Assembly (NCBI GenBank): GCA_951406725.2
Contig: OX597824.1
Span: forward strand, 75,764,001-75,828,000
Source: Octopus vulgaris
Lineage: Eukaryota
Reading direction: 5' to 3'
DNA length: 64,000 nucleotides
Shown here one piece after another: positions 1-64,000 of this stretch (the stretch's first letter is position 1; each line of letters opens with the position of its first letter). Made by a program: the position numbers and the translations under genes. The notes beneath the pieces were generated by a model. That model saw only the letters and a list, made by a program, of their open reading frames with translations. It ran no database searches and was not told the origin of the DNA.

Positions 1-634
1 ATCGGAAGAACAAAATATAAATGGATCAGTTTATTGAGAAGATAATACAAGTGTAGTTGGTACATAAAACACAGAGCATAGAAGTTTAGCATGGAGGACT
101 CACATGTTTATGACATTCAACTTCGAAGGATACTTCCATGCAGTTCAAGAAGGGAACCCTACCAAGTGCCTACAGCATAAAAGGCAGTAATGTAGGCTGT
201 GCAAGAACAAGACTGAAAACATCAAACACATTGTCAACTATGACAGAATGTCATCCTGATATTATCTTCCCATGAGATATGATACGATTGCCAGAACAGT
301 TTGGAACAAAGTAACAAAAAAAAAAAATATTTGTTTACGATGTTGACTATATTGAGACCGATGGGTCAAAAGAATATTTTGGAACCTAAGGATTATAAAA
401 GGCACCAAGTTAAAATGCAACCAGCCAGATATTGTGTGGGACCACAAGGAAAAGATATGTTCTGTTGTAGAAATCAGCTGCCCTCAGGAAAACAATGTGG
501 TTAGAAAAGTACAAGTGAAAGAGGACATCGGTGGACCATTTATAAAGAGTTTGCATATCCAGCACCTAATATACATTTTCAGCTTCATACTTATTATTAT
601 TGGAGCAATAGGATGTAGACCAACCTGTCTGTAG
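1..634 (+). pseudogene. Degenerate 3' part of an R4/Dong-like non-LTR retrotransposon (CCHC knuckle + restriction-like endonuclease)
   Basis: Broken frames read FEGYFHAVQE, CRLCKNKTENIKHIV (zinc knuckle), MRYDTIARTVW (RHD-like) and QPDIVLWDHKEKICSVVEISCP...IIIGAIG (PD-(D/E)xK RLE); stops and frameshifts present. Confidence 0.75.
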
Positions 635-1044
635 CAAAATATGGCTGGACTTGGGATCTTGGAAAGAGATTACAAATCCATAATTCATACGCCACAAATA
701 GCCACGATATCTGGGACTATAAAAATTTGCAAGACCTTGAGATTTTAAGTGTATGTTGGGTACTGGATTTGTAAACTCTTTATCAAAGGTCCACATTGGG
801 TACTAGATTTTCAAACTCCTTATCAATGATGCATAAATGTCTCCTTTCTCTTGTTTTTCTTACCGCATTGGTGACCAGAGGGCAGCTGATTTCCACAACA
901 GAGCATATCTTTTCTTTGTAGTCATACACAACCATATCTGGTCAGTTGTGGTTTAACTTGGTGGCTGTTTTAATTTTAGTCTATGTATATATATATATGT
1001 ATGGATGGATGGATGGATGCATGCATGAATACGTATGTATCTTC

Positions 1045-1240
1045 CTGTTGTATTTATCACAGCCGAACCGCGTCGATTGACAACTGGCATTGGTATATTT
1101 GTGTCCCTGTAACATAACAGTTCGGCAAAAGACACCGATAGAATAAATATCAGGCTTCGAGGTCGATTTATTCGACTAAACCCTTCCAGGTAGTACCCCC
1201 ACATGGCCGCAGTTCAATTACAGAAACAAATAAAATAGAA
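1045..1240 (+). mobile_element. SINE family A, 3' half
   Basis: gttcggcaaaagacaccgatagaataa...catggccgcagttcaattacagaaacaa matches the 3' half of full copies such as 8341-8770. Confidence 0.7.
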
Positions 1241-1859
1241 AATATTTGTTCTGTTTGTCACTTCTTGTAGGGTGGGACTGAACAGGTCAGATATGAATTT
1301 GGCTGGTTAGTCTTTGTTCATTTGCAAACGGTGATCTCTCGTTCGCCAGCATGAACACTTGTAGTACATTACACATGCAAAGTTTGGAACATTTCTAACA
1401 AAGATGTCAACGTATTATTTACAAAGCTGCCCTTCAACATAATCGTCATTTTGTGTGCATGCGTGTGTATGTTTATGCGTGTCTAATATATAATGTACCA
1501 TGGTGCATTCTGATACCCCACCCCAGTGTTTTTAGTTAAATGTCCCTCGATACGTACTCATTAAATCACCCCCCTGGTTTTTTTGTTTTTAAACGCCCTG
1601 CGGTGTTTTCTTGTCATTTTGGTTATTTGTCAGTTATGCTTTTTTTTGTTATTTTTATCGAGTGTTTTCGCTCAGCGAACGCAATTGTACGTGCCTTGCG
1701 TACATGCAGTTTTTTCGATTCAATTTTCTTTTCACTCTTGCTTAAAAATTACTCTACGAAATAGGTGTATGTATATTGTATCCAGTGATGGTATTTTCTG
1801 TAAATTGTGTGCATACATACATAAATATTCATACACATGTATGTGTGTTTGTTTGTTCC

Positions 1860-2140
1860 TTTTCAAGCCATACCTGGCTCATAAGGGCCAGTTTCCCGGT
1901 TTCCCTGGCGTATAGGTTCCCCTCCTGGACGGGACGCCGGTCCATCGCAGGTGAGCTGCAAGATGCAGGAGGAAAGAGTGAGAGAAAGTTGTGGAAAAAG
2001 AGTCAGCAGAAGTTCGCCATTACCTTCTGCTGGAGCCGTGTGGAGTTTAGGTGTTTCGCTCATAAACACACACATAGCCCGGTCTGAGATTCGAACCCGC
2101 GATCCCTCGACCTCTGCTCTAACCACTAGGCCATGTGCCT
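1860..2140 (-). mobile_element. tRNA-derived SINE family B
   Basis: Minus-strand head ggcacatggcctagtggttagagc...gggttcgaatctc with A/B boxes; near-identical body at 3805-4090. Confidence 0.8.
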
Positions 2141-2447
2141 AGTGTATGTGCGCACGCGCGCGTGATTATTCAGTTTTATTTGAAAATTTCTTGCTATTAG
2201 AGAAAAAGCTGGTTTCTAACCTAGATCATTGGAATTTCAACATCATCAGCAGGATATTTTTGTATTTATGTATGTATGTATGTATGTATGTATGCAGGTA
2301 TGTGCATCATAGTTTCCACCCTTGCCCAATACTGTATCTGGTGGTTTTTTACTTAGTTTAGTAGAGAATACTCTCCCCACGAGAAAGCTCTTTAAAGCCG
2401 AATAATTTTTCTCGGAAAATTTCAGTTAAGGACAATATATAACCTTG

Positions 2448-2491
<44 letters not shown>

Positions 2492-2534
2492 AATAATCGT
2501 TGCGGTTGTGCCTGCTATTTACCATAATAATAAG

Positions 2535-2844
2535 TGGAAATCCGAAGGAGCAATATCTAGTGAATATGGAGGGTAGGGTAACACATCCCAGCCGAGCTGC
2601 AGCAATTTTTGTCTGGTTCCCAAAACATCAAGTGCCGAAAATGAACTTTCTTATCTTCCATTTTAAAGGGTTACAGAATTAACACAGGTTATAGGAACAT
2701 AAACCTTCTTCCACAAAAAGATAGCTTAAACTGTGCTCTAAATGGAGGTGTAGTCAAATCCTATTTTATGGACTCAACTGTGTTCTAAAATAAGTCGAAA
2801 GGTAAGCTGCTATAAATCGGCACAAACTTTGCGGACAACTCAAT
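2535..2844 (-). mobile_element. Truncated mariner deletion derivative, same family as 30019-30608
   Basis: Near-identical to 30270-30570; encodes LGWDVL.PPYS.DIAPSDFHL; ends in TIR ...cggcacaaactttgcggacaactcaa followed by TA. Confidence 0.8.
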
Positions 2845-2991
2845 AGATAGATAGATAGATGATTAAGAAGTGTGTATGTTAAAGTTCCCATCTATTTGAG
2901 GACTGAACAGTGTTATCTATACCACGCTTATTTTGTGTATGTGTGTGTGAGTGTGTGTGTATATGTGTATGTGTATATATGTATGTATATA

Positions 2992-3056
<65 letters not shown>

Positions 3057-3374
3057 GAAGCAATATTATCGATAATGGCCAAAATCACACTTTGACCCTC
3101 TGGCCGGTGACGTTCTGTGGTTTCTGTTCGTCTGTGTATTTAGTATATATTCGTGTTTATTTACTACACGTAATGCTCGAAATGAAGAGTAGGTAGACAG
3201 CCGACAACTGATGAAGGGTCCTTTTTCTGTGTTAACTTGTACTGTCTTCCATTTTTTTCTCGTTGTTTAGGTATTTCTCTCGTCCAGTAACACTATACTT
3301 GTTCCACGTCCTTGTGTTGTTGTGTTTTCTCTTTGTGTTTTCATGTTTAGATTAACTCTATGTATGTATGTATC

Positions 3375-3490
3375 ATTTTTTCCCATTTTTAATACATTTT
3401 TTTTGCTATTATATAAGGGAAGTAACTCTCTAAAATGCTTATATAGTTATTTCCCTTACAAACCCGAGCAACGCCGGGCGATACTGCTAG
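3375..3490 (+). mobile_element. Non-autonomous Helitron, 3' fragment
   Basis: Ends cccgagcaacgccgggcgatactgCTAG-t (subterminal hairpin plus CTAG). Confidence 0.75.
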
Positions 3491-3504
3491 TGAATAATAA
3501 ATGT

Positions 3505-3675
3505 AGGCGCAAGTGTCGCTGTGTGGTAAGAAGTTTTCTTCCCAACCACATGGTTCTGGGTTCAGTCCCTCTACGTGGCACCTTGGGTAAATGTCTCTTA
3601 CTATAACCTCGAGCCGACGAAAGTCTTTTGAGTGGATTTGGTAGACGGAAACTGAAAGAAGCCTGTCGTATATAC
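3505..3675 (+). mobile_element. SINE family A, 5' half
   Basis: aggcgcaagtgtcgctgtgtggtaag...ggttcagtccc head followed by ttgggtaaatgtct CORE-like block. Confidence 0.75.
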
Positions 3676-3804
3676 AAATTATATAATTATAACTTATTAT
3701 AGCTAGAATAATTATACCTATTTAGTTCTGCTTCATAATTTTATTTAATGCGACCATAAGATTTCTTTCTAAAATTTTGGTTTGTGAGTATTCTGTTGTT
3801 GGTT

Positions 3805-4090
3805 CCTTCTCGAGCCGTGTTTGGCTCATAAGGGCCGGTTTCATTGGCGTATAGGCTCCCCTCGTGGACGGGACGCCGGTCTGTCGCTGGTGAGCTGCAG
3901 GATGCAGGAGGAAAGAGTGAGAGAAAGTTGTGGCGAAAGAGTCAGCAGAAGTTCGCTATTACCTTCTGCCAGAGCCGCGTGGAGCTTAGGTGTTTCGCTC
4001 ATAAACACACCTCACCCGGTCTGAGATTCGAACCTGCGATCCCTCGACCGCGAGTCCGCTGCTCTAACCACTATGCCATGTGCCTCCACA
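3805..4090 (-). mobile_element. tRNA-derived SINE family B
   Basis: tRNA-Arg-like head ggaggcacatggcatagtggttagagcagcggactcgcggtcga...ggttcgaatc; homologous to 1860-2140. Confidence 0.8.
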
Positions 4091-4205
4091 TTGTGATATC
4101 TGGTTCATTGCAAGTATTTGTGAGTTTCTTTTTTTGTGTAACTCTCTTCTTTCTGTTTATTAAATATAGCATTATTGTCTTTAATTGTTTAACATCTCTC
4201 CTGAT

Positions 4206-4664
4206 CAGGGCCGGATCAAGACCCATAGAGGCCCTAACCACTTAGAAGGTTTTGGTGCTTTCAAGTATATGTAAATGGTTCAAAATGTAAACAAAAACAA
4301 TTTAAGATGTAAACAATAATAAACCATAAAATAAATTTTTATTTTTCAAAATGAAACAAAATTCAAAGTAAGATAGAAAATAACGTTTATTTTTGTATAC
4401 TTCCACTTTATTGATATTTGAAAAGTTTTCTCCTTCATTTTTTTTGTTGTTATTATTGCAAAGTGTTCAATGATATCGTTAAAATTAAATTTTACGTAAA
4501 ACTTCTGCTTCTATACTTAGTAGATATAAGGCATTACGAATATTATTTTAGCAGGTTTAAAGTGATTTCTTTCGTGTCGTAAACCATTTTCATTTCTGTG
4601 GTGCCTCCGTCCCTTTATGCCCTAAGCGCGTGCTTATTTAGCTTAATGGGTTAATCCAGCGCTG
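4206..4664 (-). mobile_element. Non-autonomous hAT transposon with perfect 8-bp TSD
   Basis: Imperfect TIRs cagggccggat / atccagcgctg; TSD ctcctgat at 4198-4205 and 4665-4672; minus-strand remnant ALYLLSIEAEVLRK..NFNDIIEHFA resembles the hAT C-terminal dimerisation region. Confidence 0.85.
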
Positions 4665-4805
4665 CTCCTGATTGCTTTGGTAAATGTATACAGCATGAAT
4701 TTTATATAAATTTCAATACTAAATCCAAATATTGGCTGATGTAACGTTTCTTTTTTTTTTCTGTTCATTGCTTGCTGTGTACACCTTCAGTTCTTCTATA
4801 TAAAA

Positions 4806-5207
4806 CTAGCAGTATCGCCCGGCGTTGCTCGGGTTTGTAAGGGAAATAACTATATAAGCATTTTTAGAGAGTTATAGCCAAAAAATAGCAAAAAAAATGC
4901 ATTAAAAATGGAAAACAAATTATGGTAAATTTTTTTTTAAATCGTTGACTCATCGTAGACATTTTTAGAGAGTTACTTCCCTTATATAATAGCGAAAAAA
5001 TACATTAAAATGGAAAAAAATTATGGTAATTTTTTTTTAAAATCGTAGACTCATCGTAGACGCGCGCTAATACCCAGAAGGGCTCGATATGAATCACGAC
5101 TATAAGATACCCGGTTTTGGTTAAACTGCACCGCAAAATGTGGGAGTAGTTAGGATCTAAATCGTAGGAGACAGACACTCACACAACTTCACTTTTATAT
5201 ATATAGA
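4806..5207 (-). mobile_element. Non-autonomous Helitron, body type 1
   Basis: Minus strand starts TC and ends in hairpin + CTAG; inserted between A and T with no TSD; near-identical to 29037-29423. Confidence 0.85.
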
Positions 5208-5319
5208 TAACGCTTGGTTGAGCTTCCATAACATTTACATCAGAGTTCAGTCTGGCTGAACATGTTGGTTAAAGGTTTTAACGTCGGGCAACAAAGTAGT
5301 ATAAAGTAGTATTGGAATT

Positions 5320-5642
5320 GAGACCCCCTTCGTTCATGACTGAGCGTGGGATTGCACCTAGAAAGGTACCCTCCCAAGCACAAGTCCGGGCAAGGTTGTT
5401 TTTATGGAAGACCAGCAGTCGCCCATGCATATCAGCCTCCCTTATCCAAGGGAAAGGCAAAGGGGCCGATACAGCTTGGCACCTGTGACGTCGCAACTCA
5501 TTTCTACAGCTAAGTGAACTGGAGCAACAGGTAATAAAGTGTCTTGCTCAAAAACACAACACGCAGCCCGATCCGGGATTCGAACTCACAATCCTACGAT
5601 CGTAAGTTCGACGCTCTAACCACTGAGTCATGCGCCTTCACA
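5320..5642 (-). mobile_element. tRNA-derived SINE with Meta/V-like central block and tail T3
   Basis: Head ggcgcatgactcagtggttagagcgtcg...gagttcgaatccc, then tgtgtttttgagcaagacactttatt...ccagttcacttagctgtagaaatgag; homologous to 53285-53636. Confidence 0.75.
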
Positions 5643-6020
5643 TAGTATTGGAATATACCTCTTCTAATAAAAAAAAATGATATTTATTTCATACTTCTTT
5701 TGTCTCTGCCCTCGGAATTGTCTACAGTTTCCGCATGACATATCTAACATATCAGCTTATTATTGATGTCCTTTATTCAAGGCTAAGGTTTTCAGGATTC
5801 ACGTATGGGGAATTCTGTTAAAAGTCAATCTATTCCATTGTGATTCGTTGCTTCCCCGCTTCTGTAGTCTTTCGTGATTCATATCTACAATGATCTAAGT
5901 CTTTGAAGAATCCTTTTTGCTCTTTTGGAAATGAGTCTCAAAGCCAGCAATTTTGGGGGAGGGGATAAGTCGATTACATCGACACCCTCCAGCGCTCAAC
6001 TGGTACACACACACACACGG

Positions 6021-6096
<76 letters not shown>

Positions 6097-6224
6097 GCAA
6101 TAATAATTACACGAACCAACTGAGAAATTATCAAGGTGAAAGAGCAAATCAGTTAAAGCAAAATTCTGCAAGAAAGAAAAATCAGCAAAATCGAACCCAT
6201 CATATTCCGCTCTTATGTCGGTGT

Positions 6225-6400
6225 GTGAATGGTACATATGGCCGTGTCGTTAAGAAGCTCGTTTTGCAGCCACGCGGTTTCTAGTTCAGTCCCACTGCAC
6301 GGCACCTTGGGCAGCTTCAAGCTGACCAATACCTTGTGAGTGGATTTGCTAAACGGAAACTGTGTGGAAGCCCGAAATTTGTGTGTGTGTATGTGTGTGT

Positions 6401-6461
<61 letters not shown>

Positions 6462-6725
6462 GGTGCGTGGCCCAATGGTTTAGGTTGTTGCACTCAAATT
6501 CGCGAGATCGTGGGTTCGATTGCCTGATTGAGCGGTGCTTTGTGTTCTTGAGCAAAACACTTCATTTTACATTGCTCGAGTCCCACTTTTGATCAAGGGA
6601 GAGAGGTTGGCTCACTCACCTAGCCAGTGGGGTGGAGTCATTTGAAGGCTAACACGATGCAAAACACATTGTAGCCAGTGATGTGTAACAGCATCTGATA
6701 GCCTGGTCTGTCACATGACCACGTG
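6225..6725 (+). mobile_element. Degenerate family A 5' half plus (TG)n, followed by a Meta/V-like SINE
   Basis: Two tRNA-like heads (~6235 and ~6461), each followed by its family's central block. Confidence 0.6.
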
Positions 6726-6790
6726 ATATCCATCCATCCATCCATCCATCCATCCATCCATCCATCCATCCATCCATCCATCTATCTATA

Positions 6791-6876
<86 letters not shown>

Positions 6877-6880
6877 TATA

Positions 6881-7780
6881 TTGGGTCATTCCATAAATAA
6901 TACGCTGTTTTTGAATTGCATGAACAAAAAGTGGGAGGGGGGCGAGATAAACTACCTGCATCAACTTGCTATAAAAGCAAGTAGTAATTTTACCTGGTCC
7001 TTATTCTTAGTGCATGTTTTGAAGAGTGCATTTCGAATCTAACACTTAATTTTTCAAAGCTATAATGGATGTGTCGAATGAGCATATTCGGCATATTTTG
7101 CTTTATGAGTTCAATAAAGGCAACAACGCAACGGAAAGTGCAAGGAATACTAATGCAGTACATGGGGATCGGACAATAAGTGTAAACCAGTCTCAACGCT
7201 GGTTCCAGAAATTCCGAGTCAGAAACTACAGCCTAGAAAATTAGCCTGGACCTGGAAGATCCGTAGCGCTCGACGAGAATGTCGTGAAAACCCTGGTGGA
7301 ACAAAACCCCATGGTAACCGTTGAGGAACTAGCAGAGAAGCTTGGATTTGGTCATTCAACCATTCATCGACACCTGCGAGCCATCGGAAAACAACCATCT
7401 TTGGTTACAAGACGAAAGGTGTTTTCATCAGGATAATGCTCGGCCACATACAGCGAAGATGACATTCTAAAGGCTGTAGCAGTTTGAATGGGAAACAATG
7501 CCCCACCCACCATATTCGCCGGGCATTGCCCCATCTGATTATCATTTATTCCACATTTATTTGGACGTGGAAGATATGAATTCTGTGGACAAAGTCACAA
7601 CAGTACTGGAGGAGTATTTTTCGTCACGGCCAAATGAAGTTTGGAAGCCTACCAGATAGATTCAAGAGCATTGTAGAAAATGAAAGAGAGTATATTTTAG
7701 ATTAAGAAAGAACTTTATTTATCTTAGTTTTGAAAAATAAAACAAGTATAAAAAAACGCATTATTTATTGGATGACTCAA
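6881..7780 (+). mobile_element. Mariner transposon, internally deleted pseudogene with both TIRs
   Basis: TIRs ttgggtcattccataaataat / attatttattggatgactcaa with TA flanks; from ATG 7065 reads MDVSNEHIRHILLYEFNKG...QRWFQKFR...HRHLRAIGK, then HQDNARPH and HPPYSPGIAPSDYHLF. Confidence 0.9.
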
Positions 7781-7807
7781 TATATATACATATATATGTT
7801 GGATGAC

Positions 7808-7848
<41 letters not shown>

Positions 7849-7920
7849 ACACATATATATATATGTATATATATACTCATACATATATACATAAATACAT
7901 ATATATACATACATATATAT

Positions 7921-8015
<95 letters not shown>

Positions 8016-8029
8016 CATATATACGACGG

Positions 8030-8330
8030 GCTTCCTTCAGTTTCCGTCAACCAAATCCACTCACAAGGCTTTTGTCGGCCCGAGGCTATTGTAGAAGATA
8101 TTTGCCCCAGGTGCCACGCAGTAGGACTTAACCCACAACCATGTGGTTGGGAAGTTAGCTTCTTACCGCACAGCCACGCTCATAGTCTCCCTCTACCAAA
8201 TTCACTCACATGACATTGCTGGACCCGGGGCTATAGTGGAAGACACTTGCCCCAGGAGAAGCGCATTAAGACTGTATCCGAAGAAGCTCCGTTGCAAAGC
8301 GAGCTTCTTAACCACAAAGCCATGCCTGCG
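8030..8330 (-). mobile_element. Two tandem 5' fragments of SINE family A
   Basis: Two reverse-complement head/CORE-like blocks. Confidence 0.65.
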
Positions 8331-8340
8331 ACTATAAATA

Positions 8341-8510
8341 AGTCAGGAGTGGCTGTGTGGTAAGTAGCTTGCTTACCAACTACATGGTTCTGGGTTCAGT
8401 CCCACTGCGTGCCACCTTGGGTTAGTGTCTTCTACTATAGCCTCGGGCCGACCAAAGCCTTGTGAGTGGATTTGGTAGACGGAAACTGAAAGAAGCCCGT
8501 CGTATATATG

Positions 8511-8562
<52 letters not shown>

Positions 8563-8770
8563 TGTGTCCGTGTTTGTCCCCCTAGCATTGCTTGACAACC
8601 GATGCTGGTGTGTTTATGTCCCCGTTACTTAGCGGTTCGGCAAAAGAGACCGATAGAATAAGTACTGGGCTTACAAAAGAATAAGTCCCGGGGTCGAGTT
8701 GCTCGATTAAAGGCGGTGCTCCAGCATGGCCGCAGTCAAATGACTGAAACAAAAGAGTAAAAGAGTAAAT
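8341..8770 (+). mobile_element. SINE family A, full length
   Basis: tRNA-like head, CORE-like block, internal (TA)(TG)n, 3' gaccgatagaataagtac...ccagcatggccgcagtcaaatgactgaaaca and (gtaaaaga)n tail; many near-identical copies in the window. Confidence 0.9.
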
Positions 8771-9478
8771 AAATAGATAGATAGATAAATAAATAAATAA
8801 ATAAATAATGGATTGCAACAGATGACACTTTGCAAAATACTGTTTTACATTTTCAGGAGTCAACATTTCAGAGATAAATTAATGAACGAATAAAACGAAA
8901 AAAGCTTGACAGCAGTGCGTCTGATCGAGCGTTGACTCGTCATGACGTATGGCCGACATGTTAATTTACGAGATCCATTATTGTTAACAACAGATGTTAT
9001 TTATTTATATATGGAAATATTGATTTCTAACACATGCACAAAGCTACACTTTTTGTTTTAAGTGTGAAGAGGGGGGGGGGATTTTAAATATATGGGAGCC
9101 GTTATTATGAGATGAAAAAGCAGTGAATTGGCAGAATTTGTTTGAGCAACAGAAAATTCAGAGTTTAAATTCAGCCGAGGTCAACTTTGCCTGTCATCTT
9201 TTCGGAGTCATAAACTAAAGTATCGTTAGTTAGAACTAGGACTGATCGAATCGACTAACCGCCCTCCCTTCAATGTTGAATTCAAAGTTTGGCACAAGGC
9301 CAGCAATTTTGGGGAGGGGATAAGTCGATTACATCGATACCCTCCAGCGCTTAACTGGAACTTATTTTACCGATCCCGAAAGGTGGAAAGGCAAAGTTGA
9401 CCTCTGCAGAATTTGAACACTGAACATTAGGATTCTAAAAGAAATTGACTGTGCTCTCCATTCGGTATTGCTAGTCCT

Positions 9479-9862
9479 TGGCAGAATCATTAGCACGCCG
9501 GGCGAAATGCTTTGCGGTATTTCGTCTGCCGCTACGTTCTGAGTTCAAATTCCGCCGAGGTCGACTTTGCCTTTCATCCTTTCTAGGTCGATTAAATAAG
9601 TACCAGTTACGCACTGGGGTCGATATAATCGACTTAATCCGTTTGTCTGTCCTTGTTTGTCTTCTCTGTGTTTAGCCCCTTGTGGGTAGTAAAGAAATAG
9701 GTATTTCGTCTGCCGCTACGTTCTGAGTTCAAATTCCGCTGAGGTCGACTTTGCTTTTCATCCTTTCGGGGTCAATAAATTAAGTACCAGTGAAACACTG
9801 GATCGATGTAAACGACTATCCCCCCTCCCTCAATTTTCAGGCCTTGTGCCTATAGTAGAAAG
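9479..9862 (+). mobile_element. SINE family C (Deu/Nin-like domain), head-to-tail dimer
   Basis: ccgaggtcgactttgcctttcatcctttcggggtcgataaattaagtaccag-type block twice, joined at aaagaaataggtatttcgtctg. Confidence 0.85.
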
Positions 9863-9863
9863 G

Positions 9864-9923
<60 letters not shown>

Positions 9924-9943
9924 TATTATTATTATTATTGTTA

Positions 9944-9995
<52 letters not shown>

Positions 9996-10012
9996 TACTA
10001 CTACTACTATTG

Positions 10013-10064
<52 letters not shown>
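9863..10064. repeat. (ATT)n microsatellite
   Basis: Directly visible. Confidence 0.95.
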
Positions 10065-10444
10065 CAAAACTATCCCCCTGGCTGGGACGCCAGTCCGTCG
10101 CAGGATTACTCATTTACATCTGAGTGGACGACTGCAATACGAAATGAAGTGTTTTGCTCAAACACACTACGTACTACCTGGTCCTGGTATCGAAACCACA
10201 GTCTTGCGATCATGAGTTCATCACACTAATCACTATACCAGACATGATAAGCAGGAAATCATTTCAAAGACTGCTTTTGATGAGATCAAACAAAGGAAGA
10301 AACTGTGGAAAACAGAGAAAGAAGTTACTTGATGGCATTGTCAGTTGACTGTAGAACGACGAATCCAATAATATGTGGTTGGTGGACAGGAGGGTACGGC
10401 GATCCACGGTCGACTCGCTTTAATTAGGTACGACGCATAAAGAG

Positions 10445-10778
10445 AAGTCATGGATGCTGATTAAGCTCGATTCGAAACCGGTATGTAACTGGTAACGGAA
10501 TGTTAAAACGCAAATTAACCTCAGAGATTTGGATTTAGAACTCGAAGGTAGATAACTAAATACCGTAAACCATTTCGTCTGACGTCGCTAACATTGCTAA
10601 TTCTGCCAATCCATAATAGATATTTGACTTAGGCGGAAGGCTTCATATCTGGCTCTGGAAGATTACATTTTCTGAAATCGAATATCCGTACTTTACTGGT
10701 ACTTCATTATGTCGACTCCTGAACGATAAAATGTAAAATTGGCTTCAGCAAGATTTTAACTCAAAATGTAAATGGCTA
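10445..10778 (+). repeat. Copy 1 of a diverged ~330-bp local duplication (copy 2 at 13490-13800)
   Basis: Colinear match from gattcgaaacYggtatgtaact to aatgtaaatggct, covering two old SINE C relics and their spacer. Confidence 0.8.
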
Positions 10779-10914
10779 AATTCCGTAAGATTAATTTGCT
10801 TCGTCGCTCTTACGATTCAGCTATTCCACCACCATTGATAACTTGATAGCATTTGACTAGGTACGAGATCAAGTTTTCGTTGCGGAAGAGATATATTCGC
10901 AATTGTTCTTCTGA

Positions 10915-11235
10915 CAGTCCATCGGTTACGACAGTAAGGATTCCACTTGATCCGAGCAACAGAACAGCTTACTCGTGAAATGAACGTGCAAGTGACTGAG
11001 CATTCCACAGACACGCGTACCCTTGACGTGGTTCTCGAGGAGATTCAGCATGATACACAAGGTGTGACAAGGCCGGCCATTTGAAATACAGGTACGAGTC
11101 ATTTTTGCCAGCTGAGTGGACTGGAGTAACGTGAAATAAAGTGTCTTGCTCAAGAACACAACGCAACGCCCGAACCGAACACATGATCTCACGATCGTGA
11201 GCCAAGTACCTGACTACTAAGCCTCGTACCTTCAC
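10915..11235 (-). mobile_element. tRNA-derived SINE with Meta/V-like body and tail T1
   Basis: Minus-strand head near 11230; tail shared with 16025-16390 and 34403-34785. Confidence 0.75.
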
Positions 11236-11268
11236 CACTTGTACGTAAATACATACGTACGTACGTAT

Positions 11269-11345
<77 letters not shown>

Positions 11346-11413
11346 GGAGTAAACACATAAATGTGAAACAAGGTGGAAAAAAGAGTACTCAAATACCAGT
11401 GGTATTTCTAGCA

Positions 11414-11460
11414 AAAACTGTCTGATGAACGGCAACGAGAAACTCAGAGTAACAGATTTT
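11414..11460 (+). ncRNA. Type I hammerhead ribozyme motif in a Penelope-type short module
   Basis: aaaactgt-CTGATGA-a cg gcaa cg a-GAAA-ctcagag-TA-acagatttt: intact core, GCAA-capped stem II with an A/A mismatch at its base, ACTCAGAGT helix III, predicted cleavage after GUA (11451). Confidence 0.75.
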
Positions 11461-11488
11461 GTTGAATTTTCTGCTGCTTAAAATAAAG

Positions 11489-11553
<65 letters not shown>

Positions 11554-11559
11554 ATATAT

Positions 11560-11865
11560 CCACTTCTTTTCACTTCTATTTACCTCTTCTTTTCATTGAT
11601 ATCTTCATTTAGGGATCGCCAGCACTTTATTATCTCCCTTTCTTTCAATCTTTTTTCTACTTATTCGCCATGCTTGACCGCTAAATCTACAAGTTTTTTT
11701 CATTCTCTCTCTCTCTCTCTCTGTTCATTCTCTCTTATCCCTTTCTGTTGAAGAGTGTACACTCGAAACGTAAAATACTTTTTCATTTACCCGAGCATCA
11801 AACTAATACACTTGCGTATTGTTCATACATCTGTCTTCGTCTTTTTTTTTCTACAAATTTCAACT
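11560..11865 (+). mobile_element. Penelope-type pseudo-LTR with hammerhead-like motif at 11741-11776
   Basis: Homologous to 36760-37230 (minus) and 31750-31845; cttt-CTGTTGA-a-gagt gtac actc-GAAA-cg-TA-aaa. Confidence 0.55.
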
Positions 11866-12059
11866 ATACACACACACACACACACACATATACACACGCA
11901 CGCACACACACGACAGAGTTCCATCAACCAAATTCATGCACAAGCCATTGGTCGGTCCGGGGTTACAGTAAAAACACACACACAAGATTCTGCACTATGG
12001 GAGCAAAGTTGTAACCTTGTGGCTGCAAAGCGAGCCTTTTAACTACACAGCCATGCCTT

Positions 12060-12990
12060 TTCCAGTTGAATGCGAGCAGCTTGCATCAATGAGTCTTTAT
12101 TTCTTCAAGTTTAGATTAATCAACCAAAGACAAAACTGAAAAAGATGGACGACTATGATCTTAGCAAAATCTCGAGAAAGGGTTTTAAAAATTATTTTGA
12201 AATTCTCCAGTATTTCAATACGTTTCAAGAGTTATTTGCATATCTGTTTCAAATAAGGTTAGACACGTTTTTGTGCAGCATTTTATTGTTCTTGAAAACT
12301 TAGTTTTGATAAAATTTTACTGAGCAGATGATTAGAGAAATTGCACCCAACGTCAGTCTTTTCCCATAGGAGATACATTAATTTAATTTCTGAATTCGTT
12401 TCAAGATTCACTTATTTATGATGCAAAATTCTTGCGGGCATTCACAGTACAGAACTACGTAGTTCGTCTAAGATACTACAGTGATTCACCAATTCTTTTT
12501 TGGAATAGTAAATTATATTTTCAATTTCTCTCAACACAAGTCTTATAAATGTTAAATAAAGTTCGTTAGTTCTATCTAAGTACATTGTATGCAATTCCCC
12601 TGCATAATACTTGTCACAACTAGAAAATACCATTTGCCAATGTAATTTTAATGTACCCCACTGGCGAAGAATTCTTTTTACACAGTTTATTTCCCACTAA
12701 CAATCTTGTGGCTGGAAGCGAAATCATTTTCAATGGTTCCTCGCCACCGTTCATTAATTTGTATATTTCCATACAGTGCCGAACTGTAAAACTAGTTGTA
12801 AGCTTCTCTTTATAGACATTCAACGTTTGAAGGTAATTCTTCAGCAACACTGGTGTATGCTAAATAGAGAGAATGGTAAATACAGTTTGAGAGAATCAAC
12901 TTTGAATTATTTAATTTCATTAAGATGTATAGAGAAATATTATCTCGGCAATAGTTTAAAGCTCAATTTGTTGCGACAGCAAAAAAACCC
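12060..12990 (-). pseudogene. Decayed hAT-superfamily transposase fragment
   Basis: Broken frames ELPSNVECL*REAYN*FYSS, YKLMNGGEEPLKMISLPATR (TRW-like) and CDKYYAGELHTMYLDRTNELYLTFIRLVLREIENI resemble hAT transposase cores. Confidence 0.55.
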
Positions 12991-13022
12991 TTCTTTTAGA
13001 TTTAATTCTCAAATATAAGGAA

Positions 13023-13380
13023 GAGGCGATCTGACAGAATTGTTAGCACGCCGGACAAAATGCTTAGCAACATTTCGTCCTTTCCTTCTGAGTTGAAATT
13101 CCATCAAGGTCGACTTTACCTTTCATCCTTTCGAGGTCGATAAAATAAATACCAGCTGAACACTGGGGTCGATGTAAATACTAGTTACCTCCTCTAAAAT
13201 GTCAGGCCTCGTGCAGAAAAGAATATTAATTCTGAAATCTAGGGCGGTGAGTTGGCAGAATCATTAGCATCCCGGACAAAATGTCCTCCGGTATGTCTTA
13301 TGAAGCTTTACTTTACCACCGGTTTCAACTTTGCCTTTCATCACTGCGGTATCAGTGAAGTAAAGTACTAGCCAAGGACT
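13023..13380 (+). mobile_element. Two older SINE family C copies
   Basis: aggcgatctgacagaattgttagcacgccgg and ggcggtgagttggcagaatcattagc heads, each with a Nin-like block. Confidence 0.7.
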
Positions 13381-13489
13381 CGTCGTCATGTATCGTACGC
13401 TTCTGCAGCGCGTTGATGGAACTACATCGAAAGAATTCTCGATTGAGCGTGAGCTCTCCCAGCGTTAATTCGTTCTGATTTTCTCATAT

Positions 13490-13800
13490 TGATTCGAAAC
13501 TGGTATGTAACTTGCACCGGAATGTTGAAACGCAAATCAAACCGAGAGAGAGTGGGATTTAGAACTCAAAGAGAGATAACTAAATATCGTAAAGCATGTC
13601 ATCTGACGATCCCAACTTTGTTAATACTGCCAATCTGTTATAGATATTTGACATAGGCGGAAAATTTCATATTTGGTTGTGGAAGTCTACATTTGCTGGA
13701 ATCGAGTATCCATACTTTGTTGGTACTTCATTATGTCGATTCCTGAATGAGAGGATTTAAAATTGGCCTCAGCGAGATTTCAACTCCAAATGTAAATGGC
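13490..13800 (+). repeat. Copy 2 of the ~330-bp local duplication
   Basis: Colinear with 10445-10778. Confidence 0.8.
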
Positions 13801-14109
13801 TCATTCACCTTTCAAGAGTTTTTGTTTTTAATCCTACTGGATGGATGTCCGGCCACCTTTCTCACAAGGGTAGCATGTGGAGGAACCAGCTTAGTCGCCG
13901 ACCACTCGATCATGGAAGAGGTAGTACTGGCTTACATGGTACTAGCAGCAGGTTTCACCAGCCTGTGAGGAGATCTCTGATTTGACTATCAGCCAAGGAC
14001 TGAGCTCGAATCAATCGACCAAATCCATCCTCTCTGAAATGCCGACCTTGTGCCTACATTTGAAGCAATTCTCGCATCACCCAACTGACTTCATGCAACA
14101 TACGCTTTA

Positions 14110-14515
14110 CTCTGTACTCTTTTACTTGTTCCAGTCATTTGACTGTGGCCATGCTGGAGCACCGCCTTTAGTCAAGCAAATCGACAGCAGGATTTATTCT
14201 TTGTAAGCCTAGTACTTATTCTATCGGTCTCTTTTGCCGAACCGCTAAGTTACGGGGACGTAAACACACCAGCATCGATTGTCAAGCGATGTTGGTGGGA
14301 CAAACACAGACACACAAACACATACACACACATACTTACATATATACATATATAAGATGGGCTTCTTTCAGTTTCCGTCTACCAAATCCATTCACAAGGC
14401 TTTGGTGGGCTCGAAGCTATAGTAGAAGACACTTACCCAAGGTGCCATGCTGTGGGACTAAACCCGGGACCATGTGGTTGGTAAGCAAGCCACTTACCAC
14501 ACAGCCACCCCTGCG
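14110..14515 (-). mobile_element. SINE family A, full length
   Basis: Reverse complement of 8341-8770. Confidence 0.9.
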
Positions 14516-14839
14516 ATATTTTTCTAGCACAGTTTAACCCTAAAAACTATGACACAATACTCTTTTATCGTTTATTGTTATATCTATCACAAGCACTTAG
14601 ATAATTTTCACACACAGTATCCGTTGATTAAAGACAGCGACGCTTTTTTCCCCTCAGGTTGCTCCCAGGTTGACTTTGTTTTTCATTCTTATGGTGTTGG
14701 TAAAATAAGTATCAGTTGAACACTTCGGTTGATGTAATCGACTAGCTCCTACCAAAATTTCAAGCTTTGTGCACACGTGAACACACCGGCATCGGTTGTC
14801 AAGCGATGGGTGGGGGGACAAACACAGACACACAAACAT

Positions 14840-14874
<35 letters not shown>

Positions 14875-15330
14875 CGACGGGCTTCTTTCAGCTTTCGTCT
14901 ACCAAATCCACTTAAAAGGCTTTGGCCGGCCCGAGGCTATAGTAGTAGAGACTGCCATACATTTTGTTCTATGAAGTTTTTAAAGTTAGCTGAAATTATT
15001 GAGGAAGTAATTTCTTTATTAATAAATTCCCCTAAATGATCACTCGATGCTACGAATACTTTATATGACATATATAAATATTACTAATTATAACGAAATA
15101 TATATAATAAAGAAATATATAAATACCACTAATTAGAATTCTGATTTTGCTAGCTAATTCTTTCAACATATTGGCAGGGACGTTGGGTAGAATATTCCGC
15201 GATATTTGTTCCACCTGTATTCGCTTTGATTTCAAATCCTACCGCGGTCGACTTCTTTTTTCTTTTTTTTCTTTTAGCATTCATTCTTTTGAAAGTGTAT
15301 TAAAAAAAAGCAAAGAAACGGTTTGACTGG

Positions 15331-15782
15331 ACTGTTAGAAATTCAAGCAAGATATCATGCGTTATTACACACATGTGAGTGAGAACACTTCGAGATATTT
15401 TTGGTATCTAACATATATCAGATACTGCGAGCGCTGCTTCTGATTGGTCAATCCATGGTGATGACCCGAGGTCACGGTGACAGCGTTGCTTCTGATTGGT
15501 CAATTCATGGTGATGACCCGAGGTCACGGTGACGGCACTACTTTTGTCATTCATAAGTTACAACTAAACGTGAAGAATTTAGTTATTGGGTTAATAAAAT
15601 ATGGTCGTTTATTCGTGTGTAATAAATAAAATACCAAACTCATTCCCTATGGATACCGTATTTATTACAACTCGTGGCTTGTAAACGTATCTAACTCGCT
15701 TTCGCTCGTTAGATACGTTTACAAGCCACTCGTTGTAATAAATACGGTATCCATAGGGAACTCGTTTGGTATTCTCTCTATA
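15331..15782. mobile_element. Palindromic non-autonomous element, possibly Crypton-like
   Basis: 52-bp tandem pair at 15430-15533, each unit containing ctgattggtcaa; ~65-bp-arm hairpin at 15631-15772 centred on aactcgctttcgctcgtt. Confidence 0.55.
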
Positions 15783-16020
15783 TCCATTTCCGTTCTTTAA
15801 CATTAAAGTTCTAACAGCAACGCCTGCGACGACGACACTGGTACCGTAGTTTATCGATCAAACCATTGACCTTTCCCTTGGATAAACATTGGTGTTGCAA
15901 CCAGAGCAAACTTGTATATGCCATCGACAACTGCAAGTCATCCTCAAAAGAAATCTTGGCCAGTTATGCGCATACATGAACAAATGCATAATCAGCATCG
16001 ACCGATGGGGATTCTATATG

Positions 16021-16391
16021 TGGAAGCACTCCGTCGGTTACGATGACGAGGGTTCCGGTTGATCCGATCAACGGAACAGCCTGCTCGTGAAATTAACGTG
16101 CAAGTGGCTGAGCACTCCACAGACACGTGTACCCTTAACGTAGTTCTCGGGGATATTCAGCGTGACACAGAGAGTGACAAGGCCGGCCCTTTGAAATACA
16201 GGTATAACAGAAACAGGAAGTAAGAGTGAGAGAAAGTTGTGGTGAAAGAGTACAGCAGGGATCACCACCATCCCCTGCCGGAGCCTCGTGGAGCTTTAGG
16301 TGTTTTCGCTCAATAAACACTCACAACGTCCGGTCTGGGAAACGAAACCGCGAGTCCGCTGCCCTAACCACTGGGCCATTGCACCTCCGCC
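16021..16391 (-). mobile_element. SINE family B, full length, with TSD
   Basis: Near-identical reverse complement of 34403-34785; flanked by gggattctatat direct repeats. Confidence 0.9.
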
Positions 16392-16569
16392 TGGGATTCT
16401 ATATACTTTGCGACTAAAATAAAAACTACTTTAATGGTTTTTAATACATCTAATAGTTTGTTGCCAATTCCGAATTTATAATATAGCACTATTGTTACAT
16501 GTATAACTGAAGAAACATACTTTCTGTGTGCATACGATTTGGTTTTGTGAGCTGGTATTTCAACGTGTA

Positions 16570-16801
16570 AAGGCGGTGAGCTGGCAGAAACGTTAGCACG
16601 CTGGGCGAAACGCTTTGCGGTATTTCGTCCGCCGCTGCGTTCTGAGTTCAAATTCCGCCGAGGTTGACTTTACCTTTCATCCTTTCGGGGTCGATAAATT
16701 AAGTACCAGCTGCGCACTGGGGTCGATGTAATCGACTTAATACCTATGTCTGTCCTTGTTTGTCCCCTCTGTGTTTAGCCCCTTGTGGGTAATAAAGAAA
16801 T
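16570..16801 (+). mobile_element. SINE family C monomer with TSD
   Basis: Flanked by ggtatttcaacgt direct repeats. Confidence 0.9.
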
Positions 16802-16839
16802 GGGTATTTCAACGTCACACACTTTACACATTATTTAAA

Positions 16840-16990
16840 TATTTCACTCCCCGTCAAGCACAAGCCTTCAAAAGCTTGTCTCCATTCTTCTCGATTATCG
16901 ACTGTCTTTTTTTGCTTCTTTCCAGTTAGATTCCTGCTTCTTGTGGCTTCCTTTTGGATCTTTCTACCCCACGTCATACGTTTCCCTAAG
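16840..16990 (-). mobile_element. RTE-like LINE extreme 3' end
   Basis: MTWGRKIQKE...TVDNREEWRQAFEGLCLTGSE resembles RTE ORF C-termini. Confidence 0.5.
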
Positions 16991-17212
16991 GGAAGACTCC
17001 CTTTTCCTAGTCCCTGTTTGTTATGATTTGTCATCGATTCTTCTATAATTTTGATTTTTTTTTCTAGGTAGGTTTTGCTGAACCTAAACAAATCCATTTT
17101 ACCTCAAGGAAGAGGTGATAGAGGTAGCCTCTGTCCTTTGAAATTTCCAGCGTGAGAGGCTATACCAGGAGCATGTACTCCATTAGCATAACTCTCAGGC
17201 ACACAAGCCATC

Positions 17213-17460
17213 GTGGAGGTGCGTGGCTAAGTGGTTAGGGTGCTGGATTCATAATCGTAAGATTGTCGTTTCGATTCCTGGACCGGGTGATGTGTTGTGT
17301 TCTTGAGCAAAACACTTCATTTCATGTTGCTCCAGTCTACTCAGCTGCCAAAAATGAGTAATCCTGCGCCGGATAGGCGTCCCGTTCAGGTAGGAAATTT
17401 ATACGCCACTGAAACCGGGAAAGCGGCCCTTATGAGCCTGGCATGGCTTGAGAAGGAAAC
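17213..17460 (+). mobile_element. tRNA-derived SINE with Meta/V-like body and tail T2
   Basis: ggaggtgcgtggctaagtggttagggtgc head; tail ggcgtcccgt...gaaaccggg...atgagcctggc. Confidence 0.75.
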
Positions 17461-17499
17461 ATTTCTTTTTTTTTATATATTTTCACAAGCCAGCACAAC

Positions 17500-18146
17500 G
17501 CACCAAGAATTCGATCTTGAGATAGTTTACACCTTACTACAACTATGTTGTATTTCTCTCTTCCAATTCAAAACGTTAGTGATTAGCCAAAAAATATCAT
17601 TAATATATCTGTTTAATAAGTTACAGTTTAAATAAAGCTGCAGATTTCTAATAATAATAAAATAGTGTTCTGCATGATTACCACCCACGAGAAATTGTAT
17701 GAACTTCGTATTAATTTCAAATTAATATTTCTAATCCCGGCTCATATTATTGTATTAACGGGCCCACGTAGTAGTAAAGTGATCTTTTAATCACAAATCC
17801 ATGCCTGCACCTGATTTCTCATTATTTCCTGATACTAATTGATCTAGTAAGCATTTTCTCCATTTATGAATTTTTAAAAACCCTTTTGAAGCAATTCTAA
17901 AAAACAATTCATATCTTTTTGTTTGTTTCGAAATCTGGGGTAATTTCATTTTCCTTGAATAGTTTTGGGGCAACACCTAAAACAAATTCCATGATTCTTG
18001 ATACAGAGGTTCCTTTGGCACATAATCTACCAAAATCTTTCAAGTGAAATAATTAATACGACCTGAAAGACTAATGATTTTCCTTGCTTTTGTTTTCATA
18101 ATTTCTGTGATTCTTTTCGTAATTTCTCCTCTCATTAACTTGTTAA

Positions 18147-18150
<4 letters not shown>
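17500..18150 (-). pseudogene. Highly decayed Penelope-like reverse transcriptase remnant
   Basis: Minus strand near 17610 reads NRYINDIFLA (RYIDD-like); otherwise heavily disrupted. Confidence 0.4.
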
Positions 18151-18209
<59 letters not shown>

Positions 18210-18388
18210 AGTGGGTCTTAAATGATGCTCTAAACGGGCGTATTTATATTCCATTTAAAAAAAGAACAGGGTACGGTCCAAAATAATTGGTCCATAAGAG
18301 AGAGTTCCGGAAGTGTTAGAGATATGAGTTCTAAGAAGAGAATATAGAATTCCACACCCTTATTCTTTATGTAAAATAACAACAGGGC

Positions 18389-18431
<43 letters not shown>

Positions 18432-18574
18432 AACCAAAGGCCATGCGCAGTACAAAGTATTAGATTCCACACAAACTGAACTTGTTTGACTCTTCTATAT
18501 CAATATTTGTTTGGTTAAATTAAAATCTATTTATTGTTTTCTAGAATCTCCCACCATCCCACAATATTTTAATC

Positions 18575-18785
18575 TTTTCTCTCTTCAATTGTTTCAGTCA
18601 TTTGACTGTGGCCATGCTGGAGCACCGCCTTTAGTCGACCAAATCGACCCCAGGACTTATTCTTTGTGAGCCTAGTACTTATTCTATCGGTCTCTAATGC
18701 CGAACCGCTAAGTTACGGGGACGTAAACACACCAACATCGGCTGTCAAACGATGTTGGGGGGACAAACACAGACACACAGACACA

Positions 18786-18830
<45 letters not shown>
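18575..18830 (-). mobile_element. SINE family A, 3' half
   Basis: Nearly identical to 20762-21000, including the tail-side flank. Confidence 0.85.
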
Positions 18831-18835
<5 letters not shown>

Positions 18836-18934
18836 CCCGTAGTCGCTGTAGTTGTCGTCATCACCATCAGTTCTAGGTTCACATTTCCCATGATGACATG
18901 GTGTTAGTTAACCTCGCTATACAACTTCTCTTTC

Positions 18935-19259
18935 TTTGTTTTTTTTTTTTCTTTTCTCGCCCTTTTCAAGCCTAGCTAGGCTCATGGGCCTGGTTTCCCG
19001 GCTTCTGAGGTGTATGTGTTCTCCCCAGCTGGACGGGACGCCAGTCCATCGCAGCGTTACCCAAGAAACAGGAAGAAAGAATGAGAGAAAGTTGGGGCGA
19101 AAGAGTACAACAGAGGTCGTCACCACCCCCTGCCGGAGTTTCGTGGAGCTTTAGGTGTTTTCGCTCAATAAACACACACAACGCCTGGTCTGGGAATCGA
19201 AAACGCGATCCCCCGACCGCGAGTCCGCTGCCCTAACCACTGAGCCATTGCACCTCCAC
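18935..19259 (-). mobile_element. SINE family B with tail T2 and TSD
   Basis: Flanked by tacaacttctct direct repeats. Confidence 0.85.
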
Positions 19260-19688
19260 TACAACTTCTCTTAGTTTAACATTATTTTTCTAGCCTAAAT
19301 AATAGCCAGAATGGCAAACTAACCGAGTCATTTGAGCATCGGATAAGAATGCTTTGTAGTATTTGTATCAACTTGATTCAATCTTTAATTTAGAACACGT
19401 TCAAAACAGGAAGTCTGTACCATAAAATCAAGAATGGTCTCAGGCGGTTTGATATCAAAAGAGCAAGTATGTTTAATAACTATTATATTTAATAACTTAT
19501 GACTTCAAAACAACGCGTGTTTAATATTAAGTATGCTTAATAGCAAATATACTTAGGATCAAGGAAGCTTGGTAACGAATGTCTGTTTAATACTGTTTAA
19601 TGCCTGTTTAATATTGAGTAAATTTAATGCCAGAAGCGTATTTAACAACACGTGTAATAAATATCGAATGTATCTAATATCTGATACC

Positions 19689-20287
19689 TATTTCTTTACT
19701 ACCCACAAGGGGCTAAACACAGAGGGGACAAACAAGGACAGACATAGGTATTAAGTCGATTACATCGAACCAGTGCGTAACTGGTACTTAATTTATCGAC
19801 CCCGAAAAGATGAAAGACAAAGTCGACCTCGGCGGAATTTGAACTCACAACGTAACGCAGACGAAATACCTATTTCTTTATTACCCACAAGGGGCTAAAC
19901 ACAGAGAGAACAAACAAGGACAGACGTAGGTATTAAGTCGATTACATCGACCCCAGTGCGTAACTGCTACTTAATTTATCGACCCCGAAAAGATGAAAGG
20001 CAAAGTCGACCTCGGCGGAATTTGAACTCAGAACGTAACGCAGACGAAATACCTATTTCTTTATTACCCACAAGGGGCTAAACACAGAGGGGACAAACAA
20101 GGACAGACATAGGTATTAAGTCGATTACATCGACACCAGTGCGTAACTGGTACTTGATTTATCGACCCCGAAAGGATGAAAGGCAAAGTCGACCTCGGCG
20201 GAATTTGAACTCACAACGTAACGCAGACGAAATACCGCTAGGCATTTCGCCCGGCGTGCTAACGTTTCTGCCAGCTCGCCGCCTTTA
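19689..20287 (-). mobile_element. SINE family C head-to-tail trimer
   Basis: Three ~183-bp units with a single head at the right end; TSD atatctgatacc around the whole array. Confidence 0.9.
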
Positions 20288-20496
20288 TATCTGATACCGT
20301 GTTCTAATATCTGATACCGTGTTCAGTTCCACGCGTGTGTTTAATACAAAGTCCTGAACCGCACGTCACTGCAATTCGGTTATTGTTGGTTGGGGCCGTC
20401 AAAACAGGAACTAAGCAGAGAGATATTTCAGTGTCCACCAGCGTTATGCGTGATACTGGGATTTACCTATTCTTACTGAAGTATATTGATCACGTG

Positions 20497-20675
20497 TGGA
20501 GGCGCAATGGCCCAGTGGATAGGGCAGCGGACTCGCGGTCATAGGATCGCGGTTTCGATTCCCAGACCGGGCGTTGTGAGTGTTTATTGAGCGAAAACAC
20601 CTAAAAGCTCCACGAGGCTCCGGCAGGGGATGGTGGTGATCCCTGCTGTACTCTTTCGCCACAACTTTCTCTCAC
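20497..20675 (+). mobile_element. SINE family B, 5' half
   Basis: Head nearly identical to 34403. Confidence 0.85.
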
Positions 20676-20774
20676 GTATTTGATCATTAAATCTATGATT
20701 TCGTTATTGATATGGCTCTCACGTAACCTTTGAACTAAAAAAACATAGCCCGTTGAGTATTTTCAATATTTTAA

Positions 20775-21331
<557 letters not shown>

Positions 21332-21721
21332 ATTTTCGCGATTCTCTTTTTTTTCTTTTTGTGTCTCAGTGAGCGATGATACTGCAAAACGTACGCTTCA
21401 GAAGGGCAACGACACCTTCGTTAAATCATTGGAGGAGATTTTTGGAATGCTTTTTTTCTGAAGGGAGTTGTGCAAATTTCCTGTTACAGAGATTATTGGA
21501 GTACAAGCTCAGTTCTAAGATAAGAAAGTGATGCCTAGGAATCGATATCTTGAAGACATATGTGAAAACACCTAGTAGAAATCAACTTATCCGTATTCAA
21601 CCAGCATAGACAGGTGACAGTGACATGACAACAGATAAAAATCAGAAAGAACAAGTAAAAACTACCTTCACAATATGCCACCAGCAATCATTACACGTCG
21701 TATCAGCAAGTTTTGGCGAAA

Positions 21722-22116
21722 TCTCTCTATATATAAAGTTGAAGTTTTCTGTGTATGGCAGGTTTGGTAGCCTTCAACTAACACTATCTCCTCCGAGACC
21801 CTGCGGCGCAAGTTGATCAAACTTGAGAGCACGATAGAAGAAGGCTTGCTCTTCATTCCGTAGAAGAAAAAATTCAAATCGGACAATCTTAACACCAAAA
21901 ATGATTTACATAAAAATGGTGCTTTTTTTTTCAATGAAAATCCCTATTTTTTACGATTTTTTGACTGCTGTGTCGCCATTTTTTGGTGTATTTCAACCAG
22001 AAAAATGTTCATTTAAAGAGAATAACAAGCTACATAATGCAAAATTTTTACTTTTCAAAAAACTCCAATTCTAAAGGGTCGAAACAAACCCGAGCAACGC
22101 CGGGCGATACTACTAG
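21722..22116 (+). mobile_element. Non-autonomous Helitron, body type 2
   Basis: a|TC...cccgagcaacgccgggcgatactaCTAG|t; homologous to 29576-29971 and 23016-23437. Confidence 0.85.
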
Positions 22117-22362
22117 TTCATGCAATAGTTATATTTTTATGATTTTTTTTATCATACTTGACTAACTGATTTTTAACAGGTTGAGAGACATTTATTGAGC
22201 GAGCTGCGACATATGTGCTTAATATCAAAATATGTTTGATAGCGTGTTTAAAACTAGATGTATGGTTAGCAGCAAGTATGGGCTTAATAAATGTTTAAGC
22301 TCATGCATTCCTCTTGTATTTTCAAAGAATTATTTTTCCTAAAGGCGACTATTCTGATGCAA

Positions 22363-22750
22363 TAGGCGAAGGAGTGGCCGTGTGGTAAGTAGCTTGCTTA
22401 CCAACCGCATGGTTCCGGGTTCAGTTCCACTAAGTGGAACCTTGTGTCTTCTGCTATAGCCTCGGGTCGACCAAAGCCTTGTGAGTGGATTTGGTAGACG
22501 GAAACTGAAAGAATCCCGTCGTATATATGTATATGTTTGTGTGTCTGTGTTTGTTCCCCCAACATTGCTTGGCAACCGATGTTGGTGTGTTTACGTCCCC
22601 GTCACTTAGCGGTTCGGCAAAAGAGACCGATAGAATAAGTACTAGGCTTACAAAGAATAAGTCCTGGGGTCTATTTGCTCGACTAACGACGGTGCTCCAG
22701 CATGGCCGTAGTCAAATGACTGAATCAAATAAATGAGTAAAGAGTAAAGA
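22363..22750 (+). mobile_element. SINE family A, full length
   Basis: Matches family consensus. Confidence 0.9.
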
Positions 22751-22759
22751 ATTAATTAA

Positions 22760-22990
22760 CCCCTTGCCGGTCCAAAGGACTTTCATAAGTCTGTCCTAAA
22801 CATCCATGTTTATTTTTCGACTTTTCATTAACCCTTGTTTCATACGTTGTGAGTAATATAAAGCTTTTCTCCATACGTCTCAAGTTACTCTGGTGGCTGA
22901 AAAAAAATTTGAAATGTGTATCATATAAGATGCATAGACGACAACGTAATATGTTCTGTGTTTCACGTGATATACAAAACAGGCAAGAGG
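22760..22990. mobile_element. piggyBac-type MITE
   Basis: TTAA on both sides; 12-bp imperfect TIRs ccccttgccggt / acaggcaagagg. Confidence 0.7.
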
Positions 22991-23015
22991 TTAAGAAATC
23001 CATTTTATTATCTCA

Positions 23016-23437
23016 CAAGCAGTATTGCCCGGTGTTGCTCGGATTTGTTTCGACCATTTAGAATTGGAATTTTTGCATTATGTAGCTTATTATTCTCTTT
23101 AAATGAACATTTTTCTGGTTGAAATACACCGAAAAATGGCAACACAGCAGTAAAAAAAAATCGTAAAAAATAGGGATTTTCATAGAAAAAAAAGCACCTT
23201 TTTGATGTAAATAATTTTTGGTGTTAACATGGTCCGATTTGAATTTTTTCTTCTACGGAAGGAAGAGTAAGCCCTCTTCTATCATACTCTAAATTTTGGT
23301 CAACTTGCACCGCAGGGTCTTCTATCATACTTTCAATTTTGATCAACTTGCGCTGCGGGGTCTCGGAGGAGATAGTGTTAGTTGAAGGCTACCAAACCTG
23401 CCATACACAGACAACTTCAGCTTTATATAGAGAGAGA
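23016..23437 (-). mobile_element. Non-autonomous Helitron, body type 2, with a small internal tandem duplication
   Basis: Reverse complement of 21722-22116; tcttctatcatact...caacttgc...gggtct block present twice. Confidence 0.85.
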
Positions 23438-23599
23438 TTAAAACCCTGGGCCATTTGTGAGAGATATCAACACATGGTGCATGTAGAAATTAAACTAACG
23501 GTGATTTCAAATGATTCCCATTTATCTTTTCTGCTCATTGTCATATATCTTCTACTACAATATTTCTCTTTGTCTGTCGTAGTACATCGGATTTTCTAT

Positions 23600-24420
23600 T
23601 ATATCTTCGGTTGAAACATCTCTCTATCTCTGTGTAGATGTTGGTAGATATATTCTGTAAAATATTCCATCGTGATATCTCTATATTTGTATTAATACAA
23701 GTTTTCTGATGCTTCTTCTACTGCGACACCTCTCTCTATATATTAATACATATCACCTATTGTATTTTCTGTTGTAATATCTTTTTACAGCTGTGTTACT
23801 ACATGTTTTCTATTACTTAATTTGCTGCACTCTCTCCTCATATATTTTAGTATATGTCCATATTCTGTGGTATCACTTTATAACTGTGTTGGTACGTGGT
23901 CTTCTCATAAGTATTTCGCTGTTCTATATTTCACTGTAATACTTCTTTATATCAACGTTAGTACGTCCTTGTAGGTCCAGTAACGTCCTTCGTTACACGA
24001 GAGGTATAAGTAACAGAGAGAGATGAGTGACAGAGTGTTGAGTGATAGAGATGAATGGTGGAGAGATGAGTGATGAGTGATAGAGATATGAAAGTTCGAG
24101 TGATTAATGACAGGAAAAGTAATAGAGTGATAAGTAACGTACGAATGAATGAGTGACGACTGACAGAGAGATGAGTGACAGAATGAAGAGAGAGATGACT
24201 GATTGAAAGAAGATTTGATAAAGAAATGAATGATAGAGTTACTAGCGATAGAGAGATAAGTGATAAGGAGATAAATCTCTTCTGTAATATCTCTCCATAT
24301 CTGCGTTAATATACGTCTCGTGTTATGACTTAAACTATTATCTTTTTATATTAATGCTAATACACGTCTTCTGTCATAACTTACTAAATATATATCTATA
24401 CTAGTGGTCGTACACTTCTG
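23600..24420. repeat. Old degenerate minisatellite with an inner purine-rich GAGAGATGAGTGA-like tract (24010-24275)
   Basis: Recurring motif like ttctgtaatatctctccatatctgcgttaatacacg. Confidence 0.5.
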
Positions 24421-24430
24421 TCATAGATTA

Positions 24431-24810
24431 AAGGCGGCTAGCTGGCAGAATGGTTAGCACGCCGGGCGAAATGCTTTGCGGTATTTCGTTTGCCGTTACG
24501 TTCTGAGTTCAAATTCCGCCGAAGTCGACTTTGCCTTTCATCCTTTCGGGGTCGATTAAGTAAGTACCAGTTACGCACTGGGGTCGATATAATCGACTTG
24601 GTCCGTCTGTCTGTCCTTGTTTGTCCTCTCTGTGTTTAGCCCCTTGTGGGTAGTAAAGAAATAGGTATTTCGTCTGCCGCTACGTTCTGAGTTCAAATTC
24701 CGCCGAGGTCGACTATGCCTTTCATCCTTTCTGGAATCGATAAATTAAGTACTAGTTGCCTACTGGAGTCGATCTAATCGACTGGCACCCTCCCCCAAAA
24801 TTTCGGGCCT
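24431..24810 (+). mobile_element. SINE family C dimer
   Basis: Same aaagaaataggtatttcgtctg junction. Confidence 0.9.
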
Positions 24811-24839
24811 TCGTGTTTTAGTTAATACACATCATCTCT

Positions 24840-25190
24840 AAGGCGGCGAGCAGGCAGAAACGACCAAAGCCTTGTGAGTGGATTCGGAAGACGGACACTG
24901 AAAGAAGCCCGTCGTATATAGCATATATAAATATGTATTGGCGGGGGGGGGGGGATACATGTGTGTGCGCGCGCGCGCGTCATTGTTCCACACTACCACT
25001 TGACAACCAGTGTTGGCATGTTTACGTCCCCGTAACTTCGCGGTTCGGCAAAAGAGACCGATCGAATAAGTACCAGGCTGAAAAAACAATAAGTACTAGG
25101 ATAAATTCATTCGAGTAAAAATTCTTCAAGGCGGTGCCCCAGCGTGGCCGCCGTCTAATGACTGCAACACGAAAATGATAAAAGATTAAA
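24840..25190 (+). mobile_element. Chimeric SINE: short family C head fused to a family A body
   Basis: aaggcggcgagcaggcagaaacg runs directly into accaaagccttgtgagtgg. Confidence 0.65.
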
Positions 25191-25925
25191 GATGTCTATG
25201 TTCAAAGGATTAAGATTTTAAAAAATTCTATGGCTTATTATTTCTAATTCACTGTGACAAAATGTATTTTCCAATTTCTGGCCTCCACATGTTGACTTAA
25301 TCTCTCTTAGTCCTGTCTAAGTTCTTGTTAATCCATTAAGTCTACTATAGTATTGCTTTCTTTCACTAATAATTTATTGCTTTTGTTTTAAATATCAGAT
25401 AATACTGGTGTATTTCTTATTTTATATGTTTTTTTATTACAGTTTTGTTTTAATTTCTAGTCTATTTTGTTAGTTTGCTTTATCTTTTTATTTTAATATC
25501 GTATTTATGAACAACAGTGTTGTTTGTTGCAGGTTTCTAACAAGCCTATCACTAACTTCACTGCATTTCTGACTATAAGAATAAACAAGGGAGTGTAATA
25601 TAATCTACTGATAAAAATATATTTGAAGGCACTTCATTCATAACGCACCATTTGTCTGGTTTTCTTTACCGATGTTTATATTCTCCACCGATAAAGAGAT
25701 TGTTTCAAAGGGTATAACAAATATTTTAAATGGGATGCAAACATGATTAACGCGATTAAAAAGCTCGCTTCGCAACAGTGTGCTTTCAGGTTTAGTCCCA
25801 CAGTGCGTCTCCTTGGACAAATGTCTTATACGATAATGTTTTGTTGGACAAGCGTCGGCTATTATAGCCTTGGACCGATAAAAGCCTGGTGAGCGATTTT
25901 GGTAGACATAAACTCTGTGGGGTTG

Positions 25926-26940
25926 TGTTGAGTCCGAAAGGGATTTGAGTTCGTAGAGTGAAAATGTAGCGTTGTTCCAGGCGGAGTCTAGAGTTGGTGG
26001 ATCCAGTGAGGTTTGAGGTGGAGTGGCCGGCCAAGCGAGAGTGACAGGCGACAGGGGTGTTCTTACGTAGACGATACAGTAAATAAGGCTTGACGAAGTG
26101 CAGGAGAAGGAGTTCCTAATGAAGAAGGTGTTGTGGTTGGATCCAGTGACGGAGGAGGTGTTGGTGATGAAAGGACAGGTGTGGTAACAAGGTCTGGAGC
26201 AAGGGAAGGATCCAGGATCCGGGCTGGATGAGAATGGAGGAGGGGAGGGAGCTAGGGACCAGTAGATCGCGTAGGTTACGGTCACTTTTGAAGGAGGGGA
26301 AGGGTGAGTTGGGAAAATAGGGAGGGTGCTGGGATCTATCTTCCGACGAATGGGTAGGTGGAGGGGTGGAAAAGGAGGGGAAAGGGGATGCAGTTGGGGG
26401 AACGGTGTGACGGCGGTAGTGCGATCAATTAGACGAGCGCGGGTAATGTCAGTCTGGACAAGGGTGGATGGGTATCCGCGATGCATGAACAAGTGGGCCA
26501 GGTACTGGGACCGGGTCTCGAAATCCTGGTCCCAGCTGCACTGGCGTCGGAGGCGGAGAAACTGGGAGTAGGGGATGGCCTGTTTGGTGTGGGATGGATG
26601 AAAGGAGGAAAAGTTGAAGCAGAGGTAGGAATCTGTGGGTTTAAAGAAGGTGGAGGTGGGTAAGGGGATCAATGGAGGAAGAGATATCGAGGAAGTTTAC
26701 GGCGGTACCAGAGATGGTAGAGGTGAATTCAAGAGAAGGGTGGAAGTTAGAAACGAAAGAGATGAAAATGGAGAGATGTTCGCGGGAGAAAGAGGCAACG
26801 CCAATGCAGTCGTCTATATAGCGACCGTATAGCTCTGAGATCGGTCTGAAGAACTGAGAATATTCGGACATCAACGTAACCAACAAATAAGTTGGAAAAA
26901 TTGGGGCCCATTCTCTTTCCCATAGCAACGCCAAAGAACT
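25926..26940 (-). pseudogene. Penelope-like element, 5'-truncated: RT C-terminal half, Cys-rich linker and partial GIY-YIG endonuclease
   Basis: GVAMGKRMGPNFSNLFVG, YGRYIDDCIG, VNFLDI, KPTDSYLCFNFSSFHPSHTKQAIPYSQFLRLRRQCS and GSFPCSRPCYHTCPFI...FSCTSSSLIYCI; frameshifted. Confidence 0.9.
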
Positions 26941-26946
26941 GCTGGT

Positions 26947-27403
26947 TTTATTTAAAAATCAAAGTACAAAGTTCGGTTAAAATCCATGCTCTTCTGATAT
27001 GTGCCGCCTTCTAACTTTGATAGAAGGTTGCTTGTCAAAAATGAAGCAGATTTATTCTCAATGGAACTGTTTTGAAGAATTATTTTTCTTAAGGGACCGT
27101 CAGAATAAGTAAGACTTTAAAAAATATGACCTTGGGATCGATGTGTTTAACTAAAACCTTTCAGAGCGATGCTCAACCATCACCGCAGCCCAGTGGCTGA
27201 AACAAACAAAAGATAAAAGATAAAAATAATCCACGAACAAAATTAATTTTAAAAAATGATGTAAAAGAAAAAAAGAATTTCTTCAAAACAGTTTCAATGA
27301 GAATAAAGCTGCTTCATTTTATCATTCTATCAAAGTTAGAAGACGGCACAAATCAGAAGAGCATAGAGTTTAAACGAACTTTGTACTTTCATTTCAAAAT
27401 AAC
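26947..27403. repeat. Inverted repeat with ~135-bp arms around a SINE fragment
   Basis: aaagtacaaagttcggttaaa...ctgttttgaagaa versus ttcttcaaaacagtt...tttaaacgaactttgtacttt. Confidence 0.85.
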
Positions 27404-27644
27404 AAGGATATTATTATGAAGAAATATTTTGATGAGAATTATTATAGATTAATTTTCAATTTCATAAGAATTAATATGGATCAATGATCAACTCCGCAGA
27501 GATTACTGTGGATCAATTTTCAAATTCACAAGCATTAGTTTCAATAATGAATAATAATAAAAGATAACCATGTACATATAAACAACATTAATGAAAAGGA
27601 TTAAATACAACTCTTTAAATTTTTGAAAATTATGTTGTTTCATT

Positions 27645-28081
27645 TCATACATACATACATACATACATACATACATGCATGCATGCATGCATGCATACAT
27701 ACATACATACATACATACATACATGCATGCATGCATGCATGCATACATTCATGCATGCATGCATGCATACATACATACATACATGCATTCATGCATGCAT
27801 GAATGCATACATACAAACATACATACATACATACATACATACATACAAGCATACATACAAGCATGCATACATGCATGCATACATACATACATGCATACAT
27901 GCATGCATACATACATACATACATATATACATACATACATACATACATGCATACAAGCATACATACAAGCATGCATACATGCATACATACATACATAATA
28001 CATACATACAAGCATACATACAAGCATAAATACATACATGCATACATACATACATACATACATACATACATGCATGTAATT

Positions 28082-28123
<42 letters not shown>

Positions 28124-28129
28124 TAGATG

Positions 28130-28225
<96 letters not shown>
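27645..28225. repeat. Compound (CATA/CATG)n, (GACA)n, (GATA)n microsatellite
   Basis: Directly visible. Confidence 0.95.
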
Positions 28226-28518
28226 TAAAATTCTGTTGATTCTCTAGAAGTGATGAATTACAGAACTCAGTACAAATGCAGAGTATTCTTAAATATATTA
28301 TAAGTGATAAAGCGAGTCTACTTTTCTTTTGAAATATCCACTGTCTGGATATTTTTCAAATATAAAATGAATATTTTGACGAAAATGCTTATCCTTATGT
28401 TGTTTCGTTTAAAAACCATTGTGAACGTCACGTACAAAAACAGTTGCTTCGAGCTCATAGAAAATGAATACCCATATGCAGACGTTTTTTTTTTTTTTTA
28501 AATTAAAAGTATTAAAAG

Positions 28519-28691
28519 TAGGCGCAGGAGTGGCTGTGTGGTAAGTAGCTTGCTAACCAACCACATGGTTCCGGGTTCAGTCCCACTGCGTAGCATCTTG
28601 GGCAAGTGTCTTCTGCTATAGCCCCGGGCCGACCAATGCCTTGTGAGTGGATTTGGTAGACGGAAACTGAAAAAAGCCTGTCGTATATATG

Positions 28692-28728
<37 letters not shown>

Positions 28729-28940
28729 TTGTGTGTCTGTGTTTGTCCCCCTAGCATTGCTTAACAACCGATGCTGGTGTGTTTACGTCCCCGTCACTTA
28801 GCGGTTCGGCAAAAGACACCGATAGAATAAGTACTGGGTTTACAAAGAATAAACCCCGGGGTCGATTTGCTCGACTAAAGGCGGTGCTCCAGCATGGCCG
28901 CAGTCAAACGACTGAAACAAGTAAAAGAGTAAAGAGAGAG
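28519..28940 (+). mobile_element. SINE family A, full length
   Basis: Matches family consensus. Confidence 0.9.
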
Positions 28941-29036
28941 TATTACTTAAAATATATACTGTTTCGCAACATAGCTTAAACAGCAACGCAATTTCATGCC
29001 TTCGCTTGTGTGGCGTTTAAGACGTTTATAATAGTA

Positions 29037-29423
29037 CTAGCAGTATCGCCCGGCGTTGCTCGGGTTTGTAAGGGAAATAACTATATAAGCATTTTTAGAG
29101 AGTTATAGCAAAAAAATGTATTAACAATGGAATAAAAATGATGGTAAAATTTTTTTTGTATCGTTGACTCATCGTAGACATTTTTAGAGAGTTATTTCCC
29201 TTATATAATAGCGAAGAAAATGCATTAAAATGGAAAAAAATTATGGTAAATTTTTTTTAAATCGTAGACTCATCGTAGACGCGCGCTAATACCCAGAAGG
29301 GCTCGATATGAATCACGACTATAAGATACCCGCTTTTGGTTAAACTGCACCGCAAAATGTGGGAGTAGTTAGGAATCTAAATCGTAGGAGACAGACACAC
29401 AACTTCACTTTTATATATAAAGA
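29037..29423 (-). mobile_element. Non-autonomous Helitron, body type 1
   Basis: Near-identical to 4806-5207; CTAG and hairpin at the left end. Confidence 0.85.
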
Positions 29424-29575
29424 TTACCGCGTGAACCAGAAATGAAATCAAAAGTGTGAGATTCAAGCAGCTGTTTTTGCACGTGTCGTTCTCAAAATAT
29501 TAAAACAGAGCACAAGGATAAGCGTTTTCTTCAAACTTTCATTTCGTATTTCAAAAAATATTCTAACAGTGGATA

Positions 29576-29971
29576 TCTTCTCTATATATATAAAGCTGAA
29601 GTTGTCTGTGTATGGCAGGTTTGGTAGCCTTCAACTAACACTCTCTCCTCCGAGACCCTGCAGCGCAAGTTGACCGAAATTGAGAGTATGATAGAAGAAG
29701 GCTTGCTCTTCCTTCCGTAGAAGAAAAAATTCAAATCGAACCATGTTAACACCAAAACTTATTTACATTAAAAAGGTGCTTTTTTTCTATGAAAATCCCT
29801 ATTTTTTACGATTTTTTTTACGGCTGTGTCGCCATTTTCCCGTGTATCTCAACCAGAAAAATGTTCACTTAAAGAGAATAACAAGCTACATAATGCAAAA
29901 TTTTTACTTTTCAAAAATTCCAATTCTAAAGGGTCGAAACAAACCCGAGCAACGCCGGGTGATACTGCTAG
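29576..29971 (+). mobile_element. Non-autonomous Helitron, body type 2
   Basis: TC start, hairpin + CTAG|t end. Confidence 0.85.
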
Positions 29972-30018
29972 TGAGAAAATAAAGCTAGACTCGGTTTACC
30001 AGCTATGATGGGAAATTA

Positions 30019-30608
30019 TTGGGTTGTCAGAGAAGTTCGTGCCGATTTTTAAAGGAAAGAAAAAGCTCAATAAATACTTGCCATTACATTTTTAATCAAC
30101 CTAATATGAACCATTTTGTTGCACAATGCGTCTCCATCTTTCCTTTAACTTGAAAATACCCTCTCTCCAGAATTGAGGTGGTTTCATGGCAAAGAATTCA
30201 TCAAGGTATCTTTTTACGTCATTCAAGGAATTGAAATTTTTACCATTAAAACTATTCTGCAGAGACCTGAATAAGTGGAAATCCGAAGGAGCAATATCTG
30301 GTGAATATGGAGGGTGGGGTAACACATCCCAGCCGAGCTGCAGCAATTTTTGTCTGGTTCCCAAAGCATCAAGTGCCGAAAATGAACTTTCTTATCTTCC
30401 ATTTTAAATGGTTACAGAATTAACACAGGTTATAGTAACATAAACTTTTTTCCACGAAAAGATAGCTTAAACTGTGCTCTAAATGGAGGTGTAGTCAAAT
30501 CCTATTTTATGGACTCAACCGTGTTCTAAAATAAGTCGAAAGGTAAGCTACTATAAATCGGCACGAACTTTTATGTATATATAAGACTTATAAAAGTCTT
30601 ATGACAAC
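30019..30608 (-). mobile_element. Mariner internal-deletion derivative
   Basis: TIR ta|ttgggttgtcagagaagttcgtgccgattt; ORF remnant TRQKLLQLGWDVLPHPPYSPDIAPSDFHLFRSLQN...RWRRIVQQNGSY; the other TIR (aaatcggcacgaacttt...) is interrupted. Confidence 0.9.
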
Positions 30609-30986
30609 AACAACAACAACAACAACACACACACATATACACAATATATATATACATAATATCACATTATATATTCTTCGAGAAAAGGATGAAAAAAGCT
30701 CTTCGTTACAGAGCGGATGAATGCATTGTTTTACATCGCTTTTATTCCCTCCGGAATAATCTTAATGCTTTCTTCGAAACATAACACCCCCACCACCCCG
30801 CCCTGACCCTAGCCACATTCAGATGGCTGATCCCCCTTATGTTATAGAGCAGTTACTGTCTATATCTCGCTCAGAGATTTATTATTGTTTTCGAACGGAT
30901 TTTCTACGCCAGTGACTGTGGTTACTGTGAAAATCCCTATAAATCCAGCCTGTGGGGGAAGTCCCTCAACGAAGAGCGGTGCTTAC

Positions 30987-31029
30987 CATACGTTGACAAG
31001 AGGCAATAACCTCGAAACCGGTCCATATG
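30987..31029 (+). ncRNA. Type I hammerhead ribozyme, U3:A8 core variant (unit 1)
   Basis: catacg-TTGACAA-gagg caataa cctc-GAAA-ccgg-TC-catatg; predicted cleavage after GUC at 31023. Confidence 0.8.
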
Positions 31030-31346
31030 TAGTATCCGTATCTTCGGGGAGGCTGATCTCCCTTTGCAGGCTGGCAAGGACACCGAGATGGTGTCAGCCC
31101 TTCTGGTGACGTTGATGTTCGCCTGGGGCTAAATGCATCAGTAACACCCCCACCACCCCGCCCTGACCCTAGCCACATTCAGATGGCTGATGCCCCTTAT
31201 GTTATAGAGCAGTTACTGTCTATATCTCGCTCAGAGATTTATTATTGTTTTCGAACGGATTTTCTACGCCAGTGACTGTGATTACTGTGAAAATCCCTAT
31301 ATATCCAGCCTGGAGGGGAAGTCCCTCAACGAAGAGCGGTGCTTAC

Positions 31347-31389
31347 CATACATTGACAAGAGGCAATAACCTCGAAACCGGTCCGTATG
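31347..31389 (+). ncRNA. Type I hammerhead ribozyme, U3:A8 core variant (unit 2)
   Basis: cataca-TTGACAA-gagg caataa cctc-GAAA-ccgg-TC-cgtatg; predicted cleavage after GUC at 31383. Confidence 0.8.
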
Positions 31390-31637
31390 TAGTATCCGTA
31401 TCTTCGGGGAGGCTGATCTCCCTTTGCAGGCTGGCAAGGACACCGAGATGATGTCAGCCCTTCTGGTGACGTTGATGTTCGCCTGGGGCTAAATGCATCA
31501 GTAACACCCCCACCACCCCGCCCTGACCCTAGCCACATTCAGATGGCTGATCCCCCTTATGTTATATATATATATATATCTGTAAAATTAATATGTGACA
31601 ATCCGGCCATCGAAAAAATGCATTTTTTCGATGGCTA

Positions 31638-31698
31638 GATAACTGAAGAGATGGCGGCGTGGGTTTCTACCTCAACATCCGAAACTCGGAGTTTTATC
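31638..31698 (+). ncRNA. Type I hammerhead motif in a short inverted-repeat-flanked module (31581-31735)
   Basis: gataa-CTGAAGA-gatg...catc c-GAAA-ctcggag-TT-ttatc; stem I gataa/ttatc, helix III ACTCGGAGT, GUU triplet. Confidence 0.7.
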
Positions 31699-32125
31699 AT
31701 GGCTACCGTATAATTATCACATTAAATTTTACTGATATATATACATATACGTAAGACTTCTTCATTTTTCCGAGCGTCAAACTAATACACTTGCTTGTTG
31801 CTCATACAACTGTCTTCGTCTTTTGCTTTTCTATAAATTTCAATTATGCATATATATATATATATATCAATAATAATAAAGAGAAAAATTAATTAATTAA
31901 TTTTTCATATCGATCTAATTCTCAAACGCGTCCACAGGTAATCAAATGCAGAGTGAATTTCGTTTTTTTTTCTTTCTGCCTACGTGAATTGTTTTGAGTA
32001 TATGGTGTCCGGGAGTTTCTTCTTATAGTAGAAGAAATAGCTAAGTTCTTTGGCTGCTATTTCAAAAGTTCGGTATGTGGTGAAGCAAATTCTTTTGCTG
32101 AACCCTAATTATAATTATACTCGTA

Positions 32126-32257
<132 letters not shown>

Positions 32258-32564
32258 GAGATTTGATTTAAGAGTTTCATAAATGATAGAAGTATATCAA
32301 AGTGAAGCACACTAAAATTAATGGCTAAAACGACTGATATAAATTAGACATTTAAATAAGCCAAAATCATAGCACGGGATGCTATCATATTGGATAGTCG
32401 TAGTCACAGCGGCAACAATTATGAACTATGTAAACTTGAATAGAAACAGAATCAAAACATATTTGAAGACAATTATCGATGTTCTAAACAAAAAAAACCC
32501 ATTTACTGTGCTATATTGCTTTGAACGTGAAGGATTGACATGGTTAATAAATGCCAGCGTTATT

Positions 32565-33059
32565 TGTTCCTTTACTTAATTCACCCTGATTGAAGTACTC
32601 CGATTAATTATTGCAGAACAAATAAGCTAACAGCTTTAATTCAACTAATTAATAATTCAGGGAAAATATGTTTGGGAAAAATCGCAGGGAACAGCGAAAG
32701 TATCTTCGAAATTTCAGAAGAGCGGGAGAGAAAACAAGGAAAGGAAAGAGAAGGAAAAAACAATAATAAGTATAGAGAGGTAGCCATAATTGCGGTGCCA
32801 GCAATCGTAAACGACATAAATTTGAATAGAAACTGAAGAGAACGAATCTAATTGCGAAAGTGGTCAAAGAATGACGGCAGTGGTATAAACAACTAGATGT
32901 GTATACCAAACTAATGAAATTTTCAACGTGTTTAGATATACGTTATCGTTACCATTACTACAACTACAGTTGTAGTTTTTGCCATAACGTAATTGCGTTT
33001 ATATTATATCAAATATGGTGTTACTATAAGGAACAATCATCATATGTGTAACAATTCTT

Positions 33060-33129
<70 letters not shown>

Positions 33130-35130
33130 GCACAACAGCAATAGTAATAATACTAAATGTAATGGAGTAAATAGACTTAGAAACAATTATAACCAGTATA
33201 ATTTTTCTGGAAGACTTGGGGTACAAAGTGTTGTTTATAATAACTTTAGAATGAATTATGATAATGTAAATGATGATGGGGTGACTAACACACAAAGCAA
33301 TTCTACCGATTATGACTTTGTACCGCATAATTCCCATCCCCACGTTAATAAGATTATGTAACTTTAAGGAGAAATTTGAATGCCCACTAGGAAATAAATG
33401 CCTGACCAAAAACGTTGTGCATATATGTTATGTTAAAACTAACCTAAATACTTTCACTTGTGTTGGTTCCACTTCTTGTATTTTTAAATCAAGATATTTA
33501 ATCATTTTCATACATTTAGAAGGCGAGATAAAGCGAAAACAAACCGCTCTCCGCGGAGATATTGGGAGTTAGATGACAAAAGTGTCGATTTTCATCTGAC
33601 GTGGAGTATCGCTTGATATGCTAAGCCTTATGTTGGTGATAAATAAAGTTACAATTTCTGATGTTAAAAATTCTTGAAAATCTTAAAATGCACAAGTGGT
33701 GTTATGAATAGATCTGATGAATTAAGAATCAACTGACCGCATTCTATCCATAGAAATTTCTTCTACTTTAAACTGATTCTTTAAAGCCTTTCCCGGGTGT
33801 TAAGATTCGTAACTATAACCCTACAATATAGAACTTAATTACTAATAAGATTCATGTATTATATTAAGGTCATATAACTGATCAAATTTAAACTACTTTT
33901 ATCAACTTTAGTTCTAACGACATATACCGATGGCTGTAATTTTATATAATTTATAACTTAATAACTTTATTCAATTTGCTACTGGCCCTAGGCGGTAGTT
34001 TTATAATATTTATTTCATCTTCCATAGTTTGGCCATTTATAATTCTTTATAATTCTTATAAATTCTTTTAACATTTCCTTAATACTTCCTATAATTTTAA
34101 AATTTTTAGTAGTGATCTAACATAGCTACTGAACCTACATGATTTTAATTGAATTGCTTTATTCTCAATAATATTGGTTAAGTGAAACTTTGAGGTGAGT
34201 GGTTTTTTTCCGGTTCTTTTTTTATATATATGGGGAATATCGCTTCTGTTTCGCCTACTATTTTATTACTTCTTTGCAGCTATGTAACTGATCTCTCTAA
34301 ATTTCACTGTCCAGCATAAATTTATAAAGTTTTAGAACCATATCTTTATGTTGAAATTGCTTGTTGCCTAAGCTACTTTCATTAGTCTATTATACTCGTT
34401 TGTGGAGGCGCAATGACCCAGTGGTTAGGGCAGCGGACTCGCGGTCATAGGATCGCGGTTTCGATTCCCAGACCGGGCGTTGTGAGTGTTTATTGAGCGA
34501 AAACATCTAAAAGAGCTCCACGAGGCTCCGGCAGGGGATGGTGGTGATCCCTGCTGTACTCTTTCACTACAACTTTCTCTCACTCTTACTTCCTGTTTCT
34601 GTTGTACCTGTATTTCAAAGGGCCGGCCTTGTCACTCTCTGTGTCACGCTGAATATCCCCGAGAACTACGTTAAGGGTACACGTGTCTGTGGAGTGCTCA
34701 GCCACTTACACGTTAATTTCACGAGCAGGCTGTTCCGTTGATTCGGATCAACCGGAACCCTCGTCGTCGTAACCGACGGAGTGCTTCTATCTATACTCGT
34801 TTATTTGTTTTCCCTATACCATCTCCCCTTAATGTGTTGCCGCTTTCGGTATTAGATTTGTCCTATTCTGTTTGCATTCAATTTTATATAATTTATGATT
34901 GCTGTCCCTGGGATTATTGCTCTTTTTCTATCTATTGTTGTCTTTTCCTTTCCCTTCTCCTCCTTTTTTCTTACGTTCTTCTGGAATTTCGCGCAGAGAC
35001 CTTCGATATTCCCTGCGTTTTTCCTTGAGTTATTTTCCCTGAATTATAATTAGCTGAATTAAAGCTAATATTTTTTGTTTTGAATTTATTGAGCGGAGCA
35101 TTTTAATCAGGATGAATTAAGTAAATGAAT
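32565..35130 (+). mobile_element. 5'-truncated Penelope-like element: inverted terminal segment, Asn-rich linker, GIY-YIG remnant and long 3' region
   Basis: 33350-33760 reads LCNFKEKFECPLGNKCLTKNVVHICYVKTNLNTFTCVGSTSCIFKSRY; 32565-32870 is a diverged inverted copy of 34838-35130; a SINE is inserted at 34403. Confidence 0.75.
34403..34788 (+). mobile_element. SINE family B, full length, tail T1, with TSD
   Basis: tRNA-Arg-like head; tatactcgttt direct repeats. Confidence 0.9.
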
Positions 35131-35543
35131 ATGAAACAGCATTAAGGCTGGGGAATTCCCTGAACATAGTTGCAGCACTTTGAATGATATGAAACTATGA
35201 AACAACATATCTTTATTTCTACTGATGAAACGAAGCTAATTTTACCTAGTCTCGGTCTTCCATACATTGAATATATAAAGAGAAAAATTTGTATGTATTG
35301 AATCGTTGATGTTCTGGCGATCTGATGAGCTAGCTTTCTTTATTTGCATTGATTTGTTTTGTGTAAAGCGTAGCATGCATAATAATGCAGACATGTAGAT
35401 ATTATTATACACTGAAATTATTATTACATGAAGAAGGCTCTGAAAAGGTCGTAATACTAAGGATGTCAAGTGGTTAAATATATCTACACTTGCAATATCA
35501 CCCGACTTTTTTATGGCTTTTAATGAATACATACATACATACA

Positions 35544-35577
<34 letters not shown>

Positions 35578-35643
35578 CATACATACATACATATATACAT
35601 ATATACATTCATACATACATACATACATACATACATACATACA

Positions 35644-35677
<34 letters not shown>

Positions 35678-35678
35678 A

Positions 35679-35731
<53 letters not shown>

Positions 35732-36160
35732 TGCATTGAAGTAAAGATGTGACTAGAATATTTTTCAAGGTTTATGGTTTTGTAATGTTTAACTAAAAAA
35801 GAATTTGAATACCATTGCCGACATTCGTCTATTCTTTGTTAATCCTTATGAATTATTTTGCATAAATAATCCTGTGAATTACCTAACGCATTCTCAGAAG
35901 TGTACGAACCTTACTTTAAAGCTATGGTTTATCTTTATTCATAAGGTATTAAAAGCATTTATACATACATATGTGTGTGTGTATATGTATGCTTGTATGT
36001 ATGTATGTATTTATGTATGTATGTATGTATGTATGTATTATGGAAGTATGTGTGCGTGTGTGTGTGTGTTGCTTAAGCATTGCGAGACTAATCACCTGGT
36101 ATAGAATTCAATATACATATATTTGAGAACAAAATGCGAGACGAATATATATAGCGGTAA

Positions 36161-36360
36161 TAAGAAAAAGGGATGACACAAGAAAAACAATGGTTATGTT
36201 ATGAAGCTTCGCTAGCTTACAGCTATTTCTATTATATAGGATGTAGTGGACTCATAGTACATGAATACCTAAGTCCCCTCCATCCTATATCAGAAACAGC
36301 TGTAAGGTAATAAAGTTCGTAACATAACCATTGTTTTTCCTGTGCGATCTCTTTTTCTTA
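36161..36360. repeat. ~200-bp hairpin, probably an inverted Penelope-type LTR fragment pair
   Basis: aagaaaaacaatggttatgtta...cttacagctatttct...tataggatg versus catcctatat...agaaacagctgtaag...taacataaccattgtttttc; contains the hammerhead 3' half GAAAcagctgTA. Confidence 0.7.
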
Positions 36361-36418
36361 TGTGTGTGAATGTGTGTGCGTGTGTATGCACACACACACA
36401 TACACACACATATATATA

Positions 36419-36692
36419 CAGGGTCAGGCAAAATGATCTGACACATTTGTAGGTTAAATAAAAGGCAAATGAAGTAAAGAAACAAAAAAGTGTTTTTATT
36501 TTTGAAAAGTACATATAATGCCATTTTGTTTCATTATGTTTTAAAAATTAAATCAGTCAAACGGGATCCATTATTGTCCACTCACTGTCGAAGGCGTTCA
36601 CGAAAGTTGTCAATAACTCGGCGGGTCATTTCATGTGGAATGGCAGTAATTTCTTGACGAATTGCATCTTTAAGTTGTTCAATAGATCGAAC

Positions 36693-36695
<3 letters not shown>
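36419..36695 (-). mobile_element. Tc1/mariner 3' end fragment
   Basis: ta|cagggtcaggcaaaatgatctgac TIR; RSIEQLKDAIRQEITAIPHEMTRRVIDNFRERLRQ*VDNNG. Confidence 0.75.
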
Positions 36696-36759
<64 letters not shown>

Positions 36760-36762
<3 letters not shown>

Positions 36763-37230
36763 GGAGAATTCACAAAAAAAATACAAAAGACAAAGACAGG
36801 TGGTGTAGACAACAAACAACAAACAGATGTATTAGTATAACGCTCGGGAAGTGAAAAAAGTCTTTAATGTTTCGAGCCTACGCTCTTCCACAGAAAGGAA
36901 CACAGAAAGAAACAAGGAGAGAAAATAAAGAATGTGTAGTGGCTATAGATCTAACATGGCGAAGGCTGGACAGAAGGGTCACACAAGAGAGCTAGAGAGA
37001 AGGGGAGATAAAAAAAAAGTGGTGGTGATCCCAAAACGAAGGTACGCGTGCGTGTTATAAGAGAGTTTGTATGTGCGTGTGGAAGAGGGCTGGTGATCTT
37101 GACGTATGCGTGTGTGTATGTGTAGGTGTGAAAATGTGGGTCTCGGAAGTGGTCAGTGCTGATGTATGCGCGGTAGTGTGTTGTGATGTGATGTGTTGTG
37201 TTATATGGTGGTGTAAGGTGTAGTGTGTAT
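36760..37230 (-). mobile_element. Penelope-type pseudo-LTR with hammerhead-like motif at 36862-36897
   Basis: Minus strand cttt-CTGTGGA-a-gagc gtag gctc-GAAA-ca-TT-aaag; homologous to 11560-11865. Confidence 0.55.
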
Positions 37231-37465
37231 GTGTGTATACGCATGTATGTATGTATGTATGTATGTATGTATGTATGTATGTATGTATGTATGTATGTAT
37301 GTATGTTTGAGGATGCATTGACTGGCGGTTATGGTGTTCCACTCACGATCACGACATGGTGGTTACAATTCTTAGACCGAGTCGTGCGTTCTGTTCTTGA
37401 CCAAAACAGTTCACTTCACGGTTGCCCTGCGATCCCTTCAGCACCTAACGCGTGTGCGATATACC

Positions 37466-37688
37466 TTCGAGCTGGCAGAAACGTTAGCACACCAGGCGAA
37501 GTGCTTTGCGGTATTTCGTCTGCCGCTACGTTCTGAGTTCAAATTCCGCCGAGGTCGACTTTGCCATTCATCCTTTCGGGGTCGATAAATTAAGTACCAG
37601 TTAAGCACTTGGGTCGATGTAATCGACTTAATCCGTTTGTCTGTCCTCTCTGTGTTTAGCCCCTTGTGGGCAATAAAGAAATAGGTAT
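37466..37688 (+). mobile_element. SINE family C monomer
   Basis: Family consensus; short tatacct flanking repeat. Confidence 0.85.
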
Positions 37689-37904
37689 ACCTCGCACATT
37701 GTTCAGACAACGTCGAGTTGATGAATGGAGTGAGCTAATGTACAGCATAACCATTTGACGACTAAAAACCAAGTAATTTGTGGAAGTTGTCCAGTGAGAA
37801 ATTGCAGAATCGTACGGCCTGTTTCGGACTACGAGAAAACACGACCACTTCCAAAACCACGACCACCTACAAAACCACGACGTACCTTTAAATAATTTAG
37901 AAAC

Positions 37905-38196
37905 AAATAATAGTATGGGAAACTACCATCTGTGTCATCTCTTGTGAAAGGTAGGAGAGTCCAGTTTGCTGGACATTGTTGTAGAGCTGAAAAAGAAGTA
38001 ATTTCTACTCTTCTCCTCTGGAAGCCATCTACTCGCAATACCAGAGGGCGCACACTCTCCTACCCTGATGTAATCTCCAGGGATACAGGCATCCAGCAAC
38101 AGGACCTCCGTAATGCCATGATGGACCGTGAAGTCTGGCGTAGCATGGTAAATTCCATTGTCTCGACCACGGTCGAACAATGATGATGATGATGAT
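37905..38196 (+). mobile_element. RTE-clade LINE, 5'-truncated 3' end
   Basis: LPSVSSLVKGRRVQFAGHCCRA...LLLWKP...GRTLSYPDVISRDTG...AMMDREVWRSMV* followed by a (TGA)n tail. Confidence 0.85.
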
Positions 38197-39589
38197 TTGG
38201 TGGCAGAAATTATCTGAGGTGTCATATCTTTCATAACATACCCTCTATTGTATGGAATTATACGTAGTATTGCCCTCTTATAACCCCTACCTGTTTAATT
38301 TGCATTCCTACTATACTTAGATTACACTATTTCTCCTTCAGTTCAAAGACTTTCTTCCCTATCAGTCATAATATGTCTATTTACATTGGATTACCAGATT
38401 TTATGCCTCCCTTAAGTATATTATATACTCCCTAGGAAGTGTTATGATTTTACTCTCATCTGTGCCTGTAATAATATATCTTACAATTATTTTATAAAAC
38501 TATTTCCAATGATATCTTTATCTTATTTTATATATTTCTTTAATTAGCTTTCGTTATGAATACCTTGACTTATCCTTATTTTTTATCTTCTATCTCTTTT
38601 TATATCCGGAATACATTTTATGGCATTCGCAACGTAAAAATTTTACCTTTATTTCTGGTTTTTTTTTCATTTTATAAATCCTTTACTGAAATTTGATACA
38701 AATATTTTTTCCTTTTATTCATTTTTAATTTATTTCATTTATTCTTGTATCTTATATTATATTATTGTATTTTGCATATCCTCATGTATACTTGTGTAAT
38801 TTCTATAGATTGTGAAGGAGTTTGTAACTTCTCTCTATAGTAAACATGGTATAATATAATACAATATGGCATTTATATTTATTTATTTTTATTTTTTATA
38901 ATTGCACTATATATTTCATTTATATGTGTATATATACATATATATATATATATGATATTTTTATGTATACATATGTGGTATTTTTATACCTTCTTATATC
39001 CTTTAAGATTTTTTCCATAATGTTGATAATTTTTATAGAAATATATTATTTTTTCCAATGTTTTTAAATAAGTTTACCCGATATAGAAATATTCATCATA
39101 TTTCTTTTAGCCCTTAATCTTTGGTTTTGATTCAATAGAAAATGCGTATCCCCACTCGGATGATATCTGAATTTAATTATAGGTTCATTGTTGAATAGTT
39201 TTAACATAACCACCTTAACATTATACTAGGAAGAAGCATTATGAGGTTTCTATATTATATAAAAGCCCCCTTACTTTTATGGCTTAGGGTTCATTTATCT
39301 ATCCTTCTTCTCTTACTTGGTTCTTAAATCCTTTTGTGAATTTTAACTTTTTAATACATAAATTTTGCTAAGTTTGGGTGCACATTTGTCCGACCGTCCC
39401 ATAAGCCTCCCCCTTTGAGAAACACTGATTTAACCTAAATTTGAGACACCAGCAAAAGATGAAATGAAGATAGACTTTTTTTCTATTCCAAAGAAAAACG
39501 ATTTTATCCACACAAATATGCAACTGAAGAGTTTAAAGTACCAGTAATGATAAGGCTGTTGACTGAGAGAACACAAACATGATTTAAAC

Positions 39590-40010
39590 AGTAAGTTTTG
39601 CAGGAAAGAAACGTGCCTTTAAGCAGTACAAAAACAACAAAAAATGGAAGGTGCAGTTATGTACAGGTTGGCTTCTTACTTTTTTGGTCTCTTAAATATA
39701 CTGCATTTTGTGGCATTATTTCAAGCCAGCCGTTTTTTTTTTTTGCGCAAACTGCACGTGCATTTTTCTCCCGTACGCGTAGTATCGATCGCAACAGCTG
39801 ATGTACTTGCGCGTACAAATGCACGTTCCTACGGCTTTTTCGATCGCATTCTCACCTGGAATCGATTTTGTAATTTTTTCAAGACTTATACACACCCTGA
39901 TATCGTCGGTATCTACATATCAAATTGAGCGCAATCGGATGGAGGATGCCCGAGATCCTAGAAGACACACACACACAGAGACAGCCAGAACGGATTTTAT
40001 ATAATATAAT
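39590..40010 (-). mobile_element. Probable Helitron-related non-autonomous fragment
   Basis: caaattgagcgcaatcggat...acacacagagacag...ttttatata layout like the Helitron 5' ends here; no CTAG end seen. Confidence 0.4.
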
Positions 40011-40028
40011 ATAATATAATGTAATATA

Positions 40029-40082
<54 letters not shown>

Positions 40083-40667
40083 ATCAGAGTAAGAAAGATC
40101 ATAGAAATGTTTAATACCAGTGGCCTAGCGTACAAAAAAACTAATCAATAGACTATACATTATTCATATAAAATACAGTGAACATTAAAACACATTAAGA
40201 GGTTTCCATCATAGGAATCCATTACGCTAGAAAGAACAGTTAAAGTCCAAACTACTAATTAGGGATAAATTCTCGAAGGGGATGAAAAATAAAAACATTT
40301 ATCATCTAATTTAATTCCCGGACCATGTTTTCTGACTTATTTTAGTAAATAAAAATTATTATTTACCGAGGCGAAGTTTTCATCAATGGGGACGCCTTAG
40401 ATTAAATATACAAACAATGAGGTCAATCCAGCATGTAACTCATTGCTTGTACATTTCAATTTTTTTCAAATCCACTGCGCAATCGCAGTCTTTTTGTTAG
40501 CAGCAAGAGGATGCCGGTAAAATCTTCGAGCGAATCTACCAGAAATCATTATACAAACACTACAACCACGAATAGAAATCAAAGGGAAAAGTGTAAATAA
40601 TTATCAGAAATGTGCTAAAACGGAAAATTTAGAAGCGGGTGCTCAACATGAGTTTTATTTTTTTGAT

Positions 40668-41277
40668 AGGCGTAGGAGTGGCTGTGTGGTAAGTAGCTTG
40701 CTTACCAGCCACAAGGTTCCGGGTTCAGTCCCATTGCGTGGCACCTTGGGCAAGTTGTCTTCTGCAATAGCCTCGGGCTGACCAAAGCCTTGTGAGTGAA
40801 TTTGGTAGACGGAAACTGAAAGAATCCCGTCGTATATATGTACATGTATATATATATGCTTGTGTGTCTGTGTTTGGCACCCCAACATCGCTTGACAAGG
40901 CCAGCAATTTCGGGGGAGAGGGAGGTAAGTTGATTACATCGACTCCAATGCTCAACTGATTTTTACTTTATTCGCTCCTAAAGGATGAAAGGTAAAGTCG
41001 GCCCCGGCGGAATTTGAACTCAGAACGTAAAAACGGACGAAATACCTATTTCTTTACTACCCACTAGGGGCTAAACACAGAGGGGACAAACAGGACAGAC
41101 AAACGGATTAAGTCGATTATATCGACCCCAGTGCGTAACTGGTACTTAATTTATTGACCCCGAAAGGATGAAAGGCAAAGTCGACCTCGGCGGAATTTGA
41201 ACTCAGAACGTAGCGGCAGACGAAATACCGCTAAGCATTTCGTCCTGCGTGCTGACGTTTCAGGCCAGCTCACCGCA
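40668..41277. mobile_element. Family A 5' half (+) fused to an oppositely oriented family C dimer (-)
   Basis: Junction at cttgacaaggccagc (~40895). Confidence 0.75.
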
Positions 41278-41836
41278 TTAATGTGTTAAATATATTGTAA
41301 ATGCGCAGCATTTGTATAAAATTAACCTATTGTCCCTCGAAAACATTTAGAAGATGCATGTTATGTTACATGTTTAAAAGATCGTGTGCCCAGGCGTAAA
41401 TATACACATATTTTGGTAGCTTTGAATATATACACATGCACAATATTTGTGAAGTTAAGTAGAGCATTTACCGTAGGAAACAACATAATATCGAATAACG
41501 AGAGTATATGAAAAGTGACCACGCCTTTTCTATCAGTGATAAATACAATTTTATTATTCTCCTATTAATTTAGGATTTTTTTATTAATATCCTCATACTC
41601 ACTTTAAGCAACTTTCGTCATATATGTTTTCTAACAATACCTCTAGCTGGAAAAAATCGAATATTCATTTATGCAAATGGAAATGCAAATAACATAAAGT
41701 TTAATAAAACAGTTGCCGCCATTGTTGACGGCCCGGGTACTCTAGTAAACATAAAATCAATAATCGTTTGTCTGACAAAATATATTTTAATGAAATCACG
41801 ATTATGGATTAAATGTCCATGCGTGGTAAGAAGCTT

Positions 41837-42590
41837 GCGAGCTGGCAGAAACGTTAGCACGCCGGGCGAAGTGCTTAGCGGTATTTCGTCTGCCGTTACG
41901 TTCTGAGTTCAAATTTCGCCGAGGGCGACTTTGCCTTTCATCTTTTTCGGAGTCGATTAAATAAGTACCAGTTACGCACTGGGGTCGATATAATCGACTT
42001 AATCCGTTTGTCTGTCCTTGTTTGTCCTCTCTGTGTTTAGCCCCTTGTGGGTAGTAAAGAAATAGGTATTTCGTCTGCCGTTACGTTCTGAGTTCAAATT
42101 TCGCCGAGGGCGACTTTGCCTTTCATCCTTTCGGGGTCGATAAATTAAGTACCATTTACGCACTGGGGTCGATGTAATCAGCTTAATCCCTTTGTCTGTC
42201 CTTGTTTGTCCCGTCTATGTTTAGCCCCTTGTGGGTAGTAAAGAAATAGGTATTTCGTCTGCCGTTACGTTCTGAGTTCAAATTCCGCCGAGGTCGACTT
42301 GGCCTTTCATCCTTTCGGAGTCGATAAATTAAGTACCAGTTACGCGCTAGGGTCGATATAATCGACTTAATCCGTTTGTCTGTCCTTGTTTTTTCGCCTC
42401 TGTGTCTAGGTATTTCGTCTGCCGCTACGTTCTGAGTTCAAATTCCGCCGGGGTCGTCTTTGCTTTCATCCTTTCGGGGTCGATTAAATAAGTACCAGTT
42501 ACGCACTGGGGTCGATGTAATCGGCTTAATCCGTTTGTCTGTCCTTATTTGTCCCCTCTATGTTTAGCCCCATGTGGACAATAAAGAAAT
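41837..42590 (+). mobile_element. SINE family C head-to-tail tetramer nested in the head of a family A SINE (41815-42995)
   Basis: Four units; TSD taagaagcttgc / taagaatcttgc; the host SINE resumes at ttcccgcccacatggttccggg. Confidence 0.9.
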
Positions 42591-43172
42591 AAGAATCTTG
42601 CTTCCCGCCCACATGGTTCCGGGTTCAATCCCACTGTGTGACACCTTGGGCATATCGTCTTCTACTCTCGCTTCAAGTCGGCCACAGCTTTGTGAATGGA
42701 TTTGGTTGAGAGAAACTGAAAGACGTCCGTCGTATATGTGAATGTGTGTGTGCGTGCATGCATGTATGTGTGTAAGCTTTTGGTCTGTGTTTGTCCCCCA
42801 CCACCGCTTGACGCCTGATGTTGGTTTGTTTCTGTCCCCGTAACTTAGCGGTTCGGCATAAGAGGGCAACAGGAAAAGAACCTTACAAAAAAGGAAGTAC
42901 TGGGGTCGATTAGTCAAACTAAAGTTTTTCAAGGCGGTGCTCCAGCATGGCCGCAGTCTAATGATTCAAACGAGCAAAAGATAAAAGATGAAAGATTATA
43001 TATATATATATAAGTGTACAATATATTGGAAGAATCCGAAGGAATAATTATGTAATATTAGTAAAAGAATATATGGTTATCGAAACACATGTTGCATATA
43101 TATATATATACGTCACATTTTCTGGGGCTTCCTTTATCTTTTAAAATGACTATTTGATGAGTACTGTTATTT

Positions 43173-43266
43173 ATATCCTCCCTGAAGAGGTTGATGCATA
43201 TCTGACCATTATTCATCCTGTCGAGCGTATTTTAGATGCATCCATCGAAACAGGTGTAGGAGATAT
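43173..43266 (+). ncRNA. Type I hammerhead motif with long stem II
   Basis: atatcctcc-CTGAAGA-ggttgatgcat...atgcatccatc-GAAA-caggtg-TA-ggagatat; predicted cleavage after GUA (43258). Confidence 0.75.
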
Positions 43267-44061
43267 GAAGATACAAATGATTTAATAACATCTTGAGCGT
43301 TTGTCTCCATTTTCTAATCTTCACCTAACTCTAGACCAATCAAAACTTCAGTAAATACAGCAAAATGACCCTTAAGAGAATCAACCAGCCAGAATGACTG
43401 ATGACCGTTCTCCACAGGGAAGCCAACCAGGCAGAAAAACAAATTTGACCACCGGAAAAACAAGTCGTCACCAGTACTTTAACGAATCAAAAGACAGATC
43501 CGCTCGCGGAAAAAATTATAAATACACCGAATTCCAAAACACACTGTTACAAGCGGAAGTTCCTACACATGACGGAAAGAGGATCAGAGAAATTGTAAAC
43601 CAAATCCCTTTATTTTACAATCTTCATTTCTCCCTTGTTTTTCCCTCTTACCTCAGCTTGACTGAAACTTTGATGATATTCATTTCTTGTTGATCACTAC
43701 TAACACTAATGAGCTTTGTACATTCAAACAAAATGATGCACAGTTTTAATATCATTGACTGTTATGATCATTTAAATTTGTCAACATCGAAATTTTTGAA
43801 CATGCTTTTCTAATTCATAATTCTAAATTTATCTGTTGTGAAAATTTTAATTTGTTAACATTGAAACTTTTAAAGATGTTTTTCTAATTCATAATTCTAA
43901 ATTTTTACCATTGATAAAACAAAAATATTGTTGAAACTAGTTTGGTATATATGTAAATAAATTTATTTTAAACAATTACAAGTTTTTCAAATTTAGGTGC
44001 ATTTTCAACAACAAATGTGCCTATACTTTTTCCTACGTGGAAATACATTCCCTCTTTTGTA

Positions 44062-44113
<52 letters not shown>

Positions 44114-44542
44114 TTGTGTGTGTGCATGTATGTATGGATGGAAGGATGTATATATATTGTGATTTCTCCATCTTCACTTGTGGTCTCCCTATGTTTCCTC
44201 GCTGTTAATGGCTTTTCCGATTTTCCGTTCGTGACCTCTCAAGTGACTGTTCAGTCTCTTTGCAGATCAGCGTGGTTTGAATCAGAGGTAATAGACGAAC
44301 ATTGTAATTTACTGTACGCTTCCAACTGGTTAGGTCTGTACACATCACCACTCTTCTATCGTCATGAGACTTTCAGTAGACGGGATGACAAATGAGGTCA
44401 CCATAAATAGGCAAGTGTACGTTATTGGATTGTAGTGATAAACACTTGTGCAGCACAAGTGCCACTCTCTGTTCAGAGTCTCCGTGATTTGTAGTTCGTG
44501 ACAGTCCGAAGCGAGATGGCCAGTAATCACATGAACGATGTT

Positions 44543-45261
44543 GGAATCTTTACCTTTTGACCGACAGATTTAGAAAATAATTTTTTTTAACTAAACACTT
44601 TCAAACTTCGGACACTGGTAGAATTGTGTCATATAAAACATCTTTTACTCTTAGCAGTTTTGATAAAAACTTATATTTACGAAGTTATTTCACGTTAAAG
44701 TTGTCCTATTTCGGTAATTTCAACCAAACAATGACGTGTATTCAGCTGAATAAAATTACTGAGGTTGTTCGTCAACAGCAACTATCGGCGGTGTATTTTT
44801 CGTTTGTCAGTTATTTATGACTTCGTTCATGCGTTTGTACTGGTTTTAGCTTTAAGGCTTTAGGGTTAGGGTTAGGATTTTAGGGTTGGGGTTTTAGGGT
44901 TAGGGCTTTAGGATTAGGGTTAGGGTGTTAGTGTTAGGATTTTGGGGTTAAGGTTAGGGTTTTAGGGTTAGGGTTAGGGTTGTCATAAATAACAGTGACA
45001 AGCGAAATATACACCGCCGGAAGTTCTTGTTGACAAACAACAGCAGTAATTTTATGCAGCTGAATACACATCATTGATTGGTTAAAATTACCGAAATAGG
45101 ACAAATTTAACGTGAAATAACTTTGTAAATATAAGTTTTTCTTAAAAATGCTATGAGTAAAAAATGTTTTATATGACACATTCTACCAGTGTCCGAAGTA
45201 CGAAAGTGTTTAGTTACAAAAAATTATTTTTTAAATCTGTCAGTCAAAAGGTAAAGATCCC
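44543..45261. mobile_element. Fold-back MITE with ~280-bp TIRs and a central degenerate (TTAGGG)n tract
   Basis: Arms 44543-44821 and 44982-45261 (ggaatctttaccttttgac / gtcaaaaggtaaagatccc); telomere-like repeats 44840-44981. Confidence 0.85.
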
Positions 45262-45503
45262 AATCTTGTAACAACAGCCGGGGGTTCCTTACTTTCGGTG
45301 GTTTTACTGTAAATCTTGACACCAACCAAGAGTATTTCTGCATCCCAGAGCTCAAATGGATTGTCCTCACACACGCTAGTTAACTAATAGCAAGGACCCT
45401 TACAGGTGCTACTATTTCAGGTCAGAGTAGACTTGCGAACAATTGTGGTTAAGAAGTGCTTCCACACTCCTCGAAACCCTAGAACTCTCGAACCTGAATC
45501 TCC

Positions 45504-45546
<43 letters not shown>

Positions 45547-45642
45547 ATGAGTGTGTGTATGTGTATGTGTATGTGTGTGTGTGTGTGTGCATCTATATAA
45601 GTCTGTGTGTATGTGTATGTGAGTGTGTGTATGTATGTGTAT

Positions 45643-45716
<74 letters not shown>

Positions 45717-46082
45717 ATCTGTGGACGCCTGTGTGTTTTCAGGTGAGCTTCAAGGGATGGTGTTGTTAGCCTTTCTCCTATCATCAGTTTGTCCGCTGGG
45801 GTGCACACCTACAAAGACATGATGAATAGGAACATTTGAAAGAAAAATATTTAGTTAGCTCATGATATAGAAAGAAATCTTTTTCTTCTTGCATAATGGA
45901 CTGAATATGAGGAAACTGATTATCACTTTATGTCCCACAGATTTTGTCTGAAAAGAAAGGATTTGATCAGCAATAAAACTGCTACTCAGAAGCATCTTCT
46001 CCGAAACCAATATAGAGGGCACTTTACTGCGTGGCAATTACTGTAACTGCTAACCCTTCAGATTCTGAATAGGTTAAATATA

Positions 46083-46536
46083 TATTTCTTTACTGCCCAC
46101 AAGGGGCTAAACACAGAGGGGACAAACAAGGACAGACAAACGGATTAACCCTTTAGTGTTCAGATTATTCTATCAAACATAATGCTTATTGATTCACATT
46201 GATTTGAATTAATCATGCATTATCTCATATCTTCAAGATCTTGATGGTGTAATTACTTAATGTAGAATAACATTGTAGGGTAGGTGTGAGAGCCTGGATC
46301 TGGTCAGTTTGAACATAAAACAGATTAACTATTTTGGCCAGATATGGCCGGTTTAAATACTAAAGGGTTAAGTCGATTACATCGACCCCAGTGCGTAACT
46401 GGTACTTAATTTATCGACCCCGAAAGGATGAAACATAAAGTCGACCTCGGCGGAATTTGAACTCAGAACGTAACGGCAGACGAAATACGGCTACGCATTT
46501 CGCCCGGCGTGCTAGCGTTTCTACCAACTCGCCGCC
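46083..46536 (-). mobile_element. SINE family C interrupted by a MITE
   Basis: SINE sequence ...cggattaa resumes as ttaagtcgattac after the insert. Confidence 0.9.
46149..46367. mobile_element. piggyBac-type MITE, 219 bp
   Basis: TTAA TSD at 46145-46148 and 46368-46371; TIRs ccctttagt / actaaaggg. Confidence 0.9.
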
Positions 46537-46823
46537 ATTTCTGAATATGTTAAATATAACCCCCAACTCATACTTAGCTTCTTTGATCTCTGTCCTTTCC
46601 ATTGTCAGTTCGTTTTTATGATGTCAAAGAGGTGTGATTTGAGGGAAAGGTGACTGCTGTTTCTAACAAACCCAATGACCACATAGAACTGAGTTAGAAG
46701 AACTAGTAAATTATTACCACAAATTGGATAAAATTAAAAATTTGAAAGTGGTGTTAAACGAGGAGGTTTTTGCTGTTGGTGAACACTTTCTGCCGATATT
46801 TTTATAGTGCTTTAGTTCACAAA

Positions 46824-48055
46824 TGCGGCCTTGTTCATTTTCAGAATATTACCAGATTGCGGTTTATACTTTATTGTATACGCTTTCTTTTCTCAATTTT
46901 TCTCGTAAGTTTATGGTTATGAGAGCGAAGCTCTATTTAATATTAATATGCATTTTATGTCAAGGGATGTGTGAAAATTTTTGAGAATAATATATTTCTC
47001 TTCAAAACAACTGAATGTATAACATTTATACAGCATAAAATATGATAGAGGAATGAATAAAGTCTTTTTATTTCACATTTTAAGTCATCCATAATTTGTT
47101 AAAGCTACTGAGAACCAGTTGATAACATATTATATTTAAAAACTATATTCATACAAAGAAATGCAAACTGCAGAGCGAATTTCTGCATGGTTTTCCCCTG
47201 ATCCACTTCCCAAGGACTTCCCAACAAAACTTGGCATAATTATTAGTCCTTCTCTACATAGCCACCACCAATGGTGACACACTCCTCCAGTCGCTTTATG
47301 CAGCTATGAAGACCTCGTCTGTAGAAGTCAGTAGGTTGCGCCTGGAGACAAAACTTTACCTCGGAAATAAGTTCATCATCTTGCAAAAAATGCTCCCCCT
47401 TCAAAAAAGACTTCATGGCTGGAATGAGGTGGAAGTCAGATGGTGCGAGGTCGGGAGGATTTCATACTCGCAGGAGTGTGCTTCCGTCCGGGCAATATGT
47501 GCATTGTGAACTTGGTCGTAAGAACTAAAGGCGTTTTGGCGTGATCTGAATTTGTCATAAAGCCAAGTGAATTATAGCAGCAAAGAAACACTCTTGGGGT
47601 TACCCTTATTCCAGACATGTGTCATTTGGGAATGGTAGGAATCCAAGATCTGAGCCTATGGAGCAAGAAAGCAACGATGCCATGCAGAAATTCGCTCTGA
47701 AATTTGCATTTCTTTGTATGAATATAGTTTTTAAATATAGTATGCTATCAACTGGTTCTCGGTAACTTCAACAAATTATGGCTGATCTAATATGTAAAAT
47801 AAATAATAGAAAGAACTTTTATTCATTCCTCTACTGTATTTTATGCTGCAAAAATGTTGTACATTCAGTTGTTTTGAAGAGAAATATATTACTCTCAAAA
47901 ATGTTCACACTTCCCTTGACATAAAATGCATATTAATATTAAATAGAGCTTCGCTCTCATAACCATAAATTTACGAGAAAAATTGAGAAAAGAAAGCGTA
48001 TACAATAAAGTATAAACCGTAATCTGGTAATATTCTGAAAATGAACAAGGCCGCA
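46824..48055. repeat. ~370-bp inverted duplication (46824-47190 / 47680-48055) with ~490-bp spacer
   Basis: tgcggccttgttcattttcagaat...gaatttctgcatgg versus ccatgcagaaattc...attctgaaaatgaacaaggccgca. Confidence 0.9.
47205..47460 (-). pseudogene. Mariner transposase C-terminal fragment
   Basis: PPDLAPSDFHLIPAMKSFLKG...FYRRGLHSCIKRLEECVTIGGGYVEKD*. Confidence 0.8.
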
Positions 48056-48829
48056 AGTGGTTGGTTAGCAAGCTACTTACCACACAGCCACTCCTGCGCA
48101 TGATTAAGAAGTTCACCTCTCAACCGTGCAGTTATAGGTTCAGTCCCACTGCGTAGCACCATGGACAAGTATCTTCAACTATAATTTCGTGCTAATCAAG
48201 GCTTTGAAAATGGATTTCGCAGACAGACTTAATCCTTCAGTATTTAAACCGGTCATATCCGCTCCAAATATACATGTTCAAAGTGGTCAAATCCTTCTTG
48301 TAACAACAGCTTCGTCCCCCAGATGTAGGAGTAGTGATATAAAATGGGTTTTAGTTGGTCAAAAGAAGTAAAGGCGTTATGGCGTGATCTGAATTTGTCA
48401 TAAAGCTCAGTGAATTATAGCAGCATAGAAACACTCTTGGGGTTACCCTTAGTCCAGACACGTGTATTTGGGAATGGTAGGAATCGTTGGAGACCGAAGT
48501 ATTTTCTGACTCTGAGGATAAAAGTCAGTCTGTGTGATGCAGTTTTAAAGATATGTATTTACTAGGCGAGACATTCTTTGATTGATGGTGGGGACTAGCA
48601 TTTGTGGCACCGTTGAGGGCTCTAGTTTCGTAAGGAAAGAAACTATTATGCCCATTATCATACTTATTACATTATACAGAGATGACTTCCTTGAACATAA
48701 AACAGATTAACTATTTTGGCCAGATATGGCCGGTTTAAATACTAAAGGGTTAAGTCGATTACATCGACCCCAGTGCGTAACTGGTACTTAATTTATCGAC
48801 CCCGAAAGGATGCAGCAGACTATAAGCCT

Positions 48830-49012
48830 TCGGCAACTAAGCGGACTTGCAGAAATCTGCGAAGGATATTTAAGGGACTTAACATTTCTGTCAGTTTCGA
48901 ACCGAAAACCATGATTATATATTTTCTGGACTTAACCTGGGACATTTCTACCAGATTAGACTTGCAACACTATAAAGCTAATGAAGTATTTTACTGTATC
49001 CACAAAGAATCT
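48830..49012 (+). pseudogene. Penelope-like RT fragment
   Basis: LRRIFKGLNISVSFEPKTMIIYFLDLTWDISTR...YKANEVFYCIHKES (FLD motif followed by the YIHKxS region). Confidence 0.65.
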
Positions 49013-49734
49013 CGTAAATCTGTGATGACAAAGCTTATGTTGCTTAGTGAACATCATAAAATGGTTCTTTTGTGGCTCCTTGTATTATGTCAGAACTATT
49101 ATACATCATTCATTGACGTGCTGTTCGTTTATTCTAACCGCATTTAATCCTTTGCATCGGTTGTCAAGTATAGAAATTTCTGTAGGAGAGAACGTGATAA
49201 TATTTTCGTGATACATGTAATGATTAGGACTGGTATAAGGCAATTAAGGAGATGTTTTCAGGGTCCCCGTTGATGGAGTTAGTGTGGATTTGGCATTGAA
49301 TATCTAGGTTTCATGTGGATAATATTTAGGAGTGGAAGGTTGGAGGGAGACGAAGAGTGGTGTCATCTGCTTAAAAGTGGATGTTTTTGGAGATGATGGT
49401 AAGTAGGGCCAATACTCATAACGCACGATATTTCTAGGCTTTGGGTCGAATATAGTGTGTATTCCCTGGTGTCTATATAAACCAGAAGATAATCACGTGT
49501 TTAATATCAATTAGAAGATAAATTACAAAACAAAAAACAGGATTTACGTATTCACATTCATTGGCTTAAGGCTGTTTTCAAATTTTAAAAAATCGTGCAG
49601 CTAGGTATGAGTTACAGCGTAACATTTTATGGCTTCGTCAGAGACTTAACATCGAGTGTTTACTGAGGAAACACTTAAATATAAAATCCCACACATATAC
49701 ATATATACATTTGGATATACATTACACATACAGT

Positions 49735-49836
<102 letters not shown>

Positions 49837-49839
49837 GAC

Positions 49840-49873
<34 letters not shown>

Positions 49874-50029
49874 GGATACAAAAGTATCTAAATACATATG
49901 TTTATAATCGACATGTACATACAATTTCTATAAACACAGACATGTATGAACAGACATACGTATACAGATATATACACGAGTATATATAATCTCACTTACA
50001 CAACTCTGCTTGTTAATAACTGCATTGTT

Positions 50030-51195
50030 TCTTTCCAGATAAACTGACACCTGACTGCTCAAGGAAAACTTTAGTAGTAACTAGTAGCAACTTCTCTTGA
50101 AAATGGACAAAATTTGACAGCGTGGTGTTATCATATACCTGCATCAAAGGGTTTAACCCCTCAAGGACGCTCATGAACTCGTGGTTGCTACATTGGCGGG
50201 GATGACGTTCCAGCTTTATCAACAGTGCAAAAGTGGGCAGATGAATTTAGGAGAGGAAAGGAGAGTTTTGAAGATGACCCAAGGTCTTGACGTCCTGCAG
50301 CTGCCACCACCAAGCAAAACATAGATCGTGTTCTCCACATAGAGGTGGATGATTGGCCCCATAGCCCATAAATCAAATAGCCAATGCTATTAGCATATCC
50401 CATGAGAGACTTGAGAATATTCTGCTCCATGAATTTGGAATGATAAAGATCTCTCCTCGGTGGGTGCCACGTCTTCTGACACCTGATCAAGAGCGCACCA
50501 GGCTGATCGCATCATGAGAAAATCTCACATTGTTTGAGGCAGATCCAGCTGGTTTCTTTGAACTCATCACTTTGGGCCAGAGAAAAAGAGACAATATATA
50601 CAGTGGAAACACCCCTCGTCACCTGGTCCAAACAAGACCAAGGTAGTTTTATCTGCAGGGAAGGTGATGGACTTAGTTTTTGAGGATACAAAATGTATTG
50701 TGTTTATTAACTGTCTTTTGAAGGGTCACACCATCAATTGAAAATACTGTGTCAACATGCTGAAGCAATTATGAAAGGCTATAAAAACCAAACGCCTAGA
50801 AAAACTGATGAAATGGTTCTTGTTTCATCAGGACAATGCTCCAGTACACAAGTCCTTGGTTTAAATAGCTGCTGTGAGTGACTGACTTTGAACTGGTTGA
50901 TCGCCCTCTGCATTCTCCTGATTTGGTTCTGTCTGACTATCATTTGTTCTCCATCATGAAAAAAAAAACATTTGGCTGACAACCAGTATCGTAGTGATGA
51001 TAGCATCATACCGGCTGTTGATGACATGTTTTGACCTGAGGACGAAAGCTTCTGCACCAATTGGATCCAAGTACTGCAACACATAGGGGAGAAGTGTGTG
51101 AACTGCACGGGGGAGTATGTTGAAAAATATACCTCATTTGGTTACCTTCCATAAGAGTATATTGGCCAGCCTATGAACTTTTCAGCCGATCCTCG
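50030..51195 (+). mobile_element. Mariner transposon, near full-length pseudogene
   Basis: MDKI*QRGVI...STVQKWADEFRRGKESFEDDPRS, WVPRLLTPDQ, FHQDNAPVH and HSPDLVLSDYHLF; 3' TIR aacttttcagccgatcctcg|ta; many stops. Confidence 0.9.
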
Positions 51196-51199
51196 TACT

Positions 51200-52000
51200 T
51201 ATAGCGAAGATTTTGAAAAATAGAAAAAAGAATAAGGTACTGAGTTTTTACTTGGAGATTATGTGGAATATTATACCACGTGACGTTTCTATTTCTATTT
51301 TTCTTATTTGTGTGAATATAATATTTAGTAAAGGCCTCCGTATCCAGGTCCTCCTTATAACAGGGGTCTTCCATTATTGTTACGTTTACTATTTAATTAT
51401 ATGCCCTCAATATCATATTTATGATTCGAATTTCACCGACCTGACTAATTTCCATTCATGCAAATGAGCTCTGCATTGATTTATTTCTTGTATTACTATT
51501 ACAACTGCTTGCTAAGTTTGTGGATACTGCTGTTAGGTATACAGGTATTCCAGTCTTTAAAACTACTACCACTTAGGGCCTCGTTATAGTATCAGGCATT
51601 ATCATTTAATATTTTCTCATTAGCTGACACTTTAAATACCTTAATAAACACATCGCTTACTATTAATTATGAATTTAGGGTGGTTAGATTATTTGTGGGT
51701 GCATCGCAATATTTCTTTAGGCCTTTAAGATGTGTTGTCTAATTTGGTGAAAATGTCCAAGATAACATCCAGGAAATTTACATTCTTTAGATATTCGTCG
51801 TAGCTGCTCAGCTGCTGGTGGCTTATAGCCTGCCACAGTAAAAGGCAATGGTCCCTATATAATCTTCCTTCGATTTCAGAAGGTTTTGTCGTACAACGTT
51901 AACCTCCACATGTATTACCAGTGGTTCATCGCAACTACCATTTTCAACACCAGTGGTACATTTTCATAATTTGAAAAAATATTTCTTTCTGTATCTTTGA
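51200..52000 (-). pseudogene. Penelope-like RT thumb/linker remnant
   Basis: VNFLDVI, HK*SNHP, YYNEAL and KKNRNRNVTWYNIPHNLQVKT (WFNPP-like). Confidence 0.7.
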
Positions 52001-52228
52001 CATGGTTTCGATTATATTTAAATAACATGAGTGCTAAATATTAAAGTTTACAAATGAGATTTTGTAAAAATGCATGAACAATTACTTTTCTTTGTAATTA
52101 ATCAGTATGAAGGGTGACCGCGCGAAATACGTGGTGTTATTAGTACGTTCCACTAACGGGCAATGGCAGTTAACGTGTTAAAGTTATAGAGTAGTTATTA
52201 CAATATTACAATAGTTTTAAAGTTACAC

Positions 52229-52643
52229 AGGCGCAGGAGTGGCTGTGTGGTAAGTAGCTTGTTTACCAACCACATGGTTCCAGGTTCAGTCCCACTGCGT
52301 AGCACCTTGGGCAAGTGTCTTCTACTATAGCCTCGGGCCGACCAAAGCCTTGTGAGTGGATTTGGTAGACGGAAACTGAAAAGAAGCCCGTCGTATATAT
52401 GTATATATATATATGCATGTGTGTGTTTGTGTGTCTGTGTTTGTCCCCCTAGCATTGCTTGACAACCGATGCTGGTGTGTTTTCGTCCCCGTTACTTAGC
52501 GGTTCGGCCAAAGAGACCGATAGAATAAGTACTGGGCTTACAAAAGAATAAGTCCCGGGATCGAGTTGCTCGATTAAAGGCGGTGCTCCAGCATGGCCGC
52601 AGTCAAATGACTGAAACAAGTAAAAGAGTAAAAGAGTAAAAGA
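52229..52643 (+). mobile_element. SINE family A, full length
   Basis: Nearly identical to 8341-8770. Confidence 0.9.
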
Positions 52644-53116
52644 GCTATCTGAAAGGGTCAGTCACGTGATCAGAGTTCATAGATTACATAATGATATCGA
52701 AAAAGCCACTGTGAGAGTGCCATGTCCATTAGTCACTCTCAAATTTTATTAACGTGTTTCAAAAATGATATCTATATCTTTCTTAGTTATTGAAGTTATT
52801 TTTACCAGCGGAAAATGAGTTACTTGTTTAAGAGTATTATTGATGCAGAGAAACAATGGCTGTCAATAGAAAATTCAATAAGCATTGTATTTTTCTTTAT
52901 CTTTTAAGTTACTAAACCTAGTTAGTACTTGCTCGGCGTTTTCCTAAGCTCCGGTTTCACTTATTCTCTTGACTTCTAGTAATATTCGGTAGAATATTCC
53001 GTAGCTTAGTCTGTTTAACTAAAACAGACGGACGTATTTACCTGATAGCCAGGCACCCACACAGGTTAAGTTTTGTGGTTCTTCAGACTGAACCGGGACA
53101 GCTTAGGTGATACTTG

Positions 53117-53172
<56 letters not shown>

Positions 53173-53284
53173 TGTGTGTGTGTGCGTGTGTGTGTGTGTG
53201 TGTGTTTTCATTTACCGAGAAGTTATACATTAGACCTAAATAAATACGTGTTGAGTATTCTTTGATACGTTATAGGTAAAAAAA

Positions 53285-53972
53285 AAAAGGGTAAAGACTT
53301 CCCCCTATCGGTCAAGAATGACCATGGGATTGTACCCAGAAAGTTACCCTCCGGGGCACAAGTCCGGGGCAAGGTTGTTTATGGAAAACCAGCAGTCGTC
53401 CATGTATACCAGCCTCCCCTCTCCACACCACTGGTGTTATCCAAGGGAACGGCAAAGGGGCCGATACAGCCTGGCACCATTGACGCCGCAACTCATTTCT
53501 GCTACTGAGCGAACTGGAGCAACGTGAAATAAAGTGTGTTGCTCAAGAACACAACACACAGCTGGGTTCTGGAATCGAAATCACTATCTACCTCATGATT
53601 GTGAGCCCGACGCTCTAACCACTGAGCCATGTGCCTTAATACTCATAATTCCAGTTCTTCAAGTTAAGCGCTTCCGATCATTCAGCCCAGCAGGTAATCC
53701 GAGGCTGTTTTCCTTCAAATACAGGTTCGGGCAAGTAAAAGTCATAATGTAACCTCATACCAGTTGGTTTTCCGCTTATACTTTCATTCTGTTATACACG
53801 CACTTTATTTCACGTTACTCCAGTTCGCTCAACTGCAGAAATTAGTTGCGGCGTCACTGGTGCCTGGCTCTATCGGCCTTTGCCGTTCCCTTGAATAACA
53901 TCAGTGGCGTGGAGAGGGGAAGCTGGTACGCATAGGCAACTGCTGGTTTTCCATAAACAACCTTGCCCCGGA
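53285..53972. mobile_element. Inverted pair of Meta/V-like SINEs (53285-53636 minus; 53797-53972 plus)
   Basis: cactttatttcacgtt...aaacaaccttgccccggac present in both orientations. Confidence 0.8.
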
Positions 53973-54257
53973 CATCTATAGCCAATCATTGTTTGGCTGG
54001 TATAATATCATTGCTTTTAATTGCAGTTCAAGTAGATTTCGGTAGCAAAGTCAACTTCAGTAATAACTGTATATACCAACAGTATAAGATTCCTGTATAT
54101 ATAAAATTCCTGTACCTTATATGTATACCATTCTGCCTAAATAATGGAACTGCAGATACAATATCCCTGCATATCTCACGTCTATTTTCATTCCTCCACT
54201 TCACTCTCTGTTTCTTATCTTCTCTAGAATAACTATTGCTTATCCATTTTCTCACTC

Positions 54258-54306
54258 CGACTCCGATGAGGAGATATATAAAATATCACGGAAACAGCTG
54301 TAAGAC
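54258..54306 (+). ncRNA. Decayed hammerhead motif
   Basis: ct-CCGATGA-ggagatat ataaa atatcacg-GAAA-cagctg-TA-ag; U4 mutated and stems weakened. Confidence 0.45.
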
Positions 54307-54366
54307 CTTCTATTTATAAATGTTCTGAAATCTTTCACAGCCTTGGATTTTTATCTCATTTTGTTA

Positions 54367-54414
<48 letters not shown>

Positions 54415-54739
54415 AGGGGGAGGGAAAGAGATAGATTCATACATGCATAGACACACACACATGTACATTTTGTGCATTGTAGAAATATATCCAATTTATT
54501 TCAGTTAAATTTTAACAACACAATCTTATATGTATACCCGAGGGTCATATGGACCTCCGAAAACAACTGGTATAAGTTAACCAAACGACACAGGATTGTA
54601 TAGGGACAGCTTCCTTATTACTATGGCAGACAGTCACCCATCAGCAGTTGAGCAGACGCGAAAAAAGTTACGAAGATTATCAGGTGTCATATATAAGAGA
54701 AATGAAGTCATTATGGTTTAAATAGCCCAGACCATTGTA

Positions 54740-56895
54740 TTTTAAATGGCTAACAAATACCTACACGACTCCAACATCGTCATTCAATTGACTAAATATC
54801 ACAGCTAAAAGTCCTTCAGTCACACTTGCTGCTTTTTTCTTTTAAGTGAAGGACGCATTGATAATACTCTCCCTTGATATGCTGTTTGGGAGTAAAAATA
54901 ACAGAATGGTTACTTGATGGAATCTGTTCTAGCTCAAGGTATAGGCGCATTGAATAGTTGCCCAAGGAATCCACCAGTGTAAAGGCTAATACTAATCTAT
55001 GTAAGATATGGTTGGGGGCCCCCGGGTCATTGCTTTCTCTGGAGGGAAGTTATAATGTTGTAAAAATGGTCCTCGTTGGAATAGCTTTAGCCATAAGTCA
55101 GTTAGATTGACTTTAGGCTAAGTAGTAATAATTTGCCTTGTCTAATGATGAGACTCTAACGTGGTTGCTTGTCCTATAAGAGATAACAGCCAAGTCTAAC
55201 TCAAATTACCCCTGCCCCTCTACTACAGTTTTAATTTTAAAAAGGGAAGAAATACATTGGATAATGTAGTTGTTGGGAAAAGACGCAATGAGCACGACTG
55301 ACACACGGCTAAACAGCAATAACTATAACTGTCTAATGAAGGTATTCTACGTGGTTGTATTACCTTGCTAAAAGTCGCAACCAAAATATCTTCGCCAATC
55401 ACTGTTATCTTAATAAAAAGGAATTAGGCGATGTACTTGTAACGGCAATGTAATTTCGTTGAAGTCAAAAGTCACCAATTGTAACGGTTTGGTATTATGA
55501 TACATGCTGGCGTTGGCAGTTAGCGATTGTAACGAGTGTTGCTGTTGCAGATGTGCAAGATGAAAGAAGAACAGTGATCGAAGTTGTAAAGAAATATTTA
55601 TCTACCGTTACTTAATATAATGACATGCTTCGACAGGCAGATGTGATATAATTGAAAGAGCATGCAAGGTTAAGAAAGTTAATTTCGGCCTCTATATGTG
55701 TACAAGTGAGCCCTTGAAAGCTATAGAGTCGAGGGAAGTTGTGTCTCATAGTTGGCTGATTGTACCTTCTTTCTCCCTCTGGCCGTTTGTCTTTAGTGGC
55801 TGCCTGCTTGTGGCCATGGCTCTATTTGGTTTCTGTTCACTAACTGATGGTTGCTCTCACTAACTGATTTTTGCCTTACCAATTTCTAGTATTTATAACT
55901 ATCCAAAACCAGCTAGAATGACAGACATATTGTTGAGAACAATAGATTTCGTTGGGGGTCTGTTATCTCTATTCTAGCTTTTGGTGGCCTAGAAGAGGTT
56001 GGAAGGATCAAGTGGCAAAGACATTATTTTGCTTAGCGAAGGCATCTGGCAAATGTAACTGCTGTCACTCACAGAAAAACTATTCTTGTACCGTGAGAAA
56101 AGTGCTGGTTATCGAGGATCGAATCCACATTATGCCTGCACGAAGCCACTACATACTCATAGATACACAACCTGTAGGAACAAGACAGACGCGATAATCA
56201 TAGGCCTGCTCCTTTCGGACTGGTCTGGGTCTAAACAACTTGTGCCGCGTAAGGATGGCATAGAGAGCGACGACGGTAGGTAGAGATAGTCTGTGTTTTG
56301 AAATAGCAATGCTTAGATCTTTGTGTTGAATCAACATCCTTTCAAGGAATATATTCAATGCTCAGATTCACGTAATCGCATGGATCACATGATCTATGGC
56401 ATGGATCCACGACTGTATGCCGTCGATCCAGTGATTCGGCTAATGACAAGCTATCATTTAGAAATGAGTTATCTACCCAAAGACTTAATATTCGTTGGGA
56501 TGCCAAAGCTCCAATTTCGGTATAAGGAGTCTCTACATGGTTGCTCGGCTTGCTGGGTAGAAATAGCAGATAAATTTCCCTCGAATCACCGTGGATATTG
56601 TAACTGAAAGAACAAAAAATGATTAGTTATAATCAAGTAACAATTTAGCTGCTCAAAAACTAAATAGTCAGTGCCAGACCAGTCTTCCCAAGAAAGTTTT
56701 TACACGGTCGCACGGTTTGCTAAAAATAGCAGCCAAATCTCCTTCAAATTATATCTTTGTCACTTAGAGAAAAAGAGTGAAAGGACATATTTGTTAAAGT
56801 GATCCTCAGTTCACGGTGCCTAAAACAAGGCGGGATGGTCACGGTTTAAACGCTTTTTATCATAGATCTACAGTTTGCTTGGTCTGGGCTAGGAG
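54740..56895 (+). repeat. Cluster of at least five decayed copies of one ~200-bp repeat
   Basis: Recurring ctacRtggtt...gctaRaaatagcagccaaatct...tcaaat...aaaaag..cattggataa at ~54760, 55155, 55347, 56532 and 56700. Confidence 0.6.
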
Positions 56896-58844
56896 ACGTA
56901 TAGCAGCACTAAAACAATTAAATCGTTCACAGACGATAATTGTGATTGGGCCAAGGGAAGTAATCAGAATACTAATTGATTTGCGTTGATTAATTCCAAT
57001 CACTGATAGTGTTACTAATACGAAACAGCAAACAAAAGAAGAAAAAAAATTTTTTTTAATTAAAAAGCAATCGTATATTTAATGTAAAATTAAATATTCT
57101 TTTAAAATTTGAATTCGTATATTAATTAAATTTCAAAGAATATATTTACTAATTCAATTAATAAATATCTTTTGTTGTTTATTAAAACAACGCAACTGCG
57201 GCTGCTTGTTGGCGTATATGTTATTAGATGACTGCTAATGGCCAAAGGGAGACAACAGGATTAGACTTACATTTATGGAAGAAGTTCGATATTTCTAGGA
57301 CGTGTGTACGTTTGTAAATTATCAGGCTTTTTTGCAATATATTCGTTATACCCGAGATATTAAATAAATATTATTATTATTGTAGATATATAGCAGTTTA
57401 AATAATGCAGTTTGTTTATCCTTATTTCTCTTAGATGCTCGTTTACAACACGAAACATCGAAAATGGTATTGATGCATATGACGATGAATATTCACTGGT
57501 AAATAAGGAGATTAGCGGCGTGATTTTTCAATTATTTTTCCCCCTTTTTTTAAGGATATAGAAATATAATTTATTTTATCTCTAAAGTAATAACAAAATA
57601 TTGTTTAATATATGTTTTCCTTTTCACTCCAGCGTTAAATATATTTCATTTCAAAAGCACGTGTAATACAAAACTTCTTAAAAACAACATTAAGAATTAG
57701 AAAAAAAATATTAATTAAGGATATATTATTAGTCAGTAACATTTTTATTTTTAAAAGAGTGTTTAGCAAGCGGGAAAAACTCATTTCGGTAGCTTCTACG
57801 TATTTAATTAGGATCAGCATTTTTTAAAAATAATTTATACATCATGTAATGGTGTATAAGTACTATTTTAAAAACGTGTGTATTACAAGGATAAAACATT
57901 CAGACAACTTATGAATATCGAATTAAAAACACATTAAATTATAGCATGTAATGAATGATGTACAAAAATGAATCGAAAATTTCGAAAAGATACAAGTCGT
58001 AAATCATATTTTTGCTTTCGTTTCGATTACCACATTTTTACATATTCCTCATTTTCATAGAACTCATACCACGAGTCTCCGAATTTACCCACTTATTATT
58101 TATTATTATTCGTTTGTTTGTCTGAGCAACAGCATTGTAATTAAATTAAATATAATGCAGTAGTATGTAAAAAGAATGTTAAAGAACGGCATCGAAAACT
58201 AAAAATAAAGAAACGAGTCAGTCATAAAGCGGTGGCGGTGATGACGACGACGATAAACAATAACAAGGAATGTTTGTTGTCAAGAAAGGGGAGATAATCT
58301 AACACCTCCACTGGATTAAATACAATTATAGTTTAACGTTACTACTAGGTCAATGTGACATGACCTTGACCTTCACTAGTAGCAAATACACCAATTTAGC
58401 TGCTAGTATCGTACAACTGTGATATTTGTAGCCAGCTGTTGTTTATCCCTAGGTGGACACCTTGGATAAGAAGAGCTATGCTCGTGGCCATTCTACTGAT
58501 GCCTAGCTCGTTTTTATCCGTTCTCTTTCTCTGTATCAGTCATGGATGCGACCATACTGGAGCACCGCTTTAGAGGCGTTTAGTCGAAGGAATCGCCCCA
58601 GTACTTTTTGCAATTTTTTTTTGTTTGTTTTTTTTTAGCCAGGGACTTGTCGAACGTCTAGAATGTGGGGACGTGAACAAACTAACATCGGCTGTTAAGC
58701 GTTGGTAACGAACAAAACAAACACAAAGACAAACAATTATATATATGTGTGTGTGTATGTATTACATACATGTACATATGTATGTGTGTGTGTATATATA
58801 TAAATGTGTTTGTGTGTGTGTATACATACATGTATGTATGTATA

Positions 58845-59418
58845 TCTATATATATAAAACTGTAGTTGTGTGAGTGTCTGTCTCCTACGATTTAGATTCC
58901 TAACTACTCCCACATTTTGCGGTGCAGTTTAACCAAATTCGGGTATCTTATAGTCGTGATTCATATCGAGCCCGTCTGGGTATTAGCGCGCGTCTACGAT
59001 GAGTCTACGATTTAAAAAATAATTTAACATCATTTTTTTCCATTTTAACGCATATTTTTTCGTGTGTCGATGGCGGCGGAGTTGGCGTCCATGGTCACAC
59101 CTGCACCTGTGTTGCTTCTCCCCCCTCTTCCCTCTCTCGTGAAGCTGTGGGGAAGGGAGTGTAAGGAAATCAACGTCGTAAAGCGTTGTCAAGGAGACCA
59201 GCGTTCTTTTAGAACAACGACTTCATGGCTTGAAGACACCAAAACAGAAAATGTCTACGATGAGTCAACGATTTAAAAAAAAATTTACCATAATTTTACC
59301 AAAATTTTTTTTCCATTTTTAATGTATTATTTTTGCTATTTTTTGGCTATAACTCTCTAAAAATGCTTATATAGTTATTTCCCTTACAAACCCGAGCAAC
59401 GCCGGGCGATACTGCTAG
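58845..59418 (+). mobile_element. Non-autonomous Helitron, body type 1, with an extra GC-rich internal segment
   Basis: a|TC...hairpin-CTAG|t; 59062-59250 is absent from the other copies. Confidence 0.85.
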
Positions 59419-60019
59419 TATATATATATATATAGAGAGAGAGGTGGACACCTTGAATAGGGGGTGGTCATGGAATTTCAGTTTCTGCCTACCAAATCCG
59501 CTCATAAGGCTTTGGTTGTTTCGTGGCTACCGTGAAAGGAAGACACTTGCCCAAGGTGCCACGCAGTGAAACTGAACCTGGAACAATGTGGTTGAAAAAC
59601 AAAACTTCTTACCACACAGCCGTGACTGCGTCTTTATCCATTTATGTATTTTCAATTTCTTTATTCATCTTTATTTTTTTTTCACTCGACATTATCCAGT
59701 GCGGCCTTCCATTTCCACGAAAGTAGGATGTTATCTGAAGTTAAATTACACTTCGTTTTCGGTGTTGTTTCTAGCAGTTGTGGCTAGATCGTTTGAAATG
59801 TCGAAGATCAATTTCTTCCAGTGTTTAGTTATGGCCCTTTATGTTCTGAGTTCAAATCGTTCCGAGGTTAATTTTTCATTCTATCGTCCCCCAGTTGATT
59901 GAATAAAGAAAGATAAACCACCCACACAAAACAAAACACACAAAAAACGCACATATACACACACCCATACATACATACACACACACACACATACATAGAT
60001 ACATACATACATATATCGC

Positions 60020-60253
60020 CCTTTTAAAACTTAGCCAGGCTCATGGGCCCGGTTTCCATGGCGTATGTGTCCCCCAGCTGGACAGGACGGCAATCCATCG
60101 CAGCTTTACTCATTTTTGCCATCTGAGTGGACTGGAGCAACGTGAAATGAAGTGCTTTGCTCAAGAACACAACGCGTCGCCCGGTTCAGGAATCGAAACC
60201 ACAACCTTACGATCACGATGCTGACACGCTAACCACTAAGCCACGTGCTTCCA
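60020..60253 (-). mobile_element. Meta/V-like SINE with tail T2
   Basis: Homologous to 17213-17460. Confidence 0.75.
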
Positions 60254-60331
60254 CACACACACACACACACACATATATATGCTTGTATTGTCATTCATTT
60301 ACATATGTGTGAGTGTGTGTGTGTGTGAGAG

Positions 60332-60369
<38 letters not shown>

Positions 60370-60404
60370 TGTGTGTATGTGTGTGTGTGTGTGTGTGTGT
60401 GTAT

Positions 60405-60680
60405 ACGGCACATGGTCAAGTGGTTAGGGCGTTATACTCACGATCTCACGACCGTGGTTCCGATTCCAAGCAAAACACTCCATCTCACGTTGTTCTGCAA
60501 TCACTTCGACACCTGACGCGTGGGACACAGTGCACCTGTTCAGGTAACGTCAGTTTGATGGAGAGAGAGTGAGCTAATGTGCTGCACGAACATTTGATCA
60601 CTACAAACAAATCATTTGTGCAGGTCGTTAAGGAAGCTGAAAGGCTCATGCGTCGTCTTCGACGGGAGAGAGTCCGTTAC
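60405..60680 (+). mobile_element. tRNA-derived SINE, another tail type
   Basis: ggcacatggtcaagtggttagggcg head; tail gagtgagctaatgt...catttga shared with 37330-37800. Confidence 0.6.
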
Positions 60681-60689
60681 ATACTCTCT

Positions 60690-61085
60690 TTTACTATTTT
60701 ACTTGTTTCAGTCATTTGACTGCGGCCATGCTGGAGCACCGCCTTTAGTCGAGCAAATCGACCCCGGGACTTATTCTTTTGTAAGCCCAGTACTTATTCT
60801 ATCAGTCTCTTTTTACCGAACGGCTAAGTAACGGGGACGTAAACACACCAGCATCGGTTGTCAAGCAATGCTAGGGGGACAAACACAGACACATAAACAC
60901 ACACATATATATACGTATATACGACAGGCTTCTTTCAGTTTCCGTCTACCAAATCCACTCACAATGCATTGGTCGGCCCGGGGCTATAGTAGAAGACACT
61001 TGCCCAAGATGCCACGCAGTGGGACTGAACCCGGAACCATGTGGTTGTTTAGCAAGCTACTTACCACACAGCCACTTCTGCGCCT
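60690..61085 (-). mobile_element. SINE family A, full length
   Basis: Reverse complement of the family consensus. Confidence 0.9.
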
Positions 61086-61107
61086 ATGTTATTTGATATA
61101 ATATAAT

Positions 61108-61320
61108 CTTTTCTACTCTAAGCACAAAACCCAAAATTTGGGGGAAAAAGGAGGATAGTCGATTACATTGACCCTAGTGTTTCACTGGTACTTATTTAAT
61201 CGACCCCGAAAGAATGAAAGGCATAGTCGACCTCAGCGGAATTTGAACTCAGAACGTAGCAGCAGACGAAATGCCGCTAAGCATTTCGCCTAGCGTGCTA
61301 ACGCTTCTGCCAGCTCGCCG
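61108..61320 (-). mobile_element. SINE family C monomer
   Basis: Family consensus. Confidence 0.85.
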
Positions 61321-61343
61321 ACTTATATAATATATAATATAGT

Positions 61344-61389
<46 letters not shown>

Positions 61390-61407
61390 CTTTATAGATA
61401 TATATAC

Positions 61408-61564
61408 TTTATTTAAAGCAAAAACTGTCCGATGAACGGCAACGGGTAACTCAGAGTAACAGGTTTTGTTGAATTTTCTGCTGCTTTAAATAAAGCATAT
61501 TACTCTACCACTGGTATTTGAGTACTCTTTTTTCCACCTTGTTTCACATTTATGTGTTTACTCC

Positions 61565-61569
<5 letters not shown>
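61408..61569 (+). mobile_element. Penelope-type short module with decayed hammerhead, paralogue of 11341-11490
   Basis: aaaactgt-CCGATGA-acggcaacgg-GTAA-ctcagag-TA-acaggtttt; inverted tttatttaaagca at the 5' end. Confidence 0.7.
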
Positions 61570-61619
<50 letters not shown>

Positions 61620-61949
61620 GGTGGGGTAGATTTGATTAAAAGGGTTCCCATTAAGGATCTTGGTATGTCAAATTGGAGCACACCTCAATCAATGACTTTA
61701 CAGAATGACGCAAATCAGACAGTTTCGTAATCCAATACCGTTGAACGGAAAGTATAGTTTATGGGAAAGTCACTGCTGTTTGATAATCTGCAACTCTGAT
61801 AGCTTCCACAGATGAATGTTATATCTTGTGCTGATACAATTGTTTCATCAAGAGTCTTTATAATGAAGCAAACATACCAGAATTACCGTCTAATATGTGA
61901 TATGTACGACACACATAAAATCATGTGTACGTTATGCAACTCTCAACTC

Positions 61950-62945
61950 ATCGGGCTTACCAACTATAAAAGCGAGCAGTGACATGGCATAAATAAACAA
62001 GCGTTAGTTAAATATCGAAATTTAGAGAGATCAGTTATATGTGGAATGAAGTTATGAGTTGAAAGGTTAAAATTAATAGAGAAGGAAAAGCAGAAGCGAT
62101 AGTCACAGTAAAAAGTCGATAAATATTAATCCCAGCGATTCTATTAGAGTACGCAAAAGTAGCGGATATATGATCAATTATTACGATTAAAATACACTAG
62201 GCTACCTAAATATATTCACTGAATCTTATTACCTGAAATTAATGTCTATATTCTAGAGTTATTGATACTTATCCAGCACTCAGAGAAGACTTTATACAGT
62301 CGGTTATAAGAAGATTCGACGGACAGAATGTGGATATTTGGTCTTCAATTCATCACATCTATTAATAACATTACCCGTATGTTTCAAAACTTCCAACAAT
62401 TCCAGCCAGCGGAGATTGCAACAATATCTATTACTAACATAACTCTTAGAGTGTCTAGCGATGTTCCACATTGAATGAAAATCGATATTTTTGTCCTTTA
62501 ACTCCCAGATCCTTTTGGAAAATGATGCTTTTTTTGGTTTATCTTCCCTTCTAAATGAATTAAGATTAATGTTGATTTAAAATTACAAGAAGTGGAACCC
62601 ACGTAAGTGTAAGTATATACATTAATTTTAACATCACATTTATATACAATGCTTTTGGTCAGGCATTTATTTCCTAGTGGATATTCAAATTTCTTCCTAA
62701 AATTACACAATCTAGTTAATATTGTAGGTGACATAAATCATACAATTTCACGCTGCACAGCAGTAAAGTTGCTATGTGCGTTAGCCACTCCATCAACATT
62801 TCTATTACCATGATTCGTACTGTTATTATTGTAAACATCACTCAGTCTCCTAAGTATTATTATTATTACTGTTACAGTTGCTATTATTGTCGTGGCTATC
62901 GCCACAACTATTCTCACCAGTATATTTATTTTTATTGTTGTTATT

Positions 62946-62978
<33 letters not shown>

Positions 62979-62984
62979 CTTCTT

Positions 62985-63020
<36 letters not shown>

Positions 63021-63050
63021 ATTAGCATCTTTCAATTCTGTTTCCATTTC
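61950..63050 (-). pseudogene. Second Penelope-like GIY-YIG remnant, same family as 32565-35130
   Basis: RLCNFRKKFEYPLGNKCLTKSIVYKCDVKINVYTYTYVGSTSCNFKS; upstream poly-K/poly-N linker; downstream aactgatctctctaaatttc shared with ~34290. Confidence 0.75.
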
Positions 63051-63254
63051 TTATCGAGTGTCTTTCTGACACCTAGGGCAGAGAAACGTACTGTATACAT
63101 TGGTAGGCCATTAAAATAAGCACACCAGATTGTTCATTCACAAAGTCATGTTATAGATAAAAAGAGGAAGAAAGACAGAGAGAAAAGGAAAAAATAAAAA
63201 AGTAAACAAAGAAAACAAAGAAAATAAAGTGGGAAAAAGGAAAGAAAATTCACA

Positions 63255-64000
63255 GCAACAATGCTATTCTCAATACGTGTGACGTACCTGTTAAGACAAT
63301 CTTTTGCACTTCCTGCATGGATGGTAAGCCAGGGATCATTCTTAAATAATTTTCAGTTCCTTTTTTTTATCACTCCAAGTGCTCCTACAATCACTGTAGC
63401 CGTTTTGAGAAGCCACATCTTTTCGATTTCAATTAGCAATTCTTTATATTTTCTGGGCTTATCAAATTCTTTTACCGAGATATAATGGCCACAGGGTATG
63501 CTCATGTCAATCAATAAACAGACTTTGTTGTTTTGGTCTTTCACAACAATATCTGGTTTATTTGCTTTGATGGTCTGTTCTGTACATATTGTTAAATTCC
63601 AAAGAATAGTTACATTTTCTCCTTCAGTTACAGCCTCAGAGTGGTGCTTGTTCCATTTGTCAGCAGTTTTGATTTTATAATGCCGACACATTATCCTATG
63701 TAGATATTGGCCAACTCTGTCATGTCTTGATTTATACTTTACAGGTACTAAAACTTTAGACCCAGAGATTAGGTGGTCCACTGTTTCAATCCCATCGTTG
63801 CAGTATCGGCACTTTGGGTCCACGACATTTTTCATCACATTGGCTTGATAGTTCCGTGCCAATAAGCTCTGATCTTAGGCAGCCAAGAAAAAGCCTTCAC
63901 TCTCTGCCTTTAGCCCTGAGCTCCGTAGCCACTAATGGCCGTGCTTCTAGTCTACATCAGTTTGTTTGCTACGGGTCACATATTTTGCTATGCAGAGGTT
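63255..64000 (-). pseudogene. R4/Dong-like non-LTR retrotransposon 3' part (zinc knuckle + RLE), continues past the window end
   Basis: WLRSSGLKAESEGFFLAA*DQSL, KCRYCNDGIETVDHLISG, RHDRVG, NKPDIVVKD...LIDMSIP, KYKEL and IVGALG; in-frame stop and 3' frameshift. Confidence 0.9.

Follow-up and report, generated by a model that had tools for sequence, protein, structure and literature searches.

The window analysed in this work (the whole stretch of 64,000 nucleotides from Octopus vulgaris) carries a tandem array at 30782-31566. With good probability, this array is a 5'-truncated member of a non-coding retrozyme family with a 360-bp unit and a structurally conserved U3:A8 hammerhead ribozyme; the family is dispersed in the genome and was likely mobilised in trans by the RT and GIY-YIG endonuclease of a Neptune-type Penelope-like element (PLE). 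On the features that can be tested from sequence, the element is a metazoan non-LTR retrozyme and not an autonomous PLE, with its cleavage and its circle predicted. The element class, the U3:A8 variant and the link between retrozymes and PLEs are already published; the surprise is limited since the class and the core variant are known. The PLE insertion footprint of the family is new. This end signature, given here in numbers, and the near-intact PLEs of the same genome make the partnership and the circular-template step directly testable.

Structure of the array

The array has a period of 360, 2.2 copies and 97% matches (TRF). Its two full units differ at 30832, 30921, 30942, 30953, 30954, 30992, 31025 and 31091, which confirms the 2.2-copy array with 8 substitutions that had been reported in a preliminary description of this DNA. 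The longest ATG ORF overlapping the array has 70 aa, in agreement with the claim that no credible ORF is present. No PLE protein match was found over the array, and an RT and GIY-YIG ORF is absent from it. The unit had also been called GC-rich; its GC content is above that of the flanks (33-35%) but is itself only 50%, and the other copies and the sister families have 39-49%. All motifs named in that description were found where it had placed them, and its inner stem cagtgac/gttactg is perfect in unit 1 but not in the other unit. The features of the insertion are as follows.

30782..31566 (+): whole insertion, a 5'-truncated array of 2.2 units; it starts at monomer position 119 and ends (31566) at monomer position 183, the fixed short end of the family
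31024..31383 (+): cleavage-to-cleavage monomer of 360 nt, 50% GC, predicted to be a branched rod with both ends paired
30987..31029 (+): hammerhead 1, with core 30993-30999, stem II 31000-31013 and predicted cut after C31023; in stem I the 5' strand (30987-30992) is intact and the 3' strand is mutated at 31025; helix III is palindromic (region 31016-31022)
31347..31389 (+): hammerhead 2, with core 31353-31359 and predicted cut after C31383; in stem I the 5' strand is mutated at 31352 and the 3' strand (31384-31389) is intact
30945..31074 (+): helix around hammerhead 1, formed by ccagcctg/caggctgg and inner stems; the equivalent in unit 2 is 31305-31434
31079..31095 (+): gacacc/ggtgtc hairpin, with both-sided changes in sister families H, E and F (alignment by eye)
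30847..30889 and 31207..31249 (+): internal copies of the "tail" of about 42 nt (monomer 184-226), between the two fixed 3' end points
30938..30943 and 31298..31303 (+): TATA-like box, about 50 nt upstream of the core
31567..31579 (no strand): (TA)n tract at the 3' end of the array, the putative target site, common to the neighbouring hammerhead element

The monomer folds more stably than shuffled sequences, both in linear form (z -3.2) and in circular form (z -3.3 and -3.6, with 61-63% of positions paired), and the internal tail copy contains a small hairpin. Comparison of the flanks gave no clear target duplication at this insertion. Of the PLE-type ends described below, the insertion shows the short end alone, plus a truncated 5' end. 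The sequence just before the array (30670-30781) is also repeated. The segment at 30250-30571 is a very high-copy repeat that, by eye, we take to be a minus-strand fragment of a mariner-type transposase.

Hammerhead ribozyme and its conservation

Each full unit carries a type I hammerhead with a UUGACAA core (U3:A8 pair), GAAA and an NUH site. The cores lie at 30993 and 31353, and GAAACCGGTC lies at 31014 and 31374, which places the predicted cuts after C31023 and C31383 and the monomer at 31024-31383. The ribozyme hairpin is more stable than shuffles (z -4.9), and its predicted fold has a bulged stem I and a hexaloop 2. An Rfam search returned no hammerhead match, even at E up to 10.

Covariation was scored in 19 sequences that were hand-picked from 104 distinct motif contexts across sister families. 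In this set 92.5% of the cells are paired, and both sides have changed in 12 of 14 pairs. The covariation score is 0.54 compared with 0.27 after shuffling and at most 0.19 with slid partners; none of 500 shuffles reaches 0.54, a figure that is not a probability because shuffling takes no account of relatedness. Of the 19 sequences, 15 have U-A and 4 have C-G as the 3:8 pair, and none has a mismatch there. Over all motif matches, which include duplicated loci and pattern-selected matches, the 3:8 pair is U-A in 194, C-G in 37 and mismatched in 5. Helix III, a 6-nt palindrome at this locus, is palindromic in 19 of 19 sequences despite sequence change. At the base of stem II, 8 of 19 sequences have a mismatch, and family A has G-C. 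Core position 7 varies (C in 50 and U in 8 of 60 cores). Since the stems and the 3:8 pair covary across sister families, the hammerhead fold is conserved, and the proposed hammerhead with a compensated U3:A8 pair is supported by these 19 sequences, its cleavage being a prediction.

Stems I and II are intact in 110 of the 132 family ribozymes that have the exact core. Inside the family the core shows 3 changes in 1,390, among loci many of which were selected on the exact core, and for this reason the low core variation was left unused as evidence.

The preliminary description had put much weight on U3:A8. The pair is real, but its weight was overrated, as it is a published natural variant that occurs also in Penelope-like ribozymes. 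U3-A8 has been described as a natural covariant that is stated to be active in vitro (PMC3088659), and U3-A8 hammerheads have been reported in Schistosoma PLE ribozymes with about 1,300 matches (PMC4209133). In our census with the U3:A8 pattern, the pair occurs in all three ORF-bearing PLE families and in most of the retrozyme families seen, which suggests a lineage-wide shift. Thousands of hammerhead motifs of this genome would escape a search that requires CUGANGA. Sister-family variants with a CCGACGA core (C3:G8 with U4C) and 8-nt helix III palindromes were also observed (locus L087, 2200-3031; locus L074, 900-1950).

Predicted double hammerhead and the fate of this locus

Where helix III has only two pairs closing two nucleotides, it has been described as unstable, and ribozymes of this kind are proposed to act as dimers (PMC4209133). 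The palindromic helix III points to a double hammerhead, which changes the site that could be cleaved at this locus; the preliminary description had missed this. For the array, the fold energies are -251.6 kcal/mol for the double hammerhead, -239.1 kcal/mol for two single ribozymes and -254.6 kcal/mol for the unconstrained fold. The same order (unconstrained, double, single) was obtained at six other loci. At 7 of 7 loci the double-hammerhead fold beats the two single folds by 6.5-14.6 kcal/mol. The active fold is not the ground state, since the unconstrained fold is lower in energy by 0.8-6.8 kcal/mol.

In the predicted double fold, the two ribozymes exchange stem I strands. The hybrid ribozyme that would cut after C31383 has 6 of 6 stem I pairs and the hybrid for C31023 has 4 of 6. 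The one CpG-type stem I mismatch per copy that had been reported is present (31025 and 31352), and in the double fold both mutations fall in one hybrid. This locus is therefore predicted to cut once, only at C31383, and would release no monomer. The earlier suggestion of an attenuated locus agrees with the 4 of 6 pairs of the C31023 hybrid, both of whose mutations are CpG-type. In the family, both ribozymes are intact in 16 of 23 adjacent pairs. CpG-type changes are the commonest among the single-copy changes (G>A 59 and C>T 63 of 261), and the window copy is a slightly decayed member of its family.

The family in the genome

The genome searched comprises 2.8 Gb in 227 contigs. The monomer search gave 143 matches from the 40 scored of 1,764 candidates. 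The exact family ribozyme gave 189 matches compared with 0 for the reversed control pattern. These searches bear out the idea of a genome-wide retrozyme family. A looser U3:A8 pattern gave 2,458 matches compared with 7 in the control and revealed several further families. Four sister families are collinear with the unit over 343-360 nt, namely H (84% identity), I (79%), E (60%) and F (49%), where family F connects to the unit solely via family G (local alignment). Copies of the family are scattered, and no locus holds more than about 5 units.

The family had been suggested to be a cephalopod one. This fits the ORF nested in a sister family, whose only protein relatives are Octopus bimaculoides records. 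No report of a retrozyme from a cephalopod came up in literature searches, though existing repeat libraries or supplements may already include the family. The available part of a 2026 Octopus repeat annotation (PMC13282606) does not mention ribozymes.

The nested ORF was considered as a sign of a protein-coding retrozyme, and this was rejected. The RRM/CCHC ORF unit is a separate element that enters sister family E at positions 321-355. It has its own AATAAA 3' end, its target is duplicated at several loci, and its arrays occur also without a ribozyme. Several observations were made on this one-gene element (loci L181-L187 and L298-L350 of genome G000). It encodes about 450 aa with zf-CCHC and ZCCHC3/RRM-like features (Atlas features), and its family has 14,348 candidates with dN/dS of 0.07-0.46. 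This ORF1-like element inserts into sister retrozymes a short way downstream of the TATA-like box and stacks in 1.8-kb arrays with no adjoining RT. Retrozymes that carry it are still mobilised with PLE-type ends (L183). Separately, two loci (L007 and L008, at 67.41 and 67.47 Mb of G000:C1) show the same insertion and flanks in opposite orientation 61 kb apart, which is either an inverted segmental duplication or an assembly duplicate.

Insertion footprint

Insertion ends were mapped at 96 loci. These consist of 27 of 30 loci from the monomer search (three duplicates were dropped), 10 loci from the tail pattern and 59 more. All 96 were chosen by likeness to the unit, the tail or the ribozyme, and the read-through counts and the core conservation are inflated as a result.

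Among the 150 segments at these loci, 86 have their 3' end at monomer 178-186, 54 at 218-230 and 10 elsewhere, and none ends at the ribozyme site. The two fixed 3' end points (140 of 150 segments) thus lie about 42 nt apart and are distant from the ribozyme site, a point that the preliminary description had missed. Inverted pairs of one short arm and one tailed arm were found at 44 of the 96 loci. In a subset of 38 loci, which includes one duplicate, (TA)4 adjoins 42 of 60 3' ends compared with 4 of 16 5' ends. In these same 38 loci, non-TA duplications of at least 7 nt were found at 8 compared with 0.4 in mismatched flanks. No LTR-internal-LTR layout was found among the 96 mapped loci.

The structure described for PLEs combines partial tandems with an inverted truncated copy and a tail at one of the ends (bioRxiv 10.1101/2021.04.23.441226; PMC3846280). 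In an Anolis PLE, the tail has been reported to lie between two internal RT start sites (PMC11167929). The family insertions bear this PLE footprint, which is new evidence that a PLE enzyme is likely to have mobilised them. The Penelope-type mobilisation that had been proposed is thereby backed by the 140 of 150 ends at two points and the 44 of 96 inverted pairs.

Two fixed 3' ends and a tail, one per inverted arm, are a PLE signature. We consider it highly improbable that the array arose as a SINE or minisatellite through a LINE or unequal crossing-over and that its hammerhead-like motif is dead or due to chance, although 5' truncation and inversion occur with LINEs too, the genome is LINE-rich and Rfam has no match. 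Such a reading also conflicts with the window having no tRNA gene, with the lack of poly(A), with the dispersal of copies at no more than about 5 units per locus, and with the covariation of the stems and of the 3:8 pair.

Search for the partner enzyme

The queries used to find a partner were the tail pattern, the sister families, PLE protein, the old PLE fragment of the window and Pfam GIY-YIG. Family B is a young, near-intact PLE with ORF1, an 819-aa RT-EN frame and 25,756 candidates, and families D and K are further young, ORF-bearing PLEs of the genome. We assume all three to be Neptune-type on account of a zinc-finger linker that precedes the endonuclease. Each of the three carries U3:A8 hammerheads, and those copies that were inspected end in (TA)n, some with an extension.

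The 3' half of the unit shows no homology to the region behind the ribozyme in families B, D and K (z -1.4 to -1.0) or to family C (z -0.4), and the positive controls of the same comparison gave z 39.7 (family E) and 25.9 (family G). No homology of the unit to PLE sequence was found at 30 GIY-YIG loci. The searches of the genome, in which the census of PLE families is incomplete, gave no homologous pLTR of an autonomous PLE. As no homology links the unit to the PLE families examined, the partner PLE is assigned at the level of its class.

These comparisons bear on whether the unit could be the pLTR of an autonomous PLE not yet found, with the arrays as products of truncation or deletion. We consider this improbable. 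Xenopus retrozymes do resemble pLTRs, and the three ORF-bearing PLE families seen have a U3:A8 core. However, 96 of 96 mapped loci consist of tandem or inverted unit sequence (they were mapped with the unit, and a part was screened against PLE proteins), the arms run from unit to unit and not into an ORF, and the homology is lacking both to the four other ribozyme families and to PLE sequence at the 30 GIY-YIG loci.

Two candidates were rejected. At L324/L344 an RT-EN fragment stands directly before a sister-family ribozyme, but its ORF breaks off inside the endonuclease, and this is more likely an insertion into an old PLE. Locus L064, considered as the end of a PLE ORF, holds another tandem retrozyme. 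The window itself contains a degraded, GC-rich PLE fragment at 25641-26960 on the minus strand that extends from the RT thumb to the endonuclease linker. It belongs to an old family with 975 candidates at 72-81% identity.

Promoter and transcripts

The TATA-like box may be an internal promoter. An AT-rich box occupies its position in the sister families, and a TATA box has been described in Penelope pLTRs (PMC3846280).

Contigs from eight runs were compared with the unit. Six of the runs were guessed to be RNA and two are of unknown kind; none is recorded as RNA. At the private sites of the window locus (30942, 31025, 31281, 31313 and 31352) every contig has the other letter, so no contig derives from this locus. 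The control failed, as contigs covered the supposedly silent flank, which is itself high-copy repeat sequence. In each of two runs from a single study, both guessed to be RNA, one contig spans the entire unit and joins back onto itself (387 and 390 nt; depth 7-8; 11-14 differences from the window copy), whereas in two genome-sized contig sets the unit is fragmented. The self-closing contigs hint, weakly, at transcription of some homogeneous member of the family; a circle, a tandem transcript and DNA look alike in such contigs.

Template of the enzyme

The proposed mechanism would begin with a read-through transcript of a tandem locus, made from the internal TATA-type promoter. A double hammerhead would then form between neighbouring ribozymes, held together by the palindromic helix III, and cleavage after GUC would release a 360-nt monomer, which a host ligase may circularise. 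The observed footprint places the starts of the cDNA at monomer 183 and about 225, mostly in (TA)n, presumably through the PLE enzyme. There are often two back-to-back cDNA arms, one per start point. The ribozyme site does not clearly halt copying, which continues for up to 3.5 units; the simplest template would be a circular monomer.

The 5' ends of the segments are scattered over the unit, and 11 of 150 fall no further than 10 nt from the cut site, where about 8 are expected. With no enrichment at the cut site, nothing indicates a cut linear RNA as template. One ribozyme site is passed by 113 of 140 segments (a count inflated by selection), two by 27 and three by 2, and the longest segment has 1,261 bp. 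Stops at the second ribozyme site number 7 of 34, a count confounded by selection for full monomers.

Copies within a locus resemble each other closely. Divergence is 1.6% between tandem units of a locus, 1.4% between inverted arms and 4.7% between loci. Common non-CpG alleles are concordant in 268 and discordant in 23 comparisons of tandem units (92%), with 15% in the between-locus control; across inverted arms 315 are shared compared with 19. Eight alleles that are confined to one locus occur in all copies of that locus. This sharing of alleles fits copying from one monomer, most simply a circle, and a circular template has already been proposed for retrozymes in the literature. Young homogeneous source arrays, or template jumps, would produce a similar concordance of alleles. 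A-to-I edits fixed in the copies were looked for as well and were not seen (A>G 1 compared with T>C 2, in a small sample of 17 rare locus-wide alleles).

The same element and PLE could instead have used an uncut linear multimer, or a monomer recopied by jumps, with no need of a circular RNA and with a ribozyme that is minor or protein-dependent. We find this rather unlikely, with points on both sides. An Anolis PLE has been reported to use mainly unprocessed RNA and to need protein for cleavage; ribozyme mutants had no effect on its insertion and no reads ended at the cut site (PMC11167929). In Xenopus, only 1 of 9 retrozyme dimers was cleaved in vitro, which counts against the proposed ribozyme step. 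The segments of the octopus family likewise show no pile-up of 5' ends at the cut site, and PLEs form partial tandems even in clades that are free of ribozymes. Against these points, a linear template with constant 5' truncation cannot lengthen arrays, yet 27 of 140 segments span at least two sites and one reaches 1,261 bp. The eight cases of single-locus alleles present in all copies of the locus and the retention of the ribozyme fold across families that are only 50-60% alike are also difficult to reconcile with it.

As a tentative reading, to which we give somewhat less than even chances, the family may be the record of a Penelope-type enzyme that circles one 360-nt RNA, primed from both strands of a cut (TA)n at two internal sites, with a partner that recognises RNA structure and not sequence. 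If true, this copying of a circle would settle the proposed partnership of retrozymes and PLEs and explain the tandem regeneration of the PLE type. In vitro tests with a young, intact octopus Neptune enzyme would then also have a minimal circular substrate.

Comparison with known systems

The element is consistent with the metazoan non-LTR retrozymes described by Cervera and de la Pena (2020, PMC7229834). Both have a non-coding tandem unit (350-390 bp in mussel), one type I hammerhead per unit, a self-paired monomer, duplications of more than 4 bp and co-existing PLEs. The 360-bp unit falls inside the range of 150-450 bp given for metazoan non-LTR retrozymes. Compared with those described there, the octopus element differs in its U3:A8 core, its GC content (50% compared with under 45-50%) and its dispersed short arrays with a clear PLE end signature, and it is known from sequence alone. 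The words "Octopus" and "cephalopod" are absent from the main text of that paper.

The copying of animal retrozymes by PLEs was proposed earlier from co-occurrence and pLTR likeness. In the text available of Li, Clavereau and Pollet (2026, bioRxiv 10.64898/2026.07.22.740005), animal retrozymes are likewise taken to use PLE enzymes. The argument there is from co-occurrence and pLTR homology in 35 genomes, with no mollusc among them, whereas the argument here is from the insertion footprint. Unlike those retrozymes, the octopus unit shows no pLTR homology in the families examined.

The core pair is identical to that of the Cercyon PLE hammerheads of Schistosoma mansoni (PMC4209133) and of natural U3-A8 examples (PMC3088659), and the Cercyon hammerheads also have a palindromic helix III predicted to need a dimer (PMC4209133). 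The Cercyon motifs are reported as minimal and mostly single, with about 1,300 matches, whereas the octopus element has a 6-bp stem I, a 4-bp stem II, a long enclosing helix and a tandem unit.

The element shares with the Neptune and Poseidon PLEs (bioRxiv 10.1101/2021.04.23.441226; PMC3846280; PMC11167929) the partial tandems, the inverted 5'-truncated copy, an optional tail on one end, AT-rich targets, a ribozyme in the repeat and a putative TATA box. Unlike the PLEs described in these sources, it has no RT or endonuclease, the whole element is the repeat, and its tail has about 42 nt compared with 30-40 nt.

Other hammerheads and repeats in the window

A second, unrelated small repeat lies behind the TA tract at 31573-31749 on the plus strand and carries a canonical type I hammerhead. 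This hammerhead has its core at 31643-31649, a 5-bp stem I, a long stem II, a near-palindromic helix III and a predicted cut near 31693. The repeat has 1,684 candidates, its copies are fold-back insertions in (TA)n, and it also looks PLE-mobilised. At 43903-43950 (plus strand), right behind a duplicated unit of 74 bp at 43759-43904, there is a single AT-rich hammerhead-like motif of the U3:A8 type, whose helix III is palindromic. A degenerate interstitial TTAGGG tract is found at 44852-44981. Tandem units of 183-184 bp at 19684-20236 and 41880-42550 resemble SINE multimers.
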